Shown here: positions 1-64,000 of the stretch, piece by piece | Layout of the letters: every line of letters begins with the position of its first letter | Position numbering within the stretch: the first letter of the stretch is position 1 | DNA from: an uncultured Acidobacteriota bacterium | GTDB taxonomy: Bacteria; Acidobacteriota; Vicinamibacteria; Fen-336 | Direction of reading: 5' to 3' | DNA: 64,000 bases | Assembly: GCA_963831755.1 (NCBI GenBank) | Contig: CAWHRC010000010.1 | Span: 4,785 to 68,784, forward strand | Position numbers and translations under genes: made by a program | The notes under the pieces: generated by a model | Told to the model about the DNA's origin: nothing | Databases searched by the model: none | What the model saw: only the letters and a program-made list of their open reading frames with translations

Positions 1-581
1 TGGCGGCCTCCACCGACCAGGTGCTGACCGTGCTGGCTGCCGCCGGCAAGGACGTGATCCTGGTCGAGACCGTCGGCGTGGGGCAGGACGAGGTCGAGAT
101 CGTCGGCACCGCCGACGTCAGCCTGGTCGTGCTCGTGCCGGGGCTCGGCGACGAGGTGCAGGCGCTGAAGGCGGGGATCATGGAGATCGCGGACGTGTTC
201 GTCGTGAACAAGGCCGACCGGGAGGGGGTCGAGCGCCTGGTGGGCGAGATCGAGTCGATGCTGATGATGGCCGCGGGCGGCGAGCCGCCGCCCGCGATCG
301 TCAGGACCACGGCCACGCTCGACGAGGGCACGGGCGGGCTGCTCGAGGCGATCTTCGCCTTCCGGGAGCGGGCGCTGGCCAGCGGTGCGCTGGCGCGCAA
401 GCGGCGGGCGCAGCTGCTGCGGCAGCTCGAGGACGCCGTGCGCCAGAGGGTGATGGGCCACGTCCGGCAGCAGGTGCTGACCCCCGCCGAGCGGGAGGCG
501 ATGGTCGAGCGGCTCGCGGCTCGCGAGGTCGACCCGTTCACCGCGGCGGACGAGGTCGTACGCAGGCTGGGGCTCGCGTGA
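1..581 (+). CDS. meaB: Methylmalonyl-CoA mutase-associated GTPase MeaB/ArgK (5' truncated by window)
   Basis: VILVETVGVGQDE, GDEVQALKAGIMEIADVFVVNKAD motifs; directly upstream of mce with GTGA overlap. Confidence 0.92.
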   Translation, partial: AASTDQVLTVLAAAGKDVILVETVGVGQDEVEIVGTADVSLVVLVPGLGDEVQALKAGIMEIADVFVVNKADREGVERLVGEIESMLMMAAGGEPPPAIVRTTATLDEGTGGLLEAIFAFRERALASGALARKRRAQLLRQLEDAVRQRVMGHVRQQVLTPAEREAMVERLAAREVDPFTAADEVVRRLGLA

Positions 582-994
582 AGCCGCTGCGCATCGACCA
601 CCTGGGGATCGCGGTGCCCCGCCTGGACGAGGCCGTGGCCGCCTACGAGGCGCTGGGGTTCCGCGTCGAGGCGCGCCACGACGTCGCGACGGAAAAGGTC
701 CGCACGGCGTTCCTGCCGGTGGGGGAGTCCCACCTGGAGCTGCTCGAGCCGACGGACCCGTCGTCGACGATCGCGCGCTTCCTCGCGAAGCGCTCCGGCC
801 TGCACCACGTGTGCGTGCTGGTGGACGACCTCGCTGCGGCCCTGGCGGAGCTGAAGGCCCGTGGCGTCCCGCTGATCGACGAGGCGCCCCGCATCGGGGC
901 CGGCGGCTGCCGCGTCGCCTTCGTCCACCCGAGGGGCGCGGCCGGCGTGCTGCTGGAGCTGAAGGAGGCGCCGCGAGGCCGACCCGGACCCTAG
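578..994 (+). CDS. mce: Methylmalonyl-CoA epimerase (VOC fold)
   Basis: IDHLGIAV, ELLEP, GLHHVC and GVLLELKE metal-ligand motifs; coupled to meaB. Confidence 0.9.
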   Translation: MKPLRIDHLGIAVPRLDEAVAAYEALGFRVEARHDVATEKVRTAFLPVGESHLELLEPTDPSSTIARFLAKRSGLHHVCVLVDDLAAALAELKARGVPLIDEAPRIGAGGCRVAFVHPRGAAGVLLELKEAPRGRPGP

Positions 995-1054
995 GTCGGC
1001 TCGTCCGCCGCCGCCCCGCGCCGACAGCAGCGTCTCATCGGCCGGAGGTTTGCT

Positions 1055-1063
1055 GCTACGATC
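1055..1063 (+). promoter_or_regulatory. Extended -10 element (TGC-TACGAT) for mtnP-pfkB
   Basis: TGnTACGAT about 60 bp upstream of the mtnP ATG; SD-like AGGAGAG at 1114-1120. Confidence 0.4.
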
Positions 1064-1124
1064 GCCGGTCGGCCGCCCGGATCACACGGCACGTGCAGGT
1101 CGAGCGGCCCGACAGGAGAGGCGG

Positions 1125-1991
1125 ATGAGCGAGCAGGCGCAGATCGGAATCATCGGCGGCACCGGCCTCTACCAGATGGAAGGGTTCACGGACGTCCGCG
1201 AGGTCGCGCTCGAGACCCCGTTCGGCAGCCCCTCCGACGCGCTGATGGTCGGCATGCTCGAGGGCTGCCGTGTGGCCTTCCTGCCGCGCCACGCTCGCGG
1301 CCACCGGATCCTGCCCCACGAGCTCAACTTCCGCGCCAACGTCTTCGCGATGAAGCTGCTCGGCGTCGAGTGGATCCTCTCGGTCTCGGCCGTGGGCTCG
1401 CTGAAGGTGCAATACGCGCCGCAGCACGTGGTCGTGCCCGACCAGTTCATCGACCGCACGCGTCGGCGGGAGTCCACCTTCTTCGGGCGCGGGCTGGTGG
1501 CCCACGTGGCCTTCGCGCACCCCTTCTGCCGGCCGCTCTCGGAGGTGATGGCCGCCGCGTGCCAGGAGGCGGGCGCCACCTACCACGTGGGCGGGACCTA
1601 CGTGTGCATGGAGGGCCCGCAGTTCTCGACCCGGGCCGAGTCAGAGCTGTACCGCTCCTGGGGCGCCGACCTGATCGGGATGACGAACCTGCAGGAGGCC
1701 AAGCTCGCGCGCGAGGCCGAGATCTGCTACTCGACCCTGGCGATGGTGACCGACTACGACTGCTGGCACCCCGAGCACGACGCGGTCACCGCCGAGCAGA
1801 TCATCGGCAACCTCGCCAGGAACGCCGCGACCGCGCGCGCGGTCCTGCGCGCGGCCGTGCGGCGGCTGCCGATCGCCCGTGACTGCGAGTGCGCGAGCGC
1901 CCTGAAGTTCGCGCTGGTCACGCCGGCCGAGCTGGTGCCGCCGGAGCTCAAGCGGGAGCTGGCGCCGATCGTCGGCCGCTACCTGAAGTAG
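1125..1991 (+). CDS. mtnP: S-methyl-5'-thioadenosine phosphorylase
   Basis: IGIIGGTGLY, LPRHARGH, EGPQFSTRAES, GMTNLQEAKLAREAEICY, VTDYDCWH; start reassigned to ATG 1125 after the RBS. Confidence 0.93.
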   Translation: MSEQAQIGIIGGTGLYQMEGFTDVREVALETPFGSPSDALMVGMLEGCRVAFLPRHARGHRILPHELNFRANVFAMKLLGVEWILSVSAVGSLKVQYAPQHVVVPDQFIDRTRRRESTFFGRGLVAHVAFAHPFCRPLSEVMAAACQEAGATYHVGGTYVCMEGPQFSTRAESELYRSWGADLIGMTNLQEAKLAREAEICYSTLAMVTDYDCWHPEHDAVTAEQIIGNLARNAATARAVLRAAVRRLPIARDCECASALKFALVTPAELVPPELKRELAPIVGRYLK

Positions 1992-2028
1992 GCGCAGTCC
2001 GGAGAAGACCGGGGGTCCGGGAGAGAGC

Positions 2029-2937
2029 ATGTCCATCCTCGTCGTCGGCAGCGTCGCGTACGACACCGTGGAGACGCCGTTCGGCCGCGCGGAGCGCGTG
2101 CTGGGCGGCAGCGCGTCGTTCTTCTCGGTGGCCGCGTCCTTCTTCACGCCGGTGAACCTGGTCGGTGTCGTCGGCCAGGACTTCGGCGAGGAGCAGCTGC
2201 GCGCGTTCGCCGGGCGGCCGATCGACCTCGAGGGGCTCGAGCACATGGAGGGCAAGACCTTCCACTGGCAGGGCCGGTACTCCTGGGACCTCAACTCGCG
2301 CGACACGATCTGCACGGACCTGAACGTGTTCGAGTTCTTCAAGCCGAAGATCCCGGCGCGCTACCGCGGCTCGGAGGTGGTGTTCCTGGGGAACATCGAC
2401 CCCGTGCTGCAGCGCGAGGTGCTGGACCAGGTGAGCGCGCCGCGCATCGTCGCCTGCGACACCATGAACTTCTGGATCAAGGGCAAGGCCGAGGAGCTGC
2501 GGAAGACCTTGGCCCGCACGCAGGTGCTGCTGGTGAACGACGCCGAGGCGCGCGAGCTGTCGGGGGAGTGGAACCTGGTGAAGGCCGCCCGCGCCATCCG
2601 TGCCCTCGGCCCGCGCACCGTCGTGGTGAAAAAGGGCGAGCACGGCGTGCTGATGTTCCACGAAGAGGGGTGCTTCGCCGCGCCCGCCTACCCCCTGGAG
2701 ACCGTGTTCGACCCGACCGGCGCCGGCGACACCTTCGCCGGCGGCTTCCTGGGCTACCTGGCCGGCTGTGCGGCGGTGGACGAGAGCTCGCTGCGCCGAG
2801 CGATCATCATGGGCAGCACGCTGGCCTCGTTCTGCGTGGAGGCCTTCAGCCTGGACCGGCTGCTCTCGCTGTCGCGGCCCGAGATCGACGCGCGCTTCCA
2901 GCGGTTCAGGCGCCTGACCAGCTTCGAGAGTGTGTAG
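2029..2937 (+). CDS. PfkB/ribokinase-family kinase
   Basis: VVGSVAYD...LGGSASF N-terminus; DPTGAGDTFAGG PfkB signature. Confidence 0.88.
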   Translation: MSILVVGSVAYDTVETPFGRAERVLGGSASFFSVAASFFTPVNLVGVVGQDFGEEQLRAFAGRPIDLEGLEHMEGKTFHWQGRYSWDLNSRDTICTDLNVFEFFKPKIPARYRGSEVVFLGNIDPVLQREVLDQVSAPRIVACDTMNFWIKGKAEELRKTLARTQVLLVNDAEARELSGEWNLVKAARAIRALGPRTVVVKKGEHGVLMFHEEGCFAAPAYPLETVFDPTGAGDTFAGGFLGYLAGCAAVDESSLRRAIIMGSTLASFCVEAFSLDRLLSLSRPEIDARFQRFRRLTSFESV

Positions 2938-3315
2938 CTACTCGCTCGCCTGCTCGAGCATCGTCTTGACGATCGTCAGCAGCTTGTTCGCGGTGAAGGG
3001 CTTGTTGATGTACATGACCGCGCCCGCCTCGAAGCCCTCGGCCAGCGCGTCGCCGCCGCCCTTGGCCGTCAGGAAGATCACGGGCAGCGAGCGCGTGCGC
3101 GCGTCCTGCTTGATCTGACGGCAGACCTCGAAGCCGTCCTTGTCGGGCATCATGACGTCGAGCAGCACCAGGTCGAACGACTGCTGCTTCAGCAGCCGCA
3201 GCGCTTCCTCCCCGCCCCCGGCCGTGGTGACGGCGAAGCCTTTCTGCTCGAGGATCGTGCGCTCGAGGCTCAGGATGTTCTCGTCGTCGTCCACGACCAG
3301 GATTCTCTTCGGCAT
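2938..3315 (-). CDS. Single-domain response regulator (receiver, CheY-like)
   Basis: RILVVDDD, LVLLDVMMP (phospho-Asp), FLTA, INKPF; GGAGG SD 5 nt before ATG 3315. Confidence 0.88.
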   Translation of the reverse strand: MPKRILVVDDDENILSLERTILEQKGFAVTTAGGGEEALRLLKQQSFDLVLLDVMMPDKDGFEVCRQIKQDARTRSLPVIFLTAKGGGDALAEGFEAGAVMYINKPFTANKLLTIVKTMLEQASE

Positions 3316-3795
3316 CGCCTCCTCCCGGGGGGAGTGCGCTGTCTGCGGTGGGCGGGATTCTAGCAGGGGCACCGCCGGAGCCGAAAGCGGCGCGGGCTCG
3401 CCGAGGCCGGCGAGGATCGACTCCATCTCCCACAGGAAGAAGCGCACCGTGGCGGGCCGGGGGCGGATCTGCACGAGCGCGCGGGCCGCGGCCAGCAGCG
3501 CGCGAGCGGCGGCGGCCCCGGGCTCCTCGCCGGCCGTGCGCCGGCGATCGAGCCAGCCCCGCACCAGGTTCTCGTCGCCGTCGTCCCAATCGCCTTCGAT
3601 CGCCGAGAAGACGCGGCGGGCGAGCCTCCGCTCCACGGGGGTCGGGGCCAGGTCGCGGGCCGGCGCGAGCCCGTCGGCGACCGCCGCCAGCGAGCCGAGC
3701 CGCGCGGCGACCAGCGCGACATACCTGCGGGAGTCGCCAGGCTCGACCCGCGCGAGCGCGCGCCGCGCGAGAGGCAGGAGCTCGTTCACGAGCAC
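3316..3795 (-). CDS. Hypothetical helical protein segment, in frame with the downstream receiver gene
   Basis: Protein-like helical sequence (LVNELLPLARRAL...RFFLWEMESILAGL) from GTG 3795; no stop before the receiver ATG. Confidence 0.4.
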
Positions 3796-3812
3796 GACGG
3801 TCGCGAACCGCC

Positions 3813-4427
3813 CTACGGCAACGTGAGTGACCCGCACGCCCCGTTCGAGGCGCAGGCGCGGAACGTTCCCGCGCCGTAGGCGTAGACCTGGAACTGGTTC
3901 GTGGGGTGGTTGACGCAGGAGGTCACCGCGCCCGAGCCGTCGCACGGACGGCCGTCGACGCTCCAGGTCGGGCCCACGCGGCCCGTGTCCGACGCCCGGC
4001 CGACACGCGCCGCCTCGCAGGCCACGCGCTCGGGGTTGCCCTCCGGCCGAACGGGGCAGTACGCCCGCCCGTCGGTGTAGCCGATCTCCCGGCAGTAGGC
4101 CACGTCGGGCCCGACGAGCGGGGTCGAATCGAGCAGCAGGCGGTCCCCCGTACCGCCGTGCACCTTGATGGCGATGGAGGAGATCGGCGGCGGCGCCGGC
4201 TCGCCGCAGGTTCCGCTCGCCCCGTCACCCGAGCCGGGCACGGCCGGCCACGGCTCTTCCGCCGGCTCGCTGCCCGGCGTCGGCGTCGCCGTAGGCTGCG
4301 GCGCGGGCGCCACGGGAATGAGCGAGGCCGCGTCCGGCAGCCGCTCCGAGGGTGGATCGGACGGGCGGCTTCCGCCGCACGCGCCGAGCGCGAGCAGGAG
4401 CGATAGGGCGAGCGACGTGTGTCTCAT
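3813..4427 (-). CDS. Cys-rich lipoprotein, paralog 1 of 3
   Basis: Signal peptide with lipobox LGAC, Pro/Ser/Thr linker, 8-Cys C-terminal domain aligning with the next two genes. Confidence 0.85.
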   Translation of the reverse strand: MRHTSLALSLLLALGACGGSRPSDPPSERLPDAASLIPVAPAPQPTATPTPGSEPAEEPWPAVPGSGDGASGTCGEPAPPPISSIAIKVHGGTGDRLLLDSTPLVGPDVAYCREIGYTDGRAYCPVRPEGNPERVACEAARVGRASDTGRVGPTWSVDGRPCDGSGAVTSCVNHPTNQFQVYAYGAGTFRACASNGACGSLTLP

Positions 4428-4481
4428 CGGGCCGCGCCGGGCCACGCTCACACAGAGGGCTCGTCGCTGTCAAGCGCGCGG

Positions 4482-5141
4482 CTAGCGGTCGACCTCGACC
4501 TCGCCGCAGATGCCGTTGCTGGCACAGGCCCGGAACGTGCCGCTCCGGTACGTGTTCAACAGGTACTGGTTGTCCCCGTTGTTCTCGCAGCCGCTCGCCC
4601 GCCCGGTGCAGAAGTGTCCGTCCAGATACCAGGTCGGGCCGGGCCGGTTCGTGTCCTTGGCACGCCCGATTGCATACAGCTCGCACGCCGAGCGCTGCGG
4701 GTTGCCCTCCGGCCGCACGGGGCACACGGAGCGATTGTCGGTGAACCCGATCATCCGGCAGTACTCCAGGTCGGGGCCCACGAGCGGCGTCGAGTCGAGG
4801 ATCCAGTTCTCGGTACCGCGGATGTGGACCTTCACGTCGATGATCGTGACGGGCGGCGGCAGCGGCTGTCCGCACTCACCGCTGCCCTCCCCGGTTGCGG
4901 GAGGGGGTGTCGCCTGTGCGCCGGGATCGGTCGAGGGCGAGGGCGAGGGCGACGGGCTCGCTGCCGGGCCGCCGAAGACGGGCGCCGGCACGCCGCTCGG
5001 GTCCGGCGGGTTCGACTGCGAGCTCTTCTCGGGCGCCGGCTTCGGCTCCGTGGGGTTGTGGAGGGTGCCGCAGGCCAGCGCCAGCAGGCACGCCCCGAGC
5101 GCAAGCCCCCCGCTCGTCCGACGCCCCCCAGCTCGCGTCAT
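4482..5141 (-). CDS. Cys-rich lipoprotein, paralog 2 of 3
   Basis: Lipobox ALAC, SPSPSP linker, same 8-Cys domain (LDSTPLVGPD..YCR.IG.TD.R..CPVRPEG); start may be 5150. Confidence 0.85.
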   Translation of the reverse strand: MTRAGGRRTSGGLALGACLLALACGTLHNPTEPKPAPEKSSQSNPPDPSGVPAPVFGGPAASPSPSPSPSTDPGAQATPPPATGEGSGECGQPLPPPVTIIDVKVHIRGTENWILDSTPLVGPDLEYCRMIGFTDNRSVCPVRPEGNPQRSACELYAIGRAKDTNRPGPTWYLDGHFCTGRASGCENNGDNQYLLNTYRSGTFRACASNGICGEVEVDR

Positions 5142-5204
5142 GGCTCGCACCTTCTCACGTTTCGTGTACCCCGTCTATGACGAGGCGCACGGCGCTCGAG
5201 CGGC

Positions 5205-5831
5205 CTAGCGATCGACTTCCACGACGCCGCAGACGTCGTCCTTGGTGCAGGCCTGGTAGCGGCCGCCCGCGATGGCGTAGAGCAAGTACTGGTTGTCCTC
5301 GTGATTCTGGCACTTGGTGCCGTCGCACAGAGCGCCGTTGAAGTACCAGGTCGGGCCCGGCCGCTTCGTGTCCTCCGCGTAGCCGATCGCGTACTCCTCG
5401 CAGGCGCTGCGGTCGCTGGACCCTTCGGTGCGCACGGGGCAGTACAGGCGGCCGTCCGTGAAACCGATCTGGCGGCAATAGGCCCCGTCGGGTCCGATGA
5501 GCGGCGTGCTGTCGAGGACCCAGCGGTTCGCCCCCCGTATGTGGACCTTCGCGGCCATCTGCGTGACCGGGGGCGGGAGCGGGTTACCGCACTTGCCGAA
5601 GGTCCCGGGGGACGCGCTCGGGGAAGGCGTGGGAGTGGCCGCCGGGCTCGGAGTAGGGGTGGCGGCCGGCTTCGGTGTCGGGGTGGCGCCCGGGATCGCC
5701 GGGATCGGAATCGTCAGGAGCCCCTGGCTCGGGGTCGCCTTGGTCGGCTGCGTCGGCAGCTCTTCCGTGATCGTGTGACACCCGATCAGGAGCAGGGTTG
5801 CTGCCGCCGGGATGAGGCTCACTTTGCCCAT
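5205..5831 (-). CDS. Cys-rich lipoprotein, paralog 3 of 3
   Basis: Lipobox LIGC, ATPTPSP repeats, same 8-Cys domain. Confidence 0.85.
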   Translation of the reverse strand: MGKVSLIPAAATLLLIGCHTITEELPTQPTKATPSQGLLTIPIPAIPGATPTPKPAATPTPSPAATPTPSPSASPGTFGKCGNPLPPPVTQMAAKVHIRGANRWVLDSTPLIGPDGAYCRQIGFTDGRLYCPVRTEGSSDRSACEEYAIGYAEDTKRPGPTWYFNGALCDGTKCQNHEDNQYLLYAIAGGRYQACTKDDVCGVVEVDR

Positions 5832-5886
5832 TGCGGTCCCTTCCCTAGAATTCGTATGAGACGATCACATATAACTATTCATCCTG

Positions 5887-7041
5887 TCAACCTTTTTTGT
5901 TGTCAAACAGTCTCCGGGCCACGACTGTCGCCGCTCGCGCGGAGGCGCCCGGCGCACCGAGTCTCGCCCGCACCTCGCAGAGCCCGTCGGTGACCTGGGC
6001 GCGATACGCATCGTCACCCATCAGCCGCAGGGCCTCCGCCGCCACAGTCTCCGGCTGAAAGTGTCGTTGAATCAGCTCTTTGACGATTGCCCTGTCGGCG
6101 ATGAGGTTTGTCATGGCGTAGTGCGGCACGCGGACGAAGGGTCGCCCGAGGGCGTAGGTCAGCGGCGACACCCGGTAGACGACGACCATTGGCAGGCCGA
6201 GCAGGGCGGCCTCGACGGTGGCCGTGCCGGAAGCCACGATGCCGGCAACCGCGCAGCTCATCAGGGAGTGCGTCTGCCCCGCGATCCGAGTGGCGGGCAG
6301 GTCGTTGAGGAGGCGATCGAAGAGTCCGCTGTCCAGGCCCGGGGCGACCGCCAGCGCGGGCTGGACATCCGGTCGGCGCGCCACGACCAATCGGAGCGCG
6401 GCCGCGAGCGGCGGGAGGTTGTGAGCCACCTCCTGCGGCCGGCTGCCCGGCAGCACGGCGAGCACGGGCCGGGCCGCGTCGAGCCCGCACGAGGCGAGGA
6501 ACGCCGTGCGGTCGCTGGCCGGCCGGACGATGTCGACCAGGGGGTGGCCGACGAACGTCACGTCCACGCCCGCCTCGCGATAGAGCGCCTCCTCGAACGG
6601 GAAGATCACGATCATGTGATCGACGGTTTCCCGGATCGCCCGCAGGCGGCCGCGACGCCACGCCCAGACCTGTGGCGAGACGTAGTACACGACCGGCACC
6701 GCGCGCCGGCGGAGCTCCTTGGCGAGCCGCAGGTTGAAGTCCGGGTAGTCGACGAGCACGGCCAGCGCGGGTCGTTCGCGGTCGACCTCGTCCAGCACCG
6801 AGCGGAAGACGCCCCGCAGGCGTCGGAGATGACGCAGCACCTCGACCAGGCCGACGACCGCGAGGTCGCGCGTGTGAGCCACCAGGCGGACGCCCTGCTC
6901 CTGCAGCCGGTCGCCCCCGAGACCGAAGGCTTCGAACGGCGACCCCCGCAGGTGGAGGTGGCGGACGAGCTCCGAGGCGTACAGGTCGCCGGAGGCTTCG
7001 CCGCACGAGACGAGCAGGCGCGCAGCGCCCGGGACGCTCAC
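5887..7041 (-). CDS. lpxB: Lipid-A-disaccharide synthase
   Basis: SCGEASGDL, VDYPDFNLRL, YYVSPQVWAWR, FVGHPL, LPGSR, SGTATVEAAL; start placed at GTG 7041, 7 nt after TATACT. Confidence 0.93.
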   Translation of the reverse strand: MSVPGAARLLVSCGEASGDLYASELVRHLHLRGSPFEAFGLGGDRLQEQGVRLVAHTRDLAVVGLVEVLRHLRRLRGVFRSVLDEVDRERPALAVLVDYPDFNLRLAKELRRRAVPVVYYVSPQVWAWRRGRLRAIRETVDHMIVIFPFEEALYREAGVDVTFVGHPLVDIVRPASDRTAFLASCGLDAARPVLAVLPGSRPQEVAHNLPPLAAALRLVVARRPDVQPALAVAPGLDSGLFDRLLNDLPATRIAGQTHSLMSCAVAGIVASGTATVEAALLGLPMVVVYRVSPLTYALGRPFVRVPHYAMTNLIADRAIVKELIQRHFQPETVAAEALRLMGDDAYRAQVTDGLCEVRARLGAPGASARAATVVARRLFDNKKG

Positions 7042-7176
7042 GGGTCGGAGTATAGGCGACACCCGCCGGCGACGGCCTGTCCCCCGGAGATGACGGCGAC
7101 TCCTCGGGCGCGGCCGGAGCTTGGCGGCAATTGACGGAATCGGCTAGAGTTGTGGTGCCGTGACTCCGAAGCTGCA

Positions 7177-7192
7177 CGGCACGTCACTTGCA
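7177..7192 (+). promoter_or_regulatory. Sigma54 -24/-12 promoter for the PEGA-domain gene
   Basis: CGGCACG-TCAC-TTGCA matches YGGCACG-N4-TTGCW; 31 bp upstream of ATG 7224, SD GGAGG in between. Confidence 0.7.
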
Positions 7193-7223
7193 GAGGTCAC
7201 CGGCGGCTAGGACGGAGGCGACC

Positions 7224-8268
7224 ATGAAGTCCGTGATGCCGATTCTGGCGGGAAGCCTTGCGCTCGTGCTCGCGCCACTCGCGTTCGCGCAGGACCACGC
7301 CGTCCCGCGGGGGGGCGGCGGGGGCGGGAGTTCTTCGGGCGGTGGCGGCGGACACCCTGTCGCCAGCTCGGGCGGTTCGAGCTCGGGCGGCAGCAGTTAC
7401 TCCGGGGGCACCTCGAGCTCCGGCTCCAGCTCCGGCAGCTCGGCCACCACGGCCGAGCGGCGGCACCCGCGTGCCGGGTCGGGCCGCGGTAGCCGGGGAG
7501 GCAGCGGCGGCTACTACGGCTATCCGGGCTACTACCCGGGCTACGACGGCTGGTACTACCCCGGCTGGTACGGCAGCTACTGGTGGCCCTACGGCTCGTA
7601 CGGCTGGTACGGCGGCTACTGGGGCTCTCCCTATGGCGGCTGGGGCGGGGGCGGCTGGGGTGGCGGCACCATGTACCACTACGTCCAGCGCGAGATCGGG
7701 CGCGGTGCGCGTGCTCGTCGATCCCTCCGAGGCCCGCGTCTACGTGGACGGCTACTACGCCGGCATCGTGGACGACTACGACGGGCTGTTCCAGCGCCTC
7801 AACGTCGCGCCGGGCCGCCACGAGATCACGCTCAAGCTGGAGGGCTACCAGACGCACCGCATGAAGGTCTACGTCGCGCCCAACGGCACGCTGAAGCTGC
7901 ACTACACCATGCAGAAGGGCACGGGCGAGACCGTCGAGGACCTCGTCGGCAACGCTCCCGAGGCGCGTGGCGAGCGCGACCGCGGCGACGAGCGCTGGAG
8001 CGCCCGCGAGCGGCAGGACAGGGACGAGCTGAGTGTGGCCGGCAGCGCCGGCAAGCTCAAGCTGGAGGTTCGTCCTGGCGACGCGTCCGTGTACGTGGAC
8101 GGTGCCTTCCGTGGCACCGGTCGCGAGGCTTCCACCCTGCAGCTTCCGGCCGGCCGGCACCGCATCGAGGTCGTCCGGCCGGGCTACCGCACGATCGAGC
8201 GCGACGTCGAGGTCACGCCCGGCGAGACGACGGACCTCACGGTCGACCTGGAGAAGTCCTCGAGCTGA
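7224..8268 (+). CDS. Secreted protein with Gly/Ser and Gly/Tyr/Trp low-complexity region and two PEGA domains (frameshift near 7700)
   Basis: Signal peptide ending AFA-Q; V.V.P..A.VYVDG repeats twice with GRHEITL and GRHRIEV..PGY. Confidence 0.8.
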
Positions 8269-8309
8269 GACACGACGCTCGCGCGACGCGCGGGCCGATT
8301 CGGACGCAG

Positions 8310-8335
8310 ATGGGGGTGCCGCGAGGCACCCCCAT
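8310..8335. repeat. Perfect 11-bp inverted repeat between convergent genes (REP-like element or terminator)
   Basis: ATGGGGGTGCC-GCGA-GGCACCCCCAT; the stem core matches the hairpin at 28745-28770. Confidence 0.75.
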
Positions 8336-8349
8336 TCCCTTCCCGTGGG

Positions 8350-9410
8350 TCAGGGCGTGCCCGTCGTGACGGCGGGCGGTGCCGCGCCCGCCGCGAACAG
8401 CTCCCGGAAGATGCGGCCGGCGACCGCCGAGGCTCCGTGGCCGCTGCCGCGCCGCAGGAACACGACGACCACCAGCTCCGGGTGCTCGGCCGGGGCGTAC
8501 GAGGCGAACCAGCCGAGCGCCGAGCAGGTGCCGGTCTTGCCCGCCACCGCCACGTCGGGGTCGAACGCCGGGCTCGCGCTGCCCTCGTTGACGGCGCCCA
8601 GGAAGCCCTGCGCGAGGCCGTCGAAGCGCGTGCCCTCGGGCAGGCGCCAGCGCTCGTGGGGCACGAAGTCCTGCGGGCCGGAGAGCACCGGCTGGAGCAC
8701 GACGCCGCCGTTGATCGCGGCGGAGATCAGCACCGCCGAGCTGCACGGCCGAGGTCGCGATGCCCTGCGCATGGCTCGAGAGGTGACCCCACGGCCTCGG
8801 GACTGGACCGACGCGGGCACGCAGCCCGGCCGCCTCGCCGGTCAGGTTGATGCCGGACGACCTCGCCCAGGCCGAGCAGGTGTGCGTAGCGCTGGATCGT
8901 CTGGTACCCGAGCTGCTCGCCGACCCACTCGAAGTAAGGGTTGCAGGAGACGGCCAGCGCACGGCGCAGGTCGATCGGCCCGTGCCCGGCCCACATCCAG
9001 CAGCCCTTCTGGCAGCGGTACGTCGTCTCGGGCGTGATCACGCCCTCGGACAGCCCGGCGATCGCGACGACGATCTTGAACACCGAGCAGGGCTGATACG
9101 CGCGCTGCATCGCCTCGACCGGGTTGACGACGGCGCTCACGCGGCCCGGTCCGCGGGTCCATCGCGACCACCGCGCCTCCGCGCCCGGCCGAGGGCGCGC
9201 TGGCAGGCCTGCCCGACGGCCAGGTCCCAGGACGAAGCGCTCGCGGGCAGGATCACCGACGGGCGCCGGCCGGGTGCGGCCGGTCGCCGGCGGGCGCCGC
9301 GCTTCCTGCGGGTCGCCGCCGTGGCGGGCGGGACCAGGAAGGCGGTGGCGAGCACCAGCGCCATCGCGCGGCCGAGGCGATCTCGGCAGGGATCGCTGAC
9401 GGGCCAGCAC
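8350..9410 (-). CDS. Small penicillin-binding transpeptidase-domain protein (several frameshifts)
   Basis: SxxK (PCSVFK), SxN (VSCNP) and KTG (GKTGTC) found across frames; start uncertain (GTG 9410 or ATG 9364). Confidence 0.8.
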
Positions 9411-9471
9411 GCGCCGCGAGCGTAGCACGCCGGCGGGCGGCCGGCGAGCGGACGCGCCTCGTTGTGAGCCT

Positions 9472-9492
9472 CGGCACGCGGATCGCTAGAAT
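9472..9492 (+). promoter_or_regulatory. Possible overlapping sigma54 (CGGCACG-CGGA-TCGCT) and sigma70 -10 (TAGAAT) promoter for the GWxTD gene
   Basis: GG-N10-GC spacing exact with one mismatch in the -12 box; TAGAAT at 9487-9492; SD AGGAGA at 9511-9516. Confidence 0.4.
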
Positions 9493-9523
9493 CGGGGGTC
9501 GCCAGATGCAAGGAGACTCCTCG

Positions 9524-10967
9524 ATGCGCGACCGCCGAAGCGGCGTCCTCGTCGTGCTCGCCCTCGTCGCTGCTGCGGCCCGGCGTCGGCCGCCGCCCAG
9601 AAGCTGGACAACGACGACAAGAAGTTCCTCGCGGACGTGCACCCGCTGATGCTCGCGGACGAGGAGACCATCTACAAGAAGCTCAAGGACAAGGGCGACC
9701 GGCTCGAGTTCCAGAAGATCTTCTGGGCCCGCCGCGATCCCGATCTCGCGACGCCGCAGAACGAGTTCCAGGAGCAGTACCTGAAGGACCGCGCCGAGGC
9801 GGACCAGAAGTTCAGGCTGCGCCGGCACGTCGGGCTCCATGACCGACTGCGGCCGCGTCTACATCCTGCTCGGCAAGCCGGACGAGGTCCAGGGCGACAC
9901 CAGCATGAACCCCGGCATGCGCGCACCGGAGACCTGGACGTACAAGGACAAGCCCGGCCGCACCTTCCAGGGCGGCAAGGCGACGATCGCCTTCGACGCC
10001 GACTGCCGGGGCACGGTCTCGCTCGACCAGCAGCTCGACCGGATCGCCGCGGCCAAGGTCGCACACCCGAACATCGACTATCGCGCGGGCAAGGACGGGA
10101 AGCTCGTCAAGGTGGCCGATCAGCTGCCGAAGGACACCTACGCCCGGGTCCTGCTGAGGGAGCCGCGACAGGACTTCCCGCTCGCTGTTCAGGCTTCCTA
10201 CCTGAAGACGGCTGACGGCTCGACCGCACTGCTCGGGGTCGTCCGGGGAGATGCGACCGGGCTCGCGCCCGGCAACGAGGCCAAGAGCGGTCAACGTGAC
10301 GATCGCCGCGAGTGCCGTGACCCCCGAGGGCAAGGAATTGGGCTGGGCCTCTCAGACGACGGAGGCGCCGATCTCGAGCGGCAAGTTCCTGGCGACATTC
10401 AAGATGGGTGCGAAACCCGGCAAGTGCACGCTACGCACGGCGGTCTACGCGACGAACACCAAGAAGGGTTCAGCCCTGTCGCTGCCGATCGAGGTGCCGG
10501 ACTTTGCCCAGGTGGAGACGGCCGCTGATGGCAGCACCCGGCCCGTGCTGTCGGGGACGGTCGTCATCGTGCGCGAGATGCAGCCCGTAGCGGAGAACGC
10601 GCCCGAGGATCCAGCCGATCCCTTCGCGGCCTTCCGACTCACCTCGGTGCGCGTGATCCCGTTGATGCCGTCCGACCTGCACAAGACGGACAGCGTCTCG
10701 TTCTTCTTCCAGGTCTACGACCTGCAGGTTGATCCGGCGACGAAGAAGGCCCGGGGCACGGCCCGCGTCCGGCTGGTCAAGGAAGGGAAGGGGCAGATCA
10801 CGAGCTCGGAAGAAACCGCGATCGACACTCCCATGGTCGGAACGGAGATCGGCCCCGTGGCGCTGTCGAGCCTGGATCCGGGGAAGTACGTGGCCCGGCT
10901 CGAAGCCACGGACAAGATCGCGCAGAAGACGATCACCCGCGAAGCCGCCTTCGAGATCCGGCCATAG
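9524..10967 (+). CDS. GWxTD-domain-like secreted protein (several frameshifts)
   Basis: Signal peptide; FQKIFWARRDPD...NEF and TDCGRVYILLGKPD, ETWTY; C-terminal beta-rich domain. Confidence 0.75.
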
Positions 10968-10971
10968 CCAG

Positions 10972-11244
10972 GTGAACAAGGCCGAGCTGGTGGCCCGTGT
11001 CGCGCGCGACACCGGCCTCACCAAGGCCGACGTCCTGCGCGCGCTCGACGCCGTGCTCGACAACGTGGCGCGCTCGCTGCGGCGCGGAGAGAAGGTGACG
11101 CTCGTCGACTTCGGCACCTTCCTCGTGACGAGGCGGCGGGCGCGCCAGGGACACAACCCACACACCGGCCAGGCGATCCGCATCGCCGGCCGCAAGTGGC
11201 CGCGCTTCGCGGCCGGCAAGGCCCTGCGCCGGCTGGTGCGCTAG
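10972..11244 (+). CDS. HU/IHF-family DNA-binding protein
   Basis: NKAELV...GLTKA...GEKVTLVDFGTF...NPHTGQAIRI...PRFAAGKAL; 90 aa. Confidence 0.88.
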   Translation: MNKAELVARVARDTGLTKADVLRALDAVLDNVARSLRRGEKVTLVDFGTFLVTRRRARQGHNPHTGQAIRIAGRKWPRFAAGKALRRLVR

Positions 11245-11245
11245 C

Positions 11246-12422
11246 CTAGGCCGGCTTCGCGCTCTTGGCGTGCAGCAGCTCGAGCGCCTTGTCGAGGATG
11301 TGGTCCGGCCTCGGCGCGCCCGGCGGCAGGTCGTCGTCCTCGTCGGGCGTCGCGTCCACGGCCACGGTGGGCTTGAGTCCCTCGCCGTGGATCGCCGTGC
11401 CCTTGGGCGAGACGTACTTCGCCATGGTGAGCACGAGGCCGCCCTCCGCCAGCGGCACCGCGTGCGTGATGCCCGCCCGCCCGAACGTGTGCTCGCCGAC
11501 GAGCCTTGTGCCGCTCGCCGTCGACCAGCGCCGCGGCGATCACCTCCGCCGGCCCGGCGGTGCCGTTGTTGGTGAGCACCACCAGCGGGCCCGACCACGC
11601 CGAGCGGCGGGGGTCCGCCTGCAGCAGCTGCTCGTCCACCCGGCGGCCCACGACCTTGGCGACCGGCCCGCCCTTGAGGAAGATCTCGGCCACGCCCACG
11701 CCGTCCGCCGGGGAGCCGTACGCCGCGTCGCGCAGGTCGAGCACGAGCTGGCGTGCGCCGCCCTTCTTCAGCGACTCCACCTGCGTGCGCACCTCGTCGG
11801 CGGTCGCGGGCGTGAACTCGGCGACCTTGACGTAGCCGATGGACCCGTCGAGCATCCGCCCCTCCGGCGCCGCCGGCAACAGGCGCTCGCGCGTGACGGT
11901 CACCTCGAGCGGGTCGGCCCCCAGCCTCAGGATGCCGAGCTTCACCGACGAGCCCGGCGCGCCGTGCAGCAGGCGCTCCGCGACCACGGCCGGCATCTGC
12001 CGCGTGTGCCGCTCGTCGATCGACTTGAGGAGGTCGCCGGCGCGCAGGCCGGCCTTCGCCGCCGGCGACCCCGGCCGCGCGGCGACCACCATCACGAACG
12101 AGAAGCGCCGCGTGAGCACCAGCCCCACGTCCGCGTCGCCGTCCTTCGCCGGCTGCTGGTAGGCGCGGAACTCGTCGGCGTCGAGGTAGGTGCTGTCGCC
12201 GTCGAGGGCGTCGGCCATTCCCTGGCGGGCGCCCGCCATCGCGCGCTCGATGTTCACCGGCTCGACGTAGGAGTCGACGACGTCCTTCACGACCTCGTTG
12301 AAGACGAGGAGCTGGCCGTAGCTCGTGTCCCCGAAGACCCTCCCGAGGAGGGATCCGACGGCGATGTAGCCGATCAGGACGGTCGAGACGAGGGCCACGG
12401 CGAGGCGGGTGCGCGGGCTCAT
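11246..12422 (-). CDS. S41/CtpA-like PDZ protein lacking the catalytic Ser-Lys dyad (frameshift near 11510)
   Basis: N-terminal membrane anchor, PDZ (GSPAAKAGLRAGD), IGYVKV, LVLDLR, VLTNNGTAGPAE, GEHTFGRAG, LT.AKY.SPKG. Confidence 0.8.
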
Positions 12423-12477
12423 GATTCCAGCAGGATACCACCGCCCGGCCGAGGCGGCTCGGGCGCGCCGGGAGGCG

Positions 12478-13647
12478 TCAGGGCCGCTTCAGCCAGTCCA
12501 GCGGGTCCTCGGCGCGCCCCTGGTAGCGCATCTCGAAGTAGAGGCCGGGGCTGTCCGGTCCGCCCTCGCCGGCCGTGCCCAGGACGGTGCCGGCCTCCAC
12601 CTCCTGGCCCACCGCGACGGACACCTCCTGCAGCTGCGCGTAGAGCGAGTGGTGCTTGCCGCCGTGGTCGACCACGACCATCAGGCCGTAGCCGAGGAAG
12701 CGATCGGCGAACACCACGCGGCCCTCGTGAACCGCTCGCACCGGAGTGTCCGGGGCCGCCTCGATCTCGATCCCGTTGTGCACGGTGTAGGTGTCGAAGC
12801 GCGGGTGCTTGCGGCGGCCGAAACCCGCGAGCACCCGCCCCTCGACCGGCCAGGGCAGCCCGCCGCGAAAGGCCCCCATGGGCACCGCCACCTCCTCGCC
12901 GCCCAGCCCGTCGAGCAGCCGCTGCAGCCTCGTCTCGGCCTGCGCCAGCTCCTCGAGGTAGGCGGCGTTCAGCTCCTTCTTCTCGACCAGCGATGTGAGC
13001 AGGGCGGTCTTGCGCGCGCGCTGGGCGTCGAGCTCGCGGCGCGCGGCCGACAGCCGGTTGCGCAGGTCGATCGACTCGCGCGTGCGCTGCTCGAGCGTCG
13101 ACTTCTCCTTCGTCAGCCGCTCGAGGTCGGCGCGGAAGGCGGCCACCTGCGCGTTGTCGCGGCGCGCCAGCGTCGAGACGAAGCGGTAGCCCCGGAAGAA
13201 GTCCGAGGGGCGGTCGATCGAGAGCAGCAGCCGCAGGTAGCTCATCTCGCCGAGCTTGTACAGGGCCCGCGCGTGGGCCGCCAGCGCGGGACGGGAGGCC
13301 GCCAGGCTCGCCTCGAGCCGGGCGACGCGGGCCACGGTGGCGTCGAGCTCCGCCCGCGTCTTCTTGAGCGTGAGCTGGATCTCGGTCAGCGCCTCCGTGC
13401 GCAGGCGCAGCTCCAGCTCGAGCTGCTCGACCTCGCCCAGCAGGCTCCGCTCCTCGCCGCGCAGCCGCGCCAGCTCCTTCTCGAGCGCGGCGCGCCGCTC
13501 GCGCACCCGCTCGAGCCGCTGCTGGTCCGTCTCGGGCCTGCGGGTGGCGGCCGCCGGCGCGTCCTGCGCCGCTGCTGCCGCGGGGGGAGCCGCCGCGGGC
13601 AGGGTCGCCCCTGCCGCGACGAGCGCCAGCAGCAGGCCCGCGATCAA
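12478..13647 (-). CDS. envC: Murein hydrolase activator EnvC-like (coiled coil plus degenerate M23/LytM domain)
   Basis: Signal peptide, long coiled coil, LPWPVEG, HNGIEI, YAQL and PGLYFE (zinc-ligand His residues lost, as in EnvC). Confidence 0.8.
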   Translation of the reverse strand: MIAGLLLALVAAGATLPAAAPPAAAAAQDAPAAATRRPETDQQRLERVRERRAALEKELARLRGEERSLLGEVEQLELELRLRTEALTEIQLTLKKTRAELDATVARVARLEASLAASRPALAAHARALYKLGEMSYLRLLLSIDRPSDFFRGYRFVSTLARRDNAQVAAFRADLERLTKEKSTLEQRTRESIDLRNRLSAARRELDAQRARKTALLTSLVEKKELNAAYLEELAQAETRLQRLLDGLGGEEVAVPMGAFRGGLPWPVEGRVLAGFGRRKHPRFDTYTVHNGIEIEAAPDTPVRAVHEGRVVFADRFLGYGLMVVVDHGGKHHSLYAQLQEVSVAVGQEVEAGTVLGTAGEGGPDSPGLYFEMRYQGRAEDPLDWLKRP

Positions 13648-13663
13648 CTCCGGCCGGTCCCGC

Positions 13664-15763
13664 TCACCACAGCGGCTTGCCGTCGTAGTCGGCCGGGACC
13701 TCTGCCCCCAGCAGCTTCAGGACCGACGGTGCGATGTCCATGATCGACGGCTCGTCCGTGGTGATCTTGCGGTTGCTGAAGAAGACGCCGTGGCTGATCT
13801 CGGTCGCGGTCGCGCAGTGGTCGCCCGACCACTTGCGGTTGTTGTTCTCGATCACGGCACGGCGGATCCCGCCGAGCGTGTCCTGCCAGCCGACCCGGTA
13901 GCCGTCGAGGAAGCCGACCTGCAGGTCGGGCGCCAGCTGCAGGTACTCGCCCTTGTAGATGTCGTCGCGCCGGTAGACGTCCGCGAACACGCGCTCGCCC
14001 GTCTCGGGATCGACGAGCGGCACCAGCTTCGAGCGGATCTCCTCCTGGAGCTGGCGGTACTCCTCGCCGGCCGAGACGATGCCCTTCGGCTCGCGGCCCT
14101 TGAGGTTGAAGTAGATCTGCCCGAGCCCGACCGCGTAGGCCTTGGTCTGGGACCAGTCGACGCCCTCGAAGAACTTCCCGCGGCCGACGAGCTCGGCCGG
14201 CGCCTTCTCCCCGCTCTGCCCCTGCACGGTCATGTAGCCGTTCTGCAGCAGCCAGGTGTTGAGGTTGACCTCGCGGCGGAACGAGTGGAAGCCGTGGTCG
14301 GACATGATCATGAACAGCGCGTCCTTCGGCAGCTTCTGGCGCACGCGGCCGACGAAGTCGTCGGCCCGGCGGTACACCTTCTCGATCGAGTCGCCGTAGC
14401 GCGCGGCCAGGTCCTTGTCGTACATGGGATGGCGGGGGTCGGTCAGCCGCCACATCATGTGCGAGATGCGGTCGGTCGTCTCGATCGCCGCCACGAACAG
14501 GTCCCAGTCGTCGCGCTTCAGGTTCTCCAGGATGATCTTCTCGCGGTCGTCCATCGCGCGGTCCGAGTCGTACAGGAACTCGGCCTCGTCGAGCCGGCCC
14601 TCGTTGAGCGGCTTGTCGGCCGACTCCGCCCAGCCGAGCGTCCGGTAGATCCCGATCTTCCCCGCCAGCTCGGCCGAGAAGGAGTCCGGCTTCGACAGCG
14701 GCTCGGGCGGGTCGCGCGGGTCCATGTTGAGGGGCGAGGCGTAGAGGCGCAGCTCCTTGTCCGCCTGGCTGACGTGGAACTGCGTCATCCCGTGCAGGCG
14801 GATGAGCGCGTTGACCCTGAACGTGAGCGGGACCCAGGGGCTCCAGTCGCCGGCCTTCAGGCTGAGCTTCTGGCCCTGGATCTCGAGCTCGGCGCGCCCG
14901 GACCCCTCGTTCCAGCGCACCTTCAGCGGCAGGTTGATGTCCTTGCCGGTCGAGAGCTCGTCCAGCCGCGCCAGCTCCTTGTCGGAGAGCGGGCCGGCCT
15001 TCCTCTTCTGCTTGAGCTCGCCCTCCTCCTGCCTGAGCACCGGGTTCTCCGGCCCCTTCAGCGCGGTCTCGGCCACGCCGCCGTCGAAGAGCAGGCGCTT
15101 CAGGATGCCGCCGGCCTCGGCATTGCCCTCCTCGTACGACGAGAGGTCGGTGGCCCAGTAGTAGAACGTGCCCATCGAGGCGCGCAGGTCCGGGGCCGGG
15201 AGCCCGCCGAGCAGGTCGCCGTGGTGCAGCTCCTCCGGCGGCCAGGTCACCGGGACGGTGAGCACGACGCTGTCGATGCCGTCGGCCGACGCCGTCTTCC
15301 AGAAGGACGTGCCGCCGCGCGTCGACTCGATCTTCGCCTTCTGGGTCACGAAGAGGCCCCACAGGAACCTCGGCGGCTCCCTGCGCACCATGTTGAGGTC
15401 GGGCATGTACGCGCGCGCCTCGTCGAGGTGGCGGATCAGGAAGTCGTAGATGCTGTGCTTGCCCGGGTTGACGCCGGTCGCGAAGCTCGACCAGGCCGTC
15501 GGCGACTCGGACGGCTGCGTCGACTTGAGCCGGGCGAAGCTGCCCTCGTCCGCGAGCGCCTTCAGGTTCGGCAGCTTGCCCTCGTCCATCCACTTGCGGG
15601 CGAGCGTCGGGTCCATGCCGTCGAAGCCGAGCACGACCACGCGCTGCCCCGAGCGGCGGAGCGGCTTGCCGCCGGGGAGCGACGTCCGGCAGTCGACGAG
15701 CGGCAGGGCCAGGACCGCGACGAGCGCGACGGACAGGGCCGCGAGACGGGTGGCAGACGCCAT
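13664..15763 (-). CDS. Alkaline phosphatase superfamily / nucleotide pyrophosphatase-phosphodiesterase family protein
   Basis: VVLGFDGMD, STQPSESPTAWSSFATGVNPGKH, TDRISH, MSDHGF, WSGDH; N-terminal signal or anchor. Confidence 0.85.
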   Translation of the reverse strand: MASATRLAALSVALVAVLALPLVDCRTSLPGGKPLRRSGQRVVVLGFDGMDPTLARKWMDEGKLPNLKALADEGSFARLKSTQPSESPTAWSSFATGVNPGKHSIYDFLIRHLDEARAYMPDLNMVRREPPRFLWGLFVTQKAKIESTRGGTSFWKTASADGIDSVVLTVPVTWPPEELHHGDLLGGLPAPDLRASMGTFYYWATDLSSYEEGNAEAGGILKRLLFDGGVAETALKGPENPVLRQEEGELKQKRKAGPLSDKELARLDELSTGKDINLPLKVRWNEGSGRAELEIQGQKLSLKAGDWSPWVPLTFRVNALIRLHGMTQFHVSQADKELRLYASPLNMDPRDPPEPLSKPDSFSAELAGKIGIYRTLGWAESADKPLNEGRLDEAEFLYDSDRAMDDREKIILENLKRDDWDLFVAAIETTDRISHMMWRLTDPRHPMYDKDLAARYGDSIEKVYRRADDFVGRVRQKLPKDALFMIMSDHGFHSFRREVNLNTWLLQNGYMTVQGQSGEKAPAELVGRGKFFEGVDWSQTKAYAVGLGQIYFNLKGREPKGIVSAGEEYRQLQEEIRSKLVPLVDPETGERVFADVYRRDDIYKGEYLQLAPDLQVGFLDGYRVGWQDTLGGIRRAVIENNNRKWSGDHCATATEISHGVFFSNRKITTDEPSIMDIAPSVLKLLGAEVPADYDGKPLW

Positions 15764-15842
15764 CAAACCAGTCTACCCGAGCGCCGGCGCCCGCCGGTAG
15801 GCGCGCGACGAGGCCCGATTGCCCCGTAGAATGGTCGAGCCC

Positions 15843-16693
15843 ATGGCCCGCCCCTCGTCGGTCCTCTGTCCCTCCTGCGGCTCGCTGGTCGGCGTCAAGG
15901 ACGCGCAGTGCCTGAACTGCGGACGGCGCAACCCGGGGATGTGGGGACTCGCCCACCTGCTGCGCAACTGGGCGACGACATGGGCTTCGCGAAGATCGTG
16001 ATGTGGGTGTGCGGCGCCTTGTACCTGGCCTGCCTCGCCTCGGACCCCGAGGGCATCGAGATGAGCGGGCTATTCTCGATGCTGTCGCCCAGCCTGCGCA
16101 GCGAGTTCCTGTTCGGCGCCAGCGGCGCCGTGCCGGTCTTCGTCTACGGCCGCTGGTGGACCGTGCTGAGCGCCGCCTGGCTGCACGGCGGCGTCCTGCA
16201 CATCCTGTTCAACATGCTGTGGGTGCGCGACCTGGCGCCCCCGACCGCCCGGCTCTACGGCCCCGGGCGAACGGTCATCATCTACACGGTGTCGAGCGTG
16301 ACGGGCTTCCTGGCGAGCAGCGCGGCCGGGGCGTTCCTGTCGTTCATGCCCCGCTTCCTCGGCGGTGCGGGGTTCACCCTCGGCGCGTCGGCGCCGATCT
16401 TCGGCCTGATCGGGGCCCTGCTGCACTACGGCCGGCGCGGCGGCAGCACGGCGATCGGCCAGCAGGCGAAGAGCCTCGCCCTCGCCATGCTGGTCTTCGG
16501 GTTCGTGATGCCCGGGGTCGACAACTGGGCGCACCTCGGCGGCCTGGCCGGAGGCTACCTATCGTCGCGCGTGCTCGACCCGCTCAAGCCCGAGCGCGGA
16601 GACCACGTGATCGTCGCCTTCGCCTGCCTCGTCCTGTCGCTGGCGTCGGTCGCCGCCTCGGTCTACTACGGGTGGCCCCTGTTTCACCGGTAG
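15843..16693 (+). CDS. Rhomboid intramembrane serine protease with N-terminal zinc ribbon (frameshift near 15965)
   Basis: CPSC...CLNC; RWWTVLSAAWLHGGVLHILFNM; LGASAP (catalytic Ser); NWAHLGG (catalytic His). Confidence 0.88.
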
Positions 16694-16720
16694 CGTCGGC
16701 CCGCGCGCCGACGGCGGGGA

Positions 16721-17849
16721 TCACGAGCGGTCGTTCGAGTCCGGGCCCTTCTTCGGCGGCTTCGGGACGCGCACGGCGCCCGGCTTCGGGGTGGGCGCAC
16801 GCACGACCACCTTCGGCGAGCGCGGCTGCGGCGTCGAGGCCCGCACCACCACCTTCTTGAGCGGAGAGACGACGCGCGTCGGCCCGGCGTCGTCCACCGG
16901 CACCGTGCGCATGTCGTCATGCAGCGGGATCAGGGTCGGCTCGTGCGAGCGCAGCTCGTCGCCCTCCTCGCCCGCCATGCCGCGCCCGAAGATCGACGTC
17001 AGGTAGTGCTTGAGCGTGAGGTTGGTCGGCCCGTAGCCCTTGTCGTAGAGGAAGTGCTCGCAGGCCTCGCCCATGGCGGCCGCCGAGGCGAAGCGGCGGG
17101 CCGGCGTGGCGCTCGAGCGCGCGCCCCAGGATGGCCTCGACACCGTCGGGCACCGCCGGGTTGTAGCTCCTCGCGGACGGTATGTCCGCGGTCACCACCC
17201 GCTCCAGCACCTCGGCGGTGGTCTCGCCGTGGAACAGCCGCTCGCCCGTCAGCATCTCGAACAGCACGGCGCCCAGCGAGAACAGGTCGCTGCGCTGGTC
17301 GGCCCGCATCTCGACCACCATCTCGGGCGCCATGTAGGAGGGCTTGCCCGCGAGGTAGCTCTCGCGCGTGCCGCTGCGTGCCGCGATCCCGAAGTCGATC
17401 AGCTTGACCGTGCCCTCGCTGGTCATCATCACGTTGCTCGGGCTCACGTCGCGGTGCACGATGCGCGCCTTCTCGAACACGTACTGCAGCGCGCGGCAGA
17501 CGCGGCTGGTGATGAAGACGCTCAGCTCCACGTCGGGCAGGCAGCCCAGCTCGCGGTGCCGGTCGAGGTACTCGACCAGGCTCCAGCCGTCGATGTACTC
17601 GAGCACGATGCACAGCTCGCCGTCGACCCGCTCGAAGTCGAAGATGCGCCCGATGTTCTCGTGGTCGAGCACCGCGTAGCGGCGCGCCTCCTCGACGAAC
17701 AGGCGCAGGTGGTCGGGGTCGGGGGTCTTGAGCTGCTTGATCACGATCGGCCGCTGGAAGCCCGCCTCCCCGAGCAGCAGGCCCTTGCGCACGGTCCCCA
17801 TCCCTCCGGCGCCCAGCTCCTGCAGGATGCGGTACTTCGGCTCGGACAA
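16721..17849 (-). CDS. Hanks-type Ser/Thr protein kinase with Pro/Lys-rich tail (frameshift near 17110)
   Basis: LGAGGMGTV, IVIK, HRDVSPSN, DFG, YMAPE, SDLFSLG. Confidence 0.9.
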
Positions 17850-17950
17850 GGCCCCCCCAGGTGCGTTCGCGGAGGATTGCGTATGCCCCGGCGGGTGTCA
17901 AGGCAGCGGGCGGGCGGGCGCGCCGGCACGCACGGCTATACTGGCGAGAG

Positions 17951-18397
17951 GTGCGCATCATGGCCCTGGACGTGGGCGAGGTCCGGATCGGCGTCGCGCT
18001 CTCCGACGAGACGGAGACGCTCGCCTCCACGCTGACGACGCTGAAGGCCGTGGGCCCGCGGCGGGACGCGCAGTCCGTGGCCGCCCTCGCGCGCGAGCAC
18101 GCGGCCGGGAAGCTCGTCGTCGGCGTGCCGTACCGACTCGACGGCAGCGTCGGCCCGCAGGCGGAGAGGGTGCTGGCGTTCGTCGAGCGCCTGCGCCGGT
18201 CGCTGCGCCTGCCGGTCTCGACCTGGGACGAGCGGCTGACCTCGGTCGAGGCCGTCCGGCGCCTGGCCATGGCGGGCGTGAAGCGGCGCCAGCGCAAGTC
18301 GCGTGTCGACAGCGCCGCCGCGGCGCTCATCCTTCAGGAGTACCTCGACTCCGGTCGGGCGACACCTGCGGCGCCCGCCCCCGGGTCCGACGCGTGA
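17951..18397 (+). CDS. ruvX: Holliday junction resolvase-like / pre-16S rRNA maturation nuclease YqgF
   Basis: MALDVGEVRIGVALSD, VVGVP, WDERLTS, VDSAAAALILQEYLD. Confidence 0.9.
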   Translation: MRIMALDVGEVRIGVALSDETETLASTLTTLKAVGPRRDAQSVAALAREHAAGKLVVGVPYRLDGSVGPQAERVLAFVERLRRSLRLPVSTWDERLTSVEAVRRLAMAGVKRRQRKSRVDSAAAALILQEYLDSGRATPAAPAPGSDA

Positions 18398-19479
18398 GCG
18401 GCGCGGCTGCCTCCCGCCAGCGCCCGGCACGTTCCCGCCGCGAGCGCGGCGCCGGCCGCCTGCGCCGCATCGCCGCCCGTCTCGTGGCCGCGCTCGTCGT
18501 CGCGGGCCTCGCGACCGCCGGCTGGCTCGCGTGGGTGCACGAGACGACGACCGTCAAGCTCCGGGACGGGGAGCCGCCCTTGCGTCTGCTCGTGCCCGAG
18601 GGCGCCAACGCGGACTCGATCGGCCGCGACCTGCAGGCACTGGGCCTGACGGTCCACCCGGCCGTGTTCCGCCTGCTGGCGCGCGCGCGCGGCGTGTCCG
18701 GGCAGCTCAAGGCGGGCGAGTACGAACTCGCGGGCCCGCTTTCGCTCGAGCAGATTCTCGACAAGCTGGTCCGCGGCGACGTGCTGCGGCGGCCGATCAC
18801 CGTGCCCGAGGGCCGCACGCTGGCCGAGATTGCCGACCTCGTCGCGACGCAAGGGCTGGACCGGGAGTCGTTCGTGCGCGCCGCCAGCGATCCCGCGCCG
18901 GTGCGCGACCTCGACCCGGCCGCGGCCGACCTGGAAGGCTACCTGTTCCCGGACACCTACGACCTGCCGCGGACGCCGGACGCGCCGGAGGTGCTGGTGC
19001 ACCGCATGACGCAGCGCTTCCGTGCCGTGCTGGCGCCGCAGCTGCCGGCGATCGCGAGGCGCGGCCTGAGCGTGCGCCAGGTCGTCACCGTGGCTTCGAT
19101 CGTCGAGCTCGAGACGGGCCAGGTGGAAGAGCGGCCGCGCATCGCCGCCGTGTTCCTGAACCGCCTGCAGAAGGGGATGCTGCTGCAGACCGACCCGACG
19201 GTCATCTACGCGCTCAAGAAGGCGGGCCGCTGGAACGGCAACATCCGCAAGCCGGACCTGCAGCTGGACTCTCCCTACAACACCTACCGGCACGCCGGCC
19301 TGCCGCCCGGGCCGATCGGCTGCCCCGGCCGCGAGGCGATCCTCGCGGTGGTCGACCCCGCGCCGACCAGGGCGCTCTACTTCGTCAGCCGCAACGACGG
19401 GACGCACCAGTTCAGCGAGACGCTGGCCGAGCACAACCGCGCCGTGGACAAGTACCAGCGGCGCAGGGCCGCCTCCTAG
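18394..19479 (+). CDS. mltG: Endolytic transglycosylase MltG
   Basis: TM anchor, EGYLFPDTY, ASIVELE, LQTDPTVIY, SPYNTY..AGLPPGPI, LYFV; GTGA overlap with ruvX. Confidence 0.92.
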   Translation: MSGAAASRQRPARSRRERGAGRLRRIAARLVAALVVAGLATAGWLAWVHETTTVKLRDGEPPLRLLVPEGANADSIGRDLQALGLTVHPAVFRLLARARGVSGQLKAGEYELAGPLSLEQILDKLVRGDVLRRPITVPEGRTLAEIADLVATQGLDRESFVRAASDPAPVRDLDPAAADLEGYLFPDTYDLPRTPDAPEVLVHRMTQRFRAVLAPQLPAIARRGLSVRQVVTVASIVELETGQVEERPRIAAVFLNRLQKGMLLQTDPTVIYALKKAGRWNGNIRKPDLQLDSPYNTYRHAGLPPGPIGCPGREAILAVVDPAPTRALYFVSRNDGTHQFSETLAEHNRAVDKYQRRRAAS

Positions 19480-19480
19480 C

Positions 19481-21130
19481 GTGGGCGTCCGAGCGGTCGA
19501 GGCCCGCCCGAGGCCCCGGACCCGGTCGGCAGGGCCCGAGCCCGTCGCCGCGATCTTCGTGTTCGTCCTCGCGCTCGCGCTGCTCCTGGCGAACGGCCGG
19601 CCGATCGGCGAGCCGGACGGCAGCGGGGCCGCGGGCTGGCTCTGGCGCGGCGCCGTCCTGCTCGTGGGCCGGGTCGGGATCGAGATGGACCGCACCGGCG
19701 CCGCGGTGGTCGGCAAGGTTCTCGCAGCCCTGTTCGCGGCGCTCGCGGCGGCCGCGCTGTTCGGCGCGGCCGCGCGCCGTCACACGGCCGCCGACGGACG
19801 CTGGTCCGCCTTCGGGCTCGCCCTCGGAACGACCCTGGCGGCGGCCGCGCAGGCCTGGTCGGGGGAAGCGCCGGCGACCTGCATGATCGCGCTCGCCCTC
19901 GGCCTGCTGGCCCGGGCCGAAGACGAAGGTGATCCGTCCGTGGGCGCGCGCTCGGCCCTGCCGCTCGCCTTCGCCGCCGTGCTTCAGCCCTCTGCGCTGC
20001 CGCTGGCCGCGGCTCTGGCCGTCGCCGCGCTCGTGCGCTGGCGCGCGTCGTGGCTCGCGTTCTTGGCCTGGGCCGCGCCCGGCTCGATCGTCGGCGTCGC
20101 CTTGTTCCTCGGGCCCGGAAGTCGAGCGTCTTCGGCGGCGCCGCCGGCCTCGCTGCCCGCGGTCGATCCGAGCCCGCTCGCACTCTTCGTCTCTCCCGCG
20201 AAGGGGGCGCTGGTGTTCGCACCGGTGGCGCTGGTCGGCCTCGTCGGGCTGCTGCGGGCCCTGCGGCCGCCGCGCCGCCGCCTGTGGGACCAGCCCGAGC
20301 CGGGCCGGCTGCTGCCGATCGCCTGCGCGCTCGGGGTCGTCGTCCACTTCGTGTGGCTCGCCCTGGCCGGGGGCTGGTCCCAGGGCGTCTTCTGGGGCCC
20401 GCGGCTGGTGGCGCCCGCGTGGCCGCTCCTCCTGCTGTTCCTGCCGGAGGGCCTGTCGGCGCTCAAGCTCGTGGGCACCGCCCTGGTGGTCGCCTCCGTC
20501 GCCGTGCAGGCCCTGGGCGCGCTCACGTACGACGGGCGCTGGGATCGCCTCCACCGGGACGCGCGCGGCCGGATGGGGGCGGCGACCTGGGACCTCCGGC
20601 GCAGCCCGATCGCGTTCCAGTGGCGTGAGCGCGTCGCCCGGCCCTCGCTGGTCGTCCTCGAGGGGCGCCGGCTCGTGGTCCGTGAGCGCACGATCGTCCG
20701 CTCGGGGGACAGCGGCTCGTTCGTGTCGTTTGCCGCGGGCCACCTGCACCCGACCGGGGCGGAGACGACGATGGAGGCGCTGCGCCTCGAGCAGGGCGCC
20801 CGGGTGGAGGGCGACCGGCTCGAGCTGCGCTCGCCCGGCGACGGCCTGGCCTTCCGGGTCCGGGAAGGCGCGCGCCCGCGCCGGCTCGAGCTGCGGCTGG
20901 TCGGCCGCGGCCAGGGCACGATCGGGCTGGGCGAGAAGAGCTTCTGGAAGTCCGCGCGCTGGAGCGAGCGCAGCGTCTCAGGCGCGTTCCGGCTGCGCCT
21001 GCCCTACTCGTTCGCCGAGTCGGGCGCCGCCGACCTCGCCGTCGCCCTGCGTGCCGGCGGGCCGATCACGCTCGAGTCCGTCGCGCTCGTGCCGCCGACC
21101 GAGCCCGAGAACGTGATCCGCTTGCCCTGA
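19481..21130 (+). CDS. Polytopic membrane protein with C-terminal soluble domain, possibly GT-C-type glycosyltransferase-like
   Basis: About ten hydrophobic segments; SPAKGALVFAP and GWSQGVFWGPRLVAPAWP motifs resemble GT-C-like membrane proteins; the family call is tentative. Confidence 0.5.
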   Translation: MGVRAVEARPRPRTRSAGPEPVAAIFVFVLALALLLANGRPIGEPDGSGAAGWLWRGAVLLVGRVGIEMDRTGAAVVGKVLAALFAALAAAALFGAAARRHTAADGRWSAFGLALGTTLAAAAQAWSGEAPATCMIALALGLLARAEDEGDPSVGARSALPLAFAAVLQPSALPLAAALAVAALVRWRASWLAFLAWAAPGSIVGVALFLGPGSRASSAAPPASLPAVDPSPLALFVSPAKGALVFAPVALVGLVGLLRALRPPRRRLWDQPEPGRLLPIACALGVVVHFVWLALAGGWSQGVFWGPRLVAPAWPLLLLFLPEGLSALKLVGTALVVASVAVQALGALTYDGRWDRLHRDARGRMGAATWDLRRSPIAFQWRERVARPSLVVLEGRRLVVRERTIVRSGDSGSFVSFAAGHLHPTGAETTMEALRLEQGARVEGDRLELRSPGDGLAFRVREGARPRRLELRLVGRGQGTIGLGEKSFWKSARWSERSVSGAFRLRLPYSFAESGAADLAVALRAGGPITLESVALVPPTEPENVIRLP

Positions 21131-21143
21131 GCCGCGGCCCGCC

Positions 21144-22730
21144 TCAGCGCTGCGTCGCGTCGTCGTAGAACTTCGCCAGGTCCTGCTTGAACTGCCGCGC
21201 CGCCTCGAGGTTCAGGTACACCATGTGCCCCGACGGGTAGTAGGTGACGGTCAGGTTGCCGCGCAGCTTCGGGTCGATCTCCAGGTGGGCGAGGTCGTAC
21301 TCGGTGGCGAAGAAGGGCGTCGCCAGGTCGAAGTAGCCGTTGGCCGACAGCACCTTGAGGTGCGGGTTCGTGCGCATCGCCTCGCTGAGGTCGCCGGCAC
21401 CGTGATCGGCACCGGCGCCGGCCGCCTCTGACCGCGCAGGGCGTGCTTGAAGTCCCAGTCGGAGATCGCGCCGGCGGACACCTTGTACGGCAGGTCGCTC
21501 GTGTAGTTCAGCTCGCGCACGAGGTAGTCGTTGAACGCTGCCGTGAAGGCGCCGCGGATGGCGGTGTCGGCCGGGTCGCTCTCCGGCGTTCTCGCCGGCG
21601 GCGTCGAGGTCGATGCCTTCGTAGCGTCCGTCGTAGCGGCCGACCGTGCGGCGCTCGTCGCGCAGCAGCTCCTTGCGGAAGCGACGCTGGCTGACGCGAA
21701 GGTTCGCCTCCTTGAGGTACGTCGCCGAGAGGCCGGTGTACCTCGACAGCCGCTCGGCGATCGCGTCGCGCTCGGCCGGCGGCAGGTCCTGCCCCTTGCT
21801 CAGCGCGACCGCGTAGTCGCCGCGCGCGAAGGTGCGCACCTCGGTCAGGAACGGTTCGAGCGCCGCCGGCTTGTTCGCCAGCTTGTCGTGGTACCAGGCC
21901 ATCGCCGCGTACGACGGCAGCAGGTTCACGTAGTCGTCGTCGAGCCCCGGCAGGCGTGAGGCGTAGTTCAGGATCGACGAGAGCAGGACGACGCCGTTCA
22001 CTGCGACGCCGTGCTCCTCGAGGTAGCGCGCCAGCCCCGCCGAGCGCGTCGTGCCGTACGACTCGCCGAACAGGAACTTCGGCGAGTTCCAGCGCTGGTT
22101 GACCGTGACGTAGCGGGCGACGAAGCGGCCGAACGCGTCGATGTCCGGGTCGATGCCCCAGAAGCGCTTGTTCGGATCCTCGGCCTTGTCCTTGTCGGCC
22201 TTGTCCTTCGCCAGTCGCCTGGAGTAGCCGGTCCCGATCGCGTCGACGAACACGAGGTCGGTCTTGTCGAGCAGGCAGTCGACGTTCGGCACGAGCTGGT
22301 ACGGCGCAGGCGCCGTCGCCTCGGGGCTCGACGTCACCACGCGCACCGGCCCGAACGAGCCCATGTGCAGCCAGATGCTCGACGAGCCCGGGCCGCCGTT
22401 GTACAGGAAGGTGACCGGCCGCTTCGCCGGCTCGGCGTCGACCGTGTAGGCGACGTAGAAGACGCTGGCGTCGGGCTTGTCCTTGTCGTCGTGGATCAGG
22501 AGTGTGCCGGCCGTGGCCTTGTATGCGACCGCGTGCCCTGCCAGCTGCAGGCTGTGAGCCGTGACGACGGCCCTCTCGGCCGGCGCTTCGGCGCCGTCGC
22601 GCGCCGCCGGCTTCGGCTGCTTTGACTCCTGCGCGGGCCTGTCCGAGGCCTCCTGGGCGGCTGCGATCGACGACGCGGACGGCGACGACAAGAGCAACAC
22701 CACTGCGAAGTTGACGGCCGTTCTCCTCAT
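21144..22730 (-). CDS. S10-family serine carboxypeptidase, secreted (frameshifts near 21590 and 21410)
   Basis: FLYNGGPGSSS, FGESYGTTR (nucleophile), GYFDLATP (Asp), YPSGHMVY (His). Confidence 0.88.
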   Translation of the reverse strand: MRRTAVNFAVVLLLSSPSASSIAAAQEASDRPAQESKQPKPAARDGAEAPAERAVVTAHSLQLAGHAVAYKATAGTLLIHDDKDKPDASVFYVAYTVDAEPAKRPVTFLYNGGPGSSSIWLHMGSFGPVRVVTSSPEATAPAPYQLVPNVDCLLDKTDLVFVDAIGTGYSRRLAKDKADKDKAEDPNKRFWGIDPDIDAFGRFVARYVTVNQRWNSPKFLFGESYGTTRSAGLARYLEEHGVAVNGVVLLSSILNYASRLPGLDDDYVNLLPSYAAMAWYHDKLANKPAALEPFLTEVRTFARGDYAVALSKGQDLPPAERDAIAERLSRYTGLSATYLKEANLRVSQRRFRKELLRDERRTVGRYDGRYEGIDLDAAGENAGERPGRHRHPRRLHGSVQRLPRARAELHERPAVQGVRRRDLRLGLQARPARSEAAGAGADHGAGDLSEAMRTNPHLKVLSANGYFDLATPFFATEYDLAHLEIDPKLRGNLTVTYYPSGHMVYLNLEAARQFKQDLAKFYDDATQR

Positions 22731-22764
22731 GCCAGCTCCCCCTGCCGTTGACGAACCGGAAGCA

Positions 22765-25671
<2,907 letters not shown>

Positions 25672-25675
<4 letters not shown>

Positions 25676-27085
25676 TCGCTCTCCCTCGAGTCGACGGTGG
25701 CGCGCAGCGCGCCACGGTGCAGCCTGATCCTGAAGCCGCTCGCCGGGCTCGACCGCCGAGGCGTCGCGCACGAGGCGCGAGCCCGTCTCGTCCCACACGA
25801 GCGCGTAGCCGCGGCCCAGCACCGCCAGCGGCGACAGCCCGTCGAGCGAGGAGGCTGCGCGCCCGAGCGCGGCGCGCCGCCTCTCCATCTCCGCCCGGAG
25901 CGCGCCGGAGAGCCGCTCGCGCAGCGCGCGCCAGGCGCTCGCGCCAGCCCGCGAGCTGGCGGTCCAGGCGAAACGCCTCCAGCCGCTCCCGCAGGCGCCG
26001 GCCGTGCTCGTGCGCCCGCTCGAGGCGCCGCGCGCAGGCCCGTCTCGCGCCCGGCGCACGAGGTCGTCGACTCCGCTGGGCCGGCCACCCGCAGGCGCCC
26101 GCGCTCGGCCGCGAACACGCGGTGGGCGGCCAGGCGCTCGAAGCCGGGCGCGCAGCGCGGCGAGCGCGCAGGCGCAGCGGCCGCGTCGCACCGCCGCTCG
26201 AGGCCGGCGACGCGGGCCGCCAGCTCCTCCTTGGCCTGCACGACGCGCTCGGCCGCCGCCGAGGGCGTCGCTGCACGCAGGTCGGCCACGAAGTCGGCGA
26301 TCGTGAAGTCGGTCTCGTGGCCGACCGCCGAGATGGTCGGGATGCGCGAGGCGGCGATCGCGCGGGCGACGCTCTCCTCGTTGAACGCCCAGAGGTCCTC
26401 GAGGCTGCCGCCGCCCCGCGCGAGCAGGATCACGTCGAGCGTCGCCGATGCGCGTTGAGCACGCGGATTCCCTGCACGATCTCGCGCCGCCGCGCCCTCG
26501 CCCTGCACGCGCGCCGGGTAGAGCAGCAGCTCGATGTTCGCGTAGCGCGTGCGCAGCACGCGCAGGATGTCGCGGATCACCGCGCCCGTCGGCGAGCTGA
26601 CGACGCCGATCCGCCGCGGCAGCATCGGCAGCGGCCGCTTGCGCGCCGGGTCGAACAGGCCCTCCTGCTCGAGCTTCGCCTTCAGCTCCTCGAACGCCTG
26701 CTGCAGCGAGCCCTTGCCGAGCGGCTCGAGCACCTGCACGCGCGAGCTGGTACTCGCCCCGCGGCGGGTAGACGCGCAGCGTGCCGCGCGCCAGGACCTT
26801 CATCCCGTCCTGCGGGCGGAAGCGGATCAGGCGGGCGTCCGTCCGCCACACGACCGCGCGCAGCTGGGCGCGCGTCGTCCTTCAGCGAGAAGTACCAGTG
26901 GCCGGAGCTGGCCAGCTTGAGGTTCGAGACCTCGCCCTCGACCCACACGTCAACGAACTCGGTCTCGAGCACGCCCTGGATGCGCTCGGTCAGCTCCGAG
27001 ACCGTGAGCGCGCGCGGCGCGCGCCGGGCGCGCCGCGGGCGCGTCGCCGAAGTCGAGGCCCTTCTGGCGCATGCGTGTCGGCCAT
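25672..27085 (-). CDS. xseA: Exodeoxyribonuclease VII large subunit (frameshifted)
   Basis: [16 protein letters not shown]...[72 protein letters not shown]. Confidence 0.92.
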
Positions 27086-27191
27086 TCTGATCTGTCGCGG
27101 CGGGCGAAGTCCACACGAGGCGCCTGCGGCCCCCGCGGGGGCGGAGGGCGCTATCATTCCGCTGACGATCGGCTTCACGCAGGAGCGAGCC

Positions 27192-28354
27192 ATGAGAACG
27201 CGGTCGCGCCTCCTCTTCCTCGGGATGATGCTCGCCGGAGTCGTGATCGGCCTCTTCCTCTCGGCCGGCCTGCAGCGGGCGCTGTCGACCGGTCGCCCAC
27301 GCCCGACGCCGTCGCGATGGCGGCCGAGCCGGCGCCGGGCCGCAGCCGCCGGAGCCGAGCGAGACGAGCTCGACCCCGAGGAGCGGCACACGATCGCGCT
27401 CTTCAAGGACGCCTCGCCGTCGGTCGCCTACATCACGACGCAGGTCGAGCAGGTGGACTTCTGGACCCGCAGCGTCACCGAGATCCCGGCCGGCACCGGC
27501 TCGGGCTTCGTCTGGGACGAGCAGCGGCCACGTGGTCACCAACTTCCACGTGGTCCAGGACGCCGACTCCGCGCAAGGTCACGCTCGGCCAGGACGAGTA
27601 CCCGGCCCGCGTCGTCGGCTACGCCGCGCGACCAGGACCTGGCCGTGCTGCAGATCGAGCGCCCCGCGCGAGAAGCTGGTGCCGATCCGGGTCGGCACCA
27701 GCGCGCGGCCTGCAGGTGGGCCAGAAGGTGTACGCGATCGGCAACCCCTTCGGCCTCGACTACTCGCTGACCAGCGGCATCGTGAGCGCCCTCGGCCGCA
27801 CCATCCAGAGCGTCAGCAACGCCACCATCTTCGACGTGATCCAGACCGACGCCGCGATCAACCCCGGCAACTCCGGCGGGCCGCTGCTCGACAGCGGCGG
27901 GCGCCTGATCGGGGTCAACACCGCGATCTACAGCCCCTCGGGCGCGAGCGCCGGCATCGGCTTCGCCGTCCCCGTCGACACCGTCAACCGGATCGTGCCG
28001 GAGCTGATCGCGCACGGCCGGGTCGTGCGGCCCGTGCTGGGCGTCGGCCTTCGTGGACGACCAGCTGAACGCGTACATCACGCAGCGGCTCGGCGTCGAG
28101 GGGGCTCTGCTGGCCGCGAGGTCGTACCGCGGGACCGGCGCCGCGCAGGCGGGCCTGCAGGGCACCGTCGCGACCGCGCCGGGCGCGATCGTCCCCGGCG
28201 ACGTGATCCAGGAGATCGACGGCAAGCCGTCCAGAGCGTGAGCGACCTGCTCGGCCGCCTCGGCAGCTACAAGCCGGGCGACACCGTCACGCTGACGGTC
28301 TGGCGCGACGGCACGCCGCGCAAGGTCCAGGTGCGGCTGCAGGCGCCGGAGTAG
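27192..28354 (+). CDS. HtrA/DegP-type S1C serine protease with one PDZ domain (frameshifted)
   Basis: [15 protein letters not shown] (His), DLAVL (Asp), [16 protein letters not shown] (Ser), IGFAVP; RBS AGGAG. Confidence 0.9.
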
Positions 28355-28358
28355 ACGG

Positions 28359-28770
28359 GCGCAGCACTGCCGCAGGCCAGGGCTCGGAGCGGAGCCCGCT
28401 TTACTCGCGCGCAGCGGAGTGGGTCTGGGGGGTGCGGCGCAGCACTGTCACAAGCCACAGGCTCGGAGCGGAGCCCGGTTCACACGCGCGCAGCGGAGTG
28501 GGTCTGGGGGGCGCGGCACAGCGCAGTCACAAGCCACGGGCTCGGAGCGGAGCCCGGTCCACACGCGCGCAGCGGAGTGGGGCTGGGGGTGCGACACAGC
28601 ACTGTCACAAGCCACAGGCTCGGAGCGAAGCCCGATTCACTCGGGCGGAGCGCAGGGGGGGTCTGGGGGGTGCGGACGCAGCACTGTCACAGGCCACGGG
28701 CTCGGAGCGAAGCCCGATTCACTCGGGCGAAGCGGAGGGGGGGTCTGGGGGTGCGGCGCAGCACCCCCAG
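28359..28770. repeat. Degenerate ~80-bp tandem repeat (5 units plus a partial) ending in a perfect 10-bp hairpin
   Basis: Units start at 28359, 28437, 28516, 28594, 28676 and 28756; each has GGCTCGGAGCG(G/A)AGCCC and CTGGGGG(G)(T/C)GC; terminal CTGGGGGTGC-GGCGCA-GCACCCCCAG at 28745-28770. Confidence 0.9.
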
Positions 28771-28774
28771 GACA

Positions 28775-30169
28775 CTAGAGCCCGAGCTTCTTGATCCAGC
28801 GGTAGAGCGTGCGCGGCGAGACGCCGAGGATCTCGGCCGCCTTCTCGCGCCGCCACTTCGCCTGCTCGAGGGCCGCGCGCACGCGGGCCGAGGTCGGGTC
28901 CGTCCTCGTCGGGGTCGCGCCGCCGCGCGCAGCGCGCCGGCTGCGAGAGGCCGATCGGCGCGGCGTCTCCGGCGGCGTCGCCGACGAGGCGCGCCGTCCG
29001 GTCTTCTCGACGATCTCCGGCGGCAGGTCGGAGACGTCGATCATCTCGCCCTCGGCGAGCAGCCCCGCGCGCTCGACGGCGAAGTGCAGCTCGCGCACGT
29101 TGCCCGGCCAGTCGTAGCCCGCGAGCGCCGCGAGCGCCGCCGGCGTGAAGCCGCTTCTGGTTCGGGAGCTGCCGGGCGAAGTGCTCGACCAGCAGCGGGA
29201 TGTCCTCGGGACGCTCGCGCAGCGGCGGGATCACGACCTTGACGCCGTTGACGCGGAAGAAGAGGTCCTTGCGGAAGCGCCCGGCGGTCGACCTCGCCCT
29301 TCAGGTCGCGGTTGGTCGCGCACACGAGGCGGAAGTCGGCGCGCCGCTTGCGCGTGGCGCCCACGCGGTAGAACGTGCCCGAGTCGAGCACGCGCAGGAA
29401 CTTCGACTGGATCTCGGGGATCATCTCCCCGACCTCGTCGAGGAAGAGCGTCCCGCCGTCGGCCACCTCGACCAGCCCCGGCTTCTCGTTGCCGGCGCCG
29501 GTGAAGGCGCCGCGCTCGTAGCCGAACAGCTCGCTCTCGAGCAGCGTCGAGGGCACGGCCGCGCAGTTGAGGTCCACGAACGCCTTCGGCCCGCGCGGCG
29601 AGAGCCGGTGCACGTGCTGCGCCAGCAGCTCCTTGCCGACGCCGCTCTCGCCCTCGATCAGCACCGGGCGTGCGGGCGGCGGCGACCATCTCGATCGTGT
29701 GCAGGATCCTCTGCATGGCGGGCGAGCGGGTCAGGATGTCGGAGGAGAGGTCTCGCTGCACCTGGAAGCGCAGCCGCCGGTTCTCGCGCTCGAGCAGCGT
29801 CTTCTCGCCGGCCTTCTCCACCCTCATCCCGAGCTCTTCGAAGTTCGGGGGCTTGGTCAGGTAGTCGAAGGCGCCGAGGCGCATCGTCTCGATCGCCGAC
29901 TGCACGTTGGCGAAGCCGGTGACGATGATCGTCTGCAGGTCCGGGTGGTCCTGGCGCACGCTCGCCAGGATCTCGACGCCGTCGACGTCGGGCAGCTTGA
30001 GGTCCAGCAGCAGCACGTCCCACTCGGCGGCGTCGAGCGCCTTCAGGGCGGCCTTGCCGTGCGTGCAGACCTTGACCTCGTGCCCGGCCTTCTGCAGGAA
30101 GCGGGTGACGGTCAGGCCGAAGGTCGGCTCGTCCTCGGCGACGAGCACGCGGTAGGGGGTGCCGCTCAT
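28775..30169 (-). CDS. Sigma54-dependent response regulator (NtrC/AtoC family; frameshifted)
   Basis: Receiver ([12 protein letters not shown]), [41 protein letters not shown], Fis-type HTH ([14 protein letters not shown]). Confidence 0.92.
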
Positions 30170-30306
30170 GCGTGTCGGCCGGGGAGGCCCGCGCGGCGGC
30201 GCCAGCGCACGGCCGCGCGCGGTCCGGGCGCAGCCGCCGGCTCGCGGGCCGCCCGGACGGCACGGTCACGTCTGCGCCGGGAGGGCGGCACGGCGAGAGT
30301 ATACGG

Positions 30307-31113
30307 TCAGAGCCGCCGGATGTCGTCCTCGGCGAGCAGCATGCGGTCGATCGCGCGGGCGCGGCCGGTCTCCGGGTCCGCGTCGATCACCACGGCCGCG
30401 AAGCGCGGGTCGCCCTTGGCCGTCTCGAAGCGGCTGGGCATGCCGGTCAGGAAGCGGTGCAGCACCGCCTCCTTCTCGACCCCGATGATCGAGTCGTACG
30501 GACCCGTCATGCCGAGGTCGCTGCAGTACGCCGTGCCGCTCGGCAGGATCCGCTGGTCGCAGGTCGGCACGTGCGTGTGCGTGCCGACGACGGCCGTGAC
30601 CAGCCCGTCGAGGTGGTGGGCGATCGCGGTCTTCTCGGAGGTCGCCTCGCCGTGCATGTCGACGAGGATGACCTTCGCCTGCTCGCGCAGCCGCTCGACC
30701 TCGCGCAGGCCCAGCTCGAAGGGGTCGTCGCTCGCGCCGTGCATGAAGACACGGCCGCTCAGGTTCAGCGTCGCGACCGGGCACGCCGGAGCGCTTGCCC
30801 TTGCCGACGTGCGAGCCGCGGCCGGGCTGGCGCGCGGGGTAGTTGAGCGGCCGCAGCAGCTGGGGGATCAGGTCGATGACGCCCATGATCTCCTTCTTGT
30901 CCCAGATGTGGTTGCCGGAGGTCAGGCAGTCGACCCCGCGTCGAGGATCTCGTCGCAGACCTCCTTCGTGACGCCGAAGCCGCCGGCCGCGTTCTCGACG
31001 TTCGCGACGCAGTAGTCGATCTCGTACTTCCTGAAGACCGCGGGCAGGGCCTTCGCGCAGGATCGTCCGCGCCCGGGGCTGCCCACGACGTCCCCGATCA
31101 TCAGGATGTTCAT
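30307..31113 (-). CDS. ymdB: YmdB/TIGR00282-family 2',3'-cyclic-nucleotide phosphodiesterase (frameshifted)
   Basis: MIGDVVGSPGR, NVENAAGGFG, TSGNHIWD, RPLNYP, DMHGEATSEK, VGTHTHVPT.D, DLGMTGP. Confidence 0.9.
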
Positions 31114-31149
31114 CCGGACAGGCTACCCGCGCGCCGAGAGCGCGGTCAA
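31114..31149 (-). promoter_or_regulatory. Sigma70-type promoter for ymdB, predicted leaderless
   Basis: TTGACC-N18-TAGCCT-N6-ATG on the minus strand, no SD. Confidence 0.6.
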
Positions 31150-31171
31150 ACGGGCCGATCGATCGGGGCGC

Positions 31172-33620
<2,449 letters not shown>

Positions 33621-33624
<4 letters not shown>

Positions 33625-34078
33625 TCGCCGGGCTCCCTCTCGATCTCGATCGGCGTCTCCTGGCCCCGCCGCTCGCGCAGGCGCGGGACGGTCACCGTCA
33701 GCAGCCCCCGGCCCAGCGTCGCGCGGGCGTGCCGCACGTCGAGCGGCCCCTCGAGCGGGATCGTCCGCTCGAAGCGGCCGTGTCGGGCGCTCGAGGCAGA
33801 GGAACGACACGGCGCCCGCGTCCTTGTGGGCGTGGCGCTCGCCGGAGACGACGAGGCCGCGGTCGCGGAAGGCGACCCGCAGCGACTCCGCCGCCAGGCC
33901 CGGCACCTCGACCACCACCAGCAGCCGCTGGCGCGGACTCGAAGACGTCGACCGGCGGGCACCACTCGCCGCCCGGCGGCGGCTCGACGCGCTCCGCCAG
34001 CGCGAGCCGGCGGAACAGCTCGCCGACCTCCTGCTGCAGCAGGCCCAGCGCCGAGACCGGCTGGACCCGGCGGGTCAC
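33621..34078 (-). CDS. Hsp20/alpha-crystallin small heat-shock protein (frameshifted)
   Basis: W.PPVDVFE, VEVPG, LVVSGER, ER.HGRFERTI, A.L..GLLTVTVP; ATGA overlap with lon. Confidence 0.85.
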
Positions 34079-35739
34079 TGCGTCCCGCCCAGGCGCTTCA
34101 GCACCACCAGCGTGCGGTCGTCGGTCGCGCGGGCGCCGGCCTCGAAGCGCTCGATCTCGCGCAGCACCGCGTCCTGCAGCGCCTCCGCGCCCAGCGCGCG
34201 GTCGCGGGTGAGCAGTGCCGCCAGCTTCTCCTCGCCGAACTCGTCGCCCTCCGGGTCCCAGGTCTCGGTCACCCCGTCGGAGTAGATGAGCAGCGTGTCG
34301 CCGGGCTCCATGCGCACCGCGCCGTCCGCGTAGACGACGTTCTCGAACATGCCCAGCACCAGGCCGCCGTCCTCGAGCCGCTGCAGCCTGCCGTCCGCGC
34401 GCACCAGCAGCGGCGGGTTGTGGCCCGCGTTGACGAAGCCCAGCCGGCCGCTGGCCGGGTCGAGCGCGGCCAGGAAGAAGGTCACGTACTTGCTCGAGGG
34501 CACGTTCTGGCAGACGGTGCGGTTGATGCGTGCGACGACGTCCGCGAGTCGCAGGCTCGGTCCAGTGCGCGCGCACCGCCGCGCGCAGCACGGTCATCAG
34601 CAGCGCGGCTCCCGTGCCCTTGCCCGAGACGTCGCCCAGCGCGATCAGCAGCCGGCCGTCCTCGAGCGCGAAGTCGTAGTAGTCGCCGCCCACCGTGCGG
34701 CAGGGCCGGTTGCAGCCGGCCAGGTCCCAGCCGGGGACGCTCGGCGCCTCGCGCGGCAGCAGGCCGTTCTGGATCTCGGCCGCCATCCGCATGTCCTCTT
34801 CCATGCGGCGCTTCTCGAGGCTCTCCTCGAGCAGCCGCACGTTCTCGATCTTGGCGGCCGCCACGTTGGCGAGCGCGGTCAGGACGCGCAGGTCGTCCTC
34901 GCTGAACGAGTGCGCCTGCTGCAGCGAGTCGACGTAGACCAGGCCGATCACCGAGTCGCGCGTCTCGCCGCTGGTGGCGGCGAACCACAGCGGGGCGCAC
35001 ATGGCGGTGCGGATGCCCGAGGCCAGGATCGAGTCCTCGCCCTTGAAGCGGACGTCCTCGAGCAAGTTCGGCAGCAGCAGCGAGACGCGCTCCTCGATCG
35101 CCCGCCGCGCGATCGAGCGGCTGATGCGGGTCAGGCTGTCGCCGCGCCGCGAGCGCGAGGCGCGGATCACCAGCTGTGGCGGGTTGCCCTCGAGGATCAG
35201 GATCGCCCCGCGCTCCGCCGCCACCGCCTCGAGCAGCAGGCCCAGCACCAGGTCGAACAGCTCGTCGAGCGGGCGGTGCACGACCAGCTGGCGCGCGGCC
35301 TCGCTGAGGATCGCCAGCACGCGGTTCTGGCGCTGCAGCTCGGCGGGGTCGATCGCGGGCTTGCGTGTTGATCGCGGACAGCTCGCGCACCGAGAAGACA
35401 CGCGTGCCCTCCGGCTCGCGCTCGTCCTCTTCCTCCTCCTCGGCGGGCGCGTCCGCGCAGAAGGTGAGCGTGTGCTCGCCCAGCGTGATCACGTCGCCGG
35501 GGCGCAGCCGCCGCCACTGCTCGACCGGCTCCCCGTTCAGCAGCGTGCCGTTCTTGCTGCGCAGGTCGCTCACCCAGTAGGCGTCGTCGCGCTGCTCGAT
35601 CGCCGCGTGGTGGCGCGAGAGCCACTGGTCCGGGCAGGAAGATGTCGCTCTCGCGCGAGCGGCCGATCGTCACCCGCGCCTTCGCGAGCGGATAGCGCTC
35701 GCGGGTGCCGCCGGCGGTCTGGATGGCGATCTCGGGCAT
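34075..35739 (-). CDS. FHA-GAF-PP2C (SpoIIE/RsbU-type) phosphatase (frameshifted)
   Basis: FHA: TIGRS, LSRHHA, SKNGT; GAF: AMCAPL...GLVYVDS; PP2C: GGDYYD, GDVSGKG, YSDGVTE, DDRT. Confidence 0.88.
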
Positions 35740-35798
35740 GGTCCGGGGAACGCCCGATTCTACCTCGCCGGCACGGGCGGACACGGTAGAGTACGGCG

Positions 35799-36992
35799 GT
35801 GCCCGAGCAGCCGGCAACGCTCCCGCGCAGGGCGGCCGTCGGGATCGGCGCAGCCTTCCTGATGGCGACCTCCGCCATCGGCCCGGGCTTCCTCACGCAG
35901 AGCGCGGTCTTCACCGAGCAGCAGGGGGCCGACTTCGCCTTCGCGATCCTCGTCTCCGTGCTGCTCGCGCTGGTCGTGCAGGCGAACGTCTGGCGCGTGC
36001 TGGGTGCCTCGGGCCGCAGGGCGCCGGAGCTCGCCTCGGCGGTCGTTCCGGGGCTGGGGGCCGCGCTGGCGCTGGTCGTGTTCGCGGGCGGGCTCGTGTT
36101 CAACGTGGGCAACGTCGCCGGCTGCGGGCTCGGCCTCGCCGTGTTCGGCGTGCCCACGCCGCTCGGCGCGGCGGCCTCCGCCGTGGCCGTGGCGGCGCTC
36201 GTGGCCGCGCCGCGGGCCGGGGCCGTCATCGACCAGGTCGCCCGCTGGCTCGGCCTGCTGATGATCGTGCTCACGGCAGGCGTGATGCTCGTCTCGCGCC
36301 CCGACTACCTCGGTGCCCTGCGCGGCGCGGTCTGGCCCCGGCGGGTCGAGGTGCTGCCCGTGCTCACTCTGCTCGGGGGGACCGTGGGCGGCTACATCCC
36401 GTTTTCCGGCGCGCACCGGCTGCTCGACGCGGGCGTGCGCGGGGCGCAGGCGGTCGGCCGTGTCAGCCGGAGCGCCGCGCTCGGCGTCGGCGTGACAGCG
36501 GCGATGCGGACGCTGTTCTTCCTCGCCGTGCTGGGGGTCGTCGGCCGCTCCGGCGCGCTCGACCCCGCGAACCCGCCCGCGAGCGCCTTCCGCCTCGGCG
36601 CCGGCGAGTGGGGCTACCGCCTGTTCGGCGTCGTGCTCTGGTCGGCGGGGCTCACCTCGGTCGTCGGCTGCACGTACACGTCCCTGTCCTTCGCCGAGAG
36701 CCAGTGGCCGCGGCTGCGTGAGCACCGCGCGGCCGGCGTCGCGGCCTTCGTGGCGGCCTCGCTCGCCGGGTTCCTCGCGCTCGGCAGGCCCGTCCGGCTG
36801 CTGATCCTCGCCGGGGCCCTCAACGGCATGGTGCTGCCGGCCACGCTGCTGGTGACCCTGCTGGCCGGGCGCCGTCCCGACCTGCTGGACGGGTATCGTC
36901 ACCCGCGCTGGCTGGCCGCGGCCGGCTGGGCCACGCTCGTCGTAGCCGCAGCCGCGGCCGCGGCGTCGCTCGGCGAGCTGCGCCGGCTCTAG
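35799..36992 (+). CDS. NRAMP-superfamily transporter, YcsG-like
   Basis: FLMATSAIGPGFLTQ, FNVGNVAG.GLG, GGTVGGYI.FSGAHRLLD, A.TSVVG..YTS; about 11 TM segments. Confidence 0.8.
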   Translation: MPEQPATLPRRAAVGIGAAFLMATSAIGPGFLTQSAVFTEQQGADFAFAILVSVLLALVVQANVWRVLGASGRRAPELASAVVPGLGAALALVVFAGGLVFNVGNVAGCGLGLAVFGVPTPLGAAASAVAVAALVAAPRAGAVIDQVARWLGLLMIVLTAGVMLVSRPDYLGALRGAVWPRRVEVLPVLTLLGGTVGGYIPFSGAHRLLDAGVRGAQAVGRVSRSAALGVGVTAAMRTLFFLAVLGVVGRSGALDPANPPASAFRLGAGEWGYRLFGVVLWSAGLTSVVGCTYTSLSFAESQWPRLREHRAAGVAAFVAASLAGFLALGRPVRLLILAGALNGMVLPATLLVTLLAGRRPDLLDGYRHPRWLAAAGWATLVVAAAAAAASLGELRRL

Positions 36993-36995
36993 CCC

Positions 36996-37964
36996 TCAGT
37001 TCGCGGCGCGCCGGCGGGGGACGGCGAAGTAGCCCTTGCGGACGCGCACCTCGGAGCCCGGCCGGTCGACCTTGAGCTCGATCTGGCGCCAGGTGCCGTC
37101 GGCGGCACGTTTGGGCGTGTAGGCGAGCAGGTAGTGGTTCTTGAGCTCGTTCGAGATCTCGTTGAAGACCTTCAGCAGGTCGCCGACCTTGTCGGGCGAG
37201 AAGTAGCGGCCGCCTGTCTCGTTCGCGATCTTGCGCAGGAAGCCGCGCGGGCTCCTGAAGCCCCCGAAGTCCTGGCCCTTGAAGCCGATGCAGTAGACGG
37301 TCGCCTCGACCGCGCGCGCGGCGTCGACGACCTCGTGGTCCCCGAGCGTGCTCGTGGTGTCGGCGCCGTCGCTGAACACGATCAGCGCCTTGCGCCCCGG
37401 CTGGTCCTTGATGCGGTCGAGCGAGTACTGGATCGCGTCGTAGAGGCTGGTGCCGCCCCAGGCCTGCAGGCCTTCGACGAAGCGCTCGAGCCGGTCGGTG
37501 TCGCCGCTGAAGTCGGCGCTGCCCTTGACGCTCTCGTTGAAGCTGACGACCAGCGCCTGGTCCACGTCGTCGAGCTTGTAGACGAAGCTCAGCACCGCCT
37601 CCTGCAGGAAGCGCAGGCTCTGCTTCATGCTGCCGCTGGTGTCGAGCACCAGCACGATCGACAGCGGCACGCGCTCGGAGGGGTCGCCCTGGCTCGAGGC
37701 CTCGCGGAAGTAGGACACGTCCTGCTTCACGCCGTCCTCGAGCAGCTCGACGTCCTTGGGCCCGAGCCCGTGGACGATCTTGCCGGCCTTGTCGAACACG
37801 ACCGCCGTCACTGACACCACGTCGACACCCACCTCCAGCGTGAACGGCTTGGGCGGGGCCGGGGGCGGGGGCGCGGCGGCCTGCGGCGCGGCGGGCGTGG
37901 GCGCCGTGGCCAGCAGGGCCACGAGCGCGAGCAGCGCGCAGGTCTGCGGCCGGGGCCGCCTCAC
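36996..37964 (-). CDS. Secreted VWA-domain protein of the acidobacterial VWFA type
   Basis: V.VFDK.G..V.GL...D..LLEDG..Q, VLDTSGSM (MIDAS), TSLYDA, RKALIVFSDGADT, ETGG, Y.L.Y.P...DG.WR. Confidence 0.85.
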   Translation of the reverse strand: MRRPRPQTCALLALVALLATAPTPAAPQAAAPPPPAPPKPFTLEVGVDVVSVTAVVFDKAGKIVHGLGPKDVELLEDGVKQDVSYFREASSQGDPSERVPLSIVLVLDTSGSMKQSLRFLQEAVLSFVYKLDDVDQALVVSFNESVKGSADFSGDTDRLERFVEGLQAWGGTSLYDAIQYSLDRIKDQPGRKALIVFSDGADTTSTLGDHEVVDAARAVEATVYCIGFKGQDFGGFRSPRGFLRKIANETGGRYFSPDKVGDLLKVFNEISNELKNHYLLAYTPKRAADGTWRQIELKVDRPGSEVRVRKGYFAVPRRRAAN

Positions 37965-38545
37965 GCGGCCGCGACCGTGCGGTGCCGGCGCAGCCAGCGC
38001 GAGGCGAGGAACAGCGTGAGTCCCAGCGCGCACACGACGAGCAGGGGCACCAGCACGGCCGCCACGAAGGTGAGGATGGAGACCACGTCCTCGAGCAGGC
38101 TGAGCAGCGGGTTCGCGAGGCCCCCGGTGGCCGCGGTCGACGCCGCGCGCAGCACCGACTTGGCCGCGTGCGGGACCAGGGCCGACGGCGCGCCGACCGC
38201 CGTGCCCAGCACGATCGCGGTCAGTGGGTCCGAGACGGTGCCGAGCACCGAGGCGGCGAGCAGCGCGCCGGCGGCAGGCCGCAGCGGCGTGCCGATCAAG
38301 TCGAGCGCGTGGTCGACCACGGGGATCTTGTCGCCCACGATCTCGACGAAGGTCGCGACCCCGAAGACCAGCAGGGCCTTGTTCGACGCGAGGAACTGGA
38401 ACGAGGGCCCCAGGTCCAGCACCCCGAGCCGGGCCAGGCCGGCCGCCAGCAGCAGCGGCAGCCAGGCCCGCAGGCCCGCCGACGCGGCGAGCGCGACGGC
38501 GAGCGCGAGCGCGGGCAGGAACTCCGTCAACGACTCGACGCTCAT
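37961..38545 (-). CDS. DUF4126-family membrane protein
   Basis: AASAGLRAWLPLL, EIVGDKIPVVDHALD, NPLLSLLED. Confidence 0.8.
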   Translation of the reverse strand: MSVESLTEFLPALALAVALAASAGLRAWLPLLLAAGLARLGVLDLGPSFQFLASNKALLVFGVATFVEIVGDKIPVVDHALDLIGTPLRPAAGALLAASVLGTVSDPLTAIVLGTAVGAPSALVPHAAKSVLRAASTAATGGLANPLLSLLEDVVSILTFVAAVLVPLLVVCALGLTLFLASRWLRRHRTVAAA

Positions 38546-38580
38546 GATCCGAGCCTAGGACCCGGACCGAGGGGTGTCAA
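38546..38580 (-). promoter_or_regulatory. Sigma70-type promoter for the DUF4126-VWA pair, predicted leaderless
   Basis: TTGACA-N17-TAGGCT-N6-ATG on the minus strand, no SD. Confidence 0.7.
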
Positions 38581-39374
38581 GGAGCCGTCGGCTGCGCCAG
38601 CTCGACCTGCAGCGTCGCGCTGAACGTGTCGACCGCGCGCATCCTGCGGTGCGTGTACTCCATCGACCCGCGGCCCTGCTGCAGCCTCAGGACCGAGGTC
38701 CGGCCCGCCTCCAGCGGCAGCTCGCCGCTGGCGCTGACGAGGTCGCGCCACTGGGGGGCGCTCGTGGTCCCGTCGTTGATCTGGTAGGCCAGCGTGATCG
38801 TGCGGCGGCCGGCCAGCGTCCCCGGCAGCTTCAGCGGCAGGCCGATCTCTCCCGGCACCACGACCGGCAGCCCGGCGACCACCCCTTCGGCGGCGTGGAT
38901 CGCGAGCTTCTCGGGCGAGAAGACGAACGAGTTCACCACCGCCCTCGGAAGGTCCTCCGGGTCGAGCGTCGTGTCCGTGTACGTGGCGATCTCGCTCCCG
39001 TCCACACGCAGCGCGAGCCGGAGGCTCGGGTCGGGTGGCGCGGCCTTCGGGTCCCAGGCCTGCCAGAAGCTGTCTCCGGCGATCACGAGGTGGAGCCGTG
39101 TCGGCTGCGGCGGAGGTGGCGGCGGCGGCGTGGGCGGAGCGGCCGGCACGTTCAGCACCTCCACCGTGCCGTCGTCGTGCTCGATGCGGGAGACGGCTTC
39201 CCTCGGCAGTACGAGCACGCCGTAGGGCGTCTGCACGCGCAGCCGCTTGCTGGTCTTCGACACGACGCGACCGGTCACCCGGTCGCCGTTGGCCAGCGTC
39301 AGGACGTCGGCGCGTGCCACGGCGCCCGACGCGGCGAGCAGGAACAGGAGGGCGGCGGCCAGCACGGTGCGCAT
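38577..39374 (-). CDS. Secreted hypothetical protein
   Basis: Signal peptide ending ARA-D; DVLTLANGDRVTGRVV small beta domain, Pro-rich linker, second beta-rich domain. Confidence 0.7.
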   Translation of the reverse strand: MRTVLAAALLFLLAASGAVARADVLTLANGDRVTGRVVSKTSKRLRVQTPYGVLVLPREAVSRIEHDDGTVEVLNVPAAPPTPPPPPPPQPTRLHLVIAGDSFWQAWDPKAAPPDPSLRLALRVDGSEIATYTDTTLDPEDLPRAVVNSFVFSPEKLAIHAAEGVVAGLPVVVPGEIGLPLKLPGTLAGRRTITLAYQINDGTTSAPQWRDLVSASGELPLEAGRTSVLRLQQGRGSMEYTHRRMRAVDTFSATLQVELAQPTAP

Positions 39375-39382
39375 GGTGTCCC

Positions 39383-41155
39383 TCACGGCTTGCGGAACAG
39401 CTTGCGGAACAGCCCACCGGCCTCGCGCGGCGGGTTGGCCGGCTCTTCGGCGACGCGGTGGGACGCGACGTACTGGGCGGCCTCCTCGTGCTCCGGCCGC
39501 AGCTCGAGGGCCTTCCTGTACATGCTCAGTGCCCGGTTCTGCATCCCCTTGCCCGCGTAGATCCCGCCCAGCAGCGCCCAGGCCTCGGCCGCCGCCGGGT
39601 CGCGCCGCGTCGCACCGAGCAGGGTCTCCTCCGCGCGCCGGGCCCACTTGGGGTTCTTGAGGTAGCAGCGCGAGAGCAGGACGTCTCCCTTCGAGCGCAG
39701 CTTGCCCTGCAACTTGTGCACGATCGGCTCGAGCACCTGGATCGCATCCCAGTACTCGCTGCCGCCGCCCTCGGCGTGCTCGCTCTTCTCGCGCTGCTCC
39801 GCCTTCTCGTAGAGCTTCTGTGCGCGCCAGATGGCCTCCTCCGCGACTCGCGCGTCCTCCTCGTCGTCGGGGGCCGCAGGAGCGTCCGCCGGCGTCGTCC
39901 CGGCCGTCGGCGCCGGCGTGCCCGAGGCCGGCGTCGTCGGCCCACCGGAACGCGGCCGGCCGAGCCGCTCTTCGTAATGGGCGCGCCGCCGCGTGTCGCG
40001 CAGGACCTCGTAGGCGTCGCCGAGCCGGATGAACACGGCCTCGAGCTGGTCGTGCAGGTCGCCGAGCGAGCTGCCGTGGTGCACGTCGGGGTGGAAGCGC
40101 TTGGCGAGGCGGAAGTAGGCTTCCTTCACGTCCGTCTCCGTCGCGTTTCGGGCGAGCCCGAGCACCTCGAAGTGATTGCGGGTCTTGAGGCCTTCCCACG
40201 CCTCCTGGATCTCACGGCGCTGCTCCGCGCCCCCGCGATCCTCGGCCGCGGCCGGTGGCTCGTCGGGCGGCGTCGCCGGCGGCGGCGCGGGCGGCGCGGG
40301 CTGCGCGAGCGAAGGAGAGGGAGGAGAGGGAGGTGCTGGAGGCGCCGGCGGGGGCATTGCTGCCGGTGGGGTTGCTGCCGCTGGAGGGCTTGCTGGCGCC
40401 GGGGGGACTGCCGCCGCCGCCGCCGCCGCGGCTCCCGCCTTCTCGCGGCGCACGCTGGCCGTGAACTCCACGACACCGGTGGAGAGCAGGCCGAAGAGGC
40501 TTCGCTCCACGTCCTCTGCGGGCAGAGGGATGATCTGCGCGATCTCTCGAGCGCTCGTGGTCCCGTCCACCCGCGAGAGCACGAAGCCGTCGGTCGGCGA
40601 CAGCGTGAGCTTCTGGAAACGCAGCAGCGGGTCGCCGGACGGCGCGAGCACCCGGTCCATGTCCCCCAGTGCGTAGCGCACGACGTCGGGATCGCGCACG
40701 GCCTGCACCGCCTCGAGGATCAGCTCGCCCGTCGAGAGCTTCAGCGTCAGCTCACCGCCGGCGTCCTCTTCCTCGTCCTCGAACGAGTACTCGCCCTCGT
40801 CCCAGGTGAACAGCTTCGTGAGCATCTCGTGGACGTGGTAGGCGACGGCGTCCTCGAGCCGGCTGGCGTCGACCAGCCCGAGCTCGGTCAGCACCTCGCC
40901 CAGGCGCTTCTTGTCGCGGATCACGATCTCGGTGGCGCGGGCCAGGTCGGCCTCCGAGAGCCAGCCGCGGCGCACCATCAGCTCTCCCATCCGCTCCTGC
41001 ACCACGTTCGTACGCGCGTTCACGATGTGGCCCCGCCGGAAGCGCAGGCTCTGCCGCTCCTCGTCGCGCACGACGTGCAGCCAGCCGTTGCGCCGCCGGA
41101 CGTAGATCTCCCGCAGCAGCTGGGGGACGACGCCTTCCGAGAGCGGGCCCGACAC
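39383..41155 (-). CDS. DUF4388 (PATAN-like) + MshEN-like + DnaJ J-domain + TPR protein
   Basis: N-terminal G.L......PQLL...Y.RR..G.L; NHFEVLGL...KEAYFRLAKRFHPD; C-terminal TPR-like AEAWALLG.IY...G...RA...YRKALEL.P. Confidence 0.82.
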   Translation of the reverse strand: MSGPLSEGVVPQLLREIYVRRRNGWLHVVRDEERQSLRFRRGHIVNARTNVVQERMGELMVRRGWLSEADLARATEIVIRDKKRLGEVLTELGLVDASRLEDAVAYHVHEMLTKLFTWDEGEYSFEDEEEDAGGELTLKLSTGELILEAVQAVRDPDVVRYALGDMDRVLAPSGDPLLRFQKLTLSPTDGFVLSRVDGTTSAREIAQIIPLPAEDVERSLFGLLSTGVVEFTASVRREKAGAAAAAAAAVPPAPASPPAAATPPAAMPPPAPPAPPSPPSPSLAQPAPPAPPPATPPDEPPAAAEDRGGAEQRREIQEAWEGLKTRNHFEVLGLARNATETDVKEAYFRLAKRFHPDVHHGSSLGDLHDQLEAVFIRLGDAYEVLRDTRRRAHYEERLGRPRSGGPTTPASGTPAPTAGTTPADAPAAPDDEEDARVAEEAIWRAQKLYEKAEQREKSEHAEGGGSEYWDAIQVLEPIVHKLQGKLRSKGDVLLSRCYLKNPKWARRAEETLLGATRRDPAAAEAWALLGGIYAGKGMQNRALSMYRKALELRPEHEEAAQYVASHRVAEEPANPPREAGGLFRKLFRKP

Positions 41156-41159
41156 GCCC

Positions 41160-42194
41160 CTAGCGCTTCCGCCGCGGCGCGGCGGCGAGGTCCTGGGGGT
41201 TGAGCGCGTGAACGAGCGGGAGGTCCTTCACCGTGAGCAGCCCCGGCGGCGAGGCGAGTACGCGGGCGAGCGAGTTGACGAGCAGCGCGGCGGTCGATGC
41301 CTCGGAGCTGAGCCCGCCCGCGATCGTGGCGTCGATCGGCGGGTCGCCGTCGACGAGCACGTGGTCGCGCGGCGACTCGGCGCCCACGTAGACCTGCAGG
41401 TCCAGGCTGATCGCCAGCTCGGCCCCGCGGTAGGCGCGCAGGCACTGCTTGAGCCCGGCCACGGCCCCGGCGGGGATGCGCAGGTACTCGGTGTCGAGGT
41501 CGCGCGGCGCGATCGCGGGCTCGACCGTCTCGTCCAGCCGCTCGAGCTTCCAGCCGAGCGCTGCGGCGATCATCTGCGCCGACTGCGGCAGCCCCACGTG
41601 GCGGATCGTGCCCTCGGTCAGGGCGCGGCGGAACTGCCCCAGGTTCAGCCCCGCGCCCACCCGCCGCTGGACGGTCAGCTTGCCGCCCGCGTCGACGACA
41701 CGCGTGACCGCCACCCGCCGCACCTTCGCGCAGGGCCCGGTCAGCGTCAGCGCCAGCGCGTCCATCGCGAAGCCCGGGTTCACGCCCGTCGCCAGCACGC
41801 CGACCTTCCGGGCGCGCGCCAGGCGGTCGATCTCGCGGAACGCGCTCAGCTGGCCGGACGCGGGGTGGGCCAGCTCCTCGCAGCTCGTGAGGACGTGCAT
41901 GCGGTGGCCCACCAGGGACACCACCTGCGGGCGCACCTCCTTCAACAGCGACGAGGTGCACACGAACGCGACGTCGGCACGCACCTTGCGCAGCCAGCGC
42001 TCGGGGTCCCCGTCGACCTTGACGCCGAGCTTCCGTGGCAGCCCCAGGACGCTGCCGACGTCGACGCCGGCGTAGCGCGCCGCCGGGTCCGCGGCGGCGG
42101 CCAGCTTGAGCCCCGGCGTCTGGAGCACCAGGCGCGCCACGGCCTGGCCCACTGGACCGAGTCCTGCGACGGCCACCTTCAGCGTGCGTGGCAT
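41160..42194 (-). CDS. NAD(P)-dependent oxidoreductase of the 2,4-diaminopentanoate dehydrogenase / native amine dehydrogenase family
   Basis: VAVAGLGPVG Rossmann motif, LTSCEEL, LATGVNPGFAMD, VGAGL, HVGL..S, PGL.T..DLP. Confidence 0.75.
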   Translation of the reverse strand: MPRTLKVAVAGLGPVGQAVARLVLQTPGLKLAAAADPAARYAGVDVGSVLGLPRKLGVKVDGDPERWLRKVRADVAFVCTSSLLKEVRPQVVSLVGHRMHVLTSCEELAHPASGQLSAFREIDRLARARKVGVLATGVNPGFAMDALALTLTGPCAKVRRVAVTRVVDAGGKLTVQRRVGAGLNLGQFRRALTEGTIRHVGLPQSAQMIAAALGWKLERLDETVEPAIAPRDLDTEYLRIPAGAVAGLKQCLRAYRGAELAISLDLQVYVGAESPRDHVLVDGDPPIDATIAGGLSSEASTAALLVNSLARVLASPPGLLTVKDLPLVHALNPQDLAAAPRRKR

Positions 42195-42214
42195 GCCGGG
42201 GCCCCGCTCCTGAC

Positions 42215-42445
42215 CTAGCGCTCGACCTCGATCGGCGGCACCTCCGGCTCCGGCTTGGCGGAGATGATGACCGTCGTGGCGATCGGCAGCAGCGTGGTGT
42301 AGCTGCCCCCTTGCAGCGTCAGCGTGACTTCGTAGAACCCCTCGGCCGCCACCCGCACCAGCCGCCCGCTCACCGTCTTGGTCCCGCCGAGCAGGTTGCC
42401 CAGCAGGTCGCTGCTGATCTTTATCGTCGCCTCGCGCTCGATCAT
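42215..42445 (-). CDS. Small hypothetical protein (76 aa, beta-rich)
   Basis: GC3-biased ORF tightly placed between lat and the dehydrogenase gene. Confidence 0.7.
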   Translation of the reverse strand: MIEREATIKISSDLLGNLLGGTKTVSGRLVRVAAEGFYEVTLTLQGGSYTTLLPIATTVIISAKPEPEVPPIEVER

Positions 42446-42449
42446 CGCT

Positions 42450-43784
42450 TCAAAGCTCCTTCAGGGTCCGGCGCACGATGTCGAGGCCGGCGTCGGCCTC
42501 GGCGGGGGTGAGGTTGAGCGCGGGGCGGAAGCGGATGGAGCGCGGCCCGCAGGTGAGCAGCAGCAGCCCGTTCGCGAGCAGCAGGTCCTGCGCCCGGTCG
42601 CGCGCCTCGCGGCTCGGCAGGTCGAAGGCGAGCATCAGGCCGCGACCGCGCGCGTTCGTGATCACGCCGCCCAGCTCCCGCTCGACGCCGCGCAGCCCCT
42701 CGAGCAACCGGCTGCCCACCTGGCGCGCGTTCTCCACGAGGCCGTCCTCCTCCAGGATCTCGAGGAAGCGGGCCGAGCGCACCATGTCGGTGAGGCCGCC
42801 GCCCCAGGTGGAGTTGATCCGCGAGGGGACCTTGAACACGTTGTCGGGCTCCTCGTCGACCCTCGGCCCGACCATGCAGCCGCAGACCTGCGCCTTCTTG
42901 CCGAACGCCAGCGCGTCAGGCTGCAGGCCGAAGTGCTCGTGGGCCCACATGCGGCCGGTGATGCCGACGCCCGTCTGGACCTCGTCGACGACGAAGAGGG
43001 CGTCGTGCTCGCGCGCCTTGCGCTCGACGGCCCGCAGGAACTCCGGACGAAAGTGGTTGTCCCCGCCCTCGGCCTGGATCGGCTCGACGATGACGGCGGC
43101 GACGTCGTCCGGGTTGTCCGCGAATGCACGCTCGATCTCCTCGAGCGACTGCTGCTCCGCGGCCGCCACGTCGCGCTCGACCTCGGGCGTCACCGGGAAG
43201 CGCAGCTTGGGGTTGGACACGCGCGGCCAGCGGAACTTCGGGAACAGGTCGGTCTTCACGGGGTCCGTATTGGTGAGCGACAGCGTGTACCCCGAGCGGC
43301 CGTGGAAGGCCTCGCGGAAGTGGAGCACCTGCTGGCCGCGCTCGCCCGGGATTCCCCTGGCGCGGTTGCGGCGGACCTTCCAGTCGAAGGCCGTCTTGAG
43401 CGCGTTCTCGACGCCGAGCGTGCCGCCCTCGATGAAGAACAGGTACTTGAAGTGCGCCGGCTTCGCGATCCGCGCGAACACGTCCACGAACCACGCGTAC
43501 TCCGCGCAGTACAGGTCCGACAGTGACGGCTTCAGCTGCGCCACACGGTAGAGGACCTTGAGGAACTCCGGGTCCTTCATCCTGGGGTGGTTGAAGCCGA
43601 CCGGGCTGGAGGCGAAGAAGCTGCAGAAGTCGAGCAGCTCGCGGCCGTTGCGCGCGTCGTACAGCCACGCGCCATGGCTGCGCTCGAAGTCGACCACGAC
43701 GTCGAAGCCGTCGGCGAGCATGTAGCGCGAGAGGTGGCCGTGGACGTCGGCGGCGGATACCAGGTTGAGGGTGCTTGTCGTCAT
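42450..43784 (-). CDS. lat: L-lysine 6-transaminase (class III PLP aminotransferase)
   Basis: FFIEGGTLGVENALKTAFDWKVR, FHGRSGYTLSLTNT, EPIQAEGGD, DEVQTG, FGKK (PLP Lys), RINSTWGG. Confidence 0.9.
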   Translation of the reverse strand: MTTSTLNLVSAADVHGHLSRYMLADGFDVVVDFERSHGAWLYDARNGRELLDFCSFFASSPVGFNHPRMKDPEFLKVLYRVAQLKPSLSDLYCAEYAWFVDVFARIAKPAHFKYLFFIEGGTLGVENALKTAFDWKVRRNRARGIPGERGQQVLHFREAFHGRSGYTLSLTNTDPVKTDLFPKFRWPRVSNPKLRFPVTPEVERDVAAAEQQSLEEIERAFADNPDDVAAVIVEPIQAEGGDNHFRPEFLRAVERKAREHDALFVVDEVQTGVGITGRMWAHEHFGLQPDALAFGKKAQVCGCMVGPRVDEEPDNVFKVPSRINSTWGGGLTDMVRSARFLEILEEDGLVENARQVGSRLLEGLRGVERELGGVITNARGRGLMLAFDLPSREARDRAQDLLLANGLLLLTCGPRSIRFRPALNLTPAEADAGLDIVRRTLKEL

Positions 43785-43941
43785 GGGGCGGGAGCTCCTT
43801 GCTGGACCGGATAGAGACTGTCCTGAGGATGGCGACGCGCGCGGGCCACCCTAGGTCATCCCCCGGTCGTATTGCGACAAGAGCTCTCGATTCAAGGACT
43901 TCGCTCGGCAGATTGGTCGACGGCGGCAGCCCGGAATATGC

Positions 43942-43958
43942 GGATTTCGGCCAAATCC
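43942..43958. promoter_or_regulatory. Palindromic operator-like site in the divergent lat / cNMP-DUF4388 intergenic region
   Basis: GGATTT-N5-AAATCC in an AT-richer spacer; TATAAT follows at 43999-44004. Confidence 0.3.
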
Positions 43959-44013
43959 TAGCATAGTTTGGCGGGGCCGGCCGGGCGTGCCGGGCCGGTA
44001 TAATCGCCGCGGA

Positions 44014-45003
44014 ATGGAAGACCTCATCGATCCCGGCTTCCTCCGCAACTCCGAGCTGTTCGAGAACCAGCCTGCCGAGGTGATCCGGGCCGTGCTCGCA
44101 CAGGGCAGCCTGCTCGAGTACGGGCCGGGCGACGTCGTGTGCCGCCAGGGCGACGAGGGCGACCGGCTGTTCGTCGTGGACAGCGGCGTGCTGGAGGTCG
44201 TTGCCGTGCAGAGCGACGGCACCGAGCCGGTGACGATCGCCTACCTCGGCACGGGCGAGGTCTTCGGGGAGCTGGCCCTGCTCACCGGCTCGCCCCGCAG
44301 CGCCACCGTCCGTTCACCGGAGCACGCCGTCGTCTTCGCGGTCGAGAAGCGGGTGTTCCTCGACCTGATGGACGTGCTGCCGGCCTTCTCCCGCAACCTC
44401 TGCCTCGTGCTCGCCCGGCGGCTCGAGCAGACGACGCTGAAGGTGCCGCGCAGCGCGGGCAAGCAGCTGCAGGGCAACCTCAAGTACTTCGACCTCGCGA
44501 CCGTGATCCAGACCCTGATCGGCTCGCACCAGACGGGGGCGCTGGTCGTCACGCACGACAAGCACAAGCTCGCCGAGATCTTCTTCTTCCGCGGCAACAT
44601 CGCGCGGGCCAAGTACCGCCACCTCTCGGGCGACGACGCCGTGTTCCAGCTGTTCCAGAGCACCGTCGAGGGCGAGTTCTCGTTCACCGGCCGCGAGGTG
44701 GAGGAGAACGAGATCCAGGCCGAGATCAGCATGCCGGCGATCTCGCTGCTGATGGAGTCGGTGCGCCTGCAGGACGAGCTGCCGCTGCTGCGCGAGAAGC
44801 TGCCCGACCCCGGCCGCGTGTTCCACCAGAAGGCCTCGCAGCTCTCGTGGGAGGAGCCCGACTCGATCGAGCTGGCGGCGGCCGTCTGGTCGCGGCTGAA
44901 GAAGGGGGCGACGCTCCTGGACCTGGAGCGCGAGGTGCCGCGCTCGTCGTACGCGATCTACCGCACGGTGTCGGCGCTGCTCGACGCCGGCCAGATCGAG
45001 TGA
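44014..45003 (+). CDS. Cyclic-nucleotide-binding domain + DUF4388 protein
   Basis: QGDEGDRLFVV.SG.LEV, GEVFGELALL.GSPRSATV (cNMP signature); GNL..FDLATVIQTL...QTG.L (DUF4388). Confidence 0.85.
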   Translation: MEDLIDPGFLRNSELFENQPAEVIRAVLAQGSLLEYGPGDVVCRQGDEGDRLFVVDSGVLEVVAVQSDGTEPVTIAYLGTGEVFGELALLTGSPRSATVRSPEHAVVFAVEKRVFLDLMDVLPAFSRNLCLVLARRLEQTTLKVPRSAGKQLQGNLKYFDLATVIQTLIGSHQTGALVVTHDKHKLAEIFFFRGNIARAKYRHLSGDDAVFQLFQSTVEGEFSFTGREVEENEIQAEISMPAISLLMESVRLQDELPLLREKLPDPGRVFHQKASQLSWEEPDSIELAAAVWSRLKKGATLLDLEREVPRSSYAIYRTVSALLDAGQIE

Positions 45004-45010
45004 GCCCGCG

Positions 45011-45517
45011 CTACACCTTGGCCGCGTCGCGCAGCAGCGCCCGGATGCGGGCGCCCTCCACCCGGGCGTCCTCCAGCTCGCGGGTGAGGCGCGTGATGCG
45101 GCTGCGCTTCGCGAGGAAGCCCCAGCTCGCGGCCTCCAGCAGCAGGGCGCACACGAGCGCCACGGCGACCGCCTGCCACAGCAGCGCAGCGTCGACGGGC
45201 GCGCGGTTCGCCAGCACCTGGTAGCCGGCGTACGCGACACCGACTGCGATCCCGTTCACGCCGATCCCGAAGCTGAGGCGCGTCCGCGCGATCTCGGACT
45301 CCAGCCGCTCCACCAGCGTCTCGTTCTGCGACAGCGTCTCGCGCAGCGGGCCGACGTCCGCGAGCACCAGGCGCAGGCGCTCGCCGCGGACCACCTTGTG
45401 CTTCGTCCCGCACTTGCCGCACTTTATGTGATCGCCGTGCGCGTAGCGGTCGAGGACCTCGACTTCCTCGCGGCAGTACACGCAGCGCGCCTTCGCGAAC
45501 CCGCCACCGTTGCTCAT
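45011..45517 (-). CDS. Zinc-ribbon / coiled-coil / two-TM hypothetical protein
   Basis: CVYC-x17-CGKC, coiled coil, two hydrophobic helices, basic coiled-coil tail. Confidence 0.72.
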   Translation of the reverse strand: MSNGGGFAKARCVYCREEVEVLDRYAHGDHIKCGKCGTKHKVVRGERLRLVLADVGPLRETLSQNETLVERLESEIARTRLSFGIGVNGIAVGVAYAGYQVLANRAPVDAALLWQAVAVALVCALLLEAASWGFLAKRSRITRLTRELEDARVEGARIRALLRDAAKV

Positions 45518-45626
45518 CTCGAGAACCCGCCCGGCGCCGGGGGCCTCCGGCCCGAAGCGTAGCAGACCACGCTTTCCCCGCCAATCGCCTGGCACTTTCC
45601 CGCCCGATCGGTGCCACACTTGTGCC

Positions 45627-46067
45627 GTGGCTGCGACGGCCAGGTGCCAGCGCTGCGGCGCCACCAACCGGGTGGACGCCGAGAAGGTACGGCAGGGCCT
45701 GCAGCCGGTCTGCGGCCGCTGCGGGGCGGGGCTGACGAAGGCGCCGTCGCAGGTGCTCGAGGTCAGCGAGGCCCGCTTCGACGAGGACGTCCTCCGCTCG
45801 CCGCTGCCCGTGCTGCTCGACGTGTGGGCGCCGTGGTGCGTGCCGTGCCGCGGCATGGAGCCCGTGATCGAGGAGCTCGCGACGCAGCTGGCCGGGAAGG
45901 TGCGGGTCGCCAAGCTCAACTCCGACCGCAGCCCGGGCGCGGTCGCGCGCCTGCGCATCCAGGGCATCCCGACGCTGATCGTGTTCAGGGAAGGCCAGGA
46001 GGTCGCGCGTCTGGTCGGCGCCCGCGCCAAGGCCGAGATCCTGCGCACGGTGGGCGAGCCGTCCTGA
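45627..46067 (+). CDS. trxC: Thioredoxin 2 (TrxC)-like protein with N-terminal zinc finger
   Basis: CQRC..TNRV...CGRC; WAPWCVPCR; IQGIPTLIVF. Confidence 0.85.
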   Translation: MAATARCQRCGATNRVDAEKVRQGLQPVCGRCGAGLTKAPSQVLEVSEARFDEDVLRSPLPVLLDVWAPWCVPCRGMEPVIEELATQLAGKVRVAKLNSDRSPGAVARLRIQGIPTLIVFREGQEVARLVGARAKAEILRTVGEPS

Positions 46068-46130
46068 ACCCGCGCGCCCGGGAACCCGGGACGGCCCCCG
46101 CGCGTCATTGGGTGGAAGCAGGAGTGCGCC

Positions 46131-46818
46131 ATGAGACTTGCCGGAGCCCTCGCCGCCGTGCTCTTCGCAGTCTCCATTCCCGCGTGGGCGGGGCCGGAGC
46201 CGCCGCCGCCTGACCCGGCGCCACCGGTCGTGGCCCCCGCCCCTCCGGCCGAGGCGCCGGCAGCCCCGCCGCCCGACACGCCCCCGCCAGGCGCGCCCTC
46301 GAGCCCGCCCCGGAAAGACCCGGCCCCCGACCCCAGCCTGCCGGCCCGGACGGACGTCACGATCGACCGCCAGAACCAGGTCATGGCCGGCGTCGGCTTC
46401 GGCGGGCCGACAGGCGCCGTCCTGCGCGTCGACCTGCTGCATGGGCTGGGCGCGGACGTACGCGAGGAGAAGGAGCGCGTGAAGGCCGTCTGCGCCGTGC
46501 CGCTGCCGCACTGCGGGCACGGCTTCCTGCTCGGTGCCGAGGCGGGGTCCGGCGGGGGCAAGCTGAGCCTCGGCGTCGGCGCGAACGCCCGCGTCGACAG
46601 CGAGGACTTCCACGGTACCGTGGGCGTCGCGCTCCAGCTCTCGCTGGCTCGCACCTGGGGCTCGCCGATCGGCACCGACGAGAGGCCTGACCTACCTCGG
46701 CCCCGAGCTCGACCTCTACGTCCTGCGCTTCGGCCTCACGCTCGGGACGCTGTGGCGCGTCTCCGGCACGGGCGGCTCGTCCTTCCTGCTCTCCTGGGGA
46801 GTCGGGATCCGCCTGTAG
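46131..46818 (+). CDS. Secreted Pro-rich protein with probable small outer-membrane beta-barrel (frameshift near 46680)
   Basis: Signal peptide, PAPP-rich linker, alternating amphipathic strands ending LSWGVGIRL. Confidence 0.6.
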
Positions 46819-46836
46819 CCGAACGAGCTCTGGCGC

Positions 46837-47811
46837 TCACTCGAACGCGATCCCGACTCTCTGGCCCGCGGCCTTCACCTGGTCGCGGGCCGCGTCGTAC
46901 TCGGACTCGCTCGCCAGGTGCTCGAGCATGAGCGGCGCGTCCGGGGCGTGCCGCGCGTGCTCCGTGAGCAGGACACCGTAGTCGATCGAGCCCAGGCCGA
47001 TCCGCACCTCCTTGAAGTGCACCGCCATCTCGATCTCCCAGCCCAGGTCCTTCGCGTGGACGCTGGCCACGTGGGGGCCCAGCTTCGCGTAGCACTCGCG
47101 CACGAGGTCGCTCGAGCGGTAGTAGCGCGCCGGCGAGTTGACGAGGTTGCAGGGGTCGAGGTGCACCGCGAAGCCCGTGCGATCGACGGCCCTCAGCATC
47201 CGCAGGCAGGCGTCGGGGCTGTCGGGCAGCGACCAGGCCATCATCTCGTAGCAGAACCGGGTGCGCGTCGGCTTGACGGCGTCGAGGATCGCACGCGCGT
47301 TCTCGACCGCCGCGTCGAAGAAGCGCTGCGAGAGGTTGTCCGGGTGCGGGCCGAACCAGCTCGTGGGGTTGAACGAGCCCGCGATGTCGACGCAGCAGCG
47401 GGCGCCTGTGGCCTCGGCCAGCGCGAGCCCCTCGGTCACGGTCGTCAGGTTCCTGCGCCGCGCCTCGGCGTCCGGGTCGAGCAGGTTGACCCAGCGGCCG
47501 ACCTCCGCGATCACCACGTCCTGCTTCGTGAAGGCGTCGACGGTCGCGCGGATCCGCTCGCGGTCGTCGATCCGGATCTCGGGGCAGTACGCGGCGCGAT
47601 AGCCCTTCGCGCGGTGCGCCCGCGCCAGCGCCTCGGGGTCGGCGCCCACTACGGACAAAGGAGCGCCGAGCCGCAGCACCCGTGCGGCGGCGCCGGTCTC
47701 GCGAGTCGGGGCCGCCGGGCCCGCGGCCCGGGCGGGGGCGGCGTGTGCGAGCGGTGCTGCCGCGACAGCCGTCGCGGCAGCCAGGAACGAGCGACGGTCG
47801 AAGGCGTCCAT
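46837..47811 (-). CDS. Tat-exported sugar-phosphate isomerase/epimerase (xylose-isomerase-like TIM barrel)
   Basis: DRRSFL Tat motif; CYEMM, VHLDPCN, SVHAKD, LMLEH metal-ligand pattern. Confidence 0.8.
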   Translation of the reverse strand: MDAFDRRSFLAAATAVAAAPLAHAAPARAAGPAAPTRETGAAARVLRLGAPLSVVGADPEALARAHRAKGYRAAYCPEIRIDDRERIRATVDAFTKQDVVIAEVGRWVNLLDPDAEARRRNLTTVTEGLALAEATGARCCVDIAGSFNPTSWFGPHPDNLSQRFFDAAVENARAILDAVKPTRTRFCYEMMAWSLPDSPDACLRMLRAVDRTGFAVHLDPCNLVNSPARYYRSSDLVRECYAKLGPHVASVHAKDLGWEIEMAVHFKEVRIGLGSIDYGVLLTEHARHAPDAPLMLEHLASESEYDAARDQVKAAGQRVGIAFE

Positions 47812-47899
47812 GCCATTCCTCCGGGCCGGGCGCCACGCCCGGCCGCCGCCATTCTAGGATTGACGGAGGGCGGAGGGGTCTCGCCGCACGGAGGCGCGC

Positions 47900-48219
47900 A
47901 TGGCCGGCACGCTGCTGATCGTCCACGTACACGCGCACGTGAAGAAGGGGGCCGAGGAGGCCTTCCGCATCGCCTCGCTCGCCAACGCAGCGGCGAGCCG
48001 GCGCGAGCCGGGCGTCGTGCGCTTCGACCTGCTCGAGGACCGCGACGACCCGGCCCGCTTCCTGCTGGTCGAGGTCTACGAGGACGCGGCCGCGGCGGCC
48101 GCCCACAAGGACACACCCCACTACGCCGCCTGGCGCGACGCGCGTCTCCGGCCTGATGGCCGAGCCGCGGCGCAGCGTCGAAGTACGTCAACGTCTCGCC
48201 CGACGACGCCGGCTGGTAG
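47900..48219 (+). CDS. ABM-family (LsrG/YgiN-like) protein (frameshift near 48140)
   Basis: EPGVVRFDLL.D.DDP.RF.L.EVY.D..A...H..TPHY..WRD. Confidence 0.82.
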
Positions 48220-48229
48220 CCCCACGAGC

Positions 48230-49380
48230 TTGCGCTTCGAGTTCGCGACGGCGACACGGATCGTCTTCGGCCCCGGCTCGCTCGACGAGCTGGGCCCGAT
48301 CGCCACTTCCCTCGGCCGCCGCGCCCTGCTGGTGACGGGGCGGACGCCCGAGCGTGCCGCCCCCGCGCGCGAGCGCCTGGCCGCCGCCGGCGTCGAGACG
48401 GCGCTGTTCAGCGTCGCGGGCGAGCCGACCGTCGGCGACGTGCGGTTGGGCGTGCAGCGGGCGCGGGAAGAGGAGGCCTCGATCGTCGTCGCCTTCGGCG
48501 GCGGCAGCGCCCTCGACGCCGGCAAGGCCATCGCGGCGCTCGTCGGGAGCGGCGGCGACCCGCTCGACTACCTCGAGGTGGTCGGCCGCGGCCGGCCGCT
48601 CGGCAAGCCGCCCCTGCCCCTGGTCGCCGTCCCCACCACCGCCGGCACCGGCTCCGAGGTGACGCGCAACGCCGTCCTGGCCTCGGCGGAGCACCGCGTC
48701 AAGGCCAGCCTGCGCAGCCCGCTGATGCTCGCGCGCGCGGCGATCGTCGACCCCGACCTGCTCGCCGGGCTGCCGCCGCCCGTCGTCGCGGCGAGCGGCC
48801 TCGACGCTTTCGCCCAGCTCGTCGAGCCGTTCGTCTCGCTGCGCGCGAACCCGCTGGTCGACGCGCTCTGCCGCGAGGGGATCGCCCGCTCCGCGCGCTC
48901 GCTGCGCCGCGCGTACGAGGGCGACCGCGGCCGGCTGTGCGCGTCGACCTGGCGCTGGCCAGCCTGTTCGGGGGCCTCGCGCTGGCGAACGCGGGGCTCG
49001 GCGCCGTGCACGGGTTCGCCGCCCCGGCGGGTGGCATGTTCGAGGCGCCGCACGGTGCGGCCTGCGCGGCGCTGCTGCCCGCCGTCGTGCGCGTGAACGT
49101 GCGGGCGCTCCTCGAGCGGGCGCCGGACAGCCCCGCGCTCGCCCGCTACCGCGAGGTCGCCTCGATCGTGACGGGACGGGCAGCCGACGTCGAGACCGCG
49201 GTCGCCTGGGTCGCCGACCTGGTTCGCGCGCTCGGCGTGCCCGGTCTCGCACGCTGGGGCGCGGGCGAGGCGGACGTGCCGGCGCTGGTCGCGAAGGCGC
49301 GTGCCGCGAGCTCCATGAAGGGAAACCCGATCGCGCTCGAGGACGCCGAGCTCGAGGAGATCGCGCGCACGTCCCTGTGA
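48230..49380 (+). CDS. Iron-containing alcohol dehydrogenase (frameshift near 48935)
   Basis: GGGSALDAGKA, VPTTAGTGSEVT, VDPDL, GLDAFAQ, NAGLGAVHG...PHG. Confidence 0.88.
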
Positions 49381-49400
49381 GCCAGCGCGCCGCCGCGGGC

Positions 49401-50211
49401 CTAGCGGATCGTCCAGGCCAGCCCGGCCGTCGCGCCCCACGATGCCGTCGGCCGCCGCGAGGCCGCGCCGCAGCGCGACGCTCCACACGACGCGCCCACG
49501 CGTCCAGCGCAGGCCCGCCCTGGCCTCGGAGCGGGCGTCCGTGCCCGGCCGGCCGTCTCCGGCGCGCCCGGCCAGCTCGAGGAGCGCCGAGAGGGCCGCG
49601 CGGAGCGGCCACTCGAGCGCGAGCCCGTAGATGAGGAAGTCGCGCTGGTCGTGCGGCCGATACACCTCGTCGGCGAGGAACAGCCCCACGTTCGCGTGGA
49701 GCCGTCCGCGGCCCACGGGCCGGGTCAGCAGTCCCTCGGCGAAGAAGCGCAGCGTGTTCGGGCCCAGGCCGAGCGGCCGGAACTGCTTGTCCTCGTACGA
49801 GGTCTCGGGCAGGAACACGCCGAAGCGCGCGCCCAGCGTCGGCCGGCCCGCCCCGCCTTCGGCGATCCGCCACTTGGCCCGCAGCGCGACGTCGCCGAAG
49901 TCCGAGGACTGCGCGCCGCCGCGCTGGTGGTCGCCCCACACGCCGACACGTGCCGTCCACTCGACGTCCAGCTCCACGCTCGCGGCGGGCGAGTAGACGA
50001 GGCGCAGCAGCGGCCCGCTCCAGGCCGTGCGCTGGACGCCGGTCACGTAGCTCGGCTCGTCCGCGATGGCGTCGAAGCCGGTCTCCAGGACGATGCGGCC
50101 GGCCGGGGCGGTGGTGGCGGGCTCGGTCTGCAGCGGCTGGTCCTGGGCGGCCGCGGGGGCGGCGGACACGAGCAGCAGGGCGAGCGGTGTGAGCCAGGCC
50201 GTGGCGCGCAT
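49401..50211 (-). CDS. Putative outer-membrane beta-barrel protein (frameshift near 49440)
   Basis: Signal peptide AAA-Q; DFGDVALRAKWRI and amphipathic strands; ends GATAGLAWTIR. Confidence 0.6.
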
Positions 50212-50388
50212 CGAGCGGCGAGTAGACCACGGCGCCGCGGCCGCGCCAACCGACCGCTGCACCGAGCGAGAGTCGGGTGAGGCGGTCGTGCGCGCTGTGG
50301 CGGCGCTGCGGCTCGCACCCCTCCTCGGCGTGCCCTAGAATGCTCGCCCATCCCAGCACTTGCGTCGTGCGTGCCGGCGCCGTTCCGG

Positions 50389-50403
50389 TGGCACGCCGAT
50401 TGA
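50389..50403 (+). promoter_or_regulatory. Possible sigma54 promoter for the HhH gene
   Basis: TGGCACG-CCGA-TTGA: perfect -24 box, but the -12 box reads TTGA rather than TTGC. Confidence 0.33.
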
Positions 50404-50451
50404 AAGGGCCGGGGCAGGTGTGGGCCGCGAGGCCCGCCAAGGAGGACTGAG

Positions 50452-50787
50452 GTGAAGCGACTCTTCGCACCCCTGACGGGGCTCGCGCTCTGTGCCCTGC
50501 TCGCCGCTCCGGCGCTGGCCGACAACCCGACCAAGAGCGCGGCCAAGGCCCAGACGGCCACGGCCGCCAAGCAGGCGCCGGCGGCCGCGAAGGCCGACGA
50601 GCTCCTGGACCTCAACACGGCCACCGAGGCCCAGCTGATCGCCCTGCCGGGCGTCGGCGAGGCCTACGCGAAGAAGATCATCGCGGGCCGGCCCTACAAG
50701 AGGAAGGACGAGCTGGTCTCGAAGAAGATCGTGCCCGAGAAGTCCTACGACAAGTTCAAGGAGAAGGTGATCGCGAAGCAGAAGTAG
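50452..50787 (+). CDS. ComEA-like helix-hairpin-helix DNA-binding protein, secreted
   Basis: Signal peptide; [31 protein letters not shown]; SD AGGAGG. Confidence 0.88.
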
Positions 50788-50891
50788 CGATCGCCGCCCG
50801 TCGCCCGACCGAGCCGCCCGGCGCGCGCAAGCCGCCGGCGGCTCGGCTTGTGTCCGCACGCTTCGTTTGAGAAAATACTCTGTTCGCTTCC

Positions 50892-52288
50892 ATGTCGACT
50901 CCCACTGCATTGATGCTACTGGCGGGCTTGCTGTCGCCGCTGTGCGCGTCCGCCCAGCAGCTGGCGGAGCCGGGCGCGTTCACGGTGTTCCAGGGAGGGG
51001 TCCCGTCCGGCCAGGCCACGGCGGACGAGATCCCGCTCACGCTCGCTGACGCGATCGCCCGCGGCCTGCGCTCGAACCTCGGGGCGATCCTCGGCGGCAC
51101 CGCGGTCGAAGCGGCCCGGGGGGCGCGCCGCGAGACGCTGGCCGACCTGCTGCCGCAGCTGGGTCTGAGCGCGACCGAGTCCCGCCAGAAGATCAACCTC
51201 GCGGCGTACGGCTTCTCCCTCCCCGGCGTCCCGCAGCTGGTCGGGCCCTTCGACGTCTTCGACGCCCGGGCCCACATCCAGCAGTCGGTGTTCGACCTGC
51301 ACGCCGATCCACCGCGCCCACGCGGCGCGGGACGCGGTCGACGCGGCCCGCCAGGACGAGCTCGGTGCGCGCGACCTCGTCGTGCTCGCCTGCGGGCAGC
51401 TGTACCTGCAGGCGCTGGCGGGCGAGGCGCGCATCGAGTCGGCGCGCGCGCAGCTCGCGACGGCCGAGGCGCTGCTCGGCACGGCCCGCGACCGCCGGAG
51501 CCTCCGGCCTGGGCGCCGGCATCGAGGCGCTGCGCGCCGACGTGCAGGCGCAGACGCTGCGGCAGCGCCTGATCGTGGCCGAGCAGGACGCGGCGAAGCA
51601 GAAGCTGGCGCTGGCCCGCGCGATCGGCCTGCCGCTCGGCCAGCGCTTCCGCCTGGCCGACCCGATGCCGTTCGGCGCCGGCCGTGCCGATCAGCGTCGA
51701 CGAGGCGGTGTCGCAGGCCTGGGCCGGACGGCCCGACCTGAAGGCGGCGCAGGCGCGGGTGGACGCCGCGCAGGAGGCCTGGAAGGCCGCGCGTGGCGAG
51801 GCGCTGCCGTCGCTGGCCGTGATGGGCGACTACGGCGCGATCGGCCACACGGTCTCGGGCGCGCTCGGCACGTTCACGCTCGGCGGCCTCGCTGCGCGTG
51901 CCGGTCTTCGAAGGCGGCCGCGCCGCGGCCCGCGCCAGCGAGGCGGCGGTCCGCCTGCGCCAGGAGCGCGCGCGGCTCGACGACCTGCGGGCCCGCGTCT
52001 ACTACGAGGTGCAGGCCGTCTTCCTCGACCTGCGCGCGGCCGAGGAGCGCGTGACGCGTCGCCGAGAGCGCGCTCGGGCTCGCGCGGCAGCAGCTCGAGC
52101 AGAGCCGCGACCGCTTCGCGGCGGGCGTCGCCGACAACCTGGAGGTGGTGCAGGCGCAGGAGGCGCTGGCCGCCGCGGAGGAGAGCCGGATCGCCAGCCT
52201 GTACGCGCACAACGCCGCCCGCTTCTCGCTGGCGCGGGCGCTGGGCGGCGCGGAGACGAGCTACGAGGCGCTCGTGAAAGGACGCTAG
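50892..52288 (+). CDS. TolC-family outer-membrane efflux protein (several frameshifts)
   Basis: LTLADAIARGLRSN, LLPQL, RPDLKAAQARV, PVFEGG, RDRF.AGV...LEVVQAQ. Confidence 0.82.
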
Positions 52289-53488
52289 ATGGCCGAGGGC
52301 GCACAGGGGGCACAGGACGTTCAGGCGGGCCCGCGCGGGCCGCTCGCGACGGCTGCGCGCGACGGGCGGCCGCACGCGCGCGGCCCTGGTGGTGGCCGCG
52401 GTCGCGGTGCTGGCCGTGGTGCTGCTGGCGTGGCGCTACTACGCCGTGCGCGAGTCGACGGACGACGCGCAGATCGACGCCCACGTCAGCCCGGTGTCCG
52501 CCCGCGTCGGCGGCACCGTGCTCGAGGTGCTGGTCAAGGACAACCAGCGCGTCGAGAAGGGCGCGCTGCTCGTGCGCATCGACCCGCGCGACTACCAGGT
52601 GGCGCTCGCCCGCGCCCAGGCCGACCTCGCCGAGAACGAGGCGACGGCGCGCGCGGCGCGCGCGACGGTGCCGCTCACGTCGACCACCACCAACGCGCAG
52701 GAGACGGGCGCGGACAGCGAGGTGGCGGGCGCCGAGGCGCGGCTCGCGGCGGCGCGGGCCCAGCTGCAGGGAGGCCGAGGCGCGCGAGCGGCAGACGGCC
52801 GCGGACGTCGAGCGGCTTCAAGCCGCTGCTGGCCAAGGACGAGGTGTCGCGCCAGCAGTTCGACCTCGCCACGACTGGCGGCCGACGCCGCGCGCGCGGG
52901 ACGCGAAGCCGCCGCCGCGGCGGTGTCCGGCGCCGAGAAGGCGGTGAGCGCGGCGCGCGCGCGGCTCACGCAGGCACGGACGGGCCGCGAGCAGGTCGCG
53001 ATCGTCGACGCCCGCGCGGCCTCCTCGGCGGCCAAGGCCGACATGGCCCGCGCCGCGGTCGAGCAGGCGACGCTCAACCTCGCCTACACCGAGGTGCGCG
53101 CGCCCGTCGCCGGCATCGTCAGCCGCCGCACGGTCGAGGTGGGCCAGGTGGTCCAGGCCGGCCAGCCGCTGCTCGCGCTCGTCGACCTCGAGGACGTGTG
53201 GGTGACGGCCAACTTCAAGGAGAACCAGCTCGCCTCGATCAAGCCGGGCCAGCCGGTCGACGGTCGAGGTCGACGCGTTCGGCGGCCGCCGCTACCGCGG
53301 CCGCGTCGACAGCATCGCGGCCGCGACCGGCGCGCGCTTCTCGCTGCTGCCGCCCGAGAACGCCACCGGCAACTTCGTCAAGGTGGTGCAGCGCGTGCCG
53401 GTGAAGATCGTGCTCGAGCCCGGGCAGGACCGGGAGCACCGGCTGCGCCCGGGCATGTCGGTGCGTCCCGACCGTGCTCACGCGATGA
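52289..53488 (+). CDS. EmrA/HlyD-family membrane fusion protein (frameshifted)
   Basis: ESTDDAQID, VKDNQRVEKG.LL..IDP.DY, VRAPVAG.V, ANFKENQL, FSLLPPENATGNFVKVVQRVPV.I. Confidence 0.9.
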
Positions 53489-54121
53489 GCGCTCGCGGGC
53501 TGGCGCGTCGTCACGGTCGGCCGCGAGTACGGCAGCGGCGGCGCCGCCGTCGCCGCCGCGCTCGCGCGAGCGGCTCGGCTTCCGCCTGCTCGACCGCGCG
53601 CTGATCGATCGCATCGCCGAGGCCGCGCGCATCGATCCCGGCGCTGGCGGCGCGCCTCGACGAGCACGTCGACGGCTGGGCCGCCCGCGTGGCGCGCGCG
53701 CTGCGCTTCGGCCCGTTCGAGGTGGTGTCGCCGGTGGACGGCGACGCCATCCTCGACGCGCAGCGGCTGCAGGCGCTCACCGCCGCCGTGATCGAGGAGG
53801 CCGCGCGCGGAGGCGACTGCGTGATCGTGGGCCGCGGCGCGCAGTGCCTGCTGCGGAGACGGCCCGACGTCTTCCACGTGTTCGTCTACGCGCCGCACGA
53901 GGAGCGCGTGCGCCGGCTGCGCCAGCGGCTGGGGCCGGACGCCGACGTGGATTCCCTGATCGAGCAGGTCGACCGCGAGCGCGCCGCCTACGTGCAGCAG
54001 CACTTCGGCTGCAACTGGCTCGACCCGCAGCCTGTACCACCTGATGGTGAACGCCGCGCTCGGCGAGGAGGCGGCGGTGGCCGCGATCCAGGCCGCGCTC
54101 GAGGCGCGCCGGCCGTCCTGA
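53485..54121 (+). CDS. Cytidylate-kinase-like family protein with degenerate P-loop (frameshifted)
   Basis: VVTVGREYGSGGAAVA...LGFRLLDR, CVIVGRGA, HVFVYAP..ER, DRERAAYVQQHF; ATGA overlap with the emrA-type gene. Confidence 0.8.
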
Positions 54122-54124
54122 ACC

Positions 54125-55694
54125 GTGGCTGACCAGGCCGAAGCAGCCCGTCGTCAACCCGTGGATCGTCGCGATCGCGGTGATGTTCGCGACCTTCATG
54201 GAGGTGCTCGACACCACCGTCGTCAACGTGTCGCTGCCGCACGTGGCGGGCTCGCTCTCGGCCTCGATCGACGAGTCGACCTGGGCGCTCACGTCGTACC
54301 TGGTCGCGAACGCGATCGTGCTGCCGCTGGCGGGCTGGCTGGCGCGCCAGTTCGGCCGCAAGCGGCTGCTGATGCTGTCGGTCACCGGCTTCACGCTCTC
54401 GTCGTTCTTGTGCGGGCTCGCGCCCAGCCTGCCGCTGCTGATCTTGTTCCGCATGATCCAGGGCACGACCGGCGGCGCGCTGCAGCCGCTCTCGCAGGCG
54501 GTCATGCTGGAGGCCTTCCCGCCGGAGCGGCGCGGCAAGGCGATGGCCTTCTGGGGCCTCGGCATCGTCACCGCCCCGATCCTCGGGCCGGTGCTCGGCG
54601 GCTGGCTCACCGACAGCTACAGCTGGCGCTGGGTCTTCTACATCAACATCCCGGTGGGCATCACCTCGCTCATGATTGATGCGGCGCTTCGTCTTCGACC
54701 CGCCCTACCTCGGCGCCGCAGCGCTCGACGCGCGTCGACTGGACCGGCATCGGCCTGCTGGCGCTCGGGCATCGGGGCGCTGCAGGTGTTCCTCGACAAG
54801 GGCCAGGAGGAGGACTGGTTCGAGTCGCACTTCATGACGGCGCTCGCGATCGTCTCGGCCGTGGGCCTGGTCGTCTTCCTGCTGCACGAGTGGCACGCCG
54901 AGCACCCCGTGGTCGACCTGCGCGTCTTCCGCTCCCGCACCTACGCCGCCGGCGTGCTGCTGATGACCGTGGTCGGCTTCGTGCTCTACGGCAGCCTGGT
55001 GCTGCTGCCGATCCTGCTGCAGACGCTGCTCGGCTACCCCTCGCTGCAGGCGGGCATCGCGCTCGCCCCGCGCGGCGTGGGCTCGTTCCTGGCGATGCCG
55101 GTGGTCGGCCTGCTGATCGGCAAGGTCGACGCGCGTCGGCTGCTGGGCCTGGGTCTCGTGGCCGGCGCGCTGACCCTGTGGTGGCTGGGCGTCCTCAACC
55201 TCAACGCAGGCTACTGGGACTTCTTCTGGCCGCAGCTGATCCAGGGCGTGGCGCTGGCGCTGCTGTTCGTGCCGCTGACCACCATCACGATGGACCCGAT
55301 CCCGCGCGAGCAGATGGGCAACGCCACCAGCATCTTCAACCTGATGCGCAACATCGGCGGCAGCCTCGGGATCGCGGCCTCCACCACCATGCTGGCGCGC
55401 CACCAGCAGGTCTACGTCAACAACCTCGGCTCGCACATCGACCCCTACAACCCGCAGGTGCGCGCGCTGCTCGAGCAGATGCGCGCCGCCTTCATGGCGC
55501 GCGGCTCGGACCTCGTCACCGCGACCCAGCAGGCCGAAGCGGCCGTCTGGGGTCTCGTGCGGCGGCACTCGGCGATGGCGTCCTTCACCGACGTGTTCCG
55601 CGACCTGGCCGTGCTGTTCGTGGCCCTGGTGCCGCTGCTGTTCCTGATGAGGAGCCCGCGCGCGGGCCGCGGCGGAGCGGCCGGCGTGCACTGA
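54125..55694 (+). CDS. EmrB/QacA (DHA2) MFS efflux transporter (frameshifts near both 54150 and 54680-54770)
   Basis: MEVLDTTVVNVSLP, TSYLVANAI, RQFGRKR, GPVLGGWLTD..SWRWVFYINIPVG, FNLMRNIGGS.G. Confidence 0.9.
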
Positions 55695-56126
55695 GGCCAT
55701 GGCATCTGCGTCCGCACTGAGTGGCGATCGGCGCCACACAATTGGTTCCATCATTCGTCTCGGTAGGACATCCGCACCAAACGGGGCCACCGTACCGGTG
55801 TCGGACCTGCGGCTGGCGCCGTGGAGGAGCGGCTCCCCTCGGCGCAGGGCGCTTGCAGGACGAGAGCAAGTCTGCCGCCGGCATTGAATTAGCAGCTCAT
55901 ATACGCTGTCTCAGACTCGCTCGCAGAAGGGACCAGGGAGCCGAACCCGGGTAGTCGACTGAAGGTCTGGGCACTCCGCCCGGATGCAGTCGCACTCGCC
56001 TGGCCATCAGATCGCTGTCTGCGCGCGCGGAAGTGTGATCTGGCGCGTCCCCGCGCTGACCACAATGCGGCCTCTGCTCCATTTTCCGCTTAAGCGAGGT
56101 TTGTGCGTATTGAGCCACACGTCTCA

Positions 56127-56156
56127 TTGACCCGATTACATCCCTTACCGTAGTTT
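56127..56156 (+). promoter_or_regulatory. Sigma70-type promoter for the giant surface protein
   Basis: TTGACC-N18-TAGTTT, 79 bp upstream of ATG 56236; GGGAGG SD-like sequence before the start. Confidence 0.5.
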
Positions 56157-56235
56157 CGCGCGCACATCTTGGACACACATCGTTAGGCCGACGGGGGCTG
56201 GAAACGGCTGGCTCCCGGGCGGTGCGGGAGGGGGC

Positions 56236-59200
56236 ATGGGCCGTCGTGCACTGATCGCCGCGCTCGTCTCGGCAATTGCCGCCGTCGGCGCTGCCCCCGC
56301 GAGAGCCCAAGCGCCGCTACGGAAGATCGGCGAGCTCGACCTGAGGGTCGTCGGCGTTTCCGCGGCTTGCGAGCCGTCCAACCCTGTCGTCCCCAGGAAC
56401 ACCTCCTCGGCCGTGCGCATCGTGGTGCGGTCTGGCGCCTCCGAGCTTTCGCTCGGAGACGTCGCGCGATTCGTCGGCGCCGGCTTCGAGGTCGAGGGAG
56501 AGCTCTCCGGCCCAGGGCTGGCGACGACCGTGACCTTGCCGCAGCGGCAGCCGGGCGATGCCCTGCCGGCCGACCCCCTGCTGTTGCCGATTCCTGCGCT
56601 GCCGAATGCCGGCGACTACTTCCTGTCGAACTTGCGGCTGGTGTCGGCCGGCCGGCCGGTGCTCGACGTGAGCCCCGCGCAGGTCGTGCTGAAGGTGATC
56701 GACCAGATCCTCGTGACCTCCGTGAAGACGCGGCCACTGACGCTGGACGAGCTGCGCGACCGAGGCGTCGACCTCAGCAACCCCGACAACTACCTCGGTT
56801 TCGCGTTCACGCTCGGCTTGAAGCTCGAGTCCGGCATCGTGAACCTGACGATGCCGGTGGTATTCGACCGGCAGGGCAAGGTGGTCCCGGAGGCGATCCA
56901 GCCGCCACCTCCCCCTCCTCGCACCTCGAGCGCCACCGTGCCGGTGATGCCAACCATCGTGCCGATGCTGCTCGAGGCCGAGGCGGACGAGCCCGGCGGA
57001 CCACCACCGTCGCTTCAGCTGCCCCAGAGCGACGGCGCCGTGCGGATACCGAGCGTGCTCGTGATCCCGGGGAACGTGGGGTACCTGAAGCAGTTCTTCT
57101 CGGCGCAGCTCTTCGTGGCCAACGGCGCGCCCGCGGGCTCCGGGCTGGTGGTGCGCGACGTGACGGGGCACATCCTGCTCCCGCTCGGCAAGGACGGCAT
57201 CCGCGGGATCGATCCGACGAGCGGGCAGAACGACGACCCGCTCTCACTGCCCAACCTGGTGAGGGACGGCCAGAGCGTCGGCCAGTCGGAGGAGCTGGCC
57301 GTGCTCGGCCTCGGGCCGGACGGCACCGCGGGCACTGCCGACGACAACGGCGTCTTCGGCCCGGGCGAGCAGGGCCTGGCCGAGTTCACCGTGCGCGGCG
57401 ACAGCGAAGGCTTCCACACCATCGACTTCGACATCCGCGCCCGACTCGAGGGCCTGCCGATCGGCCCGGTCAAGCTCAAGGGCCACGCCAGTGGCGGCGT
57501 GCTGGTGCGCAACCCCTACTTCAGCGTGACCTTCACGGCCCCTTCCGTCGTCCGCACCGACGAGCGCTTCAAGCTCTACGTGACGGTGACGAACGTCGGA
57601 CAAGGCACGGCCAACCTGCTCACGCTCAGCCTCGACGCCGCCGCGCTCAGCGGTCTCGAGTTCGCCCCCGGCGAGAGCGGGACGCGCTCGATCGACTCGC
57701 TCGCGCCGGGCGCCGCCGCCAGCTTCGCGCTCGAGTTCACCAGCCGCCGAACCGGGCAGGTGGTGGCGAGCTACCTGCGCTTCGACGCGCAGGGTGGCGC
57801 GGGCGTCCAGGGCGACCTGCGCTTCACCGTGGGCGTCGGCGAGCGCGGTGTGCCGCTCTCGCCCGACACGCTCGTCCTGCCGACGTCGGTCGACAGCCTG
57901 CCCGGTGGCGTCGTGCAGGCGGCGATGCGCGTGCTCGGCCAGGCCTGGAGCGTCGCCAACGCCCCGAACGGCACGCTCCCCCAGGGCGTCACCCGCACGA
58001 CGCGCACGGTCGTGACGCAGAAGGCCCTCGCGCTTGCGGAGGCAGGCCTCCGCGTCCGGCTCGGCGAGGCGCCGGCCGAGGCCGTTCGCGACCTGCTGTA
58101 CGACTTCTGGTCCGGGGACCCGGCCCCCGACCCGGGGTTCGATGAGCTGCTGCGGACCACCGAGGCGGGCCAGGAGCTGGCCCGGGCCATCGGAGCGAGC
58201 CTGGGTCAGCCCGCCGCGGCTGCCGGCGGCGCGGTCGACTACGAGCGCGAGGTGGCCGGGATCCTGAGTTCCGGCCGCGAGTTCCTGACCTTCGCGGTGG
58301 CCGGAGGCGACGTGGACGTGACCCTGCGCAGCGCCGAGGGCCAGACGGGGATTGCGGGCGGCCGTGTCGTCACGGCTGGCCTGCCCGGCGCGGTGATCGT
58401 GCCACTCGGAGCCGTCGAGCCTTCGGGCTGGCTGGGAATGCTGACCGCGCCCGTCACGTCGAGCTACGAGCTCGATCTACGGCCGCGACAGGTGGCGGCC
58501 CTCGACATCGCCGTCACCATGCCCCGAGGAGACGGCAGCGTCCTGCGCGGCACGCTGCGCGGCGTCGGCCTGTCCGCAGGCGAGCAGGCGCGCGTCGTGC
58601 TCGACCTCGTGCACGCGGACCGCCTCGTGCTGGAGCGGGACGTCGACGCGGACGGCACGATCGACGATTCGCGGCCATTCGAGCTCGATGGCGGCGCCGC
58701 CCTCGGCCCGGGGCCGACGCTTCGCGCCGCCCGTGTCGTCGGTCCGGAGACGATCTCGAGCGCGAGCCCCTTCGGCACTTCGCTCGCGTTGCTCTTCGAC
58801 CGGGTCGTGGACGGCACCACCGCGGCCGCCGTCTCGCACTACGTCGTGCCGGCGAACACGGTGCAGTCGGCGCGGCGGCAGCTCTCGGGTCGGATCGTGT
58901 TCGCGACCCTGGCCCAGCCCGAAGGCAACTACCTGCCGACACGGGTTTCGGTAGACGGGCTCGCCGACCTGCGCGGCAGGCTCGGCCCGCCCGCGAGTGA
59001 CGAGCCGGTCGTCTCGCTGGTCGAGGATCCTGGCGCCGTGGTCACGGGCCGCGTGCTCAACGGGGACGGCAGCCCCCTCGGGGCCAGCGTGGCGGTCACG
59101 TACTCGAACGACCCCTCGGTCGCCTGCGGCTACGGCAGCAGTGCCACGCCCGTATCCCAGGTGCCTGTCGATGAGCAGGGCGGCTTCGAGTTCCGATACG

Positions 59201-62200
59201 TGCGGCGCAGCCCCTGCGGTGCGCCGTTCGAGCTCCTCACACAGGACCCGGTGACGGGCGCCCTGCGCAAGGTGACGCGCTACGTGCGCGCCGACGGCGA
59301 GCGGATCCTGCTCGACATCGCGCTCTTGGCGCGCGGCTCGGTCACGGGCACCGTCCGCCGCTTCCTTGGTGGAGGCTCCGCCGAAACCGTCCCGGCGCCC
59401 GGCGTGACGGTGACGGCCCTCAGCGTCAGCGACCCGCAGAGCGGCGGGTCCGGCGTCACCGACGGAGACGGCCGCTACCGCGTCGACGGCGTCACGGTCG
59501 GCCCGATCGTGGTGCGTGCCGGTGGCAGCACCGGGATCGGGAGCGGGTCCGGTCGCATCGATCGTCCCGGCACACCTGCCGTGGTCGACATCCTGCTCGA
59601 CGAGAACGCCGCGTCGATTCACGGCACGGTCTTCAAGGTCGATCCCAACATCCCCGATCCGGCGCAGCGGACCAGCCGCGTGCCCGGCCTCCAGGTCCAG
59701 TACCAGCTCGCTGGACAGCTGCTGGCCGTGGCGCAGACCGACGAGGGCGGGAGCTACCGGTTCGACGGCGTCCCCGTCGGCGACTTCGTCGTGTCGGCGG
59801 CGCTCAACCAGCGCGACCGGGGCGCCACGGCGGGCCGTGCGAGCGTGGGCCAGGACGTCCCGGCCGACATCCTCATCGAGGTTCCCCTGGAGGAGACGCT
59901 GGGCACCGTGCGCGGCACGGTCCTCGACGCGAGTGGATCGCCGGCCGCGGACGTGTACGTGACGATCGGCGACCTGACGGTGCTGACCTCCGACGGGGCG
60001 ACATCGCCGGTCGGCACCTACGAGATCCGTGGTGTGCCGGCGACCGGCAGCAGAACGGTCACGGCCCGCACGAGGGATGGCAAACGCTCGGCGCTCCGCT
60101 CCTTCACGTTCCCGGTCGAAGCGTCGCCGTCGGTGGTGGTCGACCTTTGGCTCTCGGGCCTGGCAGAGGCGCGCCTGCTCGTGCTCGATCCCGCGGGCCA
60201 CCAGCTCCACGGCCAGCAGGTCCTGCTCCAGGGTGTCTGCCTGAACCCCTGTGGCTGCCGGGGCGCGAGCGCCGGCGCGAGCGACGACCAGCCTGCGCTC
60301 TTCACGGACCTGCCGATCGGTACGCACGCCTTTCGTGCCTTCCGGCAGGCGGCCGGCTACACGGACGTCGCCGGCACGACCGTCACGATCACCGCTGACC
60401 GCGAACCGGTGCTCGGCATCATCCAGTTCCGCGGAGCAGGCAGCGTGACCGGCGTCGTGCTCGACCCGCCCGCGGTCGCCGGCGGCCCGGGCACGCCGGC
60501 CAACGGCGCCGACGTGGTCCTGAGCTCGCGCGTCTTCCTCAACGACGGGCAGCAGACGTGCGACCTCGTGCCGGGCGCCTCGCACCGCATGCGCACGGGC
60601 CCGGACGGGTCGTTCGCCTTCAGCGGGGTGACGCTGGGCTCCTTCGCCGTCACGGCCCACAGCAGCTTCCTCTCACTCGACGCGGGCGCGCGCGGCAACC
60701 TGACGCGCGACGGCGAAGTGGCCGGCCCGCTGTCCCTGCAGTTCGTCGACACGCTCGCCGGTGTCCTGTCGGGCCACGTCTACCTTCCCGACGGCGTCAC
60801 CCCGGCCGGCGCCGGCATCGAGGTCACCGTGGTCGGCGCGCTGCCCGACGTCACCGTGAAGACGGGCGCCGACAGCGCCTTCCGCTTCGCTCCCATCCTG
60901 GCCGAGGGCACCTGGACGCTGACCGCGGTCGACCACGAGACGGGTTTCACCGTACGGACCCAGATCGCCCTGCGACGAGGCGAGGACGCGAGCCACGACG
61001 TCCGGCTGAAGAGCCGCGGCACCGTGCGCGTGCACGTCGTCGACGGCGCCTTGCAGGCCATCGACCAGGCACGGGTCGCCCTGGACGAGACCGAGTATCC
61101 CTCTCGCCACTTCGAGGGCCTGCTCTCGCCTGCCAGCGGTGGAATCGTCACGTTCCAGGGAGTGTCCGAGGGCCCCTTCAGCGTCACGGCGTCCGATGCG
61201 CAGGGGCGGGGCGGGCGCACAGCGGGCACTCTCGCGCGGCCGGACGACACCGTCGAGCTGACGCTGCAGGTCACCACGACGGGCACCGTCAGCGGCCACT
61301 TCCGCCTGCCGGGAACGGGAGCGGCGGTTCCGCTGGGGACCGTGACGCTGATCGCCAACGGGCGCACCGTGGGCCAGGTGACGACAGACAGCTCCGGGGA
61401 CCCGGGGCATTTCTCGTTCAGCTACGTGCCTGCGGGCCAGATCCGCGTCGAAGCCGCGGACCCGCTGACGGGACGCACGGGCTTCAACGTCGGCACCCTG
61501 CAGGACGAGAACCAGGAGCTGGTGCTGGACGTCACGGCACAGGCGCTCGGCATCGTCACCGGCGTCGTGAGACTGAATGGCTCGCCCGAGCCCCGCGCCC
61601 GCATCGACCTCGTGTCGGGCTCGTTCCGTGTCTCGAGCTTCGCGGGGGCCGACGGAACCTACCGCGTCGAGGGTGTTCCCGAGGGCCGCGTGGTCGTGAC
61701 CGCGGCACGTTCGGGGGGCGGCCTCAGCGGCACGAGCGCGGCGACGCTCGTGTCTGAGGGCGAGCTTCTCGCGATCGACGTCGCGTTGCGTGACACCGGC
61801 CGGGTGGAGGGCACCGTCCGCGCCGCAGGGGGGGGCGTGGCGCCTCTCAGCCTCGTGACCGTCGAGGTCGGCGGAGTCGGCGGCGGGACGCTCTCGGTCA
61901 CCACACTTCCCGAAGACGGCACCTACGTGTTCGAGCAGGTGCCCGCGGGGCTCGCGACGTTCTCCGTCGAGGTGCCCGGCAGCATCGACCGGGCGCGATC
62001 GACTGCGGAGGTGCCTGCCCGGGACACGGTTCGTGTCGACCTCGAGCTGAACGGCATTGGAGCCATCAGCGGCACGGTGAGCGGCGTCCCGACCGGCTAC
62101 TCGTCCGAGGTCCGGGCCGTGGGCACCGGGTCATTCCCCTACCAGGTCGTGGTCAAGCCCAGCCCGAGCGGGACCTTCCTCATCCCCGAAGTGCTCGCCG

Positions 62201-64000
62201 GTCCGGTGACGGTCTCCCTGCGCGCATCGGGCGCGCTCGGCTTGTCGGGGGCTCGGCCAGCGGGACGGTCGTTCCGCGCCAGACGGCCACCTTCGACCTG
62301 GCGATCCAGCCGACCGGGTCCGTGCGCGGCACCGTGCTCCGCTCCGACGGCCGGGCCGGCTTTGGCGCCGACGTGCGCGTCAGCATGGGTGCCGGGCTGC
62401 TCCTCACGCAGGCGGGAGTGGACGGGCAGTTCGCCCTCGACACGGTACCCACCGGCGCCGTCACGGTGACGGTCGCCGACAAGCTGACCGGAGGAGTCGG
62501 TCGCGCTGGCGGCAGCGTGCCGGAGGGTGGCGAGCTGGTGCTCGATCCGATCCGGCTCGACGACACGCCGATCGCGGTCGTGGCCGTCGACCCGGCGGAC
62601 GGCGCAACGGGTGTGACGCTCGACCAGGCGATCCGCGTCCTGTTCTCCGACCCCGTCGCCGATGCCAGCCAGGGCACCCTCTTCGTGAGCGACGGCGCCA
62701 GGGTGGTGAGCCGATCGCCGCAGCTGTCGGCCGACGGGCTGACCCTGACGCTCCTTCCGCAGAGCACATGGCCGGACGCGCGCGAGCTGATCGTCACGGC
62801 CACCACCGGCATCAGCGACGTGTTCGGCCGCCACCCTCTGACGACCTTCACGAGCCGCTTCCGGACGGTGGACGTCTCGCCGCCGGCCGTCACGAGCCGG
62901 GAGCCCGCCGACGGTGCGATCCAGGTGCCTCCGACCGCCGTGCTCGGCGTCGGCTTCGACGAGCCTCTCGCCGCGGCCGGCGACGCGTCCGGCCTCGTGA
63001 GCCTGACGCGCTCGGGTCCTTCGCCCGTGCCCGGAACCATCAGCCTGTCGGCGGACCGCCGACGAGCGGTCTTCACACCGGCCGAGCCGCTCCTCGTCAA
63101 CGAGCGCTACACCATGTCGGTGGCGGGCGCCGTCGACGAGAGCGGCAACCGCCAGCAACAGGCGATCTCCTGGACCTTCGTCACGACCGACACGATTCCG
63201 CCGACGGTCGCGGCCTCGGCTCCCGCGACCGGGTCGTGGACGAGCGCCGCGCGGCCGTTCATCCAGCTGCTGCTGGCCGACGCCCAGCCCGGCAGCGGCG
63301 TCGACACGGCGCCCGCCACGGCCGGCCTGCAGCTGGACGGCACGCCGATCCCGTTCGCGCTCTCGACGACCGCGCTGACGGCCACGCCTGTCGCAGACCT
63401 CGGCGACGGTCAGCACGTGATCACGGCGAACGTCCACGACCGGGCCGGGAACGAGGCAGCGCTCTCCCCGGTCACGTTCGGTGTCGATCGCACGCCTCCG
63501 ACCCCGGCCTTCGTCACCAGCCCTGTCGATCGCCAGACGCTTCGCGGCGCCGTGACCGTCGCGGGCGTCGCCACGGACGCGACCTCCGGCGTCGCCTCGA
63601 TCCGCATCTTCCTCGACGGCGGCACGTCTCCGGCGCTGACCCTGAGCGCGCCGGACTTCGTCGGCAGCTGGAGCACCTCCGGCCTGTCGGAGGGCTGGCA
63701 CGGGCTGAAGGCGGTGGCCGTGGACGCGGCGGGCAACGTCGGCGCGGCGGGCGCCGGGGTCGACGTGCTCGTCGACAACCAGCCACTCACCGTCGCGATC
63801 CTCGCGCCTCTGGCAGGAGCGCGCTTCCGCGACCAGCTCACGGCTCGCGTCCGCACCTCGGAGCCCGTGGCGAGGCTGGAGTTCACGGCCGGGATGCAGT
63901 CCGCGGCCGGCGTGCTCGTGGCTGACCGCACGTACGAGGCGAGCTTCGAGCTGGCGGCGCTGCCCGAAGGCGATCTCAGCGTGACGGCGAGTGCGTTCGG
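56236..64000 (+). CDS. Giant secreted multi-domain beta-sandwich protein (carboxypeptidase-regulatory-like repeats plus Ig-like domains); 3' truncated; one frameshift at the G-run 62247-62251
   Basis: Signal peptide ARA-Q; about 13 repeats of G.V.G.V...T..DG.Y.F..VP.G by manual count; after the frameshift the shifted frame stays open to the window end with SbsA/Big_5-like (VVAVDPADGATGV, TSREPADGA..V) and Ig-like (DTIPPTV, DRTPP...ATD..SGVA, AVDAAGN) domains. Confidence 0.85.

What the first reader, a model, noticed from the sequence alone, without database searches (positions are those of the whole stretch)
11246..13647. Catalytically dead CtpA-like protein next to the pseudo-peptidase EnvC
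Established: S41A proteases use a Ser-Lys dyad in (S/T)ASASE and TFGKG; EnvC has a LytM domain without zinc ligands and activates amidases. Seen: the S41 homologue reads TAGPAE (Ser to Gly) and TFGRAG (Lys to Arg), with DLRDAAYG replacing DLRxNxGG, yet keeps its anchor, PDZ domain and fold motifs. Both changes lie away from the nearby frameshift. The upstream EnvC-like gene has YAQL and PGLYFE. Inference: a pair of pseudo-enzymes, the S41 acting as a PDZ scaffold, substrate trap or dominant-negative regulator of cell-wall hydrolases instead of degrading them.
Basis: partly seen in the sequence, partly recalled or inferred. Interest (0 to 1): 0.66.

Follow-up and report, generated by a model that had tools for sequence, protein, structure and literature searches.

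The report
Conserved dead CtpA protease beside EnvC
In this soil acidobacterium the gene that normally encodes the cell-wall-controlling protease CtpA has lost its cutting residues, and the same holds across most of the phylum, so the protein probably binds cell-wall proteins instead of cutting them; the frameshift in this copy is most likely an assembly error.

Summary
The minus-strand gene at 12422..11246 encodes a membrane-anchored PDZ + S41 protein. Gly replaces the nucleophile Ser, Arg replaces the base Lys, Thr replaces the third-residue Gln, and the oxyanion motif is degenerate. It lies 55 nt downstream of a typical EnvC.

This is not decay of one gene. All 120 closest database homologues are intact and lack Ser/Lys, and none of 80 named Vicinamibacteria genome loci has the Ser. 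dN/dS is 0.16-0.30, the same as for EnvC.

The protein belongs to a well-supported clade found in most sampled Acidobacteriota families. Gly is fixed at the Ser site and the Lys site varies freely. 57 of 61 clade loci sit next to envC, yibQ/sddA, ruvX-mltG or PBP1A. The same genomes, this one included, carry a separate CtpA with an intact dyad.

An AlphaFold model (pLDDT 92) matches P. aeruginosa CtpA.

The single-base frameshift is probably an assembly indel, because 5 of 11 neighbouring genes are split in the same way. Reads could not be checked.

What the protein does is inferred only. No paper in the searched library describes it.

The parts
11246..12422 (-). CtpA-like S41 pseudo-protease gene. 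It gives 391 aa once the one surplus base is set aside. Layout: N-terminal TM helix, PDZ, S41 core, C-terminal helix.
   Evidence: Pfam PDZ_6 + Peptidase_S41. PDB alignment to CtpA. Intact orthologues of 387-396 aa. AF2 model of the 93%-identical orthologue has pLDDT 92.4 and its best Foldseek hit is 8sxf_B, TM 0.76/0.82.
12342..12404 (-). N-terminal hydrophobic helix (residues 7-27, LAVALVSTVLIGYIAVGSLLG), read as a membrane anchor
   Evidence: AF2 predicts helix 3-29. Ser13 (83%) and Gly23 (88%), with Tyr35 (81%, just after the helix), are conserved in the dead clade but not in active CtpAs. That the anchor is not cleaved is inferred.
11895..12125 (-). PDZ domain (residues 100-176)
   Evidence: Pfam PDZ_6 / PDZ_2. 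Gly100 and the GSPAxxAGLxxGD core are conserved. The GFxGxG loop of active CtpAs is reduced to Gly100, and the Arg153 of active CtpAs (81%) is not kept.
11715..11738 (-). DLRDAAYG, the degenerate counterpart of the DLRxNPGG oxyanion-hole motif
   Evidence: In 68 active CtpAs Asn is 94% and the two Gly are 100%. In 115 dead-clade proteins the Asn site is C/T/N/V and the first Gly is 31%.
11553..11555 (-). Codon GGG = Gly290 at the position of the nucleophile Ser
   Evidence: Aligns to Ser302 of P. aeruginosa CtpA, shown by comparing 7rpq with the S302A entry 7rqh. Coordinates.
11513..11513 (-). Approximate site of one surplus base that shifts the frame (+1) between DGE and LVGEHTFG
   Evidence: It is the only gap in the DNA alignment with orthologue L010 (94.7% identity). 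tblastn frames switch at 11514/11515.
11477..11479 (-). Codon CGG = Arg315 at the position of the general-base Lys
   Evidence: Aligns to Lys327 of P. aeruginosa CtpA. Coordinates.
12478..13647 (-). EnvC-like amidase activator: coiled coil plus degenerate LytM/M23 domain. It lies 55 nt upstream of the S41 gene.
   Evidence: Pfam M23. Full-length matches to EnvC in FtsEX-EnvC structures 8i6o, 8tzk and 6tpi, with YAQL and GLYFE at the former metal-ligand motifs.
13664..15766 (-). 700-aa type I phosphodiesterase / nucleotide pyrophosphatase (alkaline-phosphatase superfamily). It ends 16 nt before envC and is probably the first gene of the unit.
   Evidence: Pfam Phosphodiest 2.3e-35. The same gene order occurs in L092 and L094, in 26 of 80 Vicinamibacteria loci and in 8 loci of the phylum sample.
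10972..11244 (+). HU-type DNA-binding protein, convergent with the S41 gene. It marks the end of the unit; there is no yibQ here.
   Evidence: 97% identical to the HU gene in the same position in L092. No PF04748 match anywhere in this 84%-complete genome.
17957..19284 (+). ruvX-mltG pair, divergent from the envC unit. A Ser/Thr kinase, a rhomboid and the phosphodiesterase lie between them.
   Evidence: tblastn with RuvX and MltG queries confirmed by Pfam. Same layout in L092.

Best explanation
The gene is the Vicinamibacteria member of an old clade of CtpA-type (MEROPS S41A) homologues, found in most sampled Acidobacteriota families, that no longer have a catalytic centre.

Shown:
- The Ser nucleophile, the Lys base and the oxyanion-hole motif are replaced.
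- The whole fold is kept.
- The gene is under purifying selection.
- It sits in the ctpA position of the envC-ctpA(-yibQ) cell-wall operon.
- A separate CtpA with an intact dyad is encoded elsewhere in the same genome.

Inferred:
- The protein is an inner-membrane-anchored periplasmic pseudo-protease. It holds a partner protein, probably by a C-terminal tail or an extended segment, in its PDZ domain and dead cleft without cutting it.
- In this way it tethers or regulates cell-wall remodelling proteins. Candidates, suggested by the neighbouring genes, are EnvC and its amidases, the YibQ/SddA deacetylase, MltG and PBP1A.
- It would be an S41 counterpart of the degenerate LytM factors.
- The conserved residues in its transmembrane helix suggest that it docks into a membrane complex.
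- The single-base frameshift in this copy is most probably an assembly indel, so the organism likely makes the full 391-aa protein.
For: Catalytic residues are replaced.

Close relatives:
- All 120 closest homologues are intact, 387-396 aa, and read TAG..E / TFGR.
- Of 80 named Vicinamibacteria genome loci, none has Ser, 61 read Gly/Arg, and 68 have envC directly upstream on the same strand.
- dN/dS is 0.16-0.30 against 0.16-0.35 for EnvC.

Clade:
- Trees place the dead forms in one clade with 100% support, apart from intact-dyad CtpAs. The intact-dyad side includes the acidobacterial paralogues.
- Among 115 clade members against 68 active ones, Ser is 100% in active and Gly 79% in the clade. 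Lys is 99% in active; in the clade Arg reaches only 22% and eleven other residues occur.

Phylum sample:
- Of 61 dead-type loci, one keeps both Ser and Lys.
- 57 of the 61 lie next to envC (21), yibQ (15), ruvX-mltG (21) or PBP1A (9). Neighbour identities were confirmed with Pfam.
- None of 16 active-type loci has such a neighbour.

This genome:
- An intact-dyad paralogue lies on contig C25.
- FtsX with its periplasmic domain and two Amidase_3 genes are present.

Fold: pLDDT 92.4, pTM 0.86, best matches CtpA 8sxf/9ku0 and CtpB.

Operon precedent: envC-ctpA-PA5135(yibQ/sddA) in P. aeruginosa (PMC12569750).

Frameshift as artefact:
- 5 of 11 genes between 5.9 and 18.4 kb are split relative to intact orthologues in a related genome.
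- Two other S41 genes of this genome also look split.
- pN/pS after the shift stays at 0.24-0.54.
Against: No biochemical data exist. Loss of activity is inferred from sequence only.

The binding function, the partners and the membrane docking are guilt-by-association.

The PDZ carboxylate-binding loop is partly degenerate in the clade, so binding of a C-terminal tail is not assured.

EnvC and the dead CtpA are not always found together, so EnvC cannot be the universal partner.

A few clade members keep Ser and Lys (L054 / P0159, P0135). The clade is therefore not uniformly dead, and the history of the loss (one event or several) is unresolved.
Confidence: 0.77

Rival explanations
1. In this particular strain the gene is a true pseudogene. 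The frameshift is real, the protein is truncated or garbled after residue 303, and the locus is decaying.
For: The assembly does contain the extra base. Reads could not be checked.
Against: Frameshifts hit 5 of 11 neighbouring conserved genes, including a kinase and a transpeptidase, at about 0.6 per kb. That is not plausible for a living genome and is typical of consensus indels. Other S41 genes on C16 and C25 are split too. The segment after the shift has no stops in its own frame and pN/pS of 0.24-0.54. All 120 close orthologues are intact.
Confidence: 0.1
2. The protein is still a protease that uses a non-canonical catalytic arrangement, for example the conserved Thr288 or a Ser at position 289 as nucleophile.
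For: Thr288 is 91% conserved in the clade and Glu293 is 99% conserved. The Gln of the triad is kept in 76% of the clade, though not in this protein. The reference structures in the PDB show these proteases in separate resting and active states, so geometry could in principle adapt.
Against: The Thr/Ser at that position is equally conserved in active enzymes (Ser 84%), so it is a shared structural residue, not a new one. No candidate base exists: the Lys site takes 12 or more different residues. The oxyanion motif is lost. No Ser, His, Cys, Lys or Asp is conserved only in the dead clade near the cleft.
Confidence: 0.05
3. The dead copy works mainly through the active CtpA paralogue. It would be a non-catalytic subunit or a decoy that forms mixed oligomers or competes for substrates, and so tunes degradation of cell-wall hydrolases (the dominant-negative or anti-protease model).
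For: Nearly every sampled genome with a dead copy also has an intact-dyad CtpA. The PDB entries matched here describe P. aeruginosa CtpA in complex with its partner LbcA (entry titles). Papers surfaced by the search describe CtpA as a hexamer activated by that partner (titles and abstracts). The C-terminal helix (D..L.KALE.L) is conserved in both clades.
Against: The two clades are only about 30% identical. The active acidobacterial paralogue has a long extra C-terminal region (500-740 aa) and an unrelated gene neighbourhood. The conserved TM helix is specific to the dead clade. No interaction test was possible.
Confidence: 0.15

Closest known systems
P. aeruginosa CtpA (PA5134; MEROPS S41A C-terminal processing peptidase) in the envC-ctpA-PA5135 operon
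   Same: Best sequence match (E 3.7e-42, 32% identity) and best fold match (8sxf_B, TM 0.76/0.82). Same PDZ + S41 layout and the same position directly downstream of envC. In other acidobacterial families it is also upstream of yibQ/sddA (PMC12569750).
   Different: Ser302, Lys327 and Gln331 are Gly, Arg and Thr, and the NPGG motif is lost. The N-terminal helix is conserved. CtpA acts by degrading peptidoglycan endopeptidases with the adaptor LbcA. This protein cannot be expected to cleave anything.
Degenerate LytM factors (EnvC, NlpD, DipM)
   Same: A hydrolase fold that lost its catalytic residues, is kept under selection and works as a regulator of cell-wall enzymes. One of them, EnvC, is the upstream gene (PMC10336132 abstract).
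   Different: A different fold (M23 metallopeptidase against S41 serine peptidase). For the LytM factors the activating mechanism is shown by experiment. Here it is only inferred.
Vertebrate IRBP / RBP3 modules
   Same: S41-fold proteins that lost the catalytic Ser after descent from a bacterial S41 peptidase and became binding proteins (PMC10120077).
   Different: They are eukaryotic, secreted, four-module retinoid and fatty-acid carriers with no link to the cell wall, and represent an independent loss.
B. subtilis CtpB and H. pylori CtpA
   Same: Same fold (4c2e TM 0.73; 9ku0 TM 0.75-0.77), a PDZ-S41 protease that has separate resting and active states in the PDB entries.
   Different: These are active proteases. 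The Arg that is conserved in active CtpAs at the aligned PDZ position (81%) is not kept in the dead clade (31%; His in the window protein). I believe this corresponds to CtpB Arg168, but that equivalence rests on my own recall and was not aligned here.

Membership tests
MEROPS S41A / C-terminal processing peptidase (CtpA, CtpB, Prc) | Peptidase_S41 core fold preceded by a PDZ domain | tested here: met
   Pfam PF03572 8.5e-30 and PF17820 1e-11. The AF2 model matches CtpA and CtpB structures.
MEROPS S41A / C-terminal processing peptidase (CtpA, CtpB, Prc) | Nucleophile Ser in G-(S/T)-x-S-x-x-E | tested here: not met
   Gly290 aligns to Ser302 of 7rpq. Ser is 100% in 68 active sequences; Gly is 79% in 115 clade members.
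MEROPS S41A / C-terminal processing peptidase (CtpA, CtpB, Prc) | General-base Lys in T-F-G-K-G, with a supporting Gln four residues later | tested here: not met
   Arg315 aligns to Lys327 and Thr319 to Gln331. The Lys site is unconstrained in the clade.
MEROPS S41A / C-terminal processing peptidase (CtpA, CtpB, Prc) | Oxyanion-hole motif D-L-R-x-N-x-G-G | tested here: not met
   The protein reads DLRDAAYG. Asp and Arg are kept; Asn and the first Gly are lost.
MEROPS S41A / C-terminal processing peptidase (CtpA, CtpB, Prc) | Proteolytic activity | not testable with these tools
   This needs an enzyme assay.
Pseudoenzyme (non-peptidase homologue of S41) | Catalytic residues absent, yet the gene is conserved under purifying selection in many lineages | tested here: met
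   120 + 80 orthologues lack the Ser/Lys dyad. dN/dS is 0.16-0.30. The clade has 100% support.
envC-ctpA-yibQ/sddA cell-wall operon | envC directly upstream on the same strand | tested here: met
   The gap is 55 nt. 68 of 80 Vicinamibacteria loci and 21 of 61 loci in the phylum sample show the same order.
envC-ctpA-yibQ/sddA cell-wall operon | yibQ/sddA (PF04748) directly downstream | tested here: not met
   In the window a convergent HU gene follows, and the genome has no PF04748 match. The feature is met in 15 loci of other acidobacterial families.
EnvC (amidase activator) - the upstream gene | Long coiled coil plus a LytM domain that lacks the metal-binding His residues | tested here: met
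   Full-length alignment to EnvC of 8i6o, 8tzk and 6tpi. YAQL and GLYFE stand where I recall active M23 enzymes having a His-containing motif and HxH; the active-enzyme motifs are from my own knowledge.
EnvC (amidase activator) - the upstream gene | Partners FtsEX and an Amidase_3 enzyme present in the genome | tested here: met
   FtsX_ECD on C18 and two Amidase_3 genes on C13. Physical interaction was not testable.

The most novel reading that the evidence does not exclude
Acidobacteriota carry an ancient family of C-terminal-processing pseudo-proteases, present in most of the phylum, that took over the ctpA slot of the envC-ctpA-yibQ module. These proteins would act as membrane-anchored, non-cutting regulators or tethers of peptidoglycan enzymes (amidase activators, MltG, PBP1A, SddA). 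They would be the S41 equivalent of degenerate LytM factors. The catalytic Ser would have been lost to Gly several times in parallel inside the clade.
Probability: 0.35. Interest if true: 0.75.

Novelty: new variant of a known kind. Interest (0 to 1): 0.57.

Why it matters
CtpA and Prc proteases are known only as enzymes that destroy cell-wall hydrolases. A conserved, selected and catalytically empty CtpA in the same operon slot, present in most of a major soil phylum, would show two things. The PDZ-S41 scaffold has a useful job without proteolysis. And the regulation of cell-wall cutting has recruited a second class of pseudo-enzymes besides the degenerate LytM factors.

The finding also corrects an annotation. 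Public records call these proteins 'S41 family peptidase' or 'carboxyl-terminal processing protease'.

It gives a clean experimental handle, because active and dead paralogues sit in the same cell.

It also flags that this assembly has many indel errors, so apparent pseudogenes in it should not be trusted.

Tried and rejected
- The search for related loci with the broad 26-sequence alignment failed because no stretch was conserved enough. A narrower alignment worked.
- My first pass over the fetched loci assumed the match was on the + strand and gave nonsense. I redid it with tblastn-defined frames.
- I looked for a replacement nucleophile or base conserved only in the dead clade and found none.
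- I tested whether EnvC and the dead CtpA always co-occur. They do not, so I dropped the obligate-pair idea.
- I looked for a paper on a bacterial dead CtpA in four literature searches. None turned up. The A. baumannii WthA 'hub protein' paper proved to concern an LbcA-type TPR adaptor, not a dead protease.
- A sigma-70 promoter and terminator scan of 10.8-16.2 kb gave nothing above chance.
- I tried to name the taxa of a second dead lineage (Ala/Arg). No source names were available.
Full report
**What is in the window**

Two minus-strand ORFs fill the finding.
- ORF 13647..12478 is 389 aa.
- ORF 12422..11246 reads 393 aa in one frame. It continues in the +1 frame with a 97-codon open stretch that ends at the true stop.

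Pfam gives Peptidase_M23 behind a coiled coil for the first ORF. It gives PDZ_6 plus a full-length Peptidase_S41 match (8.5e-30) for the second, once the two frames are joined. The gene upstream of both (15766..13664) is a 700-aa type I phosphodiesterase / nucleotide pyrophosphatase that ends 16 nt before envC. Downstream lies a convergent HU gene.

**The catalytic residues**

phmmer against PDB sequences puts P. aeruginosa CtpA first (E 3.7e-42). The wild-type entry (7rpq, GSASAAE) and the S302A entry (7rqh, GSAAAAE) differ at exactly the column where the window protein has the Gly of GTAGPAE, so Gly290 stands for the nucleophile. In the same alignment Arg315 stands for Lys327 and Thr319 for Gln331. 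DLRDAAYG replaces DLRNNPGG.

The substitutions lie 13 codons before and 11 codons after the frame change, so the shift does not create them.

**The frameshift**

Against the closest orthologue DNA (L010, 94.7% identical) the only gap is one surplus base near 11513.

I compared the window with the intact genes of a related genome (L092, GCA_936410845.1). Between 5.9 and 18.4 kb, 5 of 11 genes are split into two or three frames:
- Ser/Thr kinase
- the S41 gene
- a 481-aa protein, split twice
- a transpeptidase, split at least twice
- a PEGA protein

. Two other S41 genes of this genome, on C16 and C25, also look split. The genome is only 84% complete by marker genes.

After the shift the S41 reading frame has no stop, and pN/pS is 0.24-0.54. 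This pattern fits consensus indel errors, not gene decay. I put it at about 85-90%.

**Conservation among close relatives**

The 120 best database homologues (70-93% identity, 387-396 aa) are all intact apart from the window's own frameshifted call. They read TAG..E at the Ser site and TFGR at the Lys site.

A scan of species-representative genomes returned 80 loci, nearly all named Vicinamibacteria, Vicinamibacterales, Luteitalea or Acidobacteriota.
- None has Ser at the nucleophile site.
- 61 are Gly/Arg.
- 68 have envC immediately upstream on the same strand, often with a divergent ruvX-mltG pair beyond it.

.

Pairwise dN/dS among six orthologues is 0.16-0.30, the same range as EnvC at 0.16-0.35.

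**A clade across most of the phylum**

An exhaustive HMMER search of 1.8 billion cluster representatives with the intact orthologue P0001 gave 150 top hits. About half of them lack the Ser. FastTree and IQ-TREE (LG+C20) both split them with 100% support:
- a clade of 61 in which 55 lack both residues;
- a clade of intact-dyad CtpAs, which includes the acidobacterial active paralogues.

Named members of the dead clade come from Vicinamibacterales, Bryobacterales, Thermoanaerobaculia, Blastocatellia and unclassified Acidobacteriota.

In a sample of 151 Acidobacteriota genomes (60 families) every genome had a match, and most had two. I read the sequences of 77 loci.
- The 16 active-type copies all carry GSASASE-like and T(F/W)GKGLVQ motifs, are 500-740 aa long, and have none of the cell-wall neighbours I tested.
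- Of the 61 dead-type copies, one (L054, family f36) keeps both Ser and Lys.
- 57 of the 61 lie beside cell-wall genes: envC upstream (21), yibQ/sddA downstream (15), a divergent ruvX-mltG (21) or a downstream PBP1A gene (9). The neighbour identities were confirmed with Pfam.

The envC-ctpA-yibQ order is the operon described in P. aeruginosa (PMC12569750). By position, then, the dead clade holds the canonical ctpA slot. The upstream phosphodiesterase is also a recurrent member of the unit in distant families.

**What is kept and what is lost**

I compared 115 clade members with 68 active enzymes.

| Feature | Active CtpAs | Dead clade |
|---|---|---|
| Nucleophile site | Ser 100% | Gly 79% |
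| Base site | Lys 99% | Arg 22%, then Ala, Leu, Val, Lys, Glu, Met and others |
| Asn of the oxyanion motif | 94% | 16% |
| First Gly of the oxyanion motif | 100% | 31% |
| Arg at PDZ position 153 | 81% | 31% |

The PDZ loop GFxGxG of active enzymes keeps only its last Gly in the clade.

Structural residues are kept in both groups: YVE, LDP, the GSPA..AG..GD core, D-L-R, Glu293, Gly309 and the C-terminal helix.

Residues conserved only in the dead clade are Ser13 and Gly23 in the N-terminal helix and Tyr35 just after it, plus Thr288, Ala292 and Ala297. No new Ser, His, Cys, Lys or Asp appears, so I see no relocated active site.

The AF2 model of P0001 is confident (pLDDT 92.4, pTM 0.86). It matches CtpA of P. 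aeruginosa and H. pylori and CtpB of B. subtilis.

**Relation to EnvC**

The upstream protein aligns over its full length with EnvC from FtsEX-EnvC complexes. It carries the same degenerate motifs as E. coli EnvC. FtsX with its periplasmic domain and two Amidase_3 genes are present in the genome. So EnvC here is ordinary.

The two proteins are not obligate partners.
- Families whose dead copy sits by mltG, PBP1A or yibQ have no full-length EnvC.
- Families f8 and f26 keep EnvC without a dead CtpA.
- Family f42 has envC directly followed by yibQ.
- The small-genome family f14 has only a badly degenerate S41 remnant between envC and yibQ.

.

**Interpretation**

*Shown:* a conserved, selected, fold-complete CtpA homologue without catalytic residues; placed in cell-wall gene neighbourhoods; co-existing with an intact-dyad paralogue.

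*Inferred:* it is a membrane-anchored periplasmic pseudo-protease that binds a partner without cutting it, and so regulates or tethers peptidoglycan-remodelling proteins. The conserved transmembrane helix hints at docking in a membrane complex.

Which partner, and whether the effect is activation, protection from the active CtpA or localisation, cannot be decided here.

The nested members that keep Ser and Lys (P0159 / L054, P0135) mean one of two histories: either the dyad was lost several times in parallel, mostly to Gly, or it was retained in a few lines. Well-supported branches force at least seven state changes.

**Novelty**

Four literature searches found no description of a bacterial dead CtpA. 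The nearest precedents are two:
- the degenerate LytM factors, for the logic of a dead hydrolase acting as a regulator;
- vertebrate IRBP, for an S41 fold that lost its Ser (PMC10120077).

Earlier notes of this scan report the same family in other acidobacterial genomes, and independent Ser-less S41 proteins in other phyla. I treated them as leads. The claims about Acidobacteriota were re-tested here.

I rate this a new variant of a known kind, of moderate to good interest.

Noticed in passing
window 5893-18385: The assembly has many single-base indels. Relative to intact orthologues in a related genome, the kinase (~17100), the S41 gene (~11513), a 481-aa protein (~9820 and ~10270), a transpeptidase (~9170 and ~8800) and a PEGA protein (~7700) are split across frames. 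Apparent pseudogenes elsewhere in this genome should be treated with suspicion.
   Followed up: yes
genome contig C25:5021-6745 (L001) and C16:287199-289226 (L004/L008): The intact-dyad CtpA paralogue (HSASASE / TFGKGLVQT) turns into Arg/Ala-rich nonsense near its C-terminus. A tricorn-like S41 gene on C16 is split into two frames. Both look like further assembly frameshifts.
   Followed up: partly
window 13664-15766; also L047, L060, L077, L078, L084, L087 and 26 of loci L095-L174: A 700-aa membrane-anchored alkaline-phosphatase-superfamily phosphodiesterase precedes envC in several distant acidobacterial families. It seems to be a regular fourth member of the envC / dead-ctpA / yibQ unit. 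Its substrate is unknown.
   Followed up: partly
L054 (G070, family f36) and proteins P0159, P0135: Inside the otherwise dead clade a few lineages keep Ser and Lys. L054 / P0159 also keep the Asn and Gly-Gly of the oxyanion motif and sit next to envC. They may be surviving active forms and are the natural comparison for dating the loss.
   Followed up: partly
proteins P0225, P0236, P0267 (also P0244, P0208): A separate lineage inside the active CtpA clade reads GSAAGSE / TFGRASIQT (Ser to Ala, Lys to Arg) while keeping DLRNNPGGL. This is an independent loss of the dyad. Its taxonomy is unknown because no source names were available.
   Followed up: partly
L185, L187, L188 (family f14, genomes of 1.9 Mb) and L180-L182, L186 (family f42): In small-genome acidobacteria the slot between envC and yibQ holds only a very degenerate PDZ/S41 remnant. 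In family f42 envC is followed directly by yibQ, as in E. coli.
   Followed up: partly
L103, L111, L145: Contigs carrying 45-73%-identical orthologues with the acidobacterial gene order are labelled Hyphomicrobium, Chloroflexia and Bifidobacteriaceae in their MAG records. These are probably binning or labelling errors.
   Followed up: no
window 9580-10964 (+): The 481-aa protein next to HU has no Pfam family on record in the relatives' gene tables, and its C-terminal part gave no Pfam match here. It is conserved in the same position in all close relatives.
   Followed up: no
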